DNA of 64,000 nt from an uncultured delta proteobacterium (GCA_963848135.1 CAWKCK010000007.1:1-64000), one strand, 5' to 3'. Shown: positions 1 through 64,000, counted from the first letter of the stretch. The notes: generated by a model from the sequence alone, not told the origin. Numbers and translations: made by a program.

Positions 1-424
1 ACCAGTTGATCATAATGGTTAATTGTTCCCCATCGACACTGGCAGGGAAGACCTTGATCGGGTTCGGGGCAGGACCGTAGATATTGTTTCCGTCCAAATC
101 ATAAGTGGATTTGTTGACGCTGCAGCATTGTACTGTTCCGGTCTCAGGTACGGGGTCCAACCGCCGATGGCCCAGATGCGTGCAGCGATTGTGAAAGGCG
201 CGGTACTCACCGTCATCTTCTTTTACCACAAGTATCCGCAAGGGCAGATTGCCCCCTTCGAGACGGATCGCACCGCCTTTTTTTTTCAATTCGGGTGCTT
301 TGGTCATGTCTATTGCCAGTTTTCCATCAGCAAACTGCCAGCAGTCCGGATTGACGGGCTTGGATGTCACCGGCAAACCCAAAATTCTTTGAAAAATATT
401 GCGCCTTAAAAACTTAATTTCCAT
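1..424 (-). CDS. Rieske [2Fe-2S]-like protein, runs off the window edge
   Basis: Manual translation from ATG 424, absent from the ORF track: MEIKFLRRNIFQRILG...YRAFHNRCTHLGHRRLDPVPETGTVQCCSVNKSTYDLDGNNIYGPAPNPIKVFP. Has the CxH box and the G-P-A-P motif. Confidence 0.8.
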   Translation of the reverse strand, partial: MEIKFLRRNIFQRILGLPVTSKPVNPDCWQFADGKLAIDMTKAPELKKKGGAIRLEGGNLPLRILVVKEDDGEYRAFHNRCTHLGHRRLDPVPETGTVQCCSVNKSTYDLDGNNIYGPAPNPIKVFPASVDGEQLTIMINW

Positions 425-459
425 GATTCGCTTTCCTTCCGCTTGTTGGATTGTTTCCA

Positions 460-665
460 CCCAGTTGAGCGTTTCATATTTTCGAAGTATGAAATAAACA
501 ATAATAATAAGGCATTCTGCCCATCGGAATTTCGAAAATATAATACCCTCCGGAATTTCCAATTTCACCGCATCTACGACGTCAAATGACGTCCCGCATA
601 GTTCACTATAGCGGAACGACATTTTCCTTGTACCTGCGGCAAACTTGAAAATCGCTCAATTTGGG
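460..665 (-). mobile_element. MITE family A, copy 1 (206 bp)
   Basis: TIRs CCCAGTTGAGCGTT / AATCGCTCAATTTGGG. 5-bp direct repeat TTCCA at 455-459 and 666-670. Interior is similar to 14105-14311 and 61722-61929. Confidence 0.85.
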
Positions 666-831
666 TTCCATTCTGAATGGTTGTTTGTCCGGGCCGGAGC
701 TCCGAACAGAAAAGCCACTATAATTATTGCGAATATAACATATATGGTAGAAATTTAACCCGGGAACCGCCCCGTTGTCAAACTCGCGTCCGAATATCCA
801 AACTTCCAGTATCCCCGGCAATCGGATAAAT

Positions 832-858
832 TAAAGTTCCCAACTAATCGGTCGATAA
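832..858 (+). promoter_or_regulatory. sigma28 (FliA)-type promoter
   Basis: TAAA-N15-GTCGATAA versus consensus TAAA-N15-GCCGATAA, just upstream of RBS GGAGG at 868-872. Confidence 0.7.
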
Positions 859-879
859 ATACAAATGGGAGGCCATTTC

Positions 880-1110
880 ATGAGTGAGCCAATTAATCAA
901 ATCGATAGCCTTTCGGGTGCTGGCGGCTACTATCGGCCCCAGCAACAAAAGGCTGCTCAAGCCCCTGACAGGGTAGAAAAAGATACGGATCAGAAAGCTT
1001 CTAAGTATATTATTGATGGAAATTCAATAATATACGAAAGTTACGATCGCGACGGCAAATTAATTTCCAGGGTGCCATGGACCGCTCAGCCGATCGATGA
1101 GAAAGCATAA
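880..1110 (+). CDS. small FlaG-like protein (76 aa)
   Basis: RBS GGAGG. C-terminal YDRDGKLISRVP resembles the FlaG D-x-x-x-G-x-V-I-R-x-I-P motif. sigma28 promoter upstream. Confidence 0.55.
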   Translation: MSEPINQIDSLSGAGGYYRPQQQKAAQAPDRVEKDTDQKASKYIIDGNSIIYESYDRDGKLISRVPWTAQPIDEKA

Positions 1111-1729
1111 CCCAACTTTTTCACCACTGCCAGATACAAGTCTTCGATAAGATATAGCTCTCCAGGTGCTTTTTTACTGGTTTCAAGGGTGACTTATCCA
1201 GAATGACAAGGGTATCCTAACCGGTTCCTCGGTTCGCATTCATTTCCTACAAGTTGCTTTATCTACCACACCAAGTTTGTGGCATACCCCCCAAACGTTA
1301 TCATTGCCCGCTAATACCATCCGCGATAAAACTTACAACATTCTGTAATTATAGTTAATTTTTTCATTCAACAAATGAATCTCCCTGCAGCAAGCTACAG
1401 ACTCTGATATGGTATCATCATTTATTCGGTTTATGGGCTGACACAACATATACGGTGTGCCCTAACCCGTTATCACCCCAGTTACTGGCACGAAGTCACT
1501 CGTGTTTATCCGATTAGTAATACGCCAAATATCTGAAAGTCTAACAAAGTCTGCTTTTTTTCCATTTTATAGATTTTTAAAATCAGGAACAAAGTTCGAT
1601 ACCCCCATACTTGACAATCTCTACCTCAGATACCACGTTGTAACACCATAAATTAGTTAAAATTAGAGTTTTTTCGACCTTACCTTTTTTATCCAGACCC
1701 AAAAAAAATTTAGTAATCACGAGGCAGCA

Positions 1730-2613
1730 ATGATCCGCCATAGGTTCTTGATTTTTCTAGAGATCCACTGTTTCATTTTTTGGTTTTAGGTGCGGGGCTT
1801 TTTATGGTGTACTCGGTGGTTAACGGCCCTGCCAGCGTGCCAGTAGATCGAATCATCATCGACGAGAATCAGGCGTTGCGGCTCTCAGGACAGTTTCAAC
1901 GCACTTGGATGCGCCCGCCGACCCGGCAGGAACTGCAAGGACTGGCCGAAGACTTCGTGAAGGAGGAAATCCTTTACCGTGAGGCGAAGGCACTGAAGCT
2001 CGATCAGGATGATGTTGTTATTCGCCGCCGGTTGCGCCAGAAGATGGAATTTCTAAACGAAGACCTCACCGAACCTAAGGCACCGACAAATGACGATCTT
2101 CAGGCATTTCTTGATGCCAACGAAGATAGGTTTCGTCCGCTTGATCGCTTCAGTTTTCAACAAGTCTACCTGAATCCAAAAAAAACCACAGGTGACGTGA
2201 AGCGAACTGCCAACGAACTGATCATCCGTCTAAACAGCAATCCTGCACTTTCCGCTAATCCCAGATTGATTGGCGATGTCACTCTGCTTCCGACCCAACT
2301 TGATGCGGCCACGGAACCGGAGGTTGCCAATACTTTCGGGAAAGGGTTCGCCAAGCAAATCAAAAATGCACCCTCCGGGCGGTGGTCCGGACCCTATGAA
2401 TCTGGCTATGGGCTTCACCTCGTCCGCTTAATCGAACGCGAAACAGACCGTCCGCCTACAATGGCAGAGATACGTCCAGTGCTTGAGCGCGAATGGTATA
2501 GCGAGCGCAGAATAGAGGCCAAAGATCGATTGTACCAGGCGCTTCGTGCCCATTACGACGTCGACATCCGGCTGCCGGACGATACAACCGGTAAAACGCT
2601 CGCGGTGCGTTAA
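1730..2613 (+). CDS. PpiC-type peptidyl-prolyl isomerase family protein, likely frameshift near the start
   Basis: Motifs EEILYREA, IRRRLRQKMEFL and WSGPYESGYGLHLV. ATG 1730 with GAGG joins the ORF (RDPLFHFLVLGA) if one T is added to the T5 run at 1752-1756. Confidence 0.85.
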
Positions 2614-2615
2614 CA

Positions 2616-3641
2616 ATGAAATTCTACTCTTATTTTGCCTTAATCATTGCACTCGCCTTGTGTCATATCGGCATCGCTCCGGCACACGAGGTGCGGCCGG
2701 CTTACCTCCAACTAAAACAGGTGGATGAGCTGACTTATGACCTGCTCTGGAAAGTTCCGGCCAAGGGTGATCGCCGATTGGGACTGTATGTCCGTCTTCC
2801 CAAAAACTGTCACAGCAGTGATGCCACCTCGAAGTTTTCAAATGGCGCCTATGTTGAGCGCCGGCAGGTGACCTGCGAGGGCGGGCTTAGTGACGGCACA
2901 ATAGCCATTGATGGCCTCGAGGCAACACGCACCGACGTACTGGCCCGCGTAGAACACAACAATGGTCACACCCTTACAGTCCGCCTGACGCCTTCACAAC
3001 CTGAGTTCAGGGTTTTGGGCGCTCCCGGCTCCGCTGCCGTGGTGCGAACCTATTTCAAGTTGGGTGTCGAACACATCCTGCTTGGTTTCGACCACCTGCT
3101 GTTTGTACTGGCCCTGCTGTTCCTGGTGGAGGGTTGGCGGCGTCTGGTGGGAACCATCACCGCATTTACTGTTGCCCACAGCCTGACTCTGGCAGCGGCG
3201 ACCTTCGGCTGGGTGCAAGTGCCCCAGGCACCGGTGGAAGCGGTAATCGCCCTCAGTATCATGTTTGTAGCCGTCGAAATCTTGCACCGACAGCGGGGAC
3301 AACCGGGAATAGCGACTCGCAAACCGTGGGTCGTGGCCTTTGTTTTCGGGTTGCTGCACGGTCTGGGGTTTGCCGGTGCATTGCGGGAAATAGGGCTGCC
3401 GGACACCGCCATTCCCCTATCCCTGGCATCTTTCAACGTGGGTGTAGAGGCCGGCCAACTGCTTTTTGTTGCCATAGTTTTCATGCTTTTCTGGCTACTC
3501 ACTCAACTGATTTCCAGTCGTGCCGTTACTTACGACCGCTCGTCCCGGTCCGTTGCCGCCTTAATGCGTCCGGCATCTTACGTCATTGGCACACTCGCTG
3601 GTTTTTGGTTTATCGAGCGAACTTACGCGTTCTTTGTTTGA
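2616..3641 (+). CDS. HupE/UreJ family protein
   Basis: Signal peptide then AHEVRP. Motifs LGVEHILLGFDHLLF, TAFTVAHSLTL and FGLLHGLGFA. Confidence 0.9.
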   Translation: MKFYSYFALIIALALCHIGIAPAHEVRPAYLQLKQVDELTYDLLWKVPAKGDRRLGLYVRLPKNCHSSDATSKFSNGAYVERRQVTCEGGLSDGTIAIDGLEATRTDVLARVEHNNGHTLTVRLTPSQPEFRVLGAPGSAAVVRTYFKLGVEHILLGFDHLLFVLALLFLVEGWRRLVGTITAFTVAHSLTLAAATFGWVQVPQAPVEAVIALSIMFVAVEILHRQRGQPGIATRKPWVVAFVFGLLHGLGFAGALREIGLPDTAIPLSLASFNVGVEAGQLLFVAIVFMLFWLLTQLISSRAVTYDRSSRSVAALMRPASYVIGTLAGFWFIERTYAFFV

Positions 3642-3653
3642 TGAATGATCTCT

Positions 3654-3737
3654 TACGGAATCACGATGCCACCGGAGGTGCCTATGATAACCAAGGAACG
3701 AGCTCATACGTCACCGATCAGGTATATGTCGGGATAA
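3654..3737 (+). pseudogene. 3' relic of a second DUF3604 gene
   Basis: Reads YGITMPPEVPMITKERAHTSPIRYMSG*, which aligns to the neighbouring gene's C-terminus FKLSLPKEIPLKTQERAYTSPIWYTPKG*. Confidence 0.75.
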
Positions 3738-3765
3738 TCGATGAAAAGCCTTAAGGGAGGGCGTC

Positions 3766-5820
3766 ATGTTGAACAGTAAAAAACCGAAACAATCCGCTCT
3801 TGGTGTCACCAATGATAAAGCCGTTTCGCCTGGCCACTGAGGCAAACTCCAGGTTGAAGCCGGTCCATTACGGGCAGTCAGATGGCACGACCCCCTGTTG
3901 TGCTGCCTGATCGCCGTCCTTGTAAACGCGCTTCTCTTAGGTCCTGTCGTGGCCCAGGACACGGCCGGAACGAGCCCGGAGGTCTTCAAGGGGCGACCCT
4001 ACTCGCCTTACGCTGACCAGGCCTATCCGACGAACGTCTATTTTGGAGACACCCATGTCCATACCGGGCTGTCGGCCGACGCCGGGGGCTCCGGCACGCG
4101 GTTGATGCCACGCGAAGCCTATCGTTTCGCTCGTGGCGAGCAGGTGATCTCCAATACCGGCCAGCCGGTGAAGCTTTCCCGGCCCTATGACTTCTTCATG
4201 ATCACCGATCACTCCGACGCGATGGGCGCAATCACCGACATCATTGACGGCGCGCCGAATATCATGGCCGATCCAGATGGGCGCAAGTTCCACGAGGACT
4301 TCAACGCCGGCGGTGATACCGCTGCGCAGGCCATGTTTCGCCTGATAAACCAGTTCGCGCAGGGCAAGATTTCAGCTGAGCTGAACTACCAGCCCGGCAA
4401 TCCGGCTTACAGGCGCGTGTGGGACGAAATCATCCGCGCGGCTGAGGAATACAACGACCCGGGCCGTTTCACGACATTTATTGCTTTCGAATGGACATCA
4501 CTAGTGGCAGGCAACAACCTGCACCGCAACGTGATCTTCCGCGACGGCGCCGAGCGTGCCGGGCAGGTGGTTCCGTACACGACGACACCACCGATCGGTT
4601 CGCGCAACCCCCGCGACCTCTGGTCGTGGCTGGAGAACTACGAGAGGGTCACCGGCGGTGACGTTACAGCGATCCCACACAACGGTAACTTGTCTAACGG
4701 CATGATGTTCGCTCTGCAGGATGACTTCGCGGATGGAGCACCTTACGATCTGGCCTATGCGGAGAATCGTCAGAAATGGGAGCGCCTCTACGAGGTAACC
4801 CAATACAAGGGCGACGGTGAGGCGCACCCGATGCTCTCGCCCGAGGACGAGTTTGCCGACTTCGAAACCTGGGACTTCGGCAATCTGGACGTCTCGCAGG
4901 CGAAGACCCCGGACATGCTCCCGGGTGAATACGCCCGCTCCGGCCTTTTGCGTGGGCTCCAGTTAGAGGCATCCTTGGGTGTCAACCCGTTCAAGTTCGG
5001 GCTCGAGGGGGGCACCGACACCCACACCGGGCTCAGCACGATCGACGAAGACAACTTCTTCGGCAAATTCACTACCTACGAGCCTGGTCCGGAACGCGCA
5101 GCACACGCCGGTAAGAGCAATCCTGAGCTCAAAATTAAAGGGCCCGGCGGCGGCGATTACAGTGCGGGGGGGACGACTGCGGTATGGGCCTCAGAGAACA
5201 CGCGCGGGACGATCTTCGATGCCATGGAGCGGCGCGAGACGTACGCCACCACCGGTCCGCGCATGCGGGTCCGCTTCTTTGGCGGTTTCGATTTTACCGT
5301 CGACGATGCGAAGCGACGTGACTTAGCACTTATTGGCTATACCAAGGGCGTACCGATGGGGAGTGACCTCGCCAAGGCGCCTAAAGGAAAAGCGCCAAGC
5401 TTCCTGGTGTATGCGCTGCGTGATCCGATGGGCGCCAACCTCGATCGCATCCAAATCATTAAGGGCTGGCTGGATGCGAAGGGAAATCCGCAAGAGAAAC
5501 TCTACGACGTTGCTGTTTCAGACGGGAGGGAGATCGGCGCCGATGGCCGCTGCAAGATCCCGGTAGGCGATACAGTCGATCTGTCGATCCCGAGCTGGAC
5601 CAATACAATCGGTGCCTCGGAACTCGGCACAGTTTGGACCGACCCGGACTTTGATCCGTCTATGCGAGCATTTTATTACGCCAGAGTCATCGAAATTCCG
5701 ACGCCACGCTGGACCGCCTATGACCGGGTGAAGTTCAAGTTGAGCCTTCCAAAAGAGATTCCGCTAAAGACACAAGAGCGCGCGTACACGTCTCCAATAT
5801 GGTACACGCCGAAGGGATAA
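3766..5820 (+). CDS. DUF3604 domain protein (PHP-like secreted metallohydrolase), in-frame TGA at 3838-3840
   Basis: Motifs GDTHVHT, TDHSD, EWTS, HRNVIFR, HNGN and QERAYTSPIWY. Strong RBS AAGGGAGG before ATG 3766, in frame with ORF 3898-5820. Confidence 0.9.
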
Positions 5821-5859
5821 CCTGCCGTTCTCATATTAATAACAGGCACAAGATCTAAA

Positions 5860-5904
5860 AACGGTTGCAAGCTGTAGTAATCTGCTTGCAGTCGTTGTAT
5901 TTTT
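5860..5904 (+). terminator. probable intrinsic terminator
   Basis: Stem AACGGTTGCAAGC...GCTTGCAGTCGTT followed by a T-rich tract. Confidence 0.5.
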
Positions 5905-6165
5905 AAAATTGCCGATGCGTCCTATGTATCAACCACTTAGATGAAATAAAATCTGCTGCTATCTATTCGTAATAATGTATAAAAATGGCGAACCACTCCA
6001 TATGGTAGATGGCCCTTTTCTATTTTTTTAAGATTAGATCAATTTACAAGCGTTTTCAAAGATCCGATTTAGGTACGAAAGGCTCACTTTTTCATGAAGT
6101 GATATTTTGTATATTTATCATTCCGTATTACACAATTCCATGTTTCTGGTATTTTGATATTTGTC

Positions 6166-6576
6166 ATGCTACGATTTTTAAAAACCACAGTGCTTGGCGG
6201 TATCTTGTTCTTAATTTCCATATTCATCTTTGTCGAAATTATCGGTAAGGTAAAATAAATAGCGAACAAACTCGCCATTCCGATAGCCGGACTGCTGGGC
6301 GTCGATAAGATCGCTGGAATCGCAGTTGCAGAACTTCTGGCCATAGGAATTCTTGTGCTGGTCTGCTTCATTGCCGGCCTGGTTACGAAAACACCGCGTG
6401 CAAGGAATTTGTGCAGTCTTTGGAGAACAATGTTCTATAAAAAATACCCACCTATGAGGTGCTGAAGGGCAATATTCAAAGTCTGCTGAGTTTCGAGGAT
6501 GCTAAGGAAATGAGTCCCGTCATGGTAAGGTTCGACGATTTATGGCAGATCGCCTTTGAGATCGAACGTACCGAGG
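6166..6576 (+). pseudogene. DUF502 family membrane protein, degraded
   Basis: MLRFLKTTVLGGILFL...VK*IANKLA...LVCFIAGL, then a frameshift, then LENNVL*KIPTYEVLK...VRFDDLWQIAFEIER. Two stops, one frameshift, truncated. Confidence 0.7.
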
Positions 6577-6684
6577 AATGTCATCCGCAGCCGCGCCCTG
6601 GAAACATTTAGCTATCGCAAGATGGTGGTTGACTATCTAAAGTCAGACGCAAAGTGGTACAGCGCCCCCAAACCCATGCTCTTA
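6577..6684 (+). pseudogene. internal fragment of an amidinotransferase
   Basis: NVIRSRALETFSYRKMVVDYLKSDAKWYSAPKPMLL resembles the RSRxxE...YR...AxW..APKP segment of glycine/inosamine amidinotransferases. Confidence 0.6.
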
Positions 6685-6825
6685 GCCCGAATATTTCATG
6701 AAATCATTTCACAGAGCGGCCAAAAAGAACCCATATCGGGGCATTGATCAAACTCATGATCCGTTTAATCGGGCACACTTTGTCCCTCGCCAAGATCTAA
6801 TGAAAGAGCTGAAAAGATTTCACCC

Positions 6826-6933
6826 TTCAGGTCAACCGGAGGCTTTCATGGCCGGCGTTATTCGAGGTTCGCGGTAGACTGACTACAGCATCGCCTCGAA
6901 ATGCCTTGGCCATAAAAGCCTCCAATTGATGAA
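6826..6933. repeat. long imperfect palindrome (REP/MITE-like)
   Basis: GGAGGCTTT-ATGGCC pairs with GGCCAT-AAAGCCTCC, TTCGAGG pairs with CCTCGAA, apical GTAG-N5-CTAC. Confidence 0.7.
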
Positions 6934-7071
6934 ATTTCCGGGTTAGACTCGCTGTTTGAGGTTGATCTGGACAAGCCCGCGCCACGTGACGATAAACCCG
7001 CTTTTGATGCAGCAAACGTCCTGCGTCTTGGATAGGATTTGATCTATCTGGTCAGCGGCACGGGTAACGAA

Positions 7072-10000
7072 ATGGGGGGGGCAATGGTTGCAACAATTTT
7101 GGGCGATGCTTATCGGGTTCACTTTCTCAGAAATGTCTACTATGGCAGCAATTATTTTAACAACCGTCTTCGTGGTCTTCTTTGTAGTGACGTTTGTGGC
7201 CTGGAGGCGGTACCTTTGGGTGGCTGAAAAGGCGCCGCACGGGCAGACGGACACCTGCCCCTACAGCTTGACGGATGTCTTTAGCGACCGCCACCTCGTG
7301 AACGTGCCGCATCAGGAAGGAATCCGGTGGCTCACAGAGGTCTTCAGCCGCTCCGCCGAGAAGTACCCGGATTTCACGGCCTTACAGATTCCTCATACCG
7401 GAGAATCCCTCACCTTCGCTGAACTCGACGCTCGGGCCGAAAACGTGGCCGCGGCCCTTGTCTCCCTTCCTCACAGGACCGGACCAGGTCGTGGCCGTGG
7501 CCATGTCGCAGGACAACTGGCAAATCGTGGCCGCTCACCTCGGTATTCTCAAGGCTGGCGGTACCATGATGTTCCTCGACACCGCTTTGCCAGACGCCCT
7601 TATCACCCACATGCTCAAGGATGCACAGCCGGTGGTCATTCTCACGCGGGGCCAAGACAAGTTTCGCGACCTGCCGACGCTCGATATCCTGACGTTGCCG
7701 GAGAGGATGCCCCGAAGCAAGCCGCCGCCTTGGCTGGACGACCCCACGCAGCGCCTTGCGACCATCTTCTACACGAGCGGAACTACCGGAATGCCCAAGG
7801 GCGTGGAGTGCCCGCACGCAGGCTACGTGAACCTGGCCCTGAGCTACGCCGATTATTTTGATCTCATTCCGGGTATGGACGCGACCTCGCTTACTTCGTC
7901 GCTGGGATACGACGGCAGCATCTCCGAGATGTACAGCGCCTGGGTATCAGGTTGCGCTGTGGTCATGCTGACCAAGGAGCAGATACGGTCCGGGCCAGAC
8001 CTCGTCCCCGTTCTTCGTGAAGCCGAGGTCACGGTGCTCTTCTGTCCGCCAGTTCTGCTTACCACCCTCACATCAACCCCCGAGCTTGATCTCCCCTACC
8101 CGCTGTGCCGCTATGTCGTGCCGGCGGGCGAAGCCTTCCCCGCCACGCTCGTGGAGCCCTGGACGCGTGGCAGACGGCAGATCATAAACACCTACGGCCC
8201 TACAGAGGCGAGCACCGACACAAGCCGCCAGAGCTTGCGGCCGGGGGAGCCCATCACCATAGGCTCGCCCTTCGCCAACGTCACCTACGTTATCCTCGAG
8301 GTCGACCAACTCCGCCCGCTGCCCCACGGGGAGGTCGGCGAGCTTTGCATCGGTGGGGTACACGTGGCGCGGGGGTACCGCAATTTGGCGGAGCAAACCG
8401 CCCAGAAGTTCATCACGCACCCTCGGTTCGGCCGCCTCTTTCGCACCGGAGATAAATGTAAAATAGACATCCGGACGCAGCGCGTGCACTTCCTCGGCCG
8501 AGTCGACATGCAGCTCAAGGTGCGCGGGCACCGCGTCGAGATACAGCCCGTTGAGGACATCCTCCAGACGAAGTTCAGGGAGATCGAGGCCGCTGTGCTG
8601 GACTACCAGAACCAAGAACTGGTCGCCTTCGTCGCCGCCCCGTCAGTCTCCGAAGGCGATATCTCGGTTGTCGCTCCAGCACCGGCGGAGTGGGCTACCC
8701 GGGTCACGGCGACTCTGGCGAGACAACTTCCAGCGCCGTCAGTTCCGACAAGGATTTTCCTGGTGGAAAAATTTGTCATGAAGCCGATGTCCGGAAAGAT
8801 CGACCGGGGGTGCTTGCCCAACCTATCTCATCTGCTGACAAACGCCGAGCCGGAAGCGGAGGACACCTGTAGTGGCTCACCGACCAGCATGCAGGTGACA
8901 GAGGCGGGGAAAGCCAAACCGCCCGACACCGATGCGGGCGTGGAACCGGGCTGTGAGGAAGTGCTGGCGATTTGCAGGGCCGTGTTCGAGACCCCATTGG
9001 GATGGGACGATTTATTCGCTGACAATGGTGGGCACTCGATCGTCATCGCACGACTGGCGCAGCGCTTGCAAGCCGCAGGATGGGTGGTGCCGGTCCGGGC
9101 GCTACTCACTGACTGCAACACCCCACGAAAGGTGGCCATTCGCCCGCGGCAGCTCCAGCAGGCCTCCGGGACCCCTACGGCTGCCGCGAAATCTCACCGA
9201 AACTCCACAGAGCGCGATGAGACAGCGGCAAGGGCGCTCTCTGTGGGTTATTTTACCATCCTGCAGGTCCTGTTCCTGTTGTTGCTGTACGCCCCCGTTT
9301 TAATAGGCTTCCTGGGGTTCATCTCCTTCGCTGAAATCGGAGAGTTCTTCATAACCGCGTCCTTCTGGGAGTTCATTAGCGTCGGTTTCTTGATGTACTT
9401 GTTTGCCTTTGTCCTGCCCTTCGCCAACCTGCTCTGGGTCATGGTGATCAAGCGCTTCATGGGTGGTAACATTTACAGGAACAATGTGACGCCGGGTGTT
9501 TACCCCAAGTGGAGCAGAATGCATTTGCGAACCTGGTGTATCGGGCGGCTGCAAGCCACAGTACTCCGCCCCCTGCGTGCATTGTTTCGCAGCGCGCCGT
9601 TCAAGGCATACGTCTTGCGGCGCCTCGGGGCGACCGTGGGTGACAACCTTCAGTGCGCGCATGACGTGGAGTTCTCCGGACCGCTGGACTTACTCTCCAT
9701 CGAGAACGATGTCACCATCCAGACCGGAGCCCACATACACATGTCGAGGTGGGTGGGGTCAGAATTGCATATCGGCCCCGTTCGCCTCGAGAGCGGCTGC
9801 AAGATCGGAATGCGGGCAGCCGTCGCCGACCATGTGACGGTAGGCCGCGGCACCTGGATCACTCCGCTTACTCCCATCCTCAGTGACATCGGTTCCGGGG
9901 AGATGTGGGAAGGTGCCCCGGCGCGATTCAGTGGCCGCTACACGGAATTGAAGCGTACGGCAAATGGTTGCCAGTACGCGTACCCGTTCTGGTTCATGGA

Positions 10001-11471
10001 GACACTCAACATCCTGATGCAAATCTTCTTGGACTTCTGGCTGCTCGTCGTTCCAACCGCCGCAGTCACCTGGTTCGCCGCCACCTTCATACCCGGCGGA
10101 GAAACAGAACTCGCCAGTGAATACTTCATGATAACGCCCCTGCATGAAATTATCTGGCACATGGGCCTCTACGCGTTCATCACTACCTGGGTAACCGTCG
10201 TCCTGATTTCATTGCTGGGCTGCCTATTTCTTCGCTGCACCACTGCCTCTCCAGGGCTGTATCCCTCGCGCGGGATCAAGGCCGCTCTTCTCATGTACAG
10301 GCAGAAGAAGATGAACCAGATCCAGCGCCTTTGGACCTGGACCATTACCGGGCAATACCTGCGCGCACTCGCTGGCGTGAGTTACACGCGCGTGGGTGCC
10401 TCGGAGTGCGACGTCATGTTCGACCTCGTCCCGGAACTTACCAGCGCCGACTCCCAGGTGTTCTGGTCCCATGGTGGCTTCACGAACATGCTCGATTACG
10501 GCGCCGAGCATGTAAAGCTTCGCCAGCTCGACATGCCCGCGAATTTCTTCAGCGGTAATAATTGCGTCGCAGAATCCGGACACTTCCCGACCAACTTCCT
10601 GCTGGGAGTGTCCACGCCGGGTAATGATATACAGTTCCGGCGCCAGATGCAGTCGCGACTCGGCGAACCCATCACTGTGGCTGGAAACCCGCCAGTTAAA
10701 TTTGCGAGTGCGAACTTCGAGGCAGAGAATGAATCCCATCGCTTGCCGAGCTTCCCCCTCTTCCTGGCGCGCATCTTACTGAATGACATTTTCAACAGCG
10801 GCATTCTGCACATCGCCAATGTAGTTGTCTATGTAGTTTGGTACGCCATCCTGCTGCGGTTGGGCACACACCCGGTCGTCAGCGCGTTCATTGCTTTGAT
10901 TCTCGCAGAGGTCGTCCTGGTTGTGTCCTGCGCCGTAACCAAGAAGCTCCTTGTCGGCAGTAAATGGGGATCTGCTCACTCAACACCGTTCTGGTCCTGG
11001 CGGCACTTCACCTACTTCTTCGCGCAGGACTGCTTCATCGCCTGGTGCAGGATTCCTCTGGTAATTCTATCCGGGACGGTGCTGTCGAATATTATCCTGC
11101 GGTGGATGGGGTGTCGGATCGGCAAACGGACCATTCTAACCTGGCCTATGCAGGCCTCCGACTGGAACGCGGTAAGCTTCGGCAACGATTGTATTATCGG
11201 CGGCATCCTGCAGTTTCACACCCTCGAGAATATGATGCTGAAGGTGAAGTTAACCGACATCCAGGACGGCAGCACCGTCAATTTCGGCGCAACGGTCATG
11301 GGCGGTGCGGTCATCGAGCCTGAGACAACGCTCCTGCCGTTAAGCATGGTCCTGAAGGAGATGCACCTGCCCACAGGGATTTACTGGGGTAGCCCCACGG
11401 AGCCTTGTAAGCAGAGTTCAACACTCATCTCCCCTTGTCACTCAGCCACAACCAAGCAGCGGGCATTCTAA
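7072..11471 (+). CDS. Pls/PosA-type membrane-bound single-module NRPS (TM-A-T-terminal TM domain), frameshifted
   Basis: A-domain motifs LTFAELD, YTSGTTGMPKG, YDGS, NTYGPTE, GELCIGG.VARGY, FRTGD and SGKIDR. T-domain GGHS. C-terminal TM blocks with PGVYPKWS, LGATVG, WEGAPA and WGSP. ORFs 7088-7861 and 7458-11471 join by removing one C at 7455-7457. Start uncertain. Confidence 0.88.
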
Positions 11472-11530
11472 GATGTCTGGAGAGGCACCTAACGACACAG
11501 AGAGCCGGCCATCGAGGCTCACGATACCAG

Positions 11531-12262
11531 ATGAGTAGAGACGATAGCGACCGAATCAAGGAGCTCTTCGCCGCCAACTCACGCGAGTTGACACCGGCAT
11601 CCGCGCTTCATGCGGCTTGCGTGTTGTACGCGCCGGTTTCCCACGATCCCGAGGTGTCGAATCGATGCGCGTCAGTCCTGTCGGATACCGAGCTGCAGAG
11701 GGCGAACCGATTTGTAACCGAATACGACAAGACCCAGTTCAAACAGCGTCGTGCATTTCGTCGCTTCTGCGGCGCCACCGCGTTCGGATCGTCGCGGCCC
11801 TTATCGCGGATCGTTTTCGAGAAGACGGAACACGGGCGGCCCTACCTTTCCGAATTACCGGATTTATGGTTTAGTTTTTCCTCCTGCCGGTTCGGTTTTC
11901 TCGGGGCGTGGTCGTCGACACATGGGATCGGTGTCGATCTCGAAGATGAAACGAGGAATCTGGAGGCTGTAGAACTCGCTCATCGGTTTTTTTCGGGAGT
12001 CGAGGCAAATACTATTGAAAGGGTAAGCGGCTTTGAGCGCCTGCGGACTTTCCTCCAATTCTGGAGCCTCAAAGAAGCGGCGTTGAAATCCATCGGGGAG
12101 GGATTGCCCTTTGGCCTCGACGCTTTCGAATTCGAGTTGGACCCAAATCTGCGTGTCGTTCGTGCGCCCCCTGACCACGGCGGACCGGAGCAATTTGATG
12201 CCCACGTGATCGACGGAACTGACAATAGTTGCGCTGCTCTTGTCACCCGAAGCTTGACCTGA
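11531..12262 (+). CDS. Sfp-type 4'-phosphopantetheinyl transferase
   Basis: Motifs HGRPY, IGVDLE and FWSLKEAALKSIGEGL. Directly follows the NRPS. Confidence 0.92.
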   Translation: MSRDDSDRIKELFAANSRELTPASALHAACVLYAPVSHDPEVSNRCASVLSDTELQRANRFVTEYDKTQFKQRRAFRRFCGATAFGSSRPLSRIVFEKTEHGRPYLSELPDLWFSFSSCRFGFLGAWSSTHGIGVDLEDETRNLEAVELAHRFFSGVEANTIERVSGFERLRTFLQFWSLKEAALKSIGEGLPFGLDAFEFELDPNLRVVRAPPDHGGPEQFDAHVIDGTDNSCAALVTRSLT

Positions 12263-12375
12263 CAGCTACGGCATTGCCCCCTCTATGATTTACACGTCTA
12301 AATGACGCCTCAGAGATTTCAGCCCATGAACGTGCACGAAACGGCAAGATTTTATGAGCCGCCAATAGATCTTAC

Positions 12376-13227
12376 ATGAGCCCAGAGATGCACGACGCCA
12401 CGCGTTCGACGTGCACACCTCACGCCGTCGACAACACTGACTGGCTGAAAACAGCCGCAATCATCTTGGTCGCGGTTGACCACATCGGCTATTTCTTTAT
12501 AGAAGACGCCCAATGGTGGAGCGTTTTCGGGCGCCTTGCGGCTCCGGCGTTCTTCTTCCTTCTGGGCTTCGCGCAGACCCGGACCGTCCCGCTCAACTGG
12601 ATCTGGCTTGGTGCCATTCTGACTCTGCTCGACAGCTGGAACGCCGGCTGGACCTGGGTGGCACCGAACATTCTTTTGAGCTTCGCGCTTATCCGCATTG
12701 CACGCCCCTATGTGCGAATCCTTATGCAAAATCACGGCTGGGCAGCTTTCACCCTCCTCGCCTCCGCACTTTTAGCGGTACTGCCGATAGCGGCGAAGAT
12801 TGTCGATTACGGCGCGGAGGGATGGCTGTGGGCCCTGTTCGGCTTATACCAACGCATGTATATCGACGGCAGATTAGCTACCGAAGTGGACGGCACAACC
12901 CAAAGCATAGCATCGCCCACGCATGCGATGACAGAAAACGTGGGCCTAATGCGTGTGCTGGCCTGCTTTCTAGCCGCGGTCGTCTACGTCTGGCAGGAAC
13001 AAAAGGAATTCTCGTTTTCTCAGATCCATTTCGCCGCGCTCATTCTCGGTGTCGGCGTTTTGTCCCTTAGCCTCTGTCTGTTCCTGCGCGGTCCGAGCCG
13101 AATTCAGCCGCCAGAATCCATAGCCATCGCCCTGCGTTTTATCGGCCGGCGCACTCTGGAAATTTACGTCATTCAGCTTGCCGGCTCCGAACTCATTATA
13201 AAATTGGTGCCCGATCTCGCCCCCTGA
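12376..13227 (+). CDS. TraX-family membrane protein (putative acyltransferase)
   Basis: DWLKTAAIILVAVDHIG, FGRLAAPAFF, NIL and DYG motifs. Multiple TM helices. Confidence 0.7.
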   Translation: MSPEMHDATRSTCTPHAVDNTDWLKTAAIILVAVDHIGYFFIEDAQWWSVFGRLAAPAFFFLLGFAQTRTVPLNWIWLGAILTLLDSWNAGWTWVAPNILLSFALIRIARPYVRILMQNHGWAAFTLLASALLAVLPIAAKIVDYGAEGWLWALFGLYQRMYIDGRLATEVDGTTQSIASPTHAMTENVGLMRVLACFLAAVVYVWQEQKEFSFSQIHFAALILGVGVLSLSLCLFLRGPSRIQPPESIAIALRFIGRRTLEIYVIQLAGSELIIKLVPDLAP

Positions 13228-13312
13228 CCACGGTGGACAGAAGCAATTTGACGCTCACGTGATAGAGGGAACCAAAGGTTGCGCAACTCTCGTCACCCGA
13301 AGCTTGGCCTGA
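13218..13312 (+). repeat. diverged second copy of the PPTase 3' end (12165-12262)
   Basis: Both copies begin CGCCCCCTGACCACGG and end GTCACCCGAAGCTTG(A/G)CCTGA. Confidence 0.9.
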
Positions 13313-13338
13313 TGTCGCGGTAAAAATAGCCGTTTGCA

Positions 13339-13379
13339 GAAAAAGCCTTCCCAGGAATCTCAGTTGGAAAGGCTTTTTC
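13339..13379. terminator. bidirectional intrinsic terminator
   Basis: GAAAAAGCCTTCCCA...TGGAAAGGCTTTTTC between convergent genes. Confidence 0.75.
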
Positions 13380-13444
13380 AGATAGAGGCCCTAAAATGGT
13401 GGCTCAGGATCTACGCAAACGGCTTGACCTGATGGACTCCGCCG

Positions 13445-13834
13445 CTATTTAACCTTTATTGATTCCCACAAGGCGCTGTCTGGACAAGCAATCTTTTCCT
13501 GATTCCGCTTGTCTACTTCCGCAGCCGGAGAACCCGCGTAGTTATCCCAGAACTTACCCCACTCCTCGAAAGAAGGCGCGACGACAACAAACCAGACGTC
13601 AGCTTCACCGATGGCATTGACCGCAACCGGGAAATACACATAGGCCTCTAACCGCTCACCGCCCGCCATTTTCTTTGCAGCCTTGAGCCACTCCCCAGCC
13701 ATGGCTGTCACTTCCTCCTCAGATGCGTCATCGTCTATCTCGCATTTCCACATCTGCGTGGCTTCAGCCGCGTAGGCCGGAGCGGCTACAATTATCAGCA
13801 TGAAAACAAGCATCAACCGCACGAAGGTGTTCAT
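13445..13834 (-). CDS. secreted hypothetical protein
   Basis: RBS AGAGGAGGA, signal peptide ending APAYA, two Cys. Confidence 0.8.
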   Translation of the reverse strand: MNTFVRLMLVFMLIIVAAPAYAAEATQMWKCEIDDDASEEEVTAMAGEWLKAAKKMAGGERLEAYVYFPVAVNAIGEADVWFVVVAPSFEEWGKFWDNYAGSPAAEVDKRNQEKIACPDSALWESIKVK

Positions 13835-14104
13835 CACGTATCCTCCTCTTTTTAGTTTTGCCAATAATATTAAGCAAGAACGAAAGACTCTTGCCAACGA
13901 AAGTAATACCAATCGATTGGGCACCTTTCTGTAAATCCGGTGTATCCCCCCTATTGCCGGTTGATCAAAAGACGACAGGGCGTCGTTCAGAGGTCTGCCA
14001 GCCTTCTGAGATTTCCATCAGCACGGCAGATAATAGGCGCAAACAGGTGGCTGCGATTCTCGGGGTGGTGGGATTCCTACCTATAGGTTGAGCCCTATCT
14101 CTTA

Positions 14105-14311
14105 CCTAATTTGAGCGATTGTCGAGGTTGCTGCAGATACAAGGAAGATGTCGTTCCGCTATAGTCATCTATGCGGAACGGCATATGACGCCGTAGATGC
14201 GGCAAGGTCGGCAATCCCAAGGGTTTCAAATTTTAAAATCAAACTTTGATAGAAATCCTTATAAATAAAGCAGTTCCCCCTCCATTTAAAATTTGAAACG
14301 CTCACTTTAGG
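14105..14311 (+). mobile_element. MITE family A, copy 2 (207 bp)
   Basis: TIRs CCTAATTTGAGCGATT / AAACGCTCACTTTAGG. TSD TCTTA at 14100-14104 and 14312-14316. Confidence 0.9.
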
Positions 14312-14625
14312 TCTTATACAGCGCTTACCGAAACCGCTTATTGACACAGTGTTGAGCAATATAAGGTTTTGCTTCAAAATTACAAGATTATTGCGGGACG
14401 ATGGATAAAACACTGACAATGGATCTGTATTAATTTCACGGATGACAATAAATGGAATAGTCTGGAGAGATTTGATCTTCCAATTGCATCTGAAAAATCA
14501 AATCCCGCTATTAAACCAACGATATTGATTGACTGCAACCGTCACCACATTGTTGACTTTCCGCGCCAAAATTTATATTGCTGAATGCAAGACTGCGTCA
14601 TAATTGACGAAAGAAGGTGAAAATA

Positions 14626-15621
14626 ATGCCCGCCACAAAATACGCACGCATTTCATTGATATTATGGAATATTATAAGCTCCTACGGCATTGATCCCGAG
14701 CCTTTGTTTTGGGAAGCGGGTATAAATCCCGATCTTATGAAGCAATCCGGAAAACGGTACAGGGTGCGGAAGGTTAAATTACTTTGGCAAAAGGCCGCCA
14801 AGGCTATCAAAGATCCCTGCTTCGGCCTCAAAGCGGCTGAACTATGGCACCCATCGAATTTCAGCGCCCTCGGCTATGCGATGCTGGCGAGCGCCACCAT
14901 ACGGACCGCGCTGGAAAGAATGGAACGCTATTATCACGTTATTTCTGACGAAAAGGTTTTAGAATTGAAAGATGCGGAAGAGGGCCTGAGGTTGACTTTG
15001 GTCTTCAGCGATATGATGCACGATATTCCGGAAAGAAATGATGCCTCACTGGCCGTGATACTGAATATTTGCCGGGTGAATTATTTAGAAGATTTGGCAC
15101 CGGTTTCGGTGACCTTGGCTCACCCGAAACCAACCTGTTCTTCCAAATATTTCGAGTATTTCAAGTGTCCGGTAACCTTTAACGCGCCGGTCAACGCCCT
15201 CACGTTACCATTTGAAACGGTCGATAAGGCACTGCCAGGATCCAATCCCCAACTTGCTGAACTCAATGATCAGTTGATGATCTCATATCTTGAAAAACTC
15301 AATCCGGATGATATTACTCAAAAAGTTAAAGCCGTGGTCATTAATCAACTCCCTTCGGGCAATGTTACGGATGAAAGCGTCGCAAAGGCCGTATACATGA
15401 GTAATCGCACATTACAAAGAAAACTTGAAAATGCCGGTACGACCTTTAAAATACTCCTGAATGAAACACGGCAGGATTTAGCGAAGCAGTATTTGAGAGA
15501 TCACGACACCAGTATGACCGAGATCGCCTTTTTGCTCGGCTTTTCAGAAAACAGCACCTTTTCGAGGGCATTCAAACGGTGGACGGGGGTATCTCCGAGC
15601 CAATATCGAAAGGCATCATGA
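14626..15621 (+). CDS. AraC family transcriptional regulator (OruR-like)
   Basis: MSNRTLQRKL and EIAFLLGFSENSTFSRAFKRWTGVSP. N-terminal LGYAMLAS ligand domain. Confidence 0.93.
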   Translation: MPATKYARISLILWNIISSYGIDPEPLFWEAGINPDLMKQSGKRYRVRKVKLLWQKAAKAIKDPCFGLKAAELWHPSNFSALGYAMLASATIRTALERMERYYHVISDEKVLELKDAEEGLRLTLVFSDMMHDIPERNDASLAVILNICRVNYLEDLAPVSVTLAHPKPTCSSKYFEYFKCPVTFNAPVNALTLPFETVDKALPGSNPQLAELNDQLMISYLEKLNPDDITQKVKAVVINQLPSGNVTDESVAKAVYMSNRTLQRKLENAGTTFKILLNETRQDLAKQYLRDHDTSMTEIAFLLGFSENSTFSRAFKRWTGVSPSQYRKAS

Positions 15622-15622
15622 A

Positions 15623-15673
15623 AATAATCATCGCTCACCCACCATTATAGCTGGTGGGTTAGCGATGATTATT
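15623..15673. terminator. hairpin after the AraC gene
   Basis: AATAATCATCGCTCACCCACCA...TGGTGGGTTAGCGATGATTATT. Confidence 0.65.
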
Positions 15674-15820
15674 ATGATTATTCGTATACGATTATTGGCC
15701 GTACTCCACCGTCTCCAATTCGGAAGAAAAATGTGATTTTCTATCATGTTTACTTCCGAATAGGGCGCAAGAGCAGATTATACCCATCTGCAAGAGCAGT
15801 ATTGCTTCTCAATGCCGAAT

Positions 15821-16009
15821 TCAGGCGATCTCGAGTTCCGGTCGAATCTCATGCAGACGCTCTCTGGCCAAATCACGCACTTGTGGATCCGTGTCCTTTA
15901 CCATTACCTGTTTCAGCAATTCCACATTGATTTCTTCCCTGACAGCCTTCTTGCGAACTTCGGGATCCGAACGACTGATTTTTGGCAGAAAAAAATCCTG
16001 GAACTTCAT
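15821..16009 (-). CDS. small HEAT-repeat-like protein
   Basis: SDPEVRKKAV and DTDPQVRDLA repeats, purine-rich RBS. Confidence 0.7.
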   Translation of the reverse strand: MKFQDFFLPKISRSDPEVRKKAVREEINVELLKQVMVKDTDPQVRDLARERLHEIRPELEIA

Positions 16010-16107
16010 ATGCTTCACCCCCTTCCATTATTAAAATTGGTTCTTCTCCGATTTAGTTGGTGTATATTGATGCGAAGCTTATGCATGAATCATAGCGTTT
16101 TTAAATT

Positions 16108-16310
16108 GGCCGCCCGCTCACTTCGCTCGCTCGACAGACGCTGAAGGACACAGACTTTTGCCTCCGCGACCTGCGGAGGCAAAACAAGCCGTCGCTACGC
16201 GAGGCCACCTGCTTTTCTGCCTGAAAGGCATGCACCTTTTACCCGGGCAAGTCGCCCGGGTAAAAAGGGTTTGTCTGCATTATGTCTGCGTGCATCTGCG
16301 GTTAATTTAT
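16108..16310. repeat. multi-hairpin intergenic element
   Basis: Hairpins TTTTGCCTCCGC-N5-GCGGAGGCAAAA and TTTTACCCGGGC-N5-GCCCGGGTAAAA, plus TCTGC repeats at the right end. Confidence 0.6.
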
Positions 16311-16388
16311 ACTTTTATTTTAGTAAGATATGAATAATGTACCCGTAAAAACCACCAACTTTTTTGGAGATGATCTTTAAATTTTTGT

Positions 16389-16665
16389 TCACAAGGATCC
16401 AGACTCCCTCAATGTGAGAACGATCTCCGATTGCGCTCTCAACGTTTCGGCGATCTCCAGGGCCGTCAGCCCACCGATATTCTTCGCATGAACGTTGACC
16501 ACATTTTGGACCAGAATTTGGACAATTTCCGGGTTGTTCCGATAAACAGACTTCCTTAAAGCGGTCCACCCCTCTGATTCCTGTAAATCGAGGGCGGCAC
16601 CATTTGCAACCAGAACCGCTACAATACCGGCATGCCCGCTGTCTGCTGACCACATCAACGATATT
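16389..16665 (-). pseudogene. ankyrin-repeat gene, 5'-truncated
   Basis: LMWSADSGHAGIVAVLVANGA, GWTAL and GLTALEIA. No proper start. Confidence 0.7.
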
Positions 16666-17101
16666 ATTGCTGTTCAGGAGAGTCCGATTAGAGGAAGGAA
16701 TTGATAACGGATCAAGTAAGAAAATGATGAAGAATAGGCGCTCTGCCAATAAGCTGGGGAGATATTCCAGCAGAGTTCGAAAGGAGGATGATTGATCTGT
16801 ATCCGACCAAGTGAAATATAGTATTTATATTGTAAATAAGTTTTACCAACGAGTGTAAATGTCAAGGGTGTCGGTAGAAGAAAAATGACTCTTAATACAT
16901 TTATTTCGGGGAGTTTTCATTAAACGGAGCGTATGAATAATCTGACGACCAATCCAGCGCGAAATGTTGGCAACTGGTTTACTCATGCGACTGACAAAGG
17001 GTGGGCCGTCCAAGAAAAGAATCCTCAAGATTTATAATTGAGATGATAGATTTTGCCTGAGAGTTTCATGAAACATGCAGGCCAACGGCGTGTTGCTATC
17101 G

Positions 17102-17908
17102 TCACTTCTGCGCAATATGAATAACGGCAATCCCGTTTGTCAGGCGTCGCCAGGTCACATGCTTGAAGCCGATGTTTTCCAGAATATTCTTCAGTTCCTC
17201 CGGCAAGGGAAACATCCGGATCGATTCCGGAAGATGCGTATACGCCGCGCGGGAGCCGGCCAGCACTTGACCCAATAACGGCATGATATGCAAGGAGTAG
17301 AAATCGTATAGCTTACAAAAATACGGATTTGCAGGCTTGGAAAACTCGAGACACATCATCTTGCCGCCCGGTTTCAGAACCCGCAGAATTTCGCTGAATC
17401 CCTGTTCCATGTGGGTGACATTGCGTATCCCGAACCCCACCATGGCCGCATCGAAACAGTTGTCCGGAAACGAAATCCATTCAGCATTGCCCTGCACGTA
17501 CTGAATCTTCTTTCTGATATCGACGTTGGTATTTTTATAGCGGCCGGCATCGATCATCGCCCGGTTGATATCGTAAACGGTAATTTGCCCACTGGCGCCG
17601 ACACGCCGCTTGGCCATTATGGCCAGGTCGCCTGTGCCTCCGCAAACATCGAGCACCCGATGGCCGGGTTTAAGGCCCATCAAGGCAATCGCTTCTCGTT
17701 TCCAGAGGTAATGAATGCCGAAGCTCAATAGCGTGTTCATGAAGTCGTACTGACGCGCAACCGAGTTGAAATGCCGCAGTACCCACTGGGTCTTTTCGTC
17801 TTCCGGCACCTTCTGATACCCGTAGTTGGCCACTTTCGCACGGCGAATCATATCATCGGTATGAAATTGCCGGTCCTGTTCATCACCCCATACGTTTTTG
17901 ATGACCAT
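17102..17908 (-). CDS. ubiE: ubiquinone/menaquinone C-methyltransferase UbiE/MenG
   Basis: YDFMNTLLSFGIHYLWK, VLDVCGGTGD, FGIRNV, RVLKPGG and LEFS. Confidence 0.95.
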   Translation of the reverse strand: MVIKNVWGDEQDRQFHTDDMIRRAKVANYGYQKVPEDEKTQWVLRHFNSVARQYDFMNTLLSFGIHYLWKREAIALMGLKPGHRVLDVCGGTGDLAIMAKRRVGASGQITVYDINRAMIDAGRYKNTNVDIRKKIQYVQGNAEWISFPDNCFDAAMVGFGIRNVTHMEQGFSEILRVLKPGGKMMCLEFSKPANPYFCKLYDFYSLHIMPLLGQVLAGSRAAYTHLPESIRMFPLPEELKNILENIGFKHVTWRRLTNGIAVIHIAQK

Positions 17909-18139
17909 ACTCTCACATACCCCTTTCGGGTTTCGTATTTGTTCCGGGTTTTGATATTCGAATTCTGAATATATTTGGGCCGCATTTCCCCGGATCGGTT
18001 GATCTTCTCCAGCGCCGCCAACGGGGGCGGAAGGTGAAACTTCGGTCCGATATATGATGCGCGTTTTACGGCCTATATCAAAACCGACTTATGAGTACCA
18101 GTTTTATCGTTAATTTTCGATTGACATCCCTTCCACATA

Positions 18140-18817
18140 TCACGAGAGCCCCTTCACGATCAGTGACAACCCCATGGCGATCATCAGCAGTCCGGCGATA
18201 ATGTCCGTTTGACGCTGATAGCGACGGGCCAGCGCCGTCGCACCGGTGCCGATGAGTAACAATCCAGGTAAAGTACCGATGCCGAAAACCGCTAACATCA
18301 GTGCCCCCTTGAGCGGCGCACCGGCCGCAAGCGCCCGGGAAAACGCCGCGTAGGAAAGCCCGCAGGGCAAAAGTCCCATGAGAAGTCCGGTAAAGAACAT
18401 TTCAAGCGTCTGTTGATTCACAAAAGCCAATCGAACGATCCGCCGGTATCCCGGTACCCTGTCCGGCGACACCAGCAGCATCCACCGGGGCTGCTTGAAA
18501 ATCCCAAGCTGGCAGAGACCGAAATAGAGTAAAAACAGCGCCGCCAGGAGCGACAAGACGACCTGGACCCGGGCCATAGACTGCAGATGATCGCCACCTG
18601 TCGCCGCTGAAATTATGACCAACCCCGCACCGGCACTGCCCATGAGAGCACCGATCCCGCTATAGGTGACTAAGCGTCCGAAATGGTAATAGACGTGGGG
18701 CGAGAATCGGCCGGTCCGACCCGGAAAAGCCACTACCAGCGGACCGCACATCCCGACGCAGTGCCCCGTACCCAACAAACCGAGAAAGAGTAACGATATC
18801 AGGTCGATGTCATCCAT
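18140..18817 (-). CDS. DsbD_2 / TauE-SafE-like membrane protein (cbb3 biogenesis-associated type)
   Basis: HCVGMCGP, GRLVTY, GLLPCGLSY and FGIGTLP. Confidence 0.88.
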   Translation of the reverse strand: MDDIDLISLLFLGLLGTGHCVGMCGPLVVAFPGRTGRFSPHVYYHFGRLVTYSGIGALMGSAGAGLVIISAATGGDHLQSMARVQVVLSLLAALFLLYFGLCQLGIFKQPRWMLLVSPDRVPGYRRIVRLAFVNQQTLEMFFTGLLMGLLPCGLSYAAFSRALAAGAPLKGALMLAVFGIGTLPGLLLIGTGATALARRYQRQTDIIAGLLMIAMGLSLIVKGLS

Positions 18818-18966
18818 GGCAGCATCCGATATAGAACATTTAAGATTGACAGTCCATGTAAATTTCCTTTACTTGTACCTAACCTGAGCGATTGTCACGG
18901 GAGGATTCCTTATATAAACGGTCCTCCCTTTTGAAAACTGGAAGACTCTGATAATGTTGTCACATC

Positions 18967-19620
18967 ATGAAGCTTGAGGTGCCAAGCCCGGATATCGTAG
19001 TGCATCCGGCAGCATTATTCGTTCAAAATCGTACGGAAGCACGCCGGCGTTTGGCGGTGCCCAATCGCATCCGGACCGGTAAGCGATGTTCAGCCATACT
19101 CTGCCTTGGGGTAATGATAGCCCTGCTCTTTTGGGTTCCAGTCTGGCCCGCCGGTCCCGGGAGGGGTCCCGCACCCGGCCATAAAACGCTGGACTCAAGT
19201 GGTCGGATGCAAATTGGAGCCAAGGATCGCTGCCCTGTATGTGGAATGAGAGTGGCCGATTACGTTAAATTTTCCAGTGCCATCCAGCTATCGGACAATA
19301 CAACCCACTATTTTTGTAGTTGCGGCTGTATGCTGCGCGCCTGGCTACACCCGAACATTTTTCTGGCAGCGACCCGAGAAGACTTGAATACACCAGTAGT
19401 CAGAGAATATTTCACCGGTGATGAGCTGGATGGCCGGAGCGTGTTCTGGGTGGCCGGTTCGGATGTCGTCGGGCCCATGGGCCCGGCACTGGTTCCCGTA
19501 AAGGGTAAGCAGGCGCTGGAGGCCTTTAAACGTCGCCACGGCGGCAGGAGCGTTTTTTTGCTGCAGGAACTAGACCCTGACAAATGGTTGGTAATCACCG
19601 GTCGAAAAGCAGCCAAATGA
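18967..19620 (+). CDS. nosL: NosL family copper-chaperone-like protein (true start probably downstream)
   Basis: CPVCGM, YFCSCGC, VAGSDVVGPMG and AFKRRHGG. Confidence 0.85.
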   Translation: MKLEVPSPDIVVHPAALFVQNRTEARRRLAVPNRIRTGKRCSAILCLGVMIALLFWVPVWPAGPGRGPAPGHKTLDSSGRMQIGAKDRCPVCGMRVADYVKFSSAIQLSDNTTHYFCSCGCMLRAWLHPNIFLAATREDLNTPVVREYFTGDELDGRSVFWVAGSDVVGPMGPALVPVKGKQALEAFKRRHGGRSVFLLQELDPDKWLVITGRKAAK

Positions 19621-20762
19621 GCACGTCTTTTCCGGGCTCGTTGTTTTTCTGGGCTGTGCGTGATTTGAGACGCCGGCCGCTGGAAAGCTGCCTGCTCACC
19701 GCTGCACTGCTGTTAACCGTAGCGCTTACCGCGACGCCACTACTATTCACCCAAGCGGCGACAACCACCTGGGATAAAATTCTCGAGAGTGCACCCTCTC
19801 TGGTAATCCGGGAATTCAACGCCATGGGTTGGACACCCCTGCCCGCCGACGAATCCGTTGCCATCGCCAAAAATGTCACAGGCGTGATCGCTGCCCGTGC
19901 GCGTGTATGGGGACACGTTGCCGGACCGTCAGGCCTTCTCACCGTTATCGGCATTGATCCCAACCGACCGCCGCCATGGGCGGCCATGGTACCAAATAAG
20001 GGCGAAGTTGTTGTCAGTATCGACATCGAAAAGGAAATCGCCGCGCCCGAATTGACCGTTATCGGCCAAAAAGCGGCGACCTTGAAGGTCATCGGCCAAT
20101 TTACGGCGCACACGGATCTGGCGGTGAACAAGGCCCTTTTGATTCATATCGAAAATGCCCGCGAAATCCTGGGATTACCGACCGGGTATGCCAGCGATCT
20201 GGCCGTCGATGTCTTCAATCCAGCCGAAGAAGCTGCGATCCAGCCCGATCTGGTGGCTGCTTTTCCCCGGCCGGTCCGGATAACCTCCCGCACCGAAACA
20301 GCCGGCATCCATGCCGCCGGGTTGGCACGCAGGGGCGGTATGGCCTTGGCGACCCTGGTTCCGGCCCTTCTGGCGCTCTGCCTTCTGGTAACAGTCACGG
20401 TCAGGGAAAGACTCGGTCGCCGCTTTGAAATCGGGCTGCTCAAAACCCTCGGTTGGACCACCGGTAATATTGCCACCCTTCAGGTGCTGAGAGCCGTTGC
20501 GCTCAGCGTTACCGCCATGGCCGCGGGCATGCTTGTCGCTTTCATTCTTGTTTACCATCACGGTACATATTGGCCAGGGATCTTCTTTCCGCAATGGCAA
20601 GCCCTGCCGTCCCGGTTGGCATTTCATCCATTGGACCTCGCCTTGCCGCTGATAGAAACTACCGGTCTGGTCGTATTGCCGTTTCTGGTGGCAACCCTCG
20701 GTACGACGCTCAGGTGTGCCGTTTCCGATCCCGGGGAAATGCTCGAAAGGACCAATTTCTGA
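19617..20762 (+). CDS. FtsX/LolE-like ABC transporter permease
   Basis: TM, periplasmic domain, three TM layout. RRFEIGLLKTLGW. Confidence 0.88.
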   Translation: MSTSFPGSLFFWAVRDLRRRPLESCLLTAALLLTVALTATPLLFTQAATTTWDKILESAPSLVIREFNAMGWTPLPADESVAIAKNVTGVIAARARVWGHVAGPSGLLTVIGIDPNRPPPWAAMVPNKGEVVVSIDIEKEIAAPELTVIGQKAATLKVIGQFTAHTDLAVNKALLIHIENAREILGLPTGYASDLAVDVFNPAEEAAIQPDLVAAFPRPVRITSRTETAGIHAAGLARRGGMALATLVPALLALCLLVTVTVRERLGRRFEIGLLKTLGWTTGNIATLQVLRAVALSVTAMAAGMLVAFILVYHHGTYWPGIFFPQWQALPSRLAFHPLDLALPLIETTGLVVLPFLVATLGTTLRCAVSDPGEMLERTNF

Positions 20763-21446
20763 ATGAAAAGCGGACTCGAATGCCATCGGCTGTCGATTGC
20801 CCGCCGGTCACCGGATGGACGGGAAAAACGGGTCCTTAGTGACCTCAATGCCACATTTCCTGCCGGGCAATTGGCGCTCATCGCCGGGGAAACAGGCGCT
20901 GGCAAGAGTACCCTGCTCCACGTGTTGGCCGGTTTGCTGCGGCCGACGCAGGGAGAAGTCCTGGCCGACGGCGATCCGGTATCCCGCTGGGTGAGTGCAC
21001 ATCGTGATCGCTGGCGCCGTAAGGTCGGTATCGTCTTTCAATCCGATCGTTTGATAAGCGACTTGAGCGCGATGGAGAATGTCTTTTTGCCCCTTGTACC
21101 GAGGGGATTCCGTCTGGCCGAATGCCGGCATCTCGCAATCAAAGCGCTTCGTGAGTTGCAGGCTGGCGGATTCGCCTCTGAGACCGTTCACAAACTGTCC
21201 GGCGGCGAACGCCAGCGTGTCGCGATTGCCCGGGCGCTGGTTTCGCAACCGGCATTTGTGCTGGCCGACGAACCGACGGCCCACCAGGATCAAGAAAGCA
21301 CCACAGCCATTGCGGATACACTTTTGGCGATCGCGGCAACGGGAGCTACCGTGGTCGTCACGGCCCATGACGCACGCTTGCTGACATCCGGCATTACCCG
21401 ACATCGCTATCAACTGGAATACGGCCGGCTGAGGCTGACGGAATGA
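20763..21446 (+). CDS. ABC transporter ATP-binding protein (LolD-like)
   Basis: GETGAGKST, LSGGERQRVAIARAL and LADEPT. Confidence 0.95.
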   Translation: MKSGLECHRLSIARRSPDGREKRVLSDLNATFPAGQLALIAGETGAGKSTLLHVLAGLLRPTQGEVLADGDPVSRWVSAHRDRWRRKVGIVFQSDRLISDLSAMENVFLPLVPRGFRLAECRHLAIKALRELQAGGFASETVHKLSGGERQRVAIARALVSQPAFVLADEPTAHQDQESTTAIADTLLAIAATGATVVVTAHDARLLTSGITRHRYQLEYGRLRLTE

Positions 21447-22480
21447 TCTGGCACCCCTTGTTCCTGACCACATTCATGGTCCAAACGTCGGGATTTTTAT
21501 TGCTGGCTGCGGCGGCTTTGACGGCTTTCAGGATTGTTGTCGGGTGGAAACCGGCATCCGCAACGCGAGAGCAGTTAACCCTCGAAGTCAAAGCAGAATC
21601 CGCCGTCCTACAAACACGCTGGGCCCTGGGCCTGTATATTTTTTCCAACATCCTTCTGATTATCGGCACCACCAACGTCTATCCTGATTTGATTCCCGGT
21701 GCCATGTGCGGAACCGGGGTTATGCAGTCCATGAATAAAGCCGGCAACAGTTTTCTGATTTTAAATGGAATTCTACTGGCGGTACTTCTCTATTGGAATA
21801 ATCTTGAAATTCTCAATCGCAAACAAACAGACGTCCCGTTGACCGTTCAAAACGCCCGCCTGATTCTTCTGGCGCTGCCGGTGGCCGTTCTTGCATTCGG
21901 TTGGACCTTGTTTGCCGCGATCGAAGTGGATGTCCATCGGCCCGTAGACTGCTGCGCGGTGGTCTATGATCAGTTTCGCACAATCGATGAGGCACACCAA
22001 ATATCGGGGCTTTCTGATCGGTTCTGGATAGCAGCCTGGTTCATGTTGAGCCTTCTACTCGCCTGGCCGGCAGTGCAGTTGCTCCGGGGCCATCATGACC
22101 CGTCATTGAAATGGAACGCTTTTCTGTCTGTCGTCTCGGTACTCTGGATACCGGTTTCGGCCGTCACCCTGGTCAACATCCTCTCAGCCTATTACTACGG
22201 TGTTCTGCAGCACCAGTGCCCGTGGTGCCTCTTTCTTCTGCAGCATGGTGCGGTCGGTTTTCTTTTGTTCGGCGCCCTGGCAGTGGTTGCGATTGAAGGC
22301 CCGGCAGCCTTTTTGTTGCCGGCGGCAGGCAGAAAAATACCGAAGGTCTTTCCGGCTGCCCTTGACCGGGGGAAGACTGCCGCCGGTCGGGTCCTTATCG
22401 CCCTCACTGTTTTTATCGCACTGACGGCCCTGCCGCCTCTCATATGGCGATTTCGGTTCGGCGCGTGGATCGGCGGCTGA
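21443..22480 (+). CDS. Cys-motif polytopic membrane protein of unknown function
   Basis: About 8 TM helices. PGAMCGTG, VDCC and HQCPWC. ATGA overlap with the ATPase gene. Confidence 0.82.
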   Translation: MIWHPLFLTTFMVQTSGFLLLAAAALTAFRIVVGWKPASATREQLTLEVKAESAVLQTRWALGLYIFSNILLIIGTTNVYPDLIPGAMCGTGVMQSMNKAGNSFLILNGILLAVLLYWNNLEILNRKQTDVPLTVQNARLILLALPVAVLAFGWTLFAAIEVDVHRPVDCCAVVYDQFRTIDEAHQISGLSDRFWIAAWFMLSLLLAWPAVQLLRGHHDPSLKWNAFLSVVSVLWIPVSAVTLVNILSAYYYGVLQHQCPWCLFLLQHGAVGFLLFGALAVVAIEGPAAFLLPAAGRKIPKVFPAALDRGKTAAGRVLIALTVFIALTALPPLIWRFRFGAWIGG

Positions 22481-22632
22481 ACAACGCTCCGGTAGATATC
22501 AACTCGGGGATGCCCTTTCAAACGGCGGTTTTGATGCGACCAGTCCAATACGAGCTAAAGTTTCTCGGCAATTGGGCAATACAATATATAGGGAAGGAAC
22601 CGTTCACCGCCGAAAATATGGGGACGCCGATC

Positions 22633-22821
22633 ATGCCGGAACAACAGGTCAGCTATTGCAGACAGGAGATAATGTCCATGTGCGCCGCTGGTAGTGACAA
22701 CCAACAAAAGCTCTGCCGGTTCTACGAAAAATCGAACGCGTCAGCGCGGTGCATGTATTATGTGTTCGAGGAATACTGTGATTGCCTGAAGGCCCAGGTA
22801 ACGGCACACGGGAGTTTATAG
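22633..22821 (+). CDS. small six-Cys protein
   Basis: MPEQQVSYCRQEIMSMC...CRFYEKS...RCMYYVFEEYCDCLKAQ. Confidence 0.6.
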   Translation: MPEQQVSYCRQEIMSMCAAGSDNQQKLCRFYEKSNASARCMYYVFEEYCDCLKAQVTAHGSL

Positions 22822-22910
22822 CCGCCCGGTGGGAAGACCAATAATCCTAACATGATTCAATGACATGATATGGCCGCAAAAGTGTGAATGCGGTTCGTTA
22901 TATAGGCGGG

Positions 22911-25289
22911 CTAAGGCCTGGCAAATTTTCGGGCCAGGTCATTGTCGATGACATAAATACAGACTTCCTTGGCGCCCTGTTCCGTGTAGCGAAAGCTTTT
23001 GCACAATTTGTTGATAAGGTAACTGACGTCTTCCCGGATTTTCCTGTCGTAGGTTTTATAGTCTTCCGCTCCGTAGTCTTTGATGGCGCGCCTGAAATTT
23101 TCATTTTCAAGGAACGGGTCCAGAACTTTCTCTTTCAAGTTATATACGTAACGCTCATGCAGCGAGGCGTATACCCGCGTGGCCGTCAATGACTTTCCTT
23201 CTACGATCATCTCCTGGGTCAATGTTTTTGACGTATACTCTTTCTGAGTATCTTTACGAAATCCGCGCCGCTCCTCCGCATCCGCATCCGCCCCCAGAAA
23301 CCGTTTTTCGAGACTTTCGAAAAACTCCTCCGTGATTTCGAGCCGCTCTTTTGTGTAGGTACAAGTTTCCACTGCGCCGGGTTCGAAATTAACGGCAAAA
23401 AGGTAGTTCTGGATGTCTCTGGATATCTGCTCCTCGTTGTAATAATACAGAGACTCTTTCACTTCCTGCAGGATGGTATAGTCGTAATTGCGTAGCAAGG
23501 AATCCAGGAAACCGCTGGGTATCATTTCGCTGAGCTCTTTGCGGCTCTTGGTAAAAAAGTTACAGAGCTGAGACATGTTTATCAGTTTGTCTTCCTTGGC
23601 ATAATAGGAATAAAAATCGTTGAAGATCTTGATGGAGTCACGGCCCGAAATGCCGTGTTCACCCTCGGTTTCGGATTCGGCGATAATCCTTTTGCGCCGC
23701 TTGGCAGTCAGACTCTTGCGATCTTCTTCATCGAGCCAGTTGGGGATATACCCGGTGTAGATTTCCATCTTGAGGAGCTGCAGGTTCTCATCGCAGTATA
23801 GCCGGTATTTTCCCGGGTCGCTTATCCATTCCAGCAGGCCTTCGGAACGCTTATTCAGGCGGGTCGAAATGATCACCCGGACGAAGTTGTGCAGCACCCT
23901 GGGCAGGAAACCTTCGTCTATGTGCTTGCCGAAAATGTTGCGATAGATTTCAACCTCGGTGTTGAGATCCATGACATAGGGGATGTTGATGTACTCGATG
24001 CGGTCCGAGAATGACTGGAAATCTTCGATGTTTTTTTGATCTTCGGGATTCATGACGGCAATGAGAAGCGAATTGACATTTTCTTCGATATCCTCGACTT
24101 TGTGAATCCCCTCGCTGACGACATTGTGCAGCTCGATCAGACGTTCGGTGTTGTGGGACTTGATGTCCATGAGGGCATAGACCCCATTGTTGGTTTTTGC
24201 ATATTGAGAAAAAAGGTATCTGACCTGGTTGCTATCCCTCAGCAGCGCATTGATCCGGCTTTGTATGATGGCGTTGCTGAGCGTGATCCTTCTCAGGGGC
24301 CTGTCGCCCGGATTGTAAACGCTGATTCCCTCTCCCAATCTGCGGTCAAAGCGGTATGGTCGCGCATATATCATTTCAAAAATTTTGCGCGGGCTCTTGA
24401 GCCTGCCGAGCAGGGATTGAAAAAGCGAACTACAGATGGTGCAGGGATTGTCGCGAAACACCCACTCGTACTCTTTTTCGGTGAAAAGCTTCCATTTGAA
24501 TTCATCGTTCTCGAACAGATCGTCGAAAAAGGTCCGCCGGTAGGGCTTGGGAACCATCAGCAACGGATTGTCATGACTCGGGCAGGGTACCTCGATAAAG
24601 TCATCGGTCGTACTCAGCGTGTTCTGAATGTTCTGAAGCTTTAGCAATTCAATCTGCTCAGGGCTGAAATTCTCACGCAGCGGTAAGAGACTGTCGAGCA
24701 GGTGGGCGCCCCTATTTTCCGGCAACTCGCCCAGCATCTTGGGGTACAGGCGCCAGACGGTTTCGTAGCGCAAACCCTCCTCGGTGTTGTTGTACTCCTC
24801 GGTTTTCATCAATAAGTTGTTCAGAAAAGTGCTTTTGCCGCATCCGTGAGGTCCCCTGAAGATATAGATTTTGTTTTGCTGGGCGCCCCTCTTCATGGCT
24901 TCGACCAGTGCAACCAAGCGGTTGGCAAACAGCCGATCAGCAAAAAAGGGATGGTCTGCACCTTCGATGAAAAGTTTGCTGCAGTCGTAGCAGACATAAC
25001 TGATCGATTCCGGATCGTCCGGGTACTCATCGACCCCCGTACCGACGTAGGCCTTAACCATGTCATGGAAAATCTGAAAAATGTTCCGGATTACCCCCCC
25101 AGGTTTCGTGGTGACTTCTTCGAGAAAGGCATCGAAAGCAATCGGCTGGTGCTGGTCGAGATCGCTCAGCGCACGATCGAAGTTTTCCAAAGCCACCTGG
25201 ATGTTCTCAGGCGCAACCGCCGCTTCCGCCTCTGCAGTTGACTGCTGGTTGTCCTCTTTTCCACGGGTCTCTTCAACTGGGCTGGTCAT
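22911..25289 (-). CDS. PrkA-family AAA protein, second divergent paralog
   Basis: Walker A GPHGCGKST, CPSHDNPL, DRIEYINIPY and GISGR. Confidence 0.88.
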   Translation of the reverse strand: MTSPVEETRGKEDNQQSTAEAEAAVAPENIQVALENFDRALSDLDQHQPIAFDAFLEEVTTKPGGVIRNIFQIFHDMVKAYVGTGVDEYPDDPESISYVCYDCSKLFIEGADHPFFADRLFANRLVALVEAMKRGAQQNKIYIFRGPHGCGKSTFLNNLLMKTEEYNNTEEGLRYETVWRLYPKMLGELPENRGAHLLDSLLPLRENFSPEQIELLKLQNIQNTLSTTDDFIEVPCPSHDNPLLMVPKPYRRTFFDDLFENDEFKWKLFTEKEYEWVFRDNPCTICSSLFQSLLGRLKSPRKIFEMIYARPYRFDRRLGEGISVYNPGDRPLRRITLSNAIIQSRINALLRDSNQVRYLFSQYAKTNNGVYALMDIKSHNTERLIELHNVVSEGIHKVEDIEENVNSLLIAVMNPEDQKNIEDFQSFSDRIEYINIPYVMDLNTEVEIYRNIFGKHIDEGFLPRVLHNFVRVIISTRLNKRSEGLLEWISDPGKYRLYCDENLQLLKMEIYTGYIPNWLDEEDRKSLTAKRRKRIIAESETEGEHGISGRDSIKIFNDFYSYYAKEDKLINMSQLCNFFTKSRKELSEMIPSGFLDSLLRNYDYTILQEVKESLYYYNEEQISRDIQNYLFAVNFEPGAVETCTYTKERLEITEEFFESLEKRFLGADADAEERRGFRKDTQKEYTSKTLTQEMIVEGKSLTATRVYASLHERYVYNLKEKVLDPFLENENFRRAIKDYGAEDYKTYDRKIREDVSYLINKLCKSFRYTEQGAKEVCIYVIDNDLARKFARP

Positions 25290-25416
25290 GTCGTTTTCCC
25301 CGGCGTGAATCCTGGACGCTTTTAAATGTGCAACGGCAGGTCGCATGCAAACGTAACCGCTGTTGCTGGTAAACCGCCTGTCTATTATCTTCTACCTAAT
25401 TTGAGGGTCTATTTTC

Positions 25417-25575
25417 GTAGCCATTCACAGGGTTGCAACGTTGCTGTGGGCTTCAAACCACCTGATTGTAAGCGTTTACAAGGTGCCGCAGATGCAAGGC
25501 GTCGGGCGCGCAGACGTACTCTTGTACTTCAAGTGCCCGACAACAAAGCAGATGCGGTGCCATGTGAATGCTTAC
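25417..25575. mobile_element. MITE family B with IS66-like ends (159 bp)
   Basis: TIRs GTAGCCATTCACA / TGTGAATGCTTAC. 8-bp TSD CTATTTTC at 25409-25416 and 25576-25583. Confidence 0.85.
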
Positions 25576-25606
25576 CTATTTTCTAACGATACGCGTGAGG
25601 TCCCGT

Positions 25607-27235
25607 TCAGCCACTGAGTACCTCCCGGGTAAGTTTACGCTCCTTCATGGTATAAACCACCCGTTCCCAACGGATATCCGTTGCCTGAGGCCCCTCCGCC
25701 AAGGGGGTGCTTCCCCCGCCGGCAGCCACTTCACTGGTTTCGAGTTTCACCGGAGCACCCCACAAATACTCGATCCCTATCATTGTGTTGGTGATGAAGT
25801 CTTTCACCAAAGGCTTGCCTTCGAAATGATGCACGAGGTAAAGGGTACTGTTCTTCTGCTGCTTGTCCTGGATGGTGATGTGGGGTGGATGGTAGAGGCC
25901 TTCGAGGAGCATATTGCGGAAATCGGCGGCTTTGCGACTCTTGACGTAATACTCCCAAACCATCCGGCTCTGATTCAAGCGCTTCCCGGCAACAAAAAGT
26001 TTATTGCGGGTAACGAAATCCTGATCGACAAAAGTGTTGAGAAATGTAAAGTCACATAAATTTTCGCGCACGTTGAATATAAATTCCTGGCCTTTGTTGG
26101 TACCGGCGTCGAAATTCTCCCGCTGCTTGGCATCCTCTAACCGTCTGAAATGTAAATTGTATTTTCCTTTGTTACCCAAATCCTCGATGAAGTAAAAGAG
26201 CCGCATCCCTAATGCATAGGGGTTGAGGCCAACCCGCGGCAGTGAGGTCACGCCGGCATGCGTTCGGGCAAAATCGACCTCGTGGCCGCGTATACGGTCA
26301 TCGTCAAGGAAAAGCTTTTCATGCCAATAACTGGCCCAGCCCTCATTCATGATCTTGGTTCGGATCTGAGGCTGGAAAAATATCGATGTATTGCGCACGA
26401 CTTCCACCACCGATTTCATCCAACTGTTTTTTCCCTTGTTCAGAAAATCGGAGTTTTCGAGGATAAACTGGACCGGATCCAGTTTGGATTTGGTTTTTTC
26501 TTTCAGACTCTTTTTGAATAAAGTGTCAAACTCGGGATGTGTCTTGGTGACTTCGGCAAAAAAGGTTTTAATACCTTGACGGCTCTCGGCACGAATGCAA
26601 GCATTGTATCTCTCGACCTCTTTGATGTATTCGCTAATTTTAACCTTGCGAATATCCTGCAGGAAGACATCGAAATAATAGTTCAATCGCTTGGACCCGT
26701 TAACGATCGGTAGCTGATCGAGCTGGGCAAGCTCACGGTGGTAACCCACGAGATTGTCGATGCTGCGGGCAAACTCGATGATGTAGTCCACCCAGCGGCC
26801 TTTTTCGGATCTCAAGACGGCTATCAGCCGTTTGTCAGAAAGGGCCTTTCCGGTAAAATCGTAGTCCCAGGTGTGGCGGAAGTAGTGATTGTTCTGGAAG
26901 AAGTCGATGTGCCCGAGCACGTGGTAGAAAATCATGACGTTCATCCAATCCGGATTGTTGTCATTATAGTAGGAAATGGCCGGGCGGGTGTTAATCACCG
27001 TTTCGTAGGGATTACTGGGGTAAAGTTCGTAGCGTCCTTTTTCCTTGAGCACCTCAACGTCATGAACCCAGTAATCGTAGAGAGTGGGAATCATCACTTT
27101 GGGGGTAAGTTCAAGCAAGTCTCGGTTGGTCACAATATATTCGAGGGTTTCGTCCTCGAACTGCAACCCGGCCGCAAGCGCACGTACTTTACACCCTTCC
27201 ATGATCTCTTTGGTGTGCTGATCGATCAGTTCCAT
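25607..27235 (-). CDS. spoVR: SpoVR/YcgB family protein
   Basis: YETVINTRP, HVLGHIDFF, PQIRTKIMNEGWASYWH and NPYALG. Confidence 0.93.
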   Translation of the reverse strand: MELIDQHTKEIMEGCKVRALAAGLQFEDETLEYIVTNRDLLELTPKVMIPTLYDYWVHDVEVLKEKGRYELYPSNPYETVINTRPAISYYNDNNPDWMNVMIFYHVLGHIDFFQNNHYFRHTWDYDFTGKALSDKRLIAVLRSEKGRWVDYIIEFARSIDNLVGYHRELAQLDQLPIVNGSKRLNYYFDVFLQDIRKVKISEYIKEVERYNACIRAESRQGIKTFFAEVTKTHPEFDTLFKKSLKEKTKSKLDPVQFILENSDFLNKGKNSWMKSVVEVVRNTSIFFQPQIRTKIMNEGWASYWHEKLFLDDDRIRGHEVDFARTHAGVTSLPRVGLNPYALGMRLFYFIEDLGNKGKYNLHFRRLEDAKQRENFDAGTNKGQEFIFNVRENLCDFTFLNTFVDQDFVTRNKLFVAGKRLNQSRMVWEYYVKSRKAADFRNMLLEGLYHPPHITIQDKQQKNSTLYLVHHFEGKPLVKDFITNTMIGIEYLWGAPVKLETSEVAAGGGSTPLAEGPQATDIRWERVVYTMKERKLTREVLSG

Positions 27236-27237
27236 AT

Positions 27238-28629
27238 CTATTCCGATATTAGCTTTTTGATCCCCTCAATCAGCCGTTGCTCGTTGGCATCCTCTTTAAG
27301 CACGTCGATGCGCAACAGCGTCGGTTTTTTCTCCAGAAGTCCTGATTTTTTGATGTACCTTTCAACTTCGGTACCTTTGTCTGTCCCGACCCCGTGTTCG
27401 GCAATCGTCAACCCGACCCGGTTGGCATATCCCAGCATTTTTTTCAGCTCCGGGATCGCCTCCTTTCCTTCCGTGTCCCAGTCGTCGCCGTCTGTGCCAT
27501 GAAAAACATAGATGTTGTAATCGCGGCTTAGGTTCTCCTTATCGACGATTTCGTTGACCAACCGATACGCGGACACCACCTGGGTACCGCCGGCCACCGT
27601 GGAGTTGTAATAGGTGTAGAAATCCGGTACTTCCTTAGCTTCGGTATCGTGCAGAACAAAACGGGTTTCTACCTGCATAGCATACTGGTAGAGAAGCCAA
27701 CTGTAAATCATCACATGCTGGGCGACCACGAGTTCGGTCGCCTTTCCGTCCATTGAGCCTGAATAGTCCCGCAGAAAGAACACCATGGCCTGAGATTCGT
27801 AATCCTTTTCGGGTGACAAAATGCGGAACACGCGATCTCTGGGTGATATCAGAAAATCGGTCGGATTAATGTCATTGATATCGGGCAAGTTACCCAGGTG
27901 TATATTGGTTTCGACAATTTGACGTAAGGTGGCTTTTTTGTCGAGGAGTTGTCCAAACCCCCGATGCTTGTCTGTAAGATCGTAGGTATAGCGGGTCAGA
28001 GACCGTTTCTTGCCCTTGTCCTTGAGGTTGGGCAGCTCAAACTGTTCGGTAAGAATTCTCCCGAGGTCATACGCATCGGATACCAGATCATGGGCACCGC
28101 CTTCACCCTCGCCAGACCCGCTCCCCTCACCCTCCGGCGAACGCACCGGCTGCTCGCCGATCACCTCGCCTTCTTCCCCTTCACCGGTGCCTCCCGAAGG
28201 ATCTCCCTCACCCGATTCGGAAACCTTGAAGTTCGGGTCGTGAATGAATTTTTCCTCGACCGTCGTGGGGACGATAACCACTTTGGTCTTTCCCCCTTTA
28301 GCCGGTTTGATCAGTCGGCCGACATTGATTTTACGCGGGAAGCCGTCTTTTTCCCGCAGACGATCCCGCTCGAGCAGTTCGTCGATGGACCGCACCGTGG
28401 CGGTGTAAGTGCTTTGCATGGCCGCCATGGCTTGCAGGTGAATCAGGTCGTAGTATTGGTACATCTTCGCCGGCTGCTGCGTAAACCCATCGCCGAGCGC
28501 GTCGGTACTTTCGAATCCTGGAACCGCGTGCTCCCGATCATCGTTCAGCTCGTCTGCGATGGTTTTCTCCTGATCGGTTGTCAGCCCGCGTGCTTTGAGG
28601 GATTCTAATATTTTTGATTTGTTGTCCAT
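27238..28629 (-). CDS. yeaH: YeaH/YhbH (DUF444) vWA-domain protein
   Basis: Gly/Glu-rich linker, LPNLKDKG, MIDAS-like DYSGS, GGT and TDGDD. Confidence 0.92.
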   Translation of the reverse strand: MDNKSKILESLKARGLTTDQEKTIADELNDDREHAVPGFESTDALGDGFTQQPAKMYQYYDLIHLQAMAAMQSTYTATVRSIDELLERDRLREKDGFPRKINVGRLIKPAKGGKTKVVIVPTTVEEKFIHDPNFKVSESGEGDPSGGTGEGEEGEVIGEQPVRSPEGEGSGSGEGEGGAHDLVSDAYDLGRILTEQFELPNLKDKGKKRSLTRYTYDLTDKHRGFGQLLDKKATLRQIVETNIHLGNLPDINDINPTDFLISPRDRVFRILSPEKDYESQAMVFFLRDYSGSMDGKATELVVAQHVMIYSWLLYQYAMQVETRFVLHDTEAKEVPDFYTYYNSTVAGGTQVVSAYRLVNEIVDKENLSRDYNIYVFHGTDGDDWDTEGKEAIPELKKMLGYANRVGLTIAEHGVGTDKGTEVERYIKKSGLLEKKPTLLRIDVLKEDANEQRLIEGIKKLISE

Positions 28630-28643
28630 GGTTTGTGTGTGGT

Positions 28644-28713
28644 GTTGCGGGTTACGGGTTACGAGTTACGGGTTACGGGTTACGGGTTGCGAGTTAAGGG
28701 TTGCGAGTTAAGG
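28644..28713. repeat. 10 x 7-bp tandem repeat GTT(A/G)(C/A)G(G/A)
   Basis: Counted directly, just upstream of the yeaH start. Confidence 0.92.
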
Positions 28714-28743
28714 GTGATATATCTCCGCTTTAGTCCAGTGAAA

Positions 28744-28869
28744 ATGGAATGAGGAATTTTTTCGATTGGCAAGGCCGCACAAGGGTTTCAGCCGAGGCGT
28801 ACATTCGTACGTCGCAGGCTTGAAAACCGCGGAGAACGCAGCGAATCGGAAAAATAACCATTCCCTCAT
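28744..28869. repeat. REP-like palindromic element
   Basis: GCAAGGC...GAGGCGTAC-ATTC-GTACGTCG...AACGCAGC core with imperfect flanking inverted repeats. Confidence 0.7.
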
Positions 28870-28872
28870 CAT

Positions 28873-30933
28873 CTAATTTTCGTCTTCCTGTGTGCAAAAA
28901 TACTCGATCGTCTTCTGCGCGCATGTCCGGCAATATCCGAGTTTATCGAGCATGGTGGTCACCATGCGGTCGTAGAGTTTCTGGTTTTCCTCGTTGGTCC
29001 GGTTGGCCAGAGCACCGATAAGGCTTCCGGCGCCGGCGATGTCGGATTTCAGCCGCACGTCGGTGACAGCCTTAACCAACTCCAGGTTATCCATGAAATC
29101 ATAATCCGGATCGACAGAAATTTTCTGCCCGTAGATCTTGCGAATCGATGTCCGAAATGATTCTCTTTGCTCTTCGGTCTTCAACCCGAGCCCGTCCTCC
29201 ACGCTGTTGATGAAGCGTTCGTCGATCTTAAGTGCCCTAAGCTCTCCGGTCTGCGGGTCTTTGTATTTCCACATTTTGTCAGCACCGAGATTCTCGGCGT
29301 CGATGCCGATAATCATATTGACATAGTTCATGACGTCTTTGCGGATGGCCAATGGCTCGTCCATGTAGGCGTTGAACATTTCGGTCATTATTCTTTCGCG
29401 GTAAAGTCCCTTGGCGATCTTGATGTCTTCGATATACTTGGCGCGGTCATTGGCATCGCTGACATAGTCAAGGACCACCCGCTCCATGGCTTTGAAGACG
29501 TCGTAGGCAAACGTACACTGACCTTCATTTGTTTCGGAGCTTTCCATCAATAGCTGGATGGACCGCCCCAGGTTGCGCTGGCCGAAACCTTTCTGCCCAA
29601 AGCGGTTGATGATTTCCGGGTCCTGGTTGAGCATGTCGATGACTTCCGCCAATGTTTTTATGCTCTTCTCACCAGCCACCTCACCTGCCGCCAGTTTCAT
29701 GGTTTCCACCGGCGTTAGTTTTTCGGAACGCGGTAAACGGGTCAGAACAGACGCCACCGAGGCGGCGTAGTTAAGATTCGGATCCTGGTGGAGATATTCA
29801 CGGTTGATTGTGGTACGGGTTTCGCTGCCGAGGGCATACTGGGTAAGTTCTTTCTGCAGCTTGTAGTTGGTGTTGTGGGAAACGTAGCAGATCCGGCAGC
29901 GGTCAACTATCGGTGCCTCCTCTTTTTCCGCCAGAAACCGATGGAACTCCGAGTTGTTACTGGTCGCGACGATCAGGGTGTCAATCGGCCATTTGTAACC
30001 GTCGATTTCGATCGAGCGGTTTTGGATAACCCCCAAGTATACCTGAACCAGATCTTTTTTGTTTTTGTAAATCTCATCGCAGAAATGGATGCCGCCACCG
30101 GCAACCCGGGCCAACGCACCCCGCCGCAGGTCAAACCGGTATGGGTTGTTGGTGTCGGATATGTGCAGCAACCGCTGGATCGACTCTTCACCCAGCAAAT
30201 CGACCGCGGATGAAGTGATTTTGTCTTTGGCCGGATATTTACCGGTAACCGTGCCAAGGCTTTCGGTCAGAGGAACAGGAATAATTTCGATAAAATCGAG
30301 CATCTGGTCGAGATCACCGTTAGTAAAATTGCGAATGTCGTTCCATATGTAACTGCTACAGGCGGCCAGCGGACGGTAGTTTTCAAAGAGCATATCGATT
30401 TCATTATCAGAAAATTGACATGACTTTGCCATGTATTCCTTGCTGGCAGCAGAATCATCATGAATATTCATCGCAAGGATCATCGGGTCTTCGTATGTCT
30501 GAGACTCGATCGTGGTAATCCGACCGTAATTGGTCAGTTTATCGACATTGCGAAACCGAAAGGTATACTTGCGGTTTTTCTCTTCAACCAGGAACTCACG
30601 GTATTTGGCGCACAGGAAATCGACGAAATACGTCTTTCCGTTTCCGGGCTCACCAACCAGGACAAAAGCCATCTCTTTGGAAGATCCGCCTTCTGAAGCA
30701 TCTTTGACGTATGAAACGAAACTGTTGATTTCGTCGTACATGCCGATCACATGTTTCTTCCCATTGCGGAAGATACTGAAATCATATGTTGTTTTACCGT
30801 TGACAACGACTTTTTGGATGTCGCTCTCCAGTATCATTCGCGCCACGCTTTGAAACGCGTTCTCAAAACCGCGTCGCCCTTCCTTGACCTCAACGAGATG
30901 ATGATGAAGCGACCTGTCTGCGGTATTTGCCAT
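28873..30933 (-). CDS. prkA: PrkA/YeaG family AAA protein / serine kinase
   Basis: RBS GGAGG. Walker A GEPGNGKT, Walker B IHFCDE, ATSNNSEF and VDRC. Confidence 0.92.
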   Translation of the reverse strand: MANTADRSLHHHLVEVKEGRRGFENAFQSVARMILESDIQKVVVNGKTTYDFSIFRNGKKHVIGMYDEINSFVSYVKDASEGGSSKEMAFVLVGEPGNGKTYFVDFLCAKYREFLVEEKNRKYTFRFRNVDKLTNYGRITTIESQTYEDPMILAMNIHDDSAASKEYMAKSCQFSDNEIDMLFENYRPLAACSSYIWNDIRNFTNGDLDQMLDFIEIIPVPLTESLGTVTGKYPAKDKITSSAVDLLGEESIQRLLHISDTNNPYRFDLRRGALARVAGGGIHFCDEIYKNKKDLVQVYLGVIQNRSIEIDGYKWPIDTLIVATSNNSEFHRFLAEKEEAPIVDRCRICYVSHNTNYKLQKELTQYALGSETRTTINREYLHQDPNLNYAASVASVLTRLPRSEKLTPVETMKLAAGEVAGEKSIKTLAEVIDMLNQDPEIINRFGQKGFGQRNLGRSIQLLMESSETNEGQCTFAYDVFKAMERVVLDYVSDANDRAKYIEDIKIAKGLYRERIMTEMFNAYMDEPLAIRKDVMNYVNMIIGIDAENLGADKMWKYKDPQTGELRALKIDERFINSVEDGLGLKTEEQRESFRTSIRKIYGQKISVDPDYDFMDNLELVKAVTDVRLKSDIAGAGSLIGALANRTNEENQKLYDRMVTTMLDKLGYCRTCAQKTIEYFCTQEDEN

Positions 30934-31423
30934 GGGACCTCCCACTGTTTAAGTCATTGACGGTTTTAGATAAAGACTCATTTTGAAATGATACGAAGCG
31001 GTGATCGGGTGATCCGAACGATTTGCCAATTCCAGTACACCACATCTTATTCGACGGAATCCGGCGCATTTCATTACCATTAGATCCAAACACCCCTCCG
31101 TCTATACGTACCTGCCGGAAGTCTCGCAAAACCGCCTTGATTTCTCCGGTCATTGGTGGCCCTCGGTTCGGAAAATCACGTACACGGGGCCCATAGGAAC
31201 AGGCTGGACATGGATATTAAAGGGTCCGGATCGACCTTCACCCTTTCATCGGCATCGTGAATCGGACTAACAGGCGGTCGCGCGGGTCGGGTAGAATGAG
31301 ACGAGAGACAGTACGAAAATAATCACAAAAAACTGGCGAATCAACTGTGGGCCCGGAGTCGGTCAGGAACCACCCCTTGCGGTACACGCCGATAATTTAT
31401 TGTAATTTAAGTCTATTATACTA

Positions 31424-34012
31424 TTAGTTGCGCGGATGATCAAGGGAATCCCGATCATTTGATAAGATTTTTCCTGCGGGCAAGACAGCCGCGGCGGAAC
31501 GGACCAGAAGAAGGGTATTGGTTGTTACCGTCAGGCTACTGAGAAGCATGGCGCAAACAGCCACCAGTGGATTCAACAGTCCGCTCATGGCCAACGGGAT
31601 GCTGATAAAGTTGTATGTAAAGGAAAACCAGAGGTTTTGGAGAACCTTGCGGTTGGTCATTTCGGCCAGGCGGAGGAAGTCCAGGATCTGTCGCGGTTCA
31701 CCGCGCATCAAGGTGATGTCAGCCAGTTCCCGCCCCAGATGGCTGCCGGAATGGATGGCGACGGCCAGATCAGCGGTGGCCATCGCCGGTGCATCGTTAA
31801 CCCCATCGCCCACCATCGCCACTTTGCGGCCCGCTTTGCGCTGTTTGGCAAGAAAGACCGCTTTTTCCTCGGGCAGAAGGGCCCCTACCGCGGTTGTAAT
31901 TCCTATCGATTCTGAAAACCGGCGGGTGGCATCGCGATCATCCCCGGATACCACGGCCAGAGAATACCCCCTCGCCTTTAACCGTTCGACGGTCTCTCGG
32001 GCACCCTTGCGGATGTCATCCCCAAAAACCAGCAGTGCGCACAAACGGCCGTCAAAGCTCATGTAAACCGGTGATGGAATCGCATCAGAGCTTAGGCCGT
32101 TCATCGAGGGCCGCCGGGTAGCGGCTGCTATTTCCACCGCGAGAAACCCCTCTGATCCGATTTTGACTTCCTTGTCTTCGATGCGCCCCCAGACACCGTT
32201 TTGCGCATAACTGACATCGGTAATCACCGCCGGTTCGATTGCGCGTGCTTGGGCCCTGCGTTTGAGTTCCAGGGCCAAGTGGTGATCCGATTCCTTTTCG
32301 AGGGCCGCAGCCAGGGCCATGATCCGGTCAGGCGGCAGGTCGCCCAAGGGCACGATATCCAGCAACCGCCATCGGCCTTCTGTCAGGGTTCCGGTTTTGT
32401 CAAAAATAAAGGTATCGACTTGCCGGGTCTGTTCAAAGGCCGCATAATCCCGCACAAGGATTCCCTGCCGACCCGAGAGGGAGATACCGGCCACACGGGC
32501 CAAGGGGATGGCCAACCCCAAGGCACACGGACAGGAAATGACCAGTACCGTAACAGCCCGAACCAGCGCCTCCCCGGGACCCAACCCCCTGAGGATGCCG
32601 TAGGCTGCAGTGCCCGCAGCAAGCAAAACGATGAAAGGAACAAATCCGTTCAACAGGCGATCTGTTTTGCCTTCGAGAGCCGTCTTTTGCCCGAGGGTTC
32701 TTTCGATGATGCGCATCATTTGCCCCAAGGTAGACTCTTCCCCCACGGCAAGCGCCTTGACTTTGAAACTGCCACGGTTGACTTTGGTTCCGCTGCGAAT
32801 GAAGCTTCCCGAGCGCATCGATACCGGGCGGGCCTCGCCGGTCAAAGAGGACTCATCGACCAGCCCGTCCCCGTCTATCACCCGCCCGTCAGCCGGTGCG
32901 ATTTCTCCGTCATCGAGCAGGAACAGGTCGTTTTTTCGCAAATACTCCGCCGCTACATACCGTCCCTCCGGGTACTCTTGACTGCAAATCTTTACCTTGG
33001 TGGGTTTCAGTGAAAAAAAGGCATCAAGATCCTCGAGGACCTTTTCTTTGGCATTTCGCTCCAGCAACTTCCCCAGCAGCACCAGGGTGACCAACATGGC
33101 GGCCGTGTCAAAGTAAAGATGGATATCGCCACGGGCCAGGTTGAAAACGCTGAAGAGGTAGGCACTGGAGGCCCCGATGGCGATTAGGGTTTCCATGCTG
33201 AAAGCGGCATTTGAAAAGCCGGCCAAGGCTTTTAAGAAGATAAACTTTCCGCCGTAAACCATTACGACCGTCGCCATTATAAAAATCGGCCAGGACAGTT
33301 TGGCCACCGCATCCGGCGTCAACGAACTGAAGAATCCCGAATAGAGGGCAAAAGAAATCATCATCACGTTCATTGTCAGAAAGGCGGATACAGCAAAACG
33401 GATGGTCTCCCTGCGCTGGTCACGGGCGCGTCCGCCTTTACCAGGCGCGGCCGCATGATAGCCGAGACGTTCGATGCGTGCGATAATCCGATCCGGTGAG
33501 GTCATAACCGGATCGTAGGCGCAACGCAGACGATCGGTTGAAAAATTGCAGCCGGTCCTCAGGACGCCGGGGAGCCTCTTGAGGGAAGCATCGATCAACC
33601 AGGCACACGCCGGACACCACATTCCGTCGATCCTGAGCCGAAGGGTAAGAATATTGGATTCGGCAGAGGTTTCAAAAAGTCGCGCGCCGTCATCTTCACT
33701 GTCGTCTTCCGCGGCAGTGACCGGCAAGTCTGGCGAGGGATCATCCGGCCGGAGATCGGTTTCCAACGCCGGAATGATACCCAGTTCCTGGCACTGTTTG
33801 AAAAGATCTGTGTCCCGAAATTGTGCCGGATCATCGCGTCCGCTGGCGGCGGAAAGCATGCTGAACACCTGCTGACACCCCAAACAGCAAAATCTGTATT
33901 CTTGCCCGGCAGAAAGCAGGGCATGTTGGCCGTATCGCAGTGTCAAACCGCACAGGTCACAATTGTCGGTTTCTGGTTTCATCGAGCGATAGTCCCTACC
34001 CGTTTGATCCAT
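31424..34012 (-). CDS. ccoI: P1B-type heavy-metal ATPase, CcoI/FixI type
   Basis: CDLC..FCCLGC, GMWCPAC, TGEA, CPCALGLA, DKTGT, GDGVND, YN and M..SS. Confidence 0.92.
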   Translation of the reverse strand: MDQTGRDYRSMKPETDNCDLCGLTLRYGQHALLSAGQEYRFCCLGCQQVFSMLSAASGRDDPAQFRDTDLFKQCQELGIIPALETDLRPDDPSPDLPVTAAEDDSEDDGARLFETSAESNILTLRLRIDGMWCPACAWLIDASLKRLPGVLRTGCNFSTDRLRCAYDPVMTSPDRIIARIERLGYHAAAPGKGGRARDQRRETIRFAVSAFLTMNVMMISFALYSGFFSSLTPDAVAKLSWPIFIMATVVMVYGGKFIFLKALAGFSNAAFSMETLIAIGASSAYLFSVFNLARGDIHLYFDTAAMLVTLVLLGKLLERNAKEKVLEDLDAFFSLKPTKVKICSQEYPEGRYVAAEYLRKNDLFLLDDGEIAPADGRVIDGDGLVDESSLTGEARPVSMRSGSFIRSGTKVNRGSFKVKALAVGEESTLGQMMRIIERTLGQKTALEGKTDRLLNGFVPFIVLLAAGTAAYGILRGLGPGEALVRAVTVLVISCPCALGLAIPLARVAGISLSGRQGILVRDYAAFEQTRQVDTFIFDKTGTLTEGRWRLLDIVPLGDLPPDRIMALAAALEKESDHHLALELKRRAQARAIEPAVITDVSYAQNGVWGRIEDKEVKIGSEGFLAVEIAAATRRPSMNGLSSDAIPSPVYMSFDGRLCALLVFGDDIRKGARETVERLKARGYSLAVVSGDDRDATRRFSESIGITTAVGALLPEEKAVFLAKQRKAGRKVAMVGDGVNDAPAMATADLAVAIHSGSHLGRELADITLMRGEPRQILDFLRLAEMTNRKVLQNLWFSFTYNFISIPLAMSGLLNPLVAVCAMLLSSLTVTTNTLLLVRSAAAVLPAGKILSNDRDSLDHPRN

Positions 34013-34050
34013 GAAAGTAAATTTTTATAAAATTTGATCCCGGCAAAAAT

Positions 34051-34082
34051 AAAAAAAGTTCCGCCAGGACGGAACTTTTTTT
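34051..34082. terminator. intrinsic terminator after actE
   Basis: AAAAAAAGTTCCG-CCAGGA-CGGAACTTTTTTT. Confidence 0.8.
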
Positions 34083-34121
34083 CCACTGCCTGAACCGGTT
34101 CGACCGGGAACCGGCGTTATT

Positions 34122-34637
34122 CTACCGTGGACCGAGGGATTTGACGAATGCAATTATCTTCCAGCGATCGTCGATGAAAATCGTCGTTGCCAGCGCCGGT
34201 TGCCTCCCCTTGCCGCCAATACCGTAGCTGATATGTTGAAACAGTGCGCCGTCAGTCTGAGACTGAACCCTCGGGCTCCGCAGGTCGGTGGGCAGCGGTG
34301 CAAAGCTTTGTCCCACGGTTCCGATGCCGTCGTGGTTGATCCCGTGGCACTGCTGACAGAAAGTAAAATAGAGCTGGGAACCTTCTTTCACCACCTTGGA
34401 ATCTCCCGAGGGCAGCGGCGAAGTCAACGCCTCGGGGTTGGCGGCGCGGTATAGGGCCTCCCCACCGTGGACCGGCACCAATCCGGCTTCCATTATCGGC
34501 AGGGGTTTTTCGTAAGGTCGGACTGCCGGTGTCTCCCGCATCCTGCCGTAAGGAAAGTTGTTATCGTAGTACATCAATACGTTGTAAACCACGGTACCTA
34601 AGCCAGCAATTATGATCAATAGTAACAGTTTCTTCAT
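34122..34637 (-). CDS. actE: monoheme cytochrome c, ActE-like
   Basis: N-terminal TM, CQQCH, DGALFQHISYG and DRWKI, within the act cluster. Confidence 0.75.
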   Translation of the reverse strand: MKKLLLLIIIAGLGTVVYNVLMYYDNNFPYGRMRETPAVRPYEKPLPIMEAGLVPVHGGEALYRAANPEALTSPLPSGDSKVVKEGSQLYFTFCQQCHGINHDGIGTVGQSFAPLPTDLRSPRVQSQTDGALFQHISYGIGGKGRQPALATTIFIDDRWKIIAFVKSLGPR

Positions 34638-34936
34638 TCATTCTCACCCGTCAGGTTCTGTTTCGGTGGCGGAAACAGGCTTTGGTTGAATTTATTACCT
34701 GGTCGCGGGTACTCGCTCGCATCCCCTCGCACATGTTGCGGAAAAGGGAAAACTTCGTAGATCGCATACGGGGACTCCCCGGGAACGTCTTTCAGCGGTC
34801 GGTAATCCCAATCGGGCATGCCGCGATCCCCGACAATAAAATAGGCCAATCCGCCCTTGAAAGAGACAATCAGAAGTAACAAGAAAATGATCACCCAGGT
34901 CAACAACGTCGATTCTCGGTGCGCCATATTTTCCAT
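34634..34936 (-). CDS. small single-TM hypothetical protein
   Basis: TM helix then GDRGMPDWDYRP. Overlaps both neighbours. Confidence 0.75.
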   Translation of the reverse strand: MENMAHRESTLLTWVIIFLLLLIVSFKGGLAYFIVGDRGMPDWDYRPLKDVPGESPYAIYEVFPFPQHVRGDASEYPRPGNKFNQSLFPPPKQNLTGENE

Positions 34937-35211
34937 TATATTATAATCCCCGAAAGACCGATGAACAAAATATAGCCCAGCACCCAGATGACGGTACCGG
35001 CGATAATCATGAAAAGAACCAGTGGAAACGGTGCATTTCTGCCTTCTATGCCGCCCGGAAATTTTTCAATAATGGTAGTGAGCTTGTTTTCTGAGTTTTT
35101 ACGGCGAAAATATGCAAACGACAACCCGGCGGCAAAGACAAAAATAAACGCCAGCGAAGGGAAAAAGTACAAAACAAAATCTTCGATTCCAACCATTTCA
35201 AATAAGCGCAT
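34936..35211 (-). CDS. small two-TM hypothetical protein
   Basis: RBS GAGGA. Two TM helices around FPGGIEGRNAPFP. Confidence 0.75.
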   Translation of the reverse strand: MRLFEMVGIEDFVLYFFPSLAFIFVFAAGLSFAYFRRKNSENKLTTIIEKFPGGIEGRNAPFPLVLFMIIAGTVIWVLGYILFIGLSGIII

Positions 35212-35291
35212 GGTTATCCTCTATCTTCGATCCATTTAAGACAATGACCTCAACCGGTTTCATTCAACATATTCGCCATAAAGGTCATGAT

Positions 35292-35552
35292 TCAGTTGGC
35301 TGGCCAAACCGTATAGGCAATTGCAGCTGCAGTTGTGATCAAACCGGAACATGCCATCACAAACAAGATGATTATTTTGATCCGATAGTAGCGTGGGGCT
35401 TTCACCGGTGCCGTGTCTGCGACCCCTTCCAACGGTAAATAGCGTGCGCGTTGTTGATCCCTGAACTGTCCCGCGTTCAGGGCCCAAAGGAACGTGACGA
35501 GGCTGATCACGAACCCGGCTGACATGTAGACGATCAAATAAGGAAAATACAT
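35292..35552 (-). CDS. ccoS: cbb3 oxidase maturation protein CcoS
   Basis: FLWALNAGQFRDQQRARYL, with an extra C-terminal TM. Confidence 0.85.
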   Translation of the reverse strand: MYFPYLIVYMSAGFVISLVTFLWALNAGQFRDQQRARYLPLEGVADTAPVKAPRYYRIKIIILFVMACSGLITTAAAIAYTVWPAN

Positions 35553-35553
35553 G

Positions 35554-35595
35554 GTTTCGTGTTTCGTGTTTGGTGTTTCGTGTTTGGTGTTTGGT
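35554..35595. repeat. 6 x 7-bp tandem repeat GTTT(C/G)GT
   Basis: Counted directly, abuts the ccoS start codon. Confidence 0.9.
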
Positions 35596-35661
35596 GCTTC
35601 CTGGGCCGCGGTGCTTAGCGGATGACGGGAACTGCCTATCAGATCCCGATCGGTCCCGTCA

Positions 35662-36594
35662 TCACGGTTCCCATGAGGCATCGATACCCCGTGGATCCTT
35701 GTTGGCGTCACTCTGGTTTATAAAATAGACCGCAACGTAATCGCCCACTTCCCATATTTTTTGAGATTCGAGTTCGCGCTTGAAATAGGGCATGGCTGTC
35801 CCGGTAATCCCGTTCATAACCTGGTAGTAAATTATGCCACCCGATATTTCCCTGCCTTTGAGGATCGTAAAATTTAAGGGTGGCGGGTAAATCCAGGGTT
35901 GCGCCGGTCCCATACCGTCGCCAATGGGTCCATGGCAGCCGATGCAATGTTCCTGATAGATCTTATGCCCTCGTTGAAGTCCCGCCGGGGTCGTCGGGTA
36001 GGGGTTGGGAATCTCTCGCCAACCCTTGGGCACGTGTTCCGCCAGCCATTTGACATTCACATCCGGGCCGGCTTCGTAAGCTTCAGAGGCCAATTCCTTC
36101 CAGTAGCGTTGCCGCTCCATGCGATGATCGGCATCTTTGAAACCCAATCCCTGGACGTACTGGGTGAGTGTGACGATTTCAGCCATTCCCAACCACTCGA
36201 AGGGCGGCATGATCGAGCTCGGCCGGGTGTAGCGCGGATTGACAAAGTGCGCGAAATGCCAATCATCCGGATGTTCACCCCCCTCTTGGGAGAGATCCAC
36301 ACCGGTCCGTTGAGAGCCGAGCAAAATCGGCTCATCGCTCACATAATCGCCGGCCTGGGCGATTCGATTCGCCCCATGCCCCCAGTCGAAAGCCCTGATC
36401 GATTGGCTGTGGCAATACACACACCCATTTCGGGTATAAATGATACGGCCGGCTTGTTCAACCTGCGTTCGGTCGCGCCATATTTCAGAGGGCGTCATGT
36501 CTCTTTGAGCATAGGGTAGATAAACCATTAAGAGTATAATTAAAGCAAGGATAGACAGAGCACCGCCTATAATTGCGGAAGGCGACATTCTCAT
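35662..36594 (-). CDS. ccoO: cbb3 oxidase subunit II fused to a second cytochrome c domain
   Basis: GCVYCHSQSIR, GSQRTGVDL and SIMP. Second heme CIGCH...TAMP. Confidence 0.92.
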   Translation of the reverse strand: MRMSPSAIIGGALSILALIILLMVYLPYAQRDMTPSEIWRDRTQVEQAGRIIYTRNGCVYCHSQSIRAFDWGHGANRIAQAGDYVSDEPILLGSQRTGVDLSQEGGEHPDDWHFAHFVNPRYTRPSSIMPPFEWLGMAEIVTLTQYVQGLGFKDADHRMERQRYWKELASEAYEAGPDVNVKWLAEHVPKGWREIPNPYPTTPAGLQRGHKIYQEHCIGCHGPIGDGMGPAQPWIYPPPLNFTILKGREISGGIIYYQVMNGITGTAMPYFKRELESQKIWEVGDYVAVYFINQSDANKDPRGIDASWEP

Positions 36595-37964
36595 GCTGTT
36601 TCTCCCGGAGTGTAGAAAATCGAACGTAAGATATTATACAGGCCGACGTAAGCGCCGACTGCGATCGTCGATCCAAGCATTACCCGCACGATGTAATAAG
36701 GATGAATCTGCGGCAACACGCGATAGACAGTTTCACCATTGATCCAGGCCTGACCCTGAATAAGGCCCGCGATGGTGAGCACAATGGCGAAACCAGTAAT
36801 GCCGATCAACACCAGCCAGTACTGAAGGTCAGCCAGGAATCTGCTGTAAATCGGTTTACCGGTAATTCTCGGAAGGAGAAAATAGATGCCGCCCAGGGCG
36901 GTGATACCGGCAAAACCGAGAACCCCGATATGGGCGTGTGCCACCACCCAATTGTTGAAATGGGTCACCCGTTGAACAATGGGCAACGCCATCATGGAGC
37001 CCTGGATATTGACGAAAAAATAATAAACTAAACCGGCAAAGACAAATTTTGCGCCAATGTCGCTATGAATGGCCCCAAGTTTGCCCTTCATTGTAAACCA
37101 GAGGTTAATGAGTACAACCATAACCGGAATCACCATAGCCACACTGTCGACAATGGCGATAACTTTCAAATAGGTAGGCACCGGAACCTGAAGCAGGTGG
37201 TGGGTCCCGATATGGGTATAAACGATGATGAGCGACCAGAAACCGATCAGGGACAGGGTGTGGCTGTAAAGGGGGCTACGTGTCGCAATCGGCAAAACAT
37301 AGTAGGCAACGCCGAGTCCCATGGGCGTCAACAACAAGCCAAAAACGTTGTGACCATAAAACCAGAGCAAGATGGCATCCGGGATGCCGAGCAGTGCGCC
37401 GGTATCGGGTTTCCAGATCACATTGCCGATGCAATAAGTGGTTGCGGTGAGAACCATGGCTGCGGTTACGTACCATACGGAAACATAAAGAATCGGTTCT
37501 TTGCGTTGAGCGATGGTCAAAACAACATTGATAATCACCAACAGGAAGAGCACCACGACCATGATGTCCACCGACCACGGAAGTTCGGCGTATTCCCGCC
37601 CCTGGGAGTGACCGGCGGCGATGCCTATAATCGCGAAAATCAGGGTGATATTCCATAGAACGGCCGTAAAAACACCCAGTTTTTCACTGAAAAGTTCTGT
37701 CCGCAGCAGTTTTGGTACGAAATAAAACGCGCTGGCCAACAACCCTGGCGTTACAAATCCGAAGAGAACCAGATTCACATGAATGGGACGCGCTTTGCCG
37801 AAATGAAGCCAGCCGATATTGGCCATAAAATCCGGTGCGATCAGGTACCCCGCACCGATCATTCCAAAACTGACGGCACCGGCAAACCAAAAGGCTGATG
37901 TGAGACAGAATGCAATCGCTGTCGGGTAAGTTGTCGCCGCGCTTTCATCGGCAGTAATAGCCAT
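36591..37964 (-). CDS. ccoN: cbb3-type cytochrome c oxidase subunit I
   Basis: RPIHVN, GREYAE, WFYGHN, YTHIGTHHL, QGSMMA and NWVVAHAH: all six His ligands plus a helix VII Tyr. Confidence 0.95.
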   Translation of the reverse strand: MAITADESAATTYPTAIAFCLTSAFWFAGAVSFGMIGAGYLIAPDFMANIGWLHFGKARPIHVNLVLFGFVTPGLLASAFYFVPKLLRTELFSEKLGVFTAVLWNITLIFAIIGIAAGHSQGREYAELPWSVDIMVVVLFLLVIINVVLTIAQRKEPILYVSVWYVTAAMVLTATTYCIGNVIWKPDTGALLGIPDAILLWFYGHNVFGLLLTPMGLGVAYYVLPIATRSPLYSHTLSLIGFWSLIIVYTHIGTHHLLQVPVPTYLKVIAIVDSVAMVIPVMVVLINLWFTMKGKLGAIHSDIGAKFVFAGLVYYFFVNIQGSMMALPIVQRVTHFNNWVVAHAHIGVLGFAGITALGGIYFLLPRITGKPIYSRFLADLQYWLVLIGITGFAIVLTIAGLIQGQAWINGETVYRVLPQIHPYYIVRVMLGSTIAVGAYVGLYNILRSIFYTPGETA

Positions 37965-38075
37965 TGAATCCGGATTCCTTTCAAATCAATTCGATGTTGT
38001 CATCAACCGAACACATCCTAACGATTCTTGTTTGTATCCAAATGCGCCCCGACATCCGTTTACCATCCGCGCCTT

Positions 38076-38672
38076 TTAGCTGTGGCAGGCCAGCCAACAG
38101 CCGAGGTTGACTTTTTTCTCCCGGTGGCATTTGATACAGAACTCCATATAGAAGTACTTACCTCTAATGCGGTCCATGGTCTCAATTTCTCCGTGACATT
38201 CTTTGCAGGCGATCTCTTTTCTGATATGGCGCTGGTGGTTGAATAATACATGCTCGGCCAGGTAATTGGCCTTTTTCCACGGGGTGGGTGTCCGGGTATT
38301 GTAATAGCGATGTTCTTTTAAAATCTGCGGATGATTGGCAATGATGTGGTTGTGACAGTAAAGGCATTTCTCCACCGGCGGCAACCCCGGGTTGATGGAT
38401 CGCCCCACGTAGGGGTGGCAGAACTGGCACTGGATCTCTTTTACTCCGGCATGTACCCTGTGGCTGAAGGGTATCGGCTGTTCCACGCCGATCTTCTTCC
38501 CGGGTGTGAAATAAAAAAAATAAATGAACCCGATCACCATCGCCAGCGCAGAAACAAGCAATAGAATCGGCACCTTGTTTCTTACAAGGGCGTTCCCGTA
38601 TTTTATTCCCAAAACGATTACGGCAATCAGAAGGGTCGTTAGCGCGATTGCGGTAAGGATAACTTCCATCAA
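38076..38672 (-). CDS. actA: pentaheme cytochrome c, ActA/QrcA-like
   Basis: EQPIPFSHRVH. Hemes CQFCH, CLYCH, CKECH, CIKCH and CWLACH. Confidence 0.88.
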   Translation of the reverse strand: MMEVILTAIALTTLLIAVIVLGIKYGNALVRNKVPILLLVSALAMVIGFIYFFYFTPGKKIGVEQPIPFSHRVHAGVKEIQCQFCHPYVGRSINPGLPPVEKCLYCHNHIIANHPQILKEHRYYNTRTPTPWKKANYLAEHVLFNHQRHIRKEIACKECHGEIETMDRIRGKYFYMEFCIKCHREKKVNLGCWLACHS

Positions 38673-39875
38673 CCCACCTCCCTCTGCTCAGTGCGTGCCA
38701 GTTCCGGAAACTGTCGCAGGAAGGAGTTGAGGGCCATCAACATGAGGCCCAAAAAACCAAGACTGATTAAAAAATCTTCAATTCCCAATGGAAGGGTATG
38801 CGTTGAATGACTCAGCGCCGGCCCCACAAGAAGCAAATGTTCCAGCCAAATGCCGGTAATCATAAATGCGGCAAGCACCATCATAAAAACGGGCATGGTT
38901 TTTACTTTCCGATTGAGAAGGATAAAAAAAGGAATCACAAAGGAAACGGCAAAGACCAACCAGGCCAGATATTTCCAGGGAACCATCATGACCCGCTCGA
39001 TAACGTAAGCGGTCTCTTCGGGTATGTTGCCGTACCAGATGACAACCAGCTGCACATAGAAAAAGTCCGCCCATACCAGGCAGAACGCAAAGAAGAGTTT
39101 GCCGATATCGTGAAATTGAGATGAAGGCAGCTTGAAATCGTTCTTCGGATAGAGGTGCATGACGGCCGCGAATATGATCAGCGCCCCTAAGCCGACATAA
39201 ATGGCCTTGACAAAGGTGTAGGCCCCGAAAAGAGTCGAAATCCAGTGCGGGTCAAGGGCCATCACCAGGTCGTATCCGATGAGAGAAAGGACCAGAGTAA
39301 AGGCCAGCATATAAAGGATGGCCAGCACATCCACCCGTTTTCGTATAACCTCCGGATCCTGTTGACGGCCGCCTTGCAGTTTACGAAACAGGGTTCGGAT
39401 AATGCCTTTACCGTTGGTGGTGTTCACTTTTTTGAGCTGCAGAGAATAATAAAGGTAACCAAAACCCAGGCCGTAAAGAATAAAAAGGGCAATACAGACC
39501 CCGAGTGAATAGAAAGGGAATGTTGAGCCAGACCTCCTTGCCGTGAAGGTCGTGTCCGTGGGACCAGGGAAACACATGCGTCCCGCCAAAAAACAAGACC
39601 AGAAAGAGAATGAAAGACACCGGGAAAAACCCTGTGAAAGCCTCGGAAAGCCCTGAAAGCGGGCCACTCCACTTGGCCTTGACGGTGTGCATCAGGGTAG
39701 AGAAAAGCAGGCCCCCTTGAGCGATCGCCGACCAGATCAAGAAATTGATCAGGTAGGCCTTCCAGGCCTGATCGGGATGCCCGCTGGCTGTCAAATAGAT
39801 GAACGTCCCGAAACCGATGACGATCAGTGCAGACCATGCGATCCAGTAAGATGATTTCTTTCCTTCGTCGGCCAT
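38669..39875 (-). CDS. actF: ACIII subunit ActF, frameshifted
   Basis: AKWSGP, WLNIPF, DLVMALDPHWISTLFG, HDIGK and IWYGNIPEET. Two ORFs join by removing one base in the C4 run at 39499-39502. Confidence 0.88.
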
Positions 39876-39960
39876 TTTTGAACCTGTCGGTAAGAGAGTC
39901 AATTGCTTTTAACGATAAAATGCCCGCCATCTGAAGATAAGCCGGCAGAAGTAAATAGAG

Positions 39961-40467
39961 TCAATCAAAAACGCGAACATCGCCACCGTTTTTTTGGAAC
40001 AGGGAATGCAATTCCCCCTGCTGATCTTCCCGGCAGGATGCCAGCACACCGAAATGCTCGCCGGAACAGCGCTCGTCATAGTTTTCGAGATTTTGCATGC
40101 GCGGCAGGCGGGTCTGGGTCAGAAACCCGATCAGGTTGCCGAAGATGGCAAAGAGCACGGTGAACTCGAATCCCACGATGACAAACGGCACCAGCGCACG
40201 GACCGGCTTGCCGCTGACGATCAGATCCCAACGTTCGGCCGTTAGGATGGCCAACAAAAAACCCGCAAAAAATCCGATGATTCCCCCGCAGAGTGTAAAC
40301 CACCCCACCTTGCTGGTTTTGAGCTTGAGTGCTTCAGAGAGCTTGTGACTCGGTATGGGGCTGTGGACTCGGTGCAGCGTCCATTGCGTATTTTTGAGAT
40401 CATGGACGGCTGCCACCGCATGTTCCTCGCGTTTAAACAGCCCCATGAGGTATGTATCAATGGCCAT
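39961..40467 (-). CDS. actD: ACIII subunit ActD (DUF3341)
   Basis: HSPIP, VSGKP and FEFTVLFA. Confidence 0.9.
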   Translation of the reverse strand: MAIDTYLMGLFKREEHAVAAVHDLKNTQWTLHRVHSPIPSHKLSEALKLKTSKVGWFTLCGGIIGFFAGFLLAILTAERWDLIVSGKPVRALVPFVIVGFEFTVLFAIFGNLIGFLTQTRLPRMQNLENYDERCSGEHFGVLASCREDQQGELHSLFQKNGGDVRVFD

Positions 40468-41773
40468 GATCGCCTCCCTCGACCAGGGTTTCCTTCATTT
40501 CAGTCATGGAAACCGACGGCATGTGCTTGACGAAAAGCACGAAGAGAAAAAAGAACAGGCTGAAGCTGCCGAGCATGATGCCGAACTCGACAAGGGTCGG
40601 TCTGTATAGACTCCAGGCATTCGGCAGAAAATCGCGCCCGACACTGGTAATAATGATGATAAAACGCTCGTACCACATGCCGATGTTGACGACGATGGAG
40701 ATTGCAAACAACCATGGTATGGTGGTTCGGATCTTCTTGATTAAAAAGGCCAGGGGTATGATGGTGTTGCAAGTGACCATGATCCAAAAGGGGATGGCAT
40801 AGTCACCCGTGGCCCTCCAGGAGAAAATGTACTCCTCCACCGGGTTTTGGCTATACCAGGCGATGAAGAACTCCGTCCCGTATGCGAAACCGACGATCAT
40901 TCCGGTGAGAACAATGGTTTTGGCCACGCTCTCCAATACGTGCATCGTGATGATCTTCTCGTACTTGAAGATCTTCCGCAGAGGGATCATCAATGTTAAA
41001 ACCATCGCCAGGCCGGAATGAATCGCACCGGCCACGAAGTAAGGGGCGAAGATGGTCGTGTGCCAACCGGGCACCACCCCTAAGGCAAAATCCCAGGAAA
41101 CCACGCTGTGCACCGAGATAACCAATGGCGTGGCCAAGGCGGCGAAGAAAAGATAGATGCGGGTGTAATGGCGCCATTGCTCATGGGTTCCGGTCCAACC
41201 CAGGGACAACCAGGTAAATATCTTCTTGCGCCTGCCGACGGCACGGTCTCTGATGATGGCCAGATCAGGCAGCATGCCGGTATACCAAAACAGGGAACTG
41301 ACCGTCAGGTAGGTGCTTATCGCCACCACGTCGAACATCAATGGCGACTGAAAATTGGGCCACAGAGTTCTTTGGGTCGGTATCGGCAGCATATAGTAGA
41401 CCAGCCAGACGCGCCCCAGGTGGATGAACGGGAACAAGCCGGCGGTGCAGACCGCGAACACTGTCATGGTTTCGGCGGCCCGGGCGATGGGGTTGCGCCA
41501 TCCGGCCCGAAACAGGTGCAGAATGGCGGATATCAGCGTCCCGGAATGGGCGATACCGACCCAGAACACAAAATTAATCAGATAGGTCCCCCAGGCCACC
41601 GGTATGTTCATACCGGCGACTCCGATTCCCGTGAAAATCTGGTAAAGCCAGCAGGACAGCCCGACCAGGATTCCCATGAACAGCAACACCACGGTCAGCC
41701 AATAGGTCCCACGGGCGGGTGTCAGCGTATCCAGTACCGTATCATCAATTCGGTTAAAAGTCAGTTCGCTCAT
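40457..41773 (-). CDS. actC: ACIII subunit ActC (NrfD family quinol-oxidising subunit)
   Basis: NFVFWVGIAHSGTLISA, HLGRVW, SPLMFD, SVHSVVSWDFA and GWHTTIFAPYFVAGAI. Confidence 0.95.
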   Translation of the reverse strand: MSELTFNRIDDTVLDTLTPARGTYWLTVVLLFMGILVGLSCWLYQIFTGIGVAGMNIPVAWGTYLINFVFWVGIAHSGTLISAILHLFRAGWRNPIARAAETMTVFAVCTAGLFPFIHLGRVWLVYYMLPIPTQRTLWPNFQSPLMFDVVAISTYLTVSSLFWYTGMLPDLAIIRDRAVGRRKKIFTWLSLGWTGTHEQWRHYTRIYLFFAALATPLVISVHSVVSWDFALGVVPGWHTTIFAPYFVAGAIHSGLAMVLTLMIPLRKIFKYEKIITMHVLESVAKTIVLTGMIVGFAYGTEFFIAWYSQNPVEEYIFSWRATGDYAIPFWIMVTCNTIIPLAFLIKKIRTTIPWLFAISIVVNIGMWYERFIIIITSVGRDFLPNAWSLYRPTLVEFGIMLGSFSLFFFLFVLFVKHMPSVSMTEMKETLVEGGDHGH

Positions 41774-41791
41774 ACTAAGTTCCCGTTTTGT

Positions 41792-41845
41792 CCGTTGGGC
41801 CCGGTGAGTCTGTTGGGCCTGTTGAGCCCGTTGAGCCTGTTAACC
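41792..41845. repeat. 6 x 9-bp degenerate tandem repeat C(C/T)GTTG(A/G)GC
   Basis: Counted directly in the actB-actC spacer. Confidence 0.8.
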
Positions 41846-41876
41846 GGCTTAACGGACCAATCCCGCCGAGACGGGA

Positions 41877-44840
41877 CTAGACTTCCTGCACTACCTTCTT
41901 CAGGTAAATAACTCCCGGCTTAGTGTTTAGATAACCCATGATTTGGTAGGATCGAGGGTCGTCCACCATTTTTCTCACACGGCTATTCGGATCCATCAGA
42001 CTGCCGAAAACAAGGGCATCGGTGGGGCACGTCTGCACACAAGCCGGCACCACCTCACCGTCCCGAATCTTACGGTCTTCATTCTTGGCCCAGCCGTGAG
42101 CCTCTTTGATGCGCTGTACGCAGAAGGAGCATTTCTCCATGACGCCCTTGGCCCGGACGGTCACGTTGGGGTTGAGCTGGTATTGAAGCGGGTTCGGCCA
42201 TTCCCAGCTATACCAGTTAAACCGTCTCACCTTGTAGGGACAGTTCTGACTGCAATAGCGCGTTCCGATGCAACGGTTGTAAATCTGATTGTTCATCCCC
42301 TCCTTGTTGTGATGGGGCGCATATACAGGGCAAACCGACTCACACGGTGCATTGTCGCAGTGCTGACACATGAGCGGCAAAAAGGTGATCCGTTCCGGAT
42401 TATTCTTGTCCTCATAACGTTCAATGCTAAGCCAGGCCATTTCGCGTCCCTCGAGCACACGTTCGACTCCGACAATGCCGATGTTGTTTTCGGCGTAACA
42501 TGCGGCCGCGCAGGCACCGCATCCGATGCAGCGATCCAGGTCCACCACCATGCCCCAACGATAGTCATTATGATCGTGCGGTTTGTAAAAATCGCGTTTG
42601 GGATCATATCCTTCCGGAAGCGGCAAAGTTAAGGGAAAATCCCACATGGTCAATCCGGCTTTCTTGCGCTGCTTCAGGGATTCGAGAGAACGCAACGGAA
42701 CGCTGACCGCGATTTTACGTCCGAGCTGGGTCCGGTTGCCGTCGGTGTGGGCGAGCTTCATCGTCTGGCCGGTTTTCTTGATCTGGACTCCGGAAACCAT
42801 AAATTGCGGGCTGCCGGTACCATCGACCGGATCGGGTGGTGTGATCAAGATCGGATTGACACCCTTGCCGGCGGCATAGCGCCCAAAATCTTTATGTCCC
42901 TGTCCGATACTAATGGATAGGACGCCAGGGACAACGCTCATGGTTTCGAAAACCGGAGCCTCCACCTGCCCCCAATTGCTGACAATTTGAATCCGGTCTC
43001 CTTGTTTCAGTCCTTCGGTCTCGAGCGTTCGCGGATTCACTAGCACCGGCGCTTGCCAGGCGACGCGCGTAATCGGATCAGGAACTTCGCACAGCCAGGG
43101 CCTGTTGGCGCCACGGCCGTCAAAAAAACGGATGGAGGGCGTTGCAATAAACGTGAACTCGTTATCCGCCGGCGGTTTGATCTCCGCAGAAAGTCTTGGG
43201 TCCAAGGTTGTCGGCGCGGCAGGCGGTAGCGGGATCGCCTGCTCTTCGGCAGTTTTGAAGATACCGCCATTTTGCAAAGTCTGCAGCCATTCCATCTCTT
43301 GCCCGATTCGTTTTTTCGCAATCAAATCGGCTATCAGGTAAGCTTTGAAGCTATCGTCGGGACTGTTCTTGTCAAAGGCAGCTTCCAGAAAAACATCGCC
43401 GATGCGATCGCGGCCATTGACTCTTCCCATTGCCGGCTGAATGGTCGAAACGAATTCCAACTTGCCACTGTATTCATCCCAGGTCTCCAATGACAGGCTG
43501 ACGGGCATAATAAGGTCAGCCATGGCCGTTGTTTCGTCCATAAAATTGCTGAAAGACACAACGAACAGGGCGTCTCTCCGGAGGATTTGTTCGAAATCAG
43601 CGCCCCCGGGGGTGGTGAAAACGGGATTGACATTGTTCAGGAGCAACAGATCGACCGGCTCCTGATCGAGAGCCTCGATGAAGTTCAAAACCTCCGCCCG
43701 GGTGGCCGCAACCTCAACCCGGTGCCGTTGCCCAAAGTCGTGCAGCGGCAGTTGCGGATTCATAATCCAATTGAGATAGTTTACTGCCACGTCGGTCTGC
43801 AGCGCCTGCGGTCCGGCAGCAGCAACACCGGACCCAAGTATCAATGGATTTTCGGCTTGCATCAATGCATTGACCAGGCGTTCATAGGCTTCGGTACCAA
43901 CACCGGTCAACTCAATCACTCGATCTTTAAGGTAAGGGGCCGTAACGCTCTCGAGTTCGGCGCGCAGAGGCGTTTCCGGACCGATGACACGACCGCCGCG
44001 CATGACTTCGCCGATCAGACCGAGAGCCAGAACAGCCTCGCTGCCGGGTCGGCAGGCCAACCATAAATCGGCGTTGGCAGCGGTGAGTGACATGTGGGGA
44101 CCAATGTGGAAAAACCGGCCTTTGCGTCCGTTCCGCAGAGCGTGCATCGATTTGAATTTACGGGCGTATTCCACAGGAGAGAGCCAACTTTCCAGGAAAT
44201 CGGCGCCAAAGCCGATCAGGACATCGGCCTCGTCTATGTGATACGAGGGCAGCCCCTTGACACTGAAGACAGCCTCATTGGCCGCTTTCAGCGTTTCATA
44301 GGCAAAGGGTTCGTAGAAAAGCGGTCCATTCGATCTCCACTGTTTCAGGGCGTCGTTGAAGAGTTTTTCCAAGCTCGTGCCGACGACCTCACTCAGCATT
44401 CGAACCCTATCAGGTCCGGCACCGGAAGCTGCCTTGGCTTTGGTTTTGAGAATGTAACCCGCCTCTTTGAATGTAACCGGACGCCATGCGCCGTTTTCTT
44501 TTAATAGGGGTGTATTGATCCGGTCCGGGTTGAAGATCCCCTGCACTGCGGCTTGTCCGCGCATGCAGAGCTTACCCTGATTAATCGGATGCAGCGGGTT
44601 GCCTTCGATCTTGATGACACGACCTTCCCGATTTTTGGCCAGTATACCGCAACCCGCCGGGCACTCCCGGCAAGTGGACGCATACCACGTGGCATCACCG
44701 GTCACCATGTCGTCGGGTGCGTGAATCAGTGAGTAAAGTGTTTTGTCAGGTCGGGGTTGGTTATACGGATCGGGGGTACAGCCGGCAGCCATCGAGATGC
44801 TGCTCATGCCGACAATCTTCAGGAAGGTTCGCCGATTCAT
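41877..44840 (-). CDS. actB: ACIII subunit ActB (molybdopterin-oxidoreductase-like plus Fe-S fusion, Tat lipoprotein)
   Basis: NRRTFLK...AAGC signal. CIGCGACAAAC, CQHC..APC...CP, CIGTRYC...CP and CSFC...CVQTCP. Confidence 0.93.
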   Translation of the reverse strand: MNRRTFLKIVGMSSISMAAGCTPDPYNQPRPDKTLYSLIHAPDDMVTGDATWYASTCRECPAGCGILAKNREGRVIKIEGNPLHPINQGKLCMRGQAAVQGIFNPDRINTPLLKENGAWRPVTFKEAGYILKTKAKAASGAGPDRVRMLSEVVGTSLEKLFNDALKQWRSNGPLFYEPFAYETLKAANEAVFSVKGLPSYHIDEADVLIGFGADFLESWLSPVEYARKFKSMHALRNGRKGRFFHIGPHMSLTAANADLWLACRPGSEAVLALGLIGEVMRGGRVIGPETPLRAELESVTAPYLKDRVIELTGVGTEAYERLVNALMQAENPLILGSGVAAAGPQALQTDVAVNYLNWIMNPQLPLHDFGQRHRVEVAATRAEVLNFIEALDQEPVDLLLLNNVNPVFTTPGGADFEQILRRDALFVVSFSNFMDETTAMADLIMPVSLSLETWDEYSGKLEFVSTIQPAMGRVNGRDRIGDVFLEAAFDKNSPDDSFKAYLIADLIAKKRIGQEMEWLQTLQNGGIFKTAEEQAIPLPPAAPTTLDPRLSAEIKPPADNEFTFIATPSIRFFDGRGANRPWLCEVPDPITRVAWQAPVLVNPRTLETEGLKQGDRIQIVSNWGQVEAPVFETMSVVPGVLSISIGQGHKDFGRYAAGKGVNPILITPPDPVDGTGSPQFMVSGVQIKKTGQTMKLAHTDGNRTQLGRKIAVSVPLRSLESLKQRKKAGLTMWDFPLTLPLPEGYDPKRDFYKPHDHNDYRWGMVVDLDRCIGCGACAAACYAENNIGIVGVERVLEGREMAWLSIERYEDKNNPERITFLPLMCQHCDNAPCESVCPVYAPHHNKEGMNNQIYNRCIGTRYCSQNCPYKVRRFNWYSWEWPNPLQYQLNPNVTVRAKGVMEKCSFCVQRIKEAHGWAKNEDRKIRDGEVVPACVQTCPTDALVFGSLMDPNSRVRKMVDDPRSYQIMGYLNTKPGVIYLKKVVQEV

Positions 44841-45080
44841 TTAAAACGATTCTCCGTAACCAAGAGGGGTTGGTATCGTTTGATCAGGCTGGCATGCTTG
44901 GTTATATGCAATACGCGGCTTTCTGGCATGCAAACTCTTTCTACTCGTTCAATAGGCAAGGCATGAATTTATCAAATGGTTATAAAATTAAGGCTGCTGT
45001 GTCAAGACTTGTCGTGAGGGAACAGGCAAATAAGATGTTCATAGTTTTTGAGTATTTTCAAAGAGGAGGAGGGCTTGAAG

Positions 45081-45212
45081 ATGATGCGCGAGGGTTTCAT
45101 GGCGCTCTGGGATCTCGGCCCCACGATTTCAGGCGCCAAAGCCGGTTTAAAAGAATATGCCGCCATGGGGTTCGGATTGAGCTTATCGGCGTCGGTAAGC
45201 GCGTATGGATAG
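45081..45212 (+). CDS. candidate 43-aa small protein
   Basis: RBS AGGAGGAGG, ORF MMREGFMALWDLGPTISGAKAGLKEYAAMGFGLSLSASVSAYG*, terminator directly after. Confidence 0.4.
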   Translation: MMREGFMALWDLGPTISGAKAGLKEYAAMGFGLSLSASVSAYG

Positions 45213-45213
45213 C

Positions 45214-45250
45214 AAAAGGCAGAACCACGGATGGTTCTGTCTTTATTTTT
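45214..45250. terminator. bidirectional intrinsic terminator
   Basis: AAAAGGCAGAACCA-CGGA-TGGTTCTGTCTTTATTTTT. Confidence 0.75.
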
Positions 45251-45287
45251 GGTCAGAGCCGGCAGTAAAATATTCCGTTTAAACGGT

Positions 45288-47786
45288 TTAAACGGTGGAT
45301 TCTGCCTGTTGCCGCATCCGGACGTTGATCGCAAGTTTCTCCAACGCCAATCTGACCACGTCACCGGTGTGGGGATGTTTTTCGACGTATGCCTTAAAAA
45401 ACCCCTGAACAGTATCCAGCCGGTCGATTCCTGCCGAAGGAATGACGGCCGCGATCACTCTTTCATAAAGCAGCGGATGAAACGCCTCCAGATTCTGCAG
45501 GTGGTCCGTATACCAGACCCAGAGATGATCGCTCAAGTGCGGGTTGGCGGCTACTGCCACGATCGGGATAAATTTGTTTTTTTGCGGGACGTTTTCCAGG
45601 GTGAACTCAAGGGCCTGGTTCATGATTGAAGCATCTTTGAACCACCCTATTGCACTGAGAATGTTGAGACGATCGTGTTCGTTGACCGTGGAAAGAAAAC
45701 GCCGTCGGAGCCAATCGAAGACCTCTGAACCGCCGCTCAGTGCTCCGATCTGCAGAACGCTCCTATGGATGTCGGGGTGGATGGTGCCGCCGTCACGTAA
45801 AATGGCGAGTTGCTTTGTGGCAAAATCGATGACGTCTTCCGACCCGAAAACCGCAGCCGGAAGCAAGATTTGATCCCGCAGCAGGGAGGTCGTAAAAATC
45901 TCGTCGGTCCGGGGTTGTCGACCGATTCTTTTCAGGGCATCCTGGAGCAGTTGCCGGCCAAAGGACGCTACCTTCTTTTTCTTCTTACCCGAAAGGACGT
46001 TATAGGTTTGAAACAAGTTGGCGGTAATGCTGGAAAGGGGCAGGAACGCCTCCTCGGCTTCATAGAATTTTAAAAACTCGAGGTAGTCATCGATACCGGC
46101 ATCGGCACACCTGACCGACGCATAAAGATCATTTTGGAGGCCCCAACGGTCCGCTGCCTCTAAGGCGTTTTTACGGACCAGGGCCCCGAGGCTTTCAAGA
46201 TCGTCGGGGGTGACATAGTGGACACGGTAGAATCCACTTTGGCCGACATTGACCTTGTAAGCGGCAGTATCCGGTGCGAGATCGACAACCAATGTTTCAT
46301 CCGCCATAAGTGTGCGCAAGACCTGCGCGTCACCATCGGGCTGAATCATACTGACACTGATCGGTATTTCCCACAACTGTTTAAAAGAATTCGGTAGATA
46401 AGAGAATCTGCGTTGCTGCAGACGAAGCGTCGCGCCCTGGCGCTCGACAGTGACCACCGGATAACCCGGTTGCTCGACCCAGCTTTTCATCACCCGGGTC
46501 ACCGGTATATCCGACGTGCTTTCAAATGCCTCCCATAGTTGTTGACTGGCGGCATTGCCGTAGGCATGCGTATTCAGGTAACGGTTCAATCCCTCCCGAA
46601 ACAAATCCTCGCCGATGAATTCTTTTATCTGGCGCAGGATGCTGCCGCCCTTGCTGTAAATAATCGGGGCGGTGCTGGTATTGATCACCACATGTTCACC
46701 CCCGGGAATCTCAATGGCAAAAGTCTCGTGCAGACCGTCACGCGTCAGAGCACTTTCAGTCTGACTGCTGATGAACTGTTCCCAAATACCCCATTCGGGA
46801 TGATAATGGTCGACGACCCCATAGCCGAAAAATGTAGCAAAACTCTCGTTGAGCCACAGGTAGCGCCAGTCCGAAGGCGTCACCAGATTCCCGAACCACT
46901 GGTGAGCGATCTCGTGGGCGATCACCTCGCATATACGCTCCTCACCCGCCCGGGAGGTTATGTCCGAGTAGTGCAGTAACAGGTTTTCGCGGAATGTTAT
47001 CGCCCCCCAGTTTTCCATGGCCCCAAAGGCAAAATCCGGCACGGCGATAAGGTCCATCTTCGGCAAGGGATAGGGAATCCGGTAATACTCTTCACAGTAA
47101 CGAAGCGCAAGCCGACCGAATTCCAGTCCATAGACAGCGTATTGGCCCATACCGGGGGGGGTTGCGGCGCGCACCCGGCCATCTGAATGGCTTTGTACAA
47201 ACTCGAAGTCACCGACACCGAAAAACAACAGATAGGTCGACATTCTTGGCGTTCGCCTGAAGGTGACACGCTTTTTGCCGTTATCAACCGGCTCTTCGGT
47301 CTCGCTAACCGTGTTGGATATCGCTGACAATCCGGCATCGACGATCAAAATAATATCGAACGTCGCCTTTTTGTTGGGATGATCCAGGCACGGAAACGCA
47401 CGCCGGGCGTCGCTCTCCTCGAATTGGGTCACCGCTAAGTAATGTGATTGCCCGTCTTTGCTGTATCGGCTGCGGTAAAACCCGGCCATCCGATCATTAA
47501 TCAAACCTTCGAAATCGATAGAGATTTCTAGCTCGCCCGCAAAAGCGCGTGGTAGTCGAATGCATAGTTCTTCCTTGGCGGGATCCATAAAAAAGGGGCA
47601 AATTAGTTTGGCACCGTCGATCGTCACACGGCAGCGCCAAATGGCCAACTCGAGTGCGTTGAGAGTTACCTCATTCAAGCGGGAAGGAAGTTCACCGGTT
47701 ATGATGACCGCGCCTGAAAATCGAAAGCCTTCCAGGTCCGGTGTGAGGGTGATGTGGTAGTGTTTCGGAATGAAATCGTTCATCAA
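45288..47786 (-). CDS. pepN: M1 family aminopeptidase
   Basis: TQFE..DARRAFPC, GAMENWG, HEIAHQWFG..LNE and YSKG. Confidence 0.95.
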   Translation of the reverse strand: MMNDFIPKHYHITLTPDLEGFRFSGAVIITGELPSRLNEVTLNALELAIWRCRVTIDGAKLICPFFMDPAKEELCIRLPRAFAGELEISIDFEGLINDRMAGFYRSRYSKDGQSHYLAVTQFEESDARRAFPCLDHPNKKATFDIILIVDAGLSAISNTVSETEEPVDNGKKRVTFRRTPRMSTYLLFFGVGDFEFVQSHSDGRVRAATPPGMGQYAVYGLEFGRLALRYCEEYYRIPYPLPKMDLIAVPDFAFGAMENWGAITFRENLLLHYSDITSRAGEERICEVIAHEIAHQWFGNLVTPSDWRYLWLNESFATFFGYGVVDHYHPEWGIWEQFISSQTESALTRDGLHETFAIEIPGGEHVVINTSTAPIIYSKGGSILRQIKEFIGEDLFREGLNRYLNTHAYGNAASQQLWEAFESTSDIPVTRVMKSWVEQPGYPVVTVERQGATLRLQQRRFSYLPNSFKQLWEIPISVSMIQPDGDAQVLRTLMADETLVVDLAPDTAAYKVNVGQSGFYRVHYVTPDDLESLGALVRKNALEAADRWGLQNDLYASVRCADAGIDDYLEFLKFYEAEEAFLPLSSITANLFQTYNVLSGKKKKKVASFGRQLLQDALKRIGRQPRTDEIFTTSLLRDQILLPAAVFGSEDVIDFATKQLAILRDGGTIHPDIHRSVLQIGALSGGSEVFDWLRRRFLSTVNEHDRLNILSAIGWFKDASIMNQALEFTLENVPQKNKFIPIVAVAANPHLSDHLWVWYTDHLQNLEAFHPLLYERVIAAVIPSAGIDRLDTVQGFFKAYVEKHPHTGDVVRLALEKLAINVRMRQQAESTV

Positions 47787-48038
47787 ATCCTCCGATATGA
47801 TTTATAGGCGTTCCTGTGTTATTTGTTGGAAATTTTAATCGTAAGGATGGCTGATGCGTTGACATCAAAAACCGTGCGGCCGACCGCAAAGGTCGTTCAG
47901 CGGTTGATCACACGTCTAACACAGGATTGATAAACGGACAAGACACTTGGTGGGAATGATGGCAAATGTGAGCCGAACAGAATTCGAAAGCCCCGGCATC
48001 TATGATTCGTCGCCGGAAAATATCAAGCCGTTTTCCGG

Positions 48039-48512
48039 CTAACAGCACCTTGATAGAGACCAGTTTATCTCAACCGGCACCTGGTCCTGCGATTGCAAGC
48101 CGGTCACCTGATGATCGCCGGCAATGCTCCTTCCCGCATGCATAACCAAAGTGGCCCATAAGGCATCGAGGGTAAAGGGTTTGGGGAGATAGTCGTTGAT
48201 GCCGATAGAATAGGCCGTTGCGATGGCATCGTGATTTCCGCCGGCGGAAATCAAAACCGTTATGGTATTGGGGTTACTGCTGATGGCCTGTCGGAAGAAT
48301 TCCAGTCCATTCATCCCGGGCAGTCTATAGTCACTTATAATGATATCGAATGCCTCTTGCTCAAGCGCCCTCAAGCCCTCCTCTGCGGTTTTGACGACCC
48401 GGAGCGGATAGCCTTTCTGGGTGAAAGCCAGTTCCATGGAATTCCGAACGAACCGATCATCATCGATCAGCAATGTCTTCAAGTATTTCAGTTTTTGATA
48501 GGTGTTAATCAT
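48039..48512 (-). CDS. single-domain response regulator
   Basis: LIDDD, IISDYRLPGMNG and YLPKPF. Confidence 0.9.
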   Translation of the reverse strand: MINTYQKLKYLKTLLIDDDRFVRNSMELAFTQKGYPLRVVKTAEEGLRALEQEAFDIIISDYRLPGMNGLEFFRQAISSNPNTITVLISAGGNHDAIATAYSIGINDYLPKPFTLDALWATLVMHAGRSIAGDHQVTGLQSQDQVPVEINWSLSRCC

Positions 48513-48555
48513 TGTCAGTTTCCCCTGCAGCAATTGGTGTTTCTTACTCTCTTTA

Positions 48556-48570
48556 ACAATTATCGTGCCA
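48556..48570 (-). promoter_or_regulatory. sigma54 -24/-12 promoter
   Basis: TGGCACG-ATAA-TTGT on the minus strand (consensus TGGCACG-N4-TTGC). Confidence 0.6.
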
Positions 48571-48657
48571 CAAGAGAATTATGGGAATAAACAGAATATT
48601 TACAGAATTTTATGGCTATTTCGTGCCGAGACGAATCGTTTTGAGCGCCGGCTGGAA

Positions 48658-48696
48658 TGGGGTAAATACCCCATCAACGGTGTGGAAATTGCCCCA
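48658..48696. promoter_or_regulatory. tandem palindromic enhancer (UAS) candidates
   Basis: TGGGGTAAATACCCCA and TGTGGAAATTGCCCCA, 23 bp apart, about 90-125 bp upstream of the sigma54 site. Confidence 0.55.
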
Positions 48697-48767
48697 ACGA
48701 AAAGAGCAGAAAGCAGGAAGGCAGTTTGGACTCACAATTCTTTGAATCTTGGTGCTAACTCCGGGAA

Positions 48768-50156
48768 TTAATCCAGCAGCTTTTTGCGCCGATACCGAAA
48801 GGTGTCGCGGCTGACCCCCAACAGTTTGGCCGCCCGGCTTTCGTTGCCATCCGTGACCCCCAGAGAGGCTTCATAGTAATATTTTTCGATGCCGGCAATA
48901 ATATCGGGCAGATCGATTCCTTCCGGAGCCAAGGCTGGCAGTTGTTTGCCGGTTCCCGCGGCAGATTGTGTCGGGTCCTGTCCCGCCACTTCCATCCCGA
49001 GACTGTCGAGTTGCAGCTCCGGACCGCTTCCGAGAAGTACCGCCCGTTCGATAATGTTCTTTAACTCTCTAACATTACCGGTCCAATGGTGGGCTTTAAA
49101 GACCGCTTCGGCTTCGGTACCGAGACCGGTAAAAGTCTTGCCGAACTTCTCGGCGAATTCAACCAGATAGTGCTTGGCAATGGGAATGATATCCTCTCGG
49201 CGCTGGTTGAGGGAAGGGATTTCGATCTTTATGACTGCCAGGCGGTGATAGAGGTCCTGGCGAAATTTTCCAGCCGCAATCATATCCTCCAACATTTTGT
49301 TCGTGGCGGCGACGATTCGGGTCTGGGCCATACGCTTCTTGGTGCCGCCGACCCGGTAGTACTCGCCCTCTTCGAGGAAACGCAATAGCTTGGCCTGGGC
49401 CTCGAGGCTCAAATCGCCCACTTCATCCAGAAAAAGCGTGCCTTCGGCCGCCTTTTCCACCAAGCCTTCTTTGCCGGCTTTATCGGCGCCGCTGAAGGCA
49501 CCCTTTTCATAACCGAAGAGTTCGCTTTCGATCAGGTCTTTCGGAATAGCGGCACAGTTGACACTGATCATCGGACCTTCAAAATTCGGGCTGCGGTAAT
49601 GAATGGCCTTGGCGATAAGCTCTTTGCCTGTTCCGGTATCACCCAGGATAAGGATCGAGGTGTCCGGACTCTGGGCAACTTTTATCACCACCTCCATGAC
49701 ATCCTGAATGGCGTCGCTTTCACCGATAAACCCAGGCAGGTTTTCCTTGAGGTACTTTTCATGGAGAAGCTGTATCTCCTTGCGCAGTTTGATCGTTTCA
49801 AGGGCATTGCGTACGGTCACCATCAGGGCGTTCATCTGAAGCGGTTTGACCACGTAATCATAGGCACCCCGCTTCATAGCGGAGACCACCGTTTCAACAT
49901 CCTCGTAGGCGGTAATCATGATGACGATGACCTGGGGGTAGAGCTCCTTGATTTTTTTTAGTGCATCGATCCCGCTCATTCCGGGCAGACCGATATCCAG
50001 AAGAATCAAGTCGGGGGGCGGCTCACTCAATATCGTTTCGATGGTGTCCTCGGCATTGGAAAAGCCTTGGATCTTGTAACGCTTTCGAAGCGCCAGCACA
50101 ACGCCCTCTCGGGCCACTTTCTCGTCATCCACAACGTACACTTTGAACGATGTCAT
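48768..50156 (-). CDS. NtrC-family sigma54-dependent response regulator
   Basis: REC, GDTGTGKE, ESELFGYEKGAFSGA, LFLDEV, GNVREL and a Fis HTH. Confidence 0.95.
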   Translation of the reverse strand: MTSFKVYVVDDEKVAREGVVLALRKRYKIQGFSNAEDTIETILSEPPPDLILLDIGLPGMSGIDALKKIKELYPQVIVIMITAYEDVETVVSAMKRGAYDYVVKPLQMNALMVTVRNALETIKLRKEIQLLHEKYLKENLPGFIGESDAIQDVMEVVIKVAQSPDTSILILGDTGTGKELIAKAIHYRSPNFEGPMISVNCAAIPKDLIESELFGYEKGAFSGADKAGKEGLVEKAAEGTLFLDEVGDLSLEAQAKLLRFLEEGEYYRVGGTKKRMAQTRIVAATNKMLEDMIAAGKFRQDLYHRLAVIKIEIPSLNQRREDIIPIAKHYLVEFAEKFGKTFTGLGTEAEAVFKAHHWTGNVRELKNIIERAVLLGSGPELQLDSLGMEVAGQDPTQSAAGTGKQLPALAPEGIDLPDIIAGIEKYYYEASLGVTDGNESRAAKLLGVSRDTFRYRRKKLLD

Positions 50157-51676
50157 TGAATTTGTGTCCTTTTATCTATGGGCAGCTCAATCGTGAATTT
50201 GGCCCCGCCTCTTTCATTGCCCTCAACGATAATTGCACCTCTGTGATCGTTGAGGATGCGCAACGATATGGCAAGCCCGATTCCCGAGCCGTCGCTCTCT
50301 GTTGTAAAAAACGGATCGAAGATCTTCTCGCGAATGCTGATGGGAATTCCCGGTCCAGTGTCGGAAATACTGAGATAGATGTTCTGATCTTTGGAAAAGG
50401 AACGCATCTCGAGGCGCTTGAAGCCGTTTTTCTTTTCCATGGCATTAACGGCATTGTCGATGAGATTCAAGACCACTTGCTCGATCAGATGCGCATCCCC
50501 GTAACACTTCGGCAGATTCGGCGCCAGATCGATGTCGACCTCGATCCCTTTCTTCCGCAGGATGGCCGCCGATAAATTGAGTGCTTCCTGCATGGGAAGG
50601 TTCATATTGATCAGCGACATGGTGGGAGCGCCGGGCCGAGAAAAATCGAGAACTCGCTTGATGACCGACTCTATCTTATTGGAGGCGCCCTGAACCTGAT
50701 GAACAATTTGACGCATCATCCCGATATCTTCCGAATCGAGCTCATCCGAATCCAGCAGGTCTTCGAGGGTAAACAGGTAGGAATTGATGCCGGTGAGGGG
50801 ATTTCGGATTTCGTGAGCAATCCCGGCGGCCACACGGCCCAGGGAAATCATTTTGCTTTTTACCCGGAGAAAGTGCTCCAATTCCTGCGACCGGGTGATA
50901 TCCATTAAATTTATCAGAATGGCATCGTCCCCCCGATAGGTGAAGCAACTGGCCCGGCAATGGAGCCAGCGAAAATCACTGGTCGTCTTATCGCTGCCCG
51001 CAGGATAAATACGGAAATCGGCTTCCACGGTCTTTTCTTTACCCTCAATGAGGCGCCGGTAACAGCCCGTGACCTTTTCGACATCATCCGCGTGGATGAA
51101 GTTTATGAGTGTATTCGGAGCGACGTTAGCGAACAACCGGTAAATTTTTTCCTGTTCTGGATTCTGATAGATAATTCGGTTTTTCTGAATGATGCATATA
51201 CCGATCAGCGAATTCTCAACTAGGGCCCGGAAACGCTCCTCGCTCTCGCGCAGCGCGACCTCCGAGCGCCGTCGGGCCTTGTCAAGTTCCCGGTGATCGA
51301 GCGCGTTCTTGACCGTTTTTGTCAGGTCTTCGATCCGTATCGGTTTGCGAAGATACCCGTAGGCACCACTTTTAAGGGCCTCGACAGCCGTTTCGATCGT
51401 CGCATCGCCGGTGATCATGATAACGAGCGTTTCCGCAGAGTATTTTCTAACCTCAGCCAGGATCTGAAATCCGTCCATATCCGGCAGGTTGATGTCCAGA
51501 AAAACGAGGTCAAAACCTTTATCACGGATATCGGCCAGCGCTTTAGCCCCCTCACTGCACGTCGCCACGCGGTGTCCTTGAAAACTGAGCAATCCCTTAA
51601 GGGTGTCGCAAACGATAGGTTCGTCATCTACGATCAATATGTCGGCGGTGTTGGAAACATTAACCTGCGTGTTCAT
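50153..51676 (-). CDS. hybrid histidine kinase REC-PAS-HisKA-HATPase
   Basis: VDDE..LDINLP, AHEIRNP, N box, DTGPG and GIGL. Start may be upstream. Confidence 0.93.
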
Positions 51677-52214
51677 GGATTCGAAAACTCCGGAAAATTT
51701 TAAATACACGGCACCCGGCCATGCTAAGATGTTGACATTCCTCCCAGATTGCTCGGTTTGGCGCACACCGAAATTCTCTCAGGGGTCGCCCCGTGACACA
51801 GCAAACCACTCAATCACATCTATTTTAATAAAAATTTATATATTAATCAAGATCTTATAGAATTTATCCCTCGATATTCGCAAAACAAACGCCCCGCTCG
51901 CCGGCTTCAGGAAGTATGAACATTCACCGGCAAGCCCAACGTAAATCTCGATCACGGATTCGGGCGCCGACTTTTTAGATGAAAATTTACTGCCATATGA
52001 TTCAAAACGACAGATGAATAACCAGTAAGTTTTTGCAATTATTGTTTATATGTTGTATGGTGACTTATGATGATGTGCACAGAATGGGCTTGTCGGGAAG
52101 CGTTGGATTTAGGCAAAATGGTGCCGTTATAATTGGCATGGCGACAGCCCGCTCGGGTAAAAGCATACTGCCGTCGAAATTTTGCACGGCGATGACCGAT
52201 GAACGCGGGAAACC

Positions 52215-54209
52215 ATGAAAATCCTGATTGCTGGCAGTGAGCAACATGGCATCGAGTTGAACGTGTTTTTGAAAGCGCAAGGCCATCAGACAACCCGAGA
52301 AACCAATGGCCTAAATGCCCTCGACCGACTGCGCAGCGAGCCATATGACGCCATTATCGCCGAGAGTCGAATGTCGGGAATGGATGGGCTCGAGCTTTGC
52401 GCTATTATCAGGTCCGATCACCGGCTAAAAGGACTCCCCATCCTCCTCTATCGCTCAGAGGCGGCAGTATCCAATGACCGCGAAATTGCGCAACGTCTCG
52501 GCGCACGATGGGTCAGTTCAATACCGGACGGTTCTGACGCCGTGCTCGCCGCGCTGGAGGAGCTTTCCGGTCGCCTTGGCAAAGACGCCTCCGAAGATGG
52601 AAAAGAATCACAGGTTGAGATGAATGCCTGGATACTCAACAGAATGGAGGAAAAAGCGCGGCAGCTCCAGCAAACGCAGAAGCAAATCCGATTCTTTAAA
52701 ACGGCCGTTGAAAAGGCATCTGAAATGATTGCTGTCACGGACAGTGACGGCACGATCGAATATATCAATCCGGCGTTCGAAAACATCACCGGCTATGCGC
52801 ACCACGAGCTGATCGGAAGTAACCCGCGGATATTGAAAAGCGGCCGGCAGGATACGCTGTTTTATCAGGAACTCTGGCGGACCATTACGCGGGGTGAGCC
52901 TTGGCACGGCTTTTTCGTCAACCGTCGAAAGGACGGCTCCCAGTACAGGGAAGAAGCTGTCATCGTACCCGTGGCCAACAGTAATGGACACATTCACAAT
53001 TACGTCACCATCAAACGCGACGTCACCCAGGAAAGCCGGCTGCAGCGTCAACTGATCCAATCCCAAAAAATGGAAGCGATTGGCACCCTGGCCGGTGGCA
53101 TTGCCCACGATTTCAACAACATCCTCTCGGCCATCCTGGGCTTTGCGGAGCTGGCCCTCTTCGACCTCCCGGAGGGCAGTCACAGCCACGAAGACGTTTC
53201 CGAAGTCATTAAAGCCGGAAACCGGGCCAAAGACCTCGTCAGACAAATCCTGACATTCAGCCGCAAGACGGAACAGGAATTTAAGCCGATCGATATCGTT
53301 CCACTTTTGTCGGAAGCCCTCAAATTCCTGCGGGCGACACTGCCCTCAACCATTGAAATCTGCAACCAATTCGACGTCGAGCGAACTGAAGTCCTTTGCA
53401 ATCCAACCATGATCCAGCAAATCCTGATGAACTTGTGCACCAATGCCGCCCACGCAATGAAAAAGACCGGTGGGGTGCTGACGGTCAACTTGCTGGAGAC
53501 CGAAGTGGACGTCGGCGGCATCGACAAACACCGGGAATTGCCGCCCGGACCTTACGTGCAACTGACGATCGGCGACACGGGGCCCGGAATCGAACCCGCT
53601 ATCATGGGGCGCATATACGATCCGTACTTTACCACCAAGGAAAAGGGTGAGGGAACCGGTTTGGGCCTTTCCGTGGTACACGGCATCATCCAGTCATTGA
53701 AAGGTGCCGTGGCAATGGAAAGTGAACCCGGCAAAGGCACCGTATTCAACGTCTACCTGCCCCGCGTCATCGGTGTGCCGGAATCGGATGCTGCTCAACC
53801 GCAGTCCTTACCCACCGGAAACGAGCGGATTCTTCTGGCAGATGATGAAGACGCACTGGCCACGATGGGGCGGTTGATGCTCGACCGACTGGGCTATCAA
53901 GTCACCGTAAAAACAGACAGTTACGAGGCTCTGAACACCTTCCGGTCCCAACCGGATCAGTTCGACCTGATCATTTCCGATAAGACGATGCCCCGAATGA
54001 CCGGCTTCGATCTGGCCGAAGAGATCAAAAAAATTCGGCCTGATGTACCGATCATCATCTGCACCGGATACAGCGACGAAACTGAGGCAAACAAAGCCGT
54101 ACGGCTGGGCATCAGCCGCCTTATCGTTAAACCGCTGAGTATGGACGAGCTGGCCATAGCTGTTCGATCGGCACTGGACGGCGCCGCAAAGAAACCCCGG
54201 CAACAGTAG
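52215..54209 (+). CDS. hybrid histidine kinase pseudoREC-PAS-HisKA-HATPase-REC
   Basis: [22 protein letters not shown] and a C-terminal REC (DKTMP). Confidence 0.94.
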
Positions 54210-54265
54210 AAATACTCATCTTCTGAATACATTCTGGCCTGACCAATACGAAAGAGATAAAAGTC

Positions 54266-54565
54266 ATGAGCGTAATCGTCGATGTCTCGATTTTCCCAAC
54301 CGACAAGGGACCAAGCGTCAGTCCGTATGTGGCCCGGGTCCTTAAAATCATCAAGGCCAGCGGCTTGCCTTACCAGTTGACTCCCATGGGAACCTGTATC
54401 GAAGGTGAGTGGTCGACCGTCATGGCCGTGGTCGACGACTGTTTTCAGGAACTAAAATCCGATTGCAGCCGCGTCTATATTTCGCTTAAGGTGGATTACA
54501 GAAAAGGCCGCACTGACGGCCTGCACCGCAAGGTCGCCTCCGTGGAGACAAAGCTCTCTCCTTAA
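54266..54565 (+). CDS. MTH1187 / thiamine-binding family protein
   Basis: SVSPYVA, LTPMGTCIEGE and KVDYR. Confidence 0.9.
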   Translation: MSVIVDVSIFPTDKGPSVSPYVARVLKIIKASGLPYQLTPMGTCIEGEWSTVMAVVDDCFQELKSDCSRVYISLKVDYRKGRTDGLHRKVASVETKLSP

Positions 54566-54669
54566 ATTCAGCTCTAATAAATCCCACCTTGACATTCGGA
54601 CCACATTTGTTGTCAATATAAGCCCTGCTGGAAAAACGCTATCAAACATGCGCGCCAAGGTGCCCTCTG

Positions 54670-55320
54670 ATGCCTCCCCCTCCCCAAACGCTCGAAAAAA
54701 TACATGATTATTTTTCCGCCTGGTCCGACGATCTCGGCAATCTCACGGGTATTGAGAGCAAAATAAATTATTGCCGCGCAAGAATCCCGGAGTTCCTTTT
54801 GAACCGATCGCTGATTGCCGATATCCTTCACGGCATATCTTCCGTTGCGAAAAACAGCGCTCACAGTCATCGCATGCTTTTCGACAATGAGTGGCTGATC
54901 CATATGGATACCCGGCGACGATTTTCCGTTCGTATGTATCTTCATGCGCCGGGGAACCATACCGTGGTTCACGACCACAGTTCATGGGGGGTATTGGGCA
55001 ACCCTTCCGGTATCATGGAGATCATCAAGTTCGACAGGCAAGATGACGGTAAAATCGAAGGGTATGCCCGCCTCACAAAGACGGAGCGCATCCGGTGCCT
55101 GCCAGGCCAAACCGATTTCACCCTGCCGCTCGACGAAGGCATCCATCGGGTCGGCAATCCCACAAACCGGACCATCGTAATCATCAACGTATACGGAACG
55201 CCGATGCGAAGGCTGTATATCAATCACTTTGATCTCGAGCAGAACCGGGTGACCAGGACTTATCCTCCCCGGTTGGCGCGGCGCATGCTGGCAGCCGATG
55301 CGCTCAAAACTCTCGTATAG
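54670..55320 (+). CDS. cysteine-dioxygenase-like cupin
   Basis: VHDHSSWG, GIHRVGN and NVYG. Confidence 0.8.
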   Translation: MPPPPQTLEKIHDYFSAWSDDLGNLTGIESKINYCRARIPEFLLNRSLIADILHGISSVAKNSAHSHRMLFDNEWLIHMDTRRRFSVRMYLHAPGNHTVVHDHSSWGVLGNPSGIMEIIKFDRQDDGKIEGYARLTKTERIRCLPGQTDFTLPLDEGIHRVGNPTNRTIVIINVYGTPMRRLYINHFDLEQNRVTRTYPPRLARRMLAADALKTLV

Positions 55321-55355
55321 CCCGAATTTATAATTTTCTTGCTGAGATTTTACTC

Positions 55356-56954
55356 ATGACCCTCTTTTCGGCAGACGCATTCTCAACTTATCCATTCCCC
55401 TCCCGGCGAATGCCGGTATTTGCCCGCAATGTCGTCGCCACATCACAGCCTTTGGCCGCCCAGGCGGGTCTGGACATGCTGCGGTGCGGCGGAAACGCCG
55501 TCGACGCTGCTCTGGCCACCGCCATCGCACTGACGGTTGTCGAACCCACGGGCAACGGAATCGGCAGCGACGCTTTTGCTCTCATCTGGGATGGTCGGAA
55601 ACTCCACGGCCTCAACGGTTCCGGACGATCGCCCTCCCGCTGGTCACCGCAGTGGTTTGCCGGCCATGAGGTCATGCCCGAGCGCGGATGGGACACGGTC
55701 ACAGTGCCTGGTGCGGTGAACGCCTGGGCGACCCTGTCAAAGAGATTCGGCAAGCTTCCGTTCGAACAGCTCTTCGCACCCGCCATTCGTTATGCCGCAA
55801 GGGGATTTATTGTCACACCGTCAGTGGGGGCCATATGGTCGGAGGCTAAAACTCTCTTAGGTGATTTTGCCGAGTTTGCCAAAATATTTCTTCCCGGCGG
55901 CGGCTCGCCAGCCACCGGGGAACTTTTCACCTGCCCCTGGCAGGCAGAGACCCTGCGAAAAATTGCCGCCACCTCCGGCGAGACTCTTTACCGGGGCGAA
56001 CTGGCGCATCAAATCGCCGCCCAGGCGGCGGCCGAAGGCGGGGCCCTGGGAATCGAAGACCTGGCGAGACACACCTCGGAATGGGTAACGCCCCTCTCAC
56101 AGGAATACCATGGCATCACCCTGCATGAAATTCCACCCAATGGGCAGGGTCTGGCCGCCCTGATGGCCCTTGGAATTCTTCGCCATCTGGACATCCGTCA
56201 ATATCCCATGGACTCCGCCGATAGCATCCATCTTCAAATCGAAGCCATGAAAATTGCATTTGCGGAGACCTGGCGCTGCATCGCTGATCCGGTATCCATG
56301 ACCGTCGACCCGCAAGACTTGCTCAGCGACTCTTTTCTGTCACGTTGTGCCGAAACGATCCGAATGGATCGAGCACACCTGTCACCTGCCGACTATCGCA
56401 CCGACGGTGGGACCGTTTATTTGAGTGCGGCAGACGAGAGGGGAATGATGGTCTCCTTTATCCAGTCCAATTATTTGGGATTTGGCTCGGGCATCGTCAT
56501 CAAAGACACGGGGATCAGCCTGCAAAATCGCGGGCGCGGCTTCACTCTCGCGGCGGGTCATCCGAACCGCATCGCCGGCAACAAACGTCCCTGCCACACA
56601 ATTATTCCCGGCTTTATTACCCGTAACGGCCAACCTCTGGTCAGTTTCGGCGTTATGGGTGCCTTGATGCAACCCCAAGGACATGTCCAACTGGTGGTAC
56701 GGATGGTCGACTACGGTCTCAATCCCCAAGCGGCCTGTGACGCACCGCGCTGGTACGTGGCGGAAGACTTTCGGATCGCTTTGGAGCCCAATCTGCAAAA
56801 AAAAGTTGTCGCGGATCTGGCCGGGCGCGGACACCGTTTGATGCCCGATCCGCCGACGCGACTATTTGGCGGCGCCCAGCTGGTCGCATGCCTGCCGGAT
56901 GGTTATTGCGGTGCCTCTGATCACCGTAAGGACGGTCAGGCCGTAGGATTTTAG
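55356..56954 (+). CDS. ggt: gamma-glutamyltransferase family protein (YwrD-like)
   Basis: GGNAVDAA, PPNGQG, GTVYL nucleophile Thr, LQNRG, HTIIP and DHRKDG. Confidence 0.93.
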   Translation: MTLFSADAFSTYPFPSRRMPVFARNVVATSQPLAAQAGLDMLRCGGNAVDAALATAIALTVVEPTGNGIGSDAFALIWDGRKLHGLNGSGRSPSRWSPQWFAGHEVMPERGWDTVTVPGAVNAWATLSKRFGKLPFEQLFAPAIRYAARGFIVTPSVGAIWSEAKTLLGDFAEFAKIFLPGGGSPATGELFTCPWQAETLRKIAATSGETLYRGELAHQIAAQAAAEGGALGIEDLARHTSEWVTPLSQEYHGITLHEIPPNGQGLAALMALGILRHLDIRQYPMDSADSIHLQIEAMKIAFAETWRCIADPVSMTVDPQDLLSDSFLSRCAETIRMDRAHLSPADYRTDGGTVYLSAADERGMMVSFIQSNYLGFGSGIVIKDTGISLQNRGRGFTLAAGHPNRIAGNKRPCHTIIPGFITRNGQPLVSFGVMGALMQPQGHVQLVVRMVDYGLNPQAACDAPRWYVAEDFRIALEPNLQKKVVADLAGRGHRLMPDPPTRLFGGAQLVACLPDGYCGASDHRKDGQAVGF

Positions 56955-57049
56955 CCCAAACCTTTCGTGACAATTTCTGGCTGTCCGATCAGCATCGAAG
57001 GCGTGACAATGGGTGATAACATCATTACTATTTCAATAGAGGAGGAAAA

Positions 57050-57436
57050 ATGAAAGATCCGTTTAAGACCCATGGGGCCTTCAGTTGGAACGAACTGGTG
57101 ACGAGCGATCCCGCCGCAGCCAAGGCCTTCTATCGAAAGCTGCTGGGCTGGGAATTGGAAGAAATGAACATGGAAAACATGACCTATACCGTTGTAAAGG
57201 CCGACGGTGACGGCATCGGTGGTATCATGGGCATCCCGCCCGAAGCGTCGGGGACACCACCGCACTAGGGGGCTTACATTACCGTCGATAACGTCGATCA
57301 AACGGCCCGTTCAGCCGAAACGCTGGGCGGCAAAATCATGGTGGCACCACAGGACATCCCCGGCGTCGGCCGGTTTGCCGTGATCCAGGATCCTCAGGGC
57401 GCCCTCATCTCTCTGATCACCTATTCCATGGAGTGA
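57050..57436 (+). pseudogene. VOC/glyoxalase family protein with internal TAG (57266-57268)
   Basis: FSWNEL..FY..LLGW...PPH*GAYITVDNVD...DIPGVGRFAVIQDPQGA. The frame continues to TGA at 57434-57436. Confidence 0.88.
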
Positions 57437-57625
57437 CACCGCTGATGACTGGCAATAAAAACCGCCGAGGCCACCTAAAAAATCCTTTACAAGCGCGAGG
57501 GCTTTTTCTAAGCTGCAGTAAAGAATAAAGCAACCACTTGGGCCGAATACGTGTATCGGCAACCATTCTCACCTCCAACGATCGGTCAATCCAACCCTCA
57601 ATCAGACACCATTAGGGAGTAGACT

Positions 57626-59353
57626 ATGGAACACCAGTATGACGTCGTTATCGTGGGCGCCGGTTTAGCCGGATTGCGGGCTGCCATAGAGTTGGGCGAA
57701 GGAACCAAAGTCGCCGTCCTGAGCAAGGTTTTTGCCACCCGATCCCATTCCGGGGCTGCCCAGGGCGGCATCGGTGCTGCCTTGGGAAATGAAGAAGAGG
57801 ACAACTGGGAATGGCACATGTTCGATACGGTCAAGGGCAGTGATTATCTCGGCGACCAGGACGCCATCGAGATCATGACCAGAGATGCCCCGCTGACCGT
57901 CTATGAACTCGAGCACATGGGCGTGCCGTTCAATAGAACACCGGAGGGAAAAATTGCCCAACGGGCGTTTGGGGGCCACACTAGTGAATTCGGCAAAGCG
58001 GCGGTAAAAAGGGCCTGTTTCGCCGCCGACCGCACCGGCCGGGTCATCCTGGATACGCTGTGGGAGAAATGCTTGCAGCGCGGCATCGAGTTCTTCAATG
58101 AGTTTCAAATGCTTTCCCTCATCACCAAGGATGGACACTGCTGTGGCCTGACGGCTTATGAAATGGCGACCGGCGAAATCCACGTATTCAGCAGCAAGTC
58201 CGTATTGTTGGCCACCGGCGGCGCCGGTAAAATTTTCAAAACGACTTCCAATGCACTGGCTTCCACCGGTGACGGGCTGGCCATCGCCTACCGCGCCGGT
58301 GCCCCCCTGGAGGACATGGAATTCATCCAGTTTCATCCTACCGGAATTTATAAGCTGGGCATTCTCATCAGCGAAGCCGCGCGGGGTGAAGGCGGCATCT
58401 TGCGTAACAGCAAAGGTGAACGTTTCATGGAACGCTACGCACCGACCATAAAAGACCTGGCACCGCGTGACATGGTCTCCCGGTGTATTCTTAAGGAGGT
58501 GCGTGCCGGCCATGGAATTGATGGCAAAGATTACGTCAACCTCGATCTCACCCACCTGGGAGAGGAGGTCATCGGCGAGAAACTGATGGAAATCACCGAG
58601 TTTGCCAAAACATACGCCGGCGTGGATGCCCGCAAGGAACCAATACCGGTCCAGCCGACCTGTCACTACATGATGGGCGGAATCGCAACCGACGTCGACG
58701 CCCGAGTGGTTGTCGATGCCGATAGCACCCCCTTCCCAGGGCTTTACGCTGCCGGCGAATGCGCCTGCGTTTCGGTACACGGTGCCAACCGGCTGGGCTG
58801 CAACTCGTTGCTGGACACCCTGGTGTTCGGGCGCAGGGCCGGTAAGGAGATCCGCAAATTTGTCCACGCCTCTGGATATATCAAGGTCCCCTCGGACCTG
58901 GAAGATCTTGAGGCCGCCAAAATAAGGTTCCTGATGGAGAAAAACGGTACGGAAAAACTCGGCCCGATCCAGCAGGAGATGCAGGCTGTCATGATGAACA
59001 ACGTCTCGGTCTTTCGCCAAAAGGATGAACTGGCTGAAGCGCTGGAGACTCTCCGCGCACTCAAGAAACGCTACCAAAATGTCAGCGTGACCGACAAGGG
59101 CAGCTGTTTCAACCGCGACCTGCTGGACACTCTTGAGCTGGGCCACATGTTGGACCTGGCAGAGGTCATGACCCTTGGCGCCTTGCACCGGGAAGAGAGT
59201 CGCGGTGCGCATTTCCGCGAGGACTTCCCTGACCGGGACGACCAGAAATTCATGGCCCACACCTTGGTCCGCTTCAACCCGCAGGAGGGCCCCCAGTTGG
59301 ATACCAAGCCGGTCACCATCACCCGCTTTGAACCCAAAGAGAGGAAGTATTAG
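57626..59353 (+). CDS. sdhA: succinate dehydrogenase/fumarate reductase flavoprotein
   Basis: GAGLAG, RSHSGAAQGG, QFHPT, SEAARGEGG, HYMMGG and HGANRLG. Confidence 0.96.
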   Translation: MEHQYDVVIVGAGLAGLRAAIELGEGTKVAVLSKVFATRSHSGAAQGGIGAALGNEEEDNWEWHMFDTVKGSDYLGDQDAIEIMTRDAPLTVYELEHMGVPFNRTPEGKIAQRAFGGHTSEFGKAAVKRACFAADRTGRVILDTLWEKCLQRGIEFFNEFQMLSLITKDGHCCGLTAYEMATGEIHVFSSKSVLLATGGAGKIFKTTSNALASTGDGLAIAYRAGAPLEDMEFIQFHPTGIYKLGILISEAARGEGGILRNSKGERFMERYAPTIKDLAPRDMVSRCILKEVRAGHGIDGKDYVNLDLTHLGEEVIGEKLMEITEFAKTYAGVDARKEPIPVQPTCHYMMGGIATDVDARVVVDADSTPFPGLYAAGECACVSVHGANRLGCNSLLDTLVFGRRAGKEIRKFVHASGYIKVPSDLEDLEAAKIRFLMEKNGTEKLGPIQQEMQAVMMNNVSVFRQKDELAEALETLRALKKRYQNVSVTDKGSCFNRDLLDTLELGHMLDLAEVMTLGALHREESRGAHFREDFPDRDDQKFMAHTLVRFNPQEGPQLDTKPVTITRFEPKERKY

Positions 59354-59354
59354 G

Positions 59355-60059
59355 ATGAAATCAACCTTTACCATCTTTCGCTTCGACCCTGCGGTTGATA
59401 AGCAGCCCCGTTACCAGGAATATGCCATCGATGTCGAACCCACGGACAAGATACTGGACTGTTTGAACAGAATCCGGTTCGAACAAGATCCGACACTGGT
59501 CTATCGCGCATCTTGCTCCCACGGCATTTGCGGCTCGGACGCCATGGTCATCAATGGCCACATTGGCCTCGCCTGCCAAAAACTGGTGCGGGATTTCAAG
59601 ACAGCTAACAATTTCGTGATCGAACCGCTACCGCTGTTCAACGTTATCAAGGACCTGATTGTCGATCTGAATCCTTTTTTTGAAAAACACCGTTTTGTCA
59701 GGCCGTATTTGATCAATGACGACCCGGTACCGAAAACCGAACGCCGCCAGAGCGCCGGAGAACAGAAAACGATCGAACCGGCTTTGCGCTGCATCCTGTG
59801 TGCCTCCTGTACATCATCCTGCCCCATTTCCCGGGCCAACCCGAATTATCTCGGTCCGGCGGCCCTGCTGCGGGCCTTTCGGTATATCTGCGACTCCCGC
59901 GATACAGCCAAGGGAAGTCGACTGGCGCAAGTGGACACTGATGACGGGGCCTGGGGATGCAAAACAATGTGGTGGTGCACGGACGTCTGCCCAAAGGGGA
60001 TTCCAGTCACAAAGTGCATCGGCCAGATCAAGAGAGCCATTAAGCAGAAGGAGGCTTAA
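59355..60059 (+). CDS. sdhB: succinate dehydrogenase/fumarate reductase Fe-S subunit
   Basis: SCSHGICGSD..LAC, CILCASCTSSCP and CKTMWWCTDVCP. Confidence 0.95.
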   Translation: MKSTFTIFRFDPAVDKQPRYQEYAIDVEPTDKILDCLNRIRFEQDPTLVYRASCSHGICGSDAMVINGHIGLACQKLVRDFKTANNFVIEPLPLFNVIKDLIVDLNPFFEKHRFVRPYLINDDPVPKTERRQSAGEQKTIEPALRCILCASCTSSCPISRANPNYLGPAALLRAFRYICDSRDTAKGSRLAQVDTDDGAWGCKTMWWCTDVCPKGIPVTKCIGQIKRAIKQKEA

Positions 60060-60560
60060 ATGTATATACTTAAAACGCTGTCCAAAGATGCTATACCCAA
60101 CGCACTGGAAAAAGCCGAACGTTACCGTCTAATGCACGAATCCATGGAGGCTGAAAGTATTTGCAGAGACGTTCTGGAAGTCGAACCGGATAATCAAAAG
60201 GCACAGATTATCCTTTTGCTGGCGTTGACCGACAAATTCAAGCAACAACTCAACCCCGCTTTTACCCAGGCCCAGGAAGTTTTGGAAACACTGAATGACC
60301 AGTTCTGCAAAGCATATTATGGCGGGATCATCTGTGAAAGACGGGCCAAGGCCCACATGCAACGGGGTGGCCCAGGCGCCGGTCGGGTGGCTTATGAGTG
60401 GTTCCGCAAGGCGATGAATCTTTTCGAAACCGCCCTGAACTCCTGTTCACCCGGCAACCAGGACGCCGTGCTGCGCTGGAACACTTGTGCCCGGATTATT
60501 ATGCAAAATTCTGATGTGGGCCCGCCCGAAGAAGATTCCGGAGAACAGATGCTCGAATAA
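60060..60560 (+). CDS. helical TPR-like hypothetical protein
   Basis: RBS AAGGAGG, abuts the sdhB stop. AESICRDVL and LRWNTCAR. Confidence 0.82.
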   Translation: MYILKTLSKDAIPNALEKAERYRLMHESMEAESICRDVLEVEPDNQKAQIILLLALTDKFKQQLNPAFTQAQEVLETLNDQFCKAYYGGIICERRAKAHMQRGGPGAGRVAYEWFRKAMNLFETALNSCSPGNQDAVLRWNTCARIIMQNSDVGPPEEDSGEQMLE

Positions 60561-60888
60561 ACCAACGCCGATTCAATTCCTTCCAGCAGATACGTTTTTC
60601 CATCATGGATAGCATCTCTGCCTCCCGATCTCTCGAAATGTTGCGGTACCTGTGAAAATGATTAACGTTTGGAGGTGCTGAATGTTTGGCACGACGCATA
60701 AACTGAAAAAAATACGATTGCCATAATTGCGTTTCGATTAATAAATGGGGCCCCATTTTTGGCAACCAGCTATAGTGGCTGTCAAAAAACGTGCCGTTTT
60801 TCGAACGTTTTTTCTACAACCACTTATTCCATCTGTAATTCGGAATTTATTTTTGAAAAGCAGTGTAAACATAATCGAGGAGAAAAAA

Positions 60889-61086
60889 ATGGTATCCTCC
60901 GATGCTGATTTCTTCTCGCTGCCCTTGATGACGGTCGGTGAGACGGCTATATACCTGGGTGTCGGCCGTAAAATTGTCTACCAATTGCTTGAGTTTGGAG
61001 AAATCCGGGCAGTGAAGCACAAGGGGGCAGTCCTGGTCGAAAAAGCCAGCCTGGACGCCTTCAGGTCGAGTGGAAAGTTAACCTGA
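60889..61086 (+). CDS. excisionase-like HTH DNA-binding protein
   Basis: RBS GAGGAG. LMTVGETAIYLGVGRKIVYQL..GEI. Confidence 0.85.
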   Translation: MVSSDADFFSLPLMTVGETAIYLGVGRKIVYQLLEFGEIRAVKHKGAVLVEKASLDAFRSSGKLT

Positions 61087-61162
61087 AATTGATTCCAATA
61101 ACGTCGACCGGAGATCATGCCGGCCGGCGAGAATACACATAAATTAACTGGAGGTAAATGCA

Positions 61163-61687
61163 ATGCCCGACAAAAACAAAACCAGAGCCAAAGAATATTT
61201 TCAGGAAGGTATGGTCGAATTCGTCGGCCAGAACTACGAAAAAAGTATCGAAGCCCTCAACCGGTCCATCGCGTCAGATTCAACATTCAAGCTTGCGCGC
61301 CTGAGTCGAGCAACGGCCTTTATGAAACTGGATCGTCTGGACGAGGCGCTTGCTGATTTCGATCGGGTCATTGACCTCGACCCGTCATATTCCAAGGCGT
61401 ATCACTTAAGGGGGCTTGTCCATGAAAGAATCGGGGATCATAGGGCGGCATTGAATGATATCAGCAAGGCCATCGACCTGGATCCTGATTACGGGGCCGC
61501 CTACTACAGCCGCGCAAATCTACACACAAACATGGGAAATCAAGATCTGGCAATGGAAGATATCCAGGCGGTCACTCAACTGACTAGTGTCAACATCGAA
61601 AGCTTCGCCAATGATAATAATATCTGGCGTTCGCAGCACTTGAAATTGGAAGAAACGGGTGATCTCACGGACACTATGGCCCGCTGA
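61163..61687 (+). CDS. tetratricopeptide repeat protein
   Basis: RBS GGAGG. Repeated A..D...AI.LDP.Y..AY..RG units. Confidence 0.92.
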   Translation: MPDKNKTRAKEYFQEGMVEFVGQNYEKSIEALNRSIASDSTFKLARLSRATAFMKLDRLDEALADFDRVIDLDPSYSKAYHLRGLVHERIGDHRAALNDISKAIDLDPDYGAAYYSRANLHTNMGNQDLAMEDIQAVTQLTSVNIESFANDNNIWRSQHLKLEETGDLTDTMAR

Positions 61688-61721
61688 TCGACAGTGCTCT
61701 CTGGTACGTAGATGACTTGTA

Positions 61722-61929
61722 CCTAAAATGAGCGTTTCAAATTCAAATGGAAGGGAACCTGCTTTATTTATATGGGATTCTATCATCGTTTGATTCTAAA
61801 ATTTGAAACCCGTCGGGATTGCCGATCTTGCCGCATCTACGGTGTCATATGCCGTCCAGCATAGCCTGACTATAGCGGAACGACATCTTCCTTGTAGCTG
61901 CGGCTACCTCGACAATCGCTCAAATTAGG
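61722..61929 (-). mobile_element. MITE family A, copy 3 (208 bp)
   Basis: TIRs CCTAAAATGAGCGTTT / AATCGCTCAAATTAGG. TSD TTGTA at 61717-61721 and 61930-61934. Confidence 0.9.
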
Positions 61930-62171
61930 TTGTATATTAATAACCGGACAATCAAGATTGCCGGGGCCGGATATCGGGCAATTTGCCGCCCGTTCGGCCC
62001 CGCAATGCTTCCCACCAGCCCTGCCTGCCCATGTTTCAAAATTTTAATATTTGATACACGCGTTATGGGCTTGTGAAAAAACGCAAAATGTTTTTATGGC
62101 GCGTTCTTTATAACAACAGCCCATCGTGAGGGTGGGTACGACCATTTAACATTGATGCAGTAGCACCCAAT

Positions 62172-63798
62172 ATGCCCGACATTCTTCTCGTCCAACCACC
62201 CATAAGGGATTTTTACCTGACGGCCAAAAGGACTGTTCCCTATGGTTTGGCAAGCATTGCAGCCGCATGTGAATTGGTCGGGTTTTCGGTGGAAATCCTT
62301 GACGCCCTGGCCATATCCCGAACGCGGATCATCGAATGGCCTGAGGGAATGGATTACCTGGAGACCTTTTATGGACGTGAAGACCGCTCGCCTTTCGCAC
62401 TTTTCCATCGATTCCGGCACTACGGTTACAGCTTCGAGCATATCGCAAGATTGGCAAAACAATCCGGGGCCTTTCTGATTGGAATCTCCTCCCTTTTTAC
62501 CCCTTACAGCGACGAAGCCATGGAAACGGCAGCGCGGATAAAGACCGCTCTGCCAACCTGCCGCATTGTCATGGGGGGACATCACCCGACAGAAATGCCG
62601 GAACGCGTCATGCGATGTCCGTCGGTTGACTTCGTTATTCGGGGTGACGGTGAAAAGGCCCTACCGCTTCTGGCTTCCGCCTTGAAAAGGGGCCAGGGTT
62701 TGGAGGGTATACCCGGAATTGTCTATCGCGGAAAAAACGGGGAGGTGACCGCTTCAGAACCCCATCGACTCGGCAAACTGTCGGACATGCCTTTACCGGC
62801 CACACATTTGATTTGTCACCCATTTTATCGCAGGGGTAGAAAAAATAGTGCGGTAATCGTGGCCAGTCGAGGTTGCCCCGGACGCTGCTCCTATTGTTGT
62901 ATGCGTCGCTCGTCGGGGCGGCCTTATGTGCGGCGCTCAATCGGGTCGGTGCTGGCGGAAATTGAACGGGCAGTGACGCGCGACAACGCCGGATTCATCG
63001 ATTTTGAGGATGAAAACCTTTCTCTCGACCGCCCCTGGTTCTTGGCTCTACTGCATCAACTTATCATGCGCTTCGATGGCGCCGGCCTCGAGTTACGGGC
63101 CATGAACGGTCTTTTCCCGCCGTCACTGGATAGTGAAGTGGTGGCGGCCATGGCCGCTGCGGGTTTCAAGGCGCTTAACCTGTCATTGGGGTCGAGCTGC
63201 CTGGCCCAGTTGAAGCGGTTCCGGCGACCGGATGTTCGCGAAACTTTCGATTCCGCACTCGCGGCCGCCCAAAAATATGGTCTGCAAGCCGTCGGGTATG
63301 TGCTCGCAGGGGCACCGGGCCAATCCGCAGAGAGCTCGGTGGCCGACTTGCTTTACCTGGCACAACGGCGAGTGCTGACGGGAGTATCCATCTTTTACCC
63401 GGCACCGGGAAGCCCGGACTATCAAAGATGCCGAGAATTGGGCCTATTACCGCAGAGCCTTTCTTTGATGCGATCGAGCACCCTGCCGATCGACCACACG
63501 ACCAGCCGGCTGCAAGCAGCGACCTTGCTGAGATTGGGAAGAATCTCGAATTTTATGAAATCACTTTTGGATCAGAAAAAGGTGCATTCCAGCGGCACGA
63601 CCTTTTACACCCGTTAAGATCCTGGATCCTCAGGATCGCCTGGCGGTCGGGTTAAAACTGCTGGAATGGTTTCAGCACGACTGTGAGATCAGGGGCATTT
63701 CCCCTGACGGCAAGGTTTATCGCCACAATATCGATCGCACATTGTCCAGGATGTTTCTGGATGGGTTGGGAAAAATCACCCTGCAGGGCTGCCGTTAA
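62172..63798 (+). CDS. cobalamin-binding radical SAM protein, C-terminal frameshift
   Basis: PYGLASIA, MGGHHPT, SRGCPGRCSYC and FEDEN. Removing one A at 63576-63580 extends the frame as KRCIPAARP...LLEWFQHDCEIRGISPDG...LQGCR* to 63798. Confidence 0.88.
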
Positions 63799-64000
63799 CC
63801 CGTGGGTGACATTAATCGGCAGATAACGCTGCGGTCGCTATCGATCAGATCTGACAGCGTTCACCCTCCCCGGCATGGGAAACCATGCCCGAATTGGCCT
63901 TCTGGTTAATAAGGAATGTGAGCCTATCGATTCGTTATTCGAAAAAAAATGCACGGTGCGATCGCCACCCATATCAGAACAACCAGCCACACCCGACCGG

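Follow-up and report, generated by a model that had tools for sequence, protein, structure and literature searches.

A trimmed and probably non-functional copy of a cassette, spread by horizontal transfer, that combines a Pls/PosA-related membrane synthetase with a TraX-like protein

The closest described systems are Pls, the epsilon-poly-L-lysine synthetase of Streptomyces albulus, and PosA, the delta-poly-L-ornithine synthetase of Acinetobacter baumannii (PMC10522769), both consisting of a single adenylation–thiolation (A–T) module lacking C and TE domains, with six membrane helices and three tandem soluble domains. PosA is reported to be encoded by a single-gene operon, and the specificity code of all cationic homopolymer synthetases is reported to have a conserved Asp (position 1) and Glu (position 3) (PMC10522769). 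The poly(L-diaminopropionic acid) pathway of S. albulus PD-1 likewise relies on a Pls-type synthetase and a dedicated supply of diaminopropionate, and the paper mentions SbnA once (PMC4668381). Other proteins that enter the comparison include the hexapeptide-repeat (left-handed beta-helix) acyl-CoA acyltransferases, for example maltose/galactoside O-acetyltransferase, and the TraX protein of the F plasmid, a pilin N-acetylase (TIGR02755). A locus of an uncultured delta proteobacterium, contained in a stretch of 64,000 nucleotides (GCA_963848135.1 CAWKCK010000007.1:1-64000, the window), is compared here with these systems.

The synthetase of this locus is called as two overlapping open reading frames (ORFs) in different frames, 7088..7861 (+, 257 aa) and 7458..11471 (+, 1337 aa), with the ORFs 11435..12262 (+) and 12376..13227 (+) on their 3′ side. 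Window positions 7142-11471 code for an enzyme of TM-A-T layout whose three terminal domains are anchored in the membrane. Its start is most likely ATG 7142, and a start of the type M/L/V-AAIIL is common to the members of the family. The 5′ part (7142..7459, +) carries the N-terminal TM helix and the beginning of the adenylation domain (A1 region), as indicated by the family start, the AMP-binding profile and the TM segment of the intact ortholog. The remainder (7461..11471, +) carries adenylation motifs A2–A10, the carrier domain (about 8958-9137, +) and three units of two TM helices and one beta-helix domain each, as delineated by Pfam, NCBIfam, hydropathy and a structural model. The Pfam AMP-binding profile is divided between the two ORFs, the first matching positions 1-43 (24.8 bits) and the second positions 44-383 (175.4 bits). 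For PP-binding the score is 25.8 bits, and the carrier Ser is conserved in 46/46 family members. These two domains make up the adenylation/carrier content, and neither a C nor a TE domain was found with Pfam or NCBIfam. Hydropathy of the intact ortholog displays an N-terminal segment (12-30) and three blocks (710-785, 968-1046 and 1227-1278). The initial annotation, which had proposed a single A–T module without C or TE, TM blocks behind it and an extra TM helix ahead of it, was correct on these points. This additional helix, retained in all 14 family members printed, distinguishes the window enzyme from Pls/PosA; Pls is not known to have an N-terminal anchor helix.

Profile comparison makes the homology of the C-terminal region to the Pls/PosA terminal domain clear, since the TIGR02353-like region (9390-11393, +) covers positions 38-693 of the 695 of the NCBIfam model (137.6 bits, E 4.6e-40). 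However, the curated cut-off of 423.1 bits is missed (137.6-141.3 bits), and the nearest full-length relatives outside the family, which are Pls-like representatives, share only 24-29% identity with the synthetase, with one sister at 35%. By these comparisons, the enzyme is a distant relative of Pls/PosA that groups with no characterised synthetase, as had been anticipated. The earlier designation ‘Pls-like’ is supported for the architecture.

Repetition of the terminal domains, also proposed initially, is borne out in part. With hhalign, domains C1 and C3 prove related (probability 94-95%, E about 1e-8), while a relationship of C2 to either is undetectable by this method; all three are beta-helices in the predicted model. 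This AlphaFold model, which covers the final 747 residues (pLDDT 84.5, pTM 0.87), displays three units, each made of two long helices and a beta-helix, and, together with the hydropathy blocks, it places six helices around three tandem soluble domains. Foldseek returned 63 PDB matches at E <= 0.001, with maltose O-acetyltransferase 4isx_B on top (E 3.8e-6, TMt 0.64); among the matches listed, all but one are hexapeptide-repeat acyl-CoA acyltransferases, including two designed cages made from them. The Pfam Hexapep score of 21.2 bits lies below its cut-off of 27. The predicted fold of the three soluble domains is thus that of the hexapeptide-repeat enzymes, with the difference that three copies lie within one chain, each with a membrane helix pair. 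In the aligned C-terminal region, His676, Gln674 and Glu679 do not vary in any of 56 rows, distant Pls-like proteins among them. Hexapeptide-repeat acyltransferases act as trimers in which the pantetheine arm is bound between subunits, which would fit three tandem synthetase domains acting on a carrier-bound thioester; these domains may pack as a pseudo-trimer.

Anchoring on the core motifs, instead of alignment with GrsA, again gave the specificity code DGSFVATTDK that had been reported for the adenylation domain; the placement of the code positions relative to these motifs follows the literature. This code is identical in 38/46 family members and is unchanged with or without precursor genes in the locus. 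Asp at position 1 is kept, but position 3 is occupied by Ser (39/46) or Pro (7/46) and never by Glu (0/46), the acidic residue being found at position 9 instead. The domain scores 124 bits against the Pls A domain (7wew) and 222 bits against TycA. As positioned by motif anchoring, Ser in the window stands where PMC10522769 reports Glu for all Pls/PosA-type enzymes. This departure is one of the arguments for the idea that no free polymer is made and that single aminoacyl groups are put on an acceptor in the envelope, be it lipid, glycan or protein, that the TraX-like protein would also acylate, with a logic like that of D-alanylation or of the lysyl-phosphatidylglycerol modification of surface charge. 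The membrane-embedded synthetase with its anchor helix favours the same idea. However, homology to the Pls/PosA terminal domain extends over nearly the whole profile, and the envelope acceptor is considered unlikely, also in view of neighbouring genes (see below).

Downstream and on the same strand, as initially described, lie genes for a phosphopantetheinyl transferase (PPTase) and a TraX-like protein. The Sfp-type 4'-phosphopantetheinyl transferase (11531..12262, +) is encoded in an ORF that opens at TTG 11435, with the start of the ortholog corresponding to ATG 11531. It is 81% identical over 243 aa to the gene of G010, the closest relative with a synthetase, and it passes the Pfam gathering score of PF01648 (ACPS; 54.5 bits versus 25) without reaching the HetI equivalog (63.3 bits versus 370). 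The TraX-family membrane protein (12376..13227, +; intact, 283 aa) passes the gathering score of PF05857 (34.8 bits versus 25) but misses the equivalog cut-off of TIGR02755 (41.7 bits versus 149.35). It belongs to the same Pfam family as F-plasmid TraX without being an F-type equivalog, and, unlike in the F-plasmid context, no conjugation genes are found near it. Residues invariant among its homologs include K25 and H36.

The 3′ end of the PPTase gene occurs in two copies of 95-98 bp that flank the TraX-like gene, the first being the gene end itself (12165..12262, +; repeat families D1 and D2) and the second a diverged copy (13218..13312, +) with 85-87% identity to the first. This second copy was found only in the window and in loci L016 and L018. 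In G010, a DUF418/YeiB gene replaces traX, and in G010 and L018 an opposite-strand DUF418 gene lies between the same repeats. Such an arrangement suggests that the TraX-like gene could be a passenger, that is, a single-gene cassette landing beside the PPTase gene by recombination and having no role in the pathway. A TraX homolog is present in 44/74 loci and DUF418 in 8/74, with both together in 0/74; of the 37 loci flanked on either side by 6 kb or more (full-flank loci), 33 have TraX or DUF418. Against the passenger reading, TraX itself is found in 31 of these 37. This linkage spans several phyla and three positions relative to the synthetase, and the TraX homologs concerned are 57-79% identical to the window protein. 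Moreover, in seven loci of other genomes, a single ORF joins synthetase and TraX in frame, a further difference from F-plasmid TraX; the one from L049 matches the Pfam families AMP-binding, PP-binding, Hexapep and TraX. Because of these seven fusions, the passenger reading is largely refuted and retains very little probability. The linkage of TraX with the synthetase, for which a co-occurrence check had been advised, is real, with G010 carrying DUF418/YeiB instead. On the 3′ side of the second repeat copy, an inverted repeat (I1; 13339..13379, +; 15-nt arms, 11-nt loop) may be a terminator; it is absent from the list of the terminator scan. Next comes the gene of a small protein, c5 (13445..13924, -), which accompanies the cassette in 13/13 members of the window's tree clade, belongs to no Pfam family and has nearest clusters without a name.

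Comparison of the TraX-like model with 48,161 chains gave 8jkv_A (Z 9.9, 231 aligned), HGSNAT with acetyl-CoA 8tu9_B (Z 9.7, 216 aligned) and GWT1 8xik_A (Z 8.1, 219 aligned) as the top three, followed by a match at Z 7.5 with 113 residues aligned, all these values lying below the Z of about 13 advised for helical proteins. HGSNAT and GWT1, transmembrane acyl-CoA acyltransferases, are thus the best structural matches (Z 9.7-9.9 and 8.1, 216-231 of 283 residues), with sequence identities of only 10-14% and Z in a range where helical bundles can match by chance. Foldseek gave no match at E <= 0.001. DUF418, the alternative partner, has weak HGSNAT_cat matches, and profile comparison detects no similarity between TraX and DUF418. 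Both HGSNAT and GWT1 modify membrane-associated or lumenal glycoconjugates, which again favours an envelope acceptor.

What the initial annotation missed, in taking the locus as synthetase, PPTase and TraX, is a wider cassette whose amidinotransferase is a pseudogene here. In relatives, this cassette comprises SbnA, SbnB, amidinotransferase and synthetase, followed by PPTase and TraX, whose order varies; an S41 peptidase is added in some versions, and in others DUF418/YeiB replaces TraX and a small protein is added. Protein identities amount to 64-92% between members from several phyla, and the window locus is a trimmed version of this horizontally spread biosynthetic cassette. In the full-flank loci, SbnA is found in 28, SbnB in 29, PPTase in 21 and DUF418 in 2, with SbnA/SbnB missing from about a quarter. 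Cassette genes of relatives pass the SbnA and SbnB models (TIGR03945, 377.9 bits, cut-off 349.95; TIGR03944, 391.4 bits, cut-off 326.9), and an intact family amidinotransferase matches StrB1 (1bwd) with E 9.9e-107. Amidinotransferase and TraX-like protein are constant partners in this family, whereas PosA is reported as a single-gene operon (PMC10522769). The term ‘amidinotransferase’ does not occur in the text of the PD-1 paper, whereas 35/37 full-flank loci carry this gene, and the abstract of that paper names no TraX-like partner (PMC4668381). An S41 peptidase accompanies TraX in 26/37 full-flank loci and is joined to it in one ORF in L054, which points to a peptide-like product, and acceptor-synthesis genes are not recurrent in the cassette neighbourhoods; both observations count against an envelope acceptor.

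The window copy has decayed. Of its amidinotransferase, a truncated pseudogene is left, interrupted by a 265-bp dispersed repeat element (6681..6945; 43 genome matches, many near full length, 81-98% identity), a segment of which (6681-6943) is skipped in relatives' contigs (runs X1 and X15). Fragment 1 (6574..6705, +; 48.5 bits, 64% identity) corresponds to residues 119-162 of an intact 350-aa member, and fragment 2 (6943..7155, +; 96.2 bits, 73% identity; in-frame TAG at 7033-7035) to residues 155-226. The frame of the latter terminates with ...VYYGS, overlapping the synthetase start, and the last third of the gene is deleted, so that no full-length enzyme of the StrB1/AGAT type is encoded. 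The whole genome contains no amidinotransferase match beyond these two fragments and no SbnA/SbnB gene over cut-off (best TIGR03945 246.1 bits versus 349.95, TIGR03944 66.1 versus 326.9). In addition, the synthetase has one surplus base compared with the intact ortholog (7460..7462, +; alignment gap at column 422), located at about 7461 between motifs A1 and A2 and absent from this 89% ortholog.

This frameshift, named in the initial annotation as a possible mark of a pseudogene, is present in the assembly, and the picture given by the reads is ambiguous. One contig from an RNA library, belonging to a relative with 94% identity, has one base fewer at 7460, leaving the frame intact, whereas the run X3 contig spans 7460 without the one-base difference from the window. 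The odds that it is a real mutation rather than an assembly error are about even. If it is an error, the locus could work here, with synthetase, PPTase, TraX-like protein and c5 as a reduced four-gene unit loading an amino acid of the cell, such as L-arginine, independently of amidinotransferase and SbnA/SbnB. PPTase, TraX and c5 are indeed intact in the window, the synthetase copies of G010 and L018 are intact, and pairwise dN/dS of the synthetase amounts to 0.272 (window–G010), 0.205 (window–L018) and 0.240 (G010–L018), against 0.17-0.29 in other family pairs. These ratios indicate purifying selection on the synthetase in a lineage that lost the amidinotransferase, which counts against a dead locus; taken with the intact copies, they suggest that the enzyme works without the precursor genes and may use a common amino acid as substrate instead of the amidinotransferase product. 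The constancy of the code whether precursor genes are present or absent agrees with this. However, the surplus base is no simple homopolymer slip (GTCTCCC versus GGTCCC in G010), the X3 contig does not support an error, and the amidinotransferase adjoins the synthetase in 54/58 loci that extend 1.2 kb or more upstream, which implies that the normal pathway needs it. A working reduced unit is the less likely, though plausible, reading.

The explanation preferred here, held with a probability of roughly 0.55, is that the window contains a trimmed, probably disabled copy of a cassette which, when complete, would make a guanidino amino acid, assemble it into a cationic oligomer or polymer and acylate it through TraX. 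SbnA and SbnB would produce L-2,3-diaminopropionate, to which the amidinotransferase would move the amidino group of arginine. The resulting guanidino amino acid would be activated by the adenylation domain and loaded on the PPTase-primed carrier domain. Anchored in the membrane through six helices, the three acyltransferase-like beta-helix domains on the cytoplasmic side would then move the aminoacyl group off the pantetheine thioester and, as in Pls, onto the amine of either a free monomer or the growing chain, so that a cationic oligomer or polymer forms. The TraX-like protein, with a predicted fold that may resemble those of HGSNAT and GWT1, would work on the opposite side of the membrane, where it would acylate an amine of the product and may cap the growing end. 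The initial reading, a polymer or a new acylation system, is partly supported; judged from sequence, the product may be either a polymer or a surface acylation. As assembled, the window copy is predicted to be incapable of making the product. The complete cassette of its relatives, in which a putative membrane acyltransferase is a constant partner, probably yields a so far undescribed, positively charged polymer of amino acids.

The synthetase gene of the window occupies two overlapping ORFs on the + strand, placed by ORF calling at 7088..7861 and 7458..11471, and is followed on the same strand by the genes of an Sfp-type PPTase (11435..12262; Pfam ACPS, 54.5 bits) and of a TraX-like protein (12376..13227; Pfam TraX family, 34.8 bits for a cut-off of 25), the latter being under the F-type equivalog cut-off of NCBIfam (41.7 versus 149.35 bits). 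A single AMP-binding domain is split across the two ORFs: the first covers Pfam profile positions 1-43, the second positions 44-383. The scan also recovered a carrier domain and a weakly scoring hexapeptide repeat in the synthetase, but no condensation or thioesterase domain in its ORFs. The description in the initial annotation is thus correct: adenylation and carrier domains without C or TE domains, then PPTase and TraX-family genes, all on the + strand. Scanning for promoters gave no more sites than in shuffled sequences and none 5′ of the synthetase.

The enzyme, taken as Pls-like from its architecture, is only distantly related to Pls and PosA. The Pls/PosA terminal domain profile TIGR02353 (NCBIfam) is spanned almost wholly (positions 38-693 of 695), but the score of 137.6 bits is far under the cut-off of 423.1. 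A family representative scored 168.5 bits and the sister of the family 135.4 bits; among ten of the next full-length proteins scanned, seven scored 348-396 bits, the proteins P0250 and P0246 scored 233.0 and 170.8 bits, and for P0212 the profile was not among the 25 families listed. In a representative library at 50% identity, the synthetases homologous to that of the window fall into a group of their own; no characterised synthetase groups with them, the single sister being 35% and the next full-length proteins 24-29% identical, in line with the earlier view of an enzyme apart from those of known product. The adenylation domain matches the solved Pls adenylation domain weakly (124 bits), whereas TycA gives 222 bits. 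The specificity code DGSFVATTDK, first derived by manual alignment, was recovered in 38 of 46 family members, with DGPFVATSDK in seven and DGSFIATTDK in one. According to PMC10522769, all cationic homopolymer synthetases keep an Asp at code position 1 and a Glu at position 3; unlike these enzymes, the family has no Glu at position 3, and its sole acidic pocket residue besides Asp 1 is at position 9.

Hydropathy indicates that the synthetase has one helix at its N-terminus and six further membrane helices arranged in three pairs. Its last 747 residues were modelled with good confidence (pLDDT 84.5, pTM 0.87), and the model displays one unit repeated three times, each consisting of two long helices followed by a beta-helix. 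This model has 63 PDB matches at E ≤ 0.001, and among those listed almost all are hexapeptide-repeat acyl-CoA acyltransferases. BLASTP among the three soluble C-terminal domains (C1, C2 and C3) gave nothing significant; at the profile level C1 and C3 are related and C2 matched neither neighbour. One His in C3 is invariant in the family and in distant Pls-like proteins. Hexapeptide-repeat acyltransferases work as trimers, with the pantetheine arm bound where subunits meet, and three tandem beta-helix copies acting on a carrier-bound thioester would, by analogy, fit this trimeric scheme.

The synthetase genes of the family have a recurrent set of neighbours. A word-indexed search with the C-terminal region retrieved 835 proteins at E ≤ 0.001 among 8000 candidates scored, with 77-100% identity among the matches listed (best 120 of 835), and 173 stretches were confirmed when species-representative genomes were scanned; 74 distinct loci from these (64-92% identity) were examined. 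Their hosts, as recorded, are Desulfobacteraceae, Alpha- and Gammaproteobacteria, Verrucomicrobiae, Acidobacteriota, Gemmatimonadales and others. Neighbouring ORFs of the 74 loci were clustered and the clusters then named: SbnA (377.9 bits) and SbnB (391.4 bits) families, both above cut-off, an amidinotransferase (StrB1 match at E 9.9e-107), PPTase, TraX-like, S41 peptidase, DUF418/YeiB and a small unnamed protein. Counted in the 37 loci that have flanks of 6 kb or more on each side, the amidinotransferase is present in 35, SbnA in 28, SbnB in 29, PPTase in 21, S41 peptidase in 26 and DUF418 in two. Locus L075 of strain NaphS2 is an example of a complete cassette, having SbnA, SbnB, amidinotransferase, synthetase, PPTase and TraX. 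Side features of these neighbourhoods include tandem synthetase copies followed by TraX in two alphaproteobacterial loci, L035 and L037 (copies at 6998-11392 and 11562-15848 in L037), and, at 1780-5820 of the window on the strand of the synthetase, genes of a PPIC-type rotamase, a HupE/UreJ_2 membrane protein and a DUF3604 protein (798.8 bits), the last with a homolog (54% identity) near the cassette in locus L068. Downstream of the cassette in the window (14617-15621) is an AraC-family regulator with an arabinose-binding-type N-terminal domain; such a regulator is found near the cassette in one other locus alone (L053, 37% identity).

Midpoint rooting divides the family into two clades, one mostly from marine or sediment habitats that always has the small protein gene c5, has TraX or DUF418 and lacks the peptidase, and one from soil with TraX and the peptidase. 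The window belongs to the marine/sediment clade, with locus L018 as its neighbour in the tree. Its c5 (13445-13924, - strand; 159 aa, no family) has counterparts in all 13 members of this clade; an Atlas search returned unnamed nearest clusters, the nearest named ones (0.80-0.81, a lead only) being DUF1330, ABM and NIPSNAP. Synonymous divergence is low between copies of different phyla (dS 0.325 for a Verrucomicrobiae and a Blastocatellia copy), and dN/dS is 0.17-0.29 in all family pairs compared. The cassette is frequent among bacteria of soils and sediments, where several phyla carry it; it is strongly conserved and mobile between phyla.

Linkage of traX to the synthetase, which the initial annotation had named as a check, is borne out by its presence in 31 of the 37 full-flank loci and by seven in-frame fusion ORFs of synthetase and TraX (L021, L038, L049, L057, L058, L074 and L076), with all four domains found by Pfam in the L049 protein. 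Several of these fusion loci look, by contig name, like short-read assemblies, which would argue against an indel artefact. Elsewhere TraX abuts the synthetase, follows the PPTase or is paired with the S41 peptidase 5′ of SbnA, and at one locus (L054) it is fused to this peptidase. Residues K25 and H36 of the first helix and other charged residues are kept in the TraX alignment. Foldseek found nothing in the PDB at E ≤ 0.001 for the predicted TraX structure (pLDDT 77); an exhaustive structure search ranked first 8jkv_A (Z 9.9), HGSNAT with acetyl-CoA 8tu9_B (Z 9.7) and GWT1 8xik_A (Z 8.1), a Z range that is not safe for helical proteins, with 216-231 residues aligned in these three and 113 in the next match (Z 7.5).

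In the window, traX is flanked by two copies of the PPTase 3′ end (12165-12262 and 13218-13312, the second diverged). A second copy also exists in L016 and L018, and a DUF418 gene on the opposite strand occupies the place between the same repeats in L018 and in G010, the closest relative genome with an ortholog of the synthetase. This single-gene slot for traX or DUF418 looks like cassette exchange by recombination at the duplicated gene end. Over the 74 loci TraX is found in 44, DUF418 in eight and both in none; four of the 37 full-flank loci (L039, L050, L053 and L085) have neither. DUF418 members give weak HGSNAT_cat matches, all under cut-off (three of six scanned and one more), and comparison of the TraX and DUF418 profiles detected no similarity (probability 0.2%). 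Mutual exclusion and the weak HGSNAT-type matches offer hints only that the two may be equivalent.

What the analysis shows is which genes the cassette contains, how their domains fold, how the genes are linked and fused, and how the window copy has decayed. In the pathway proposed, diaminopropionate would be amidinated to a guanidino amino acid; once activated and loaded, this would be transferred by the beta-helix domains to an acceptor amine in the manner of Pls. Because guanidino side chains are poor nucleophiles, chain growth would proceed via the alpha-amine and leave one free amine end. The HGSNAT-like partner may acylate this amine across the membrane and so stop chain growth; a capping role is proposed because an acylated amine end could not grow. 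We give a probability of roughly one in four to the reading that the complete cassette makes an undescribed natural polymer, either an oligo- or poly(2-amino-3-guanidinopropionate) or another guanidino peptide of this sort, whose chain is terminated and whose length is set by HGSNAT-like TraX or DUF418 acting across the membrane on the growing amine end.

The copy in the window is being dismantled. The family N-terminus (M/L/V-AAIIL) sets the synthetase start at ATG 7142, and the 200 bases 5′ of it, outside the synthetase gene, match amidinotransferase residues 155-226 with an in-frame TAG. Another amidinotransferase fragment (residues 119-162) is at 6574-6705, and between the two is inserted a 265-bp dispersed element (6681-6945) that has 43 matches genome-wide, many near full length at 81-98% identity, and is skipped by contigs of relatives. 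The amidinotransferase frame stops where the synthetase begins (7142-7155), with the letters ATGGCAGC common to both at the junction, and G010 has the same junction and the same truncation at residue 226, which suggests that roughly the final third of the amidinotransferase gene and the spacer were lost in a single old deletion mediated by microhomology. Nothing else in the genome (98.65% complete) matches the amidinotransferase, and none of its genes exceeds the SbnA or SbnB cut-off.

As to the split reading frame, an ortholog of the synthetase was found in G010 only, among 40 related genomes; it is 89% identical and encoded by one ORF of 1483 aa. In the DNA alignment the window has one base more than G010 near 7461 (GTCTCCC versus GGTCCC in G010), between adenylation motifs A1 and A2. 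The contigs compared at 7460 come from relatives, the best public run matching at most 0.36 of sampled words, and they conflict: an RNA-library contig that covers 7256-7528 with 16 differences is one base short at 7460, and a contig of the public run X3 spans it without a one-base difference. The odds between a real mutation and an assembly error are about even, because the one-base surplus is seen in the alignment and the relatives' contigs are mixed. Programmed frameshifting was set aside, since 45 full-length family genes from the 74 loci are in one continuous frame; a C-terminal tail difference and a 4-base difference at 11422 were not counted as damage, the tail being variable across the family.

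Whether the local locus is dead is a matter on which selection bears: in the lineage without amidinotransferase, dN/dS of the synthetase is 0.205-0.272, and by this measure the gene is still under selection. This is the main fact against a dead locus, and equally the main fact against the amidinotransferase product being the loaded amino acid. The dismantled copy is a natural experiment on which cassette parts can stand alone.

Polylysine and other cationic homopoly(amino acid)s serve as preservatives and carriers, and to our knowledge only a handful of natural ones have been described. Full-text searches returned no paper on the cassette, and none in which a Pls-type synthetase is linked to an amidinotransferase or to TraX. 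The cassette predicts monomers of a new chemistry, with guanidino side chains, and a tailoring partner of a new kind; if the polymer reading is true, this would be the first case of an acyltransferase of HGSNAT-like fold coupled to a nonribosomal synthetase, in some loci by fusion.
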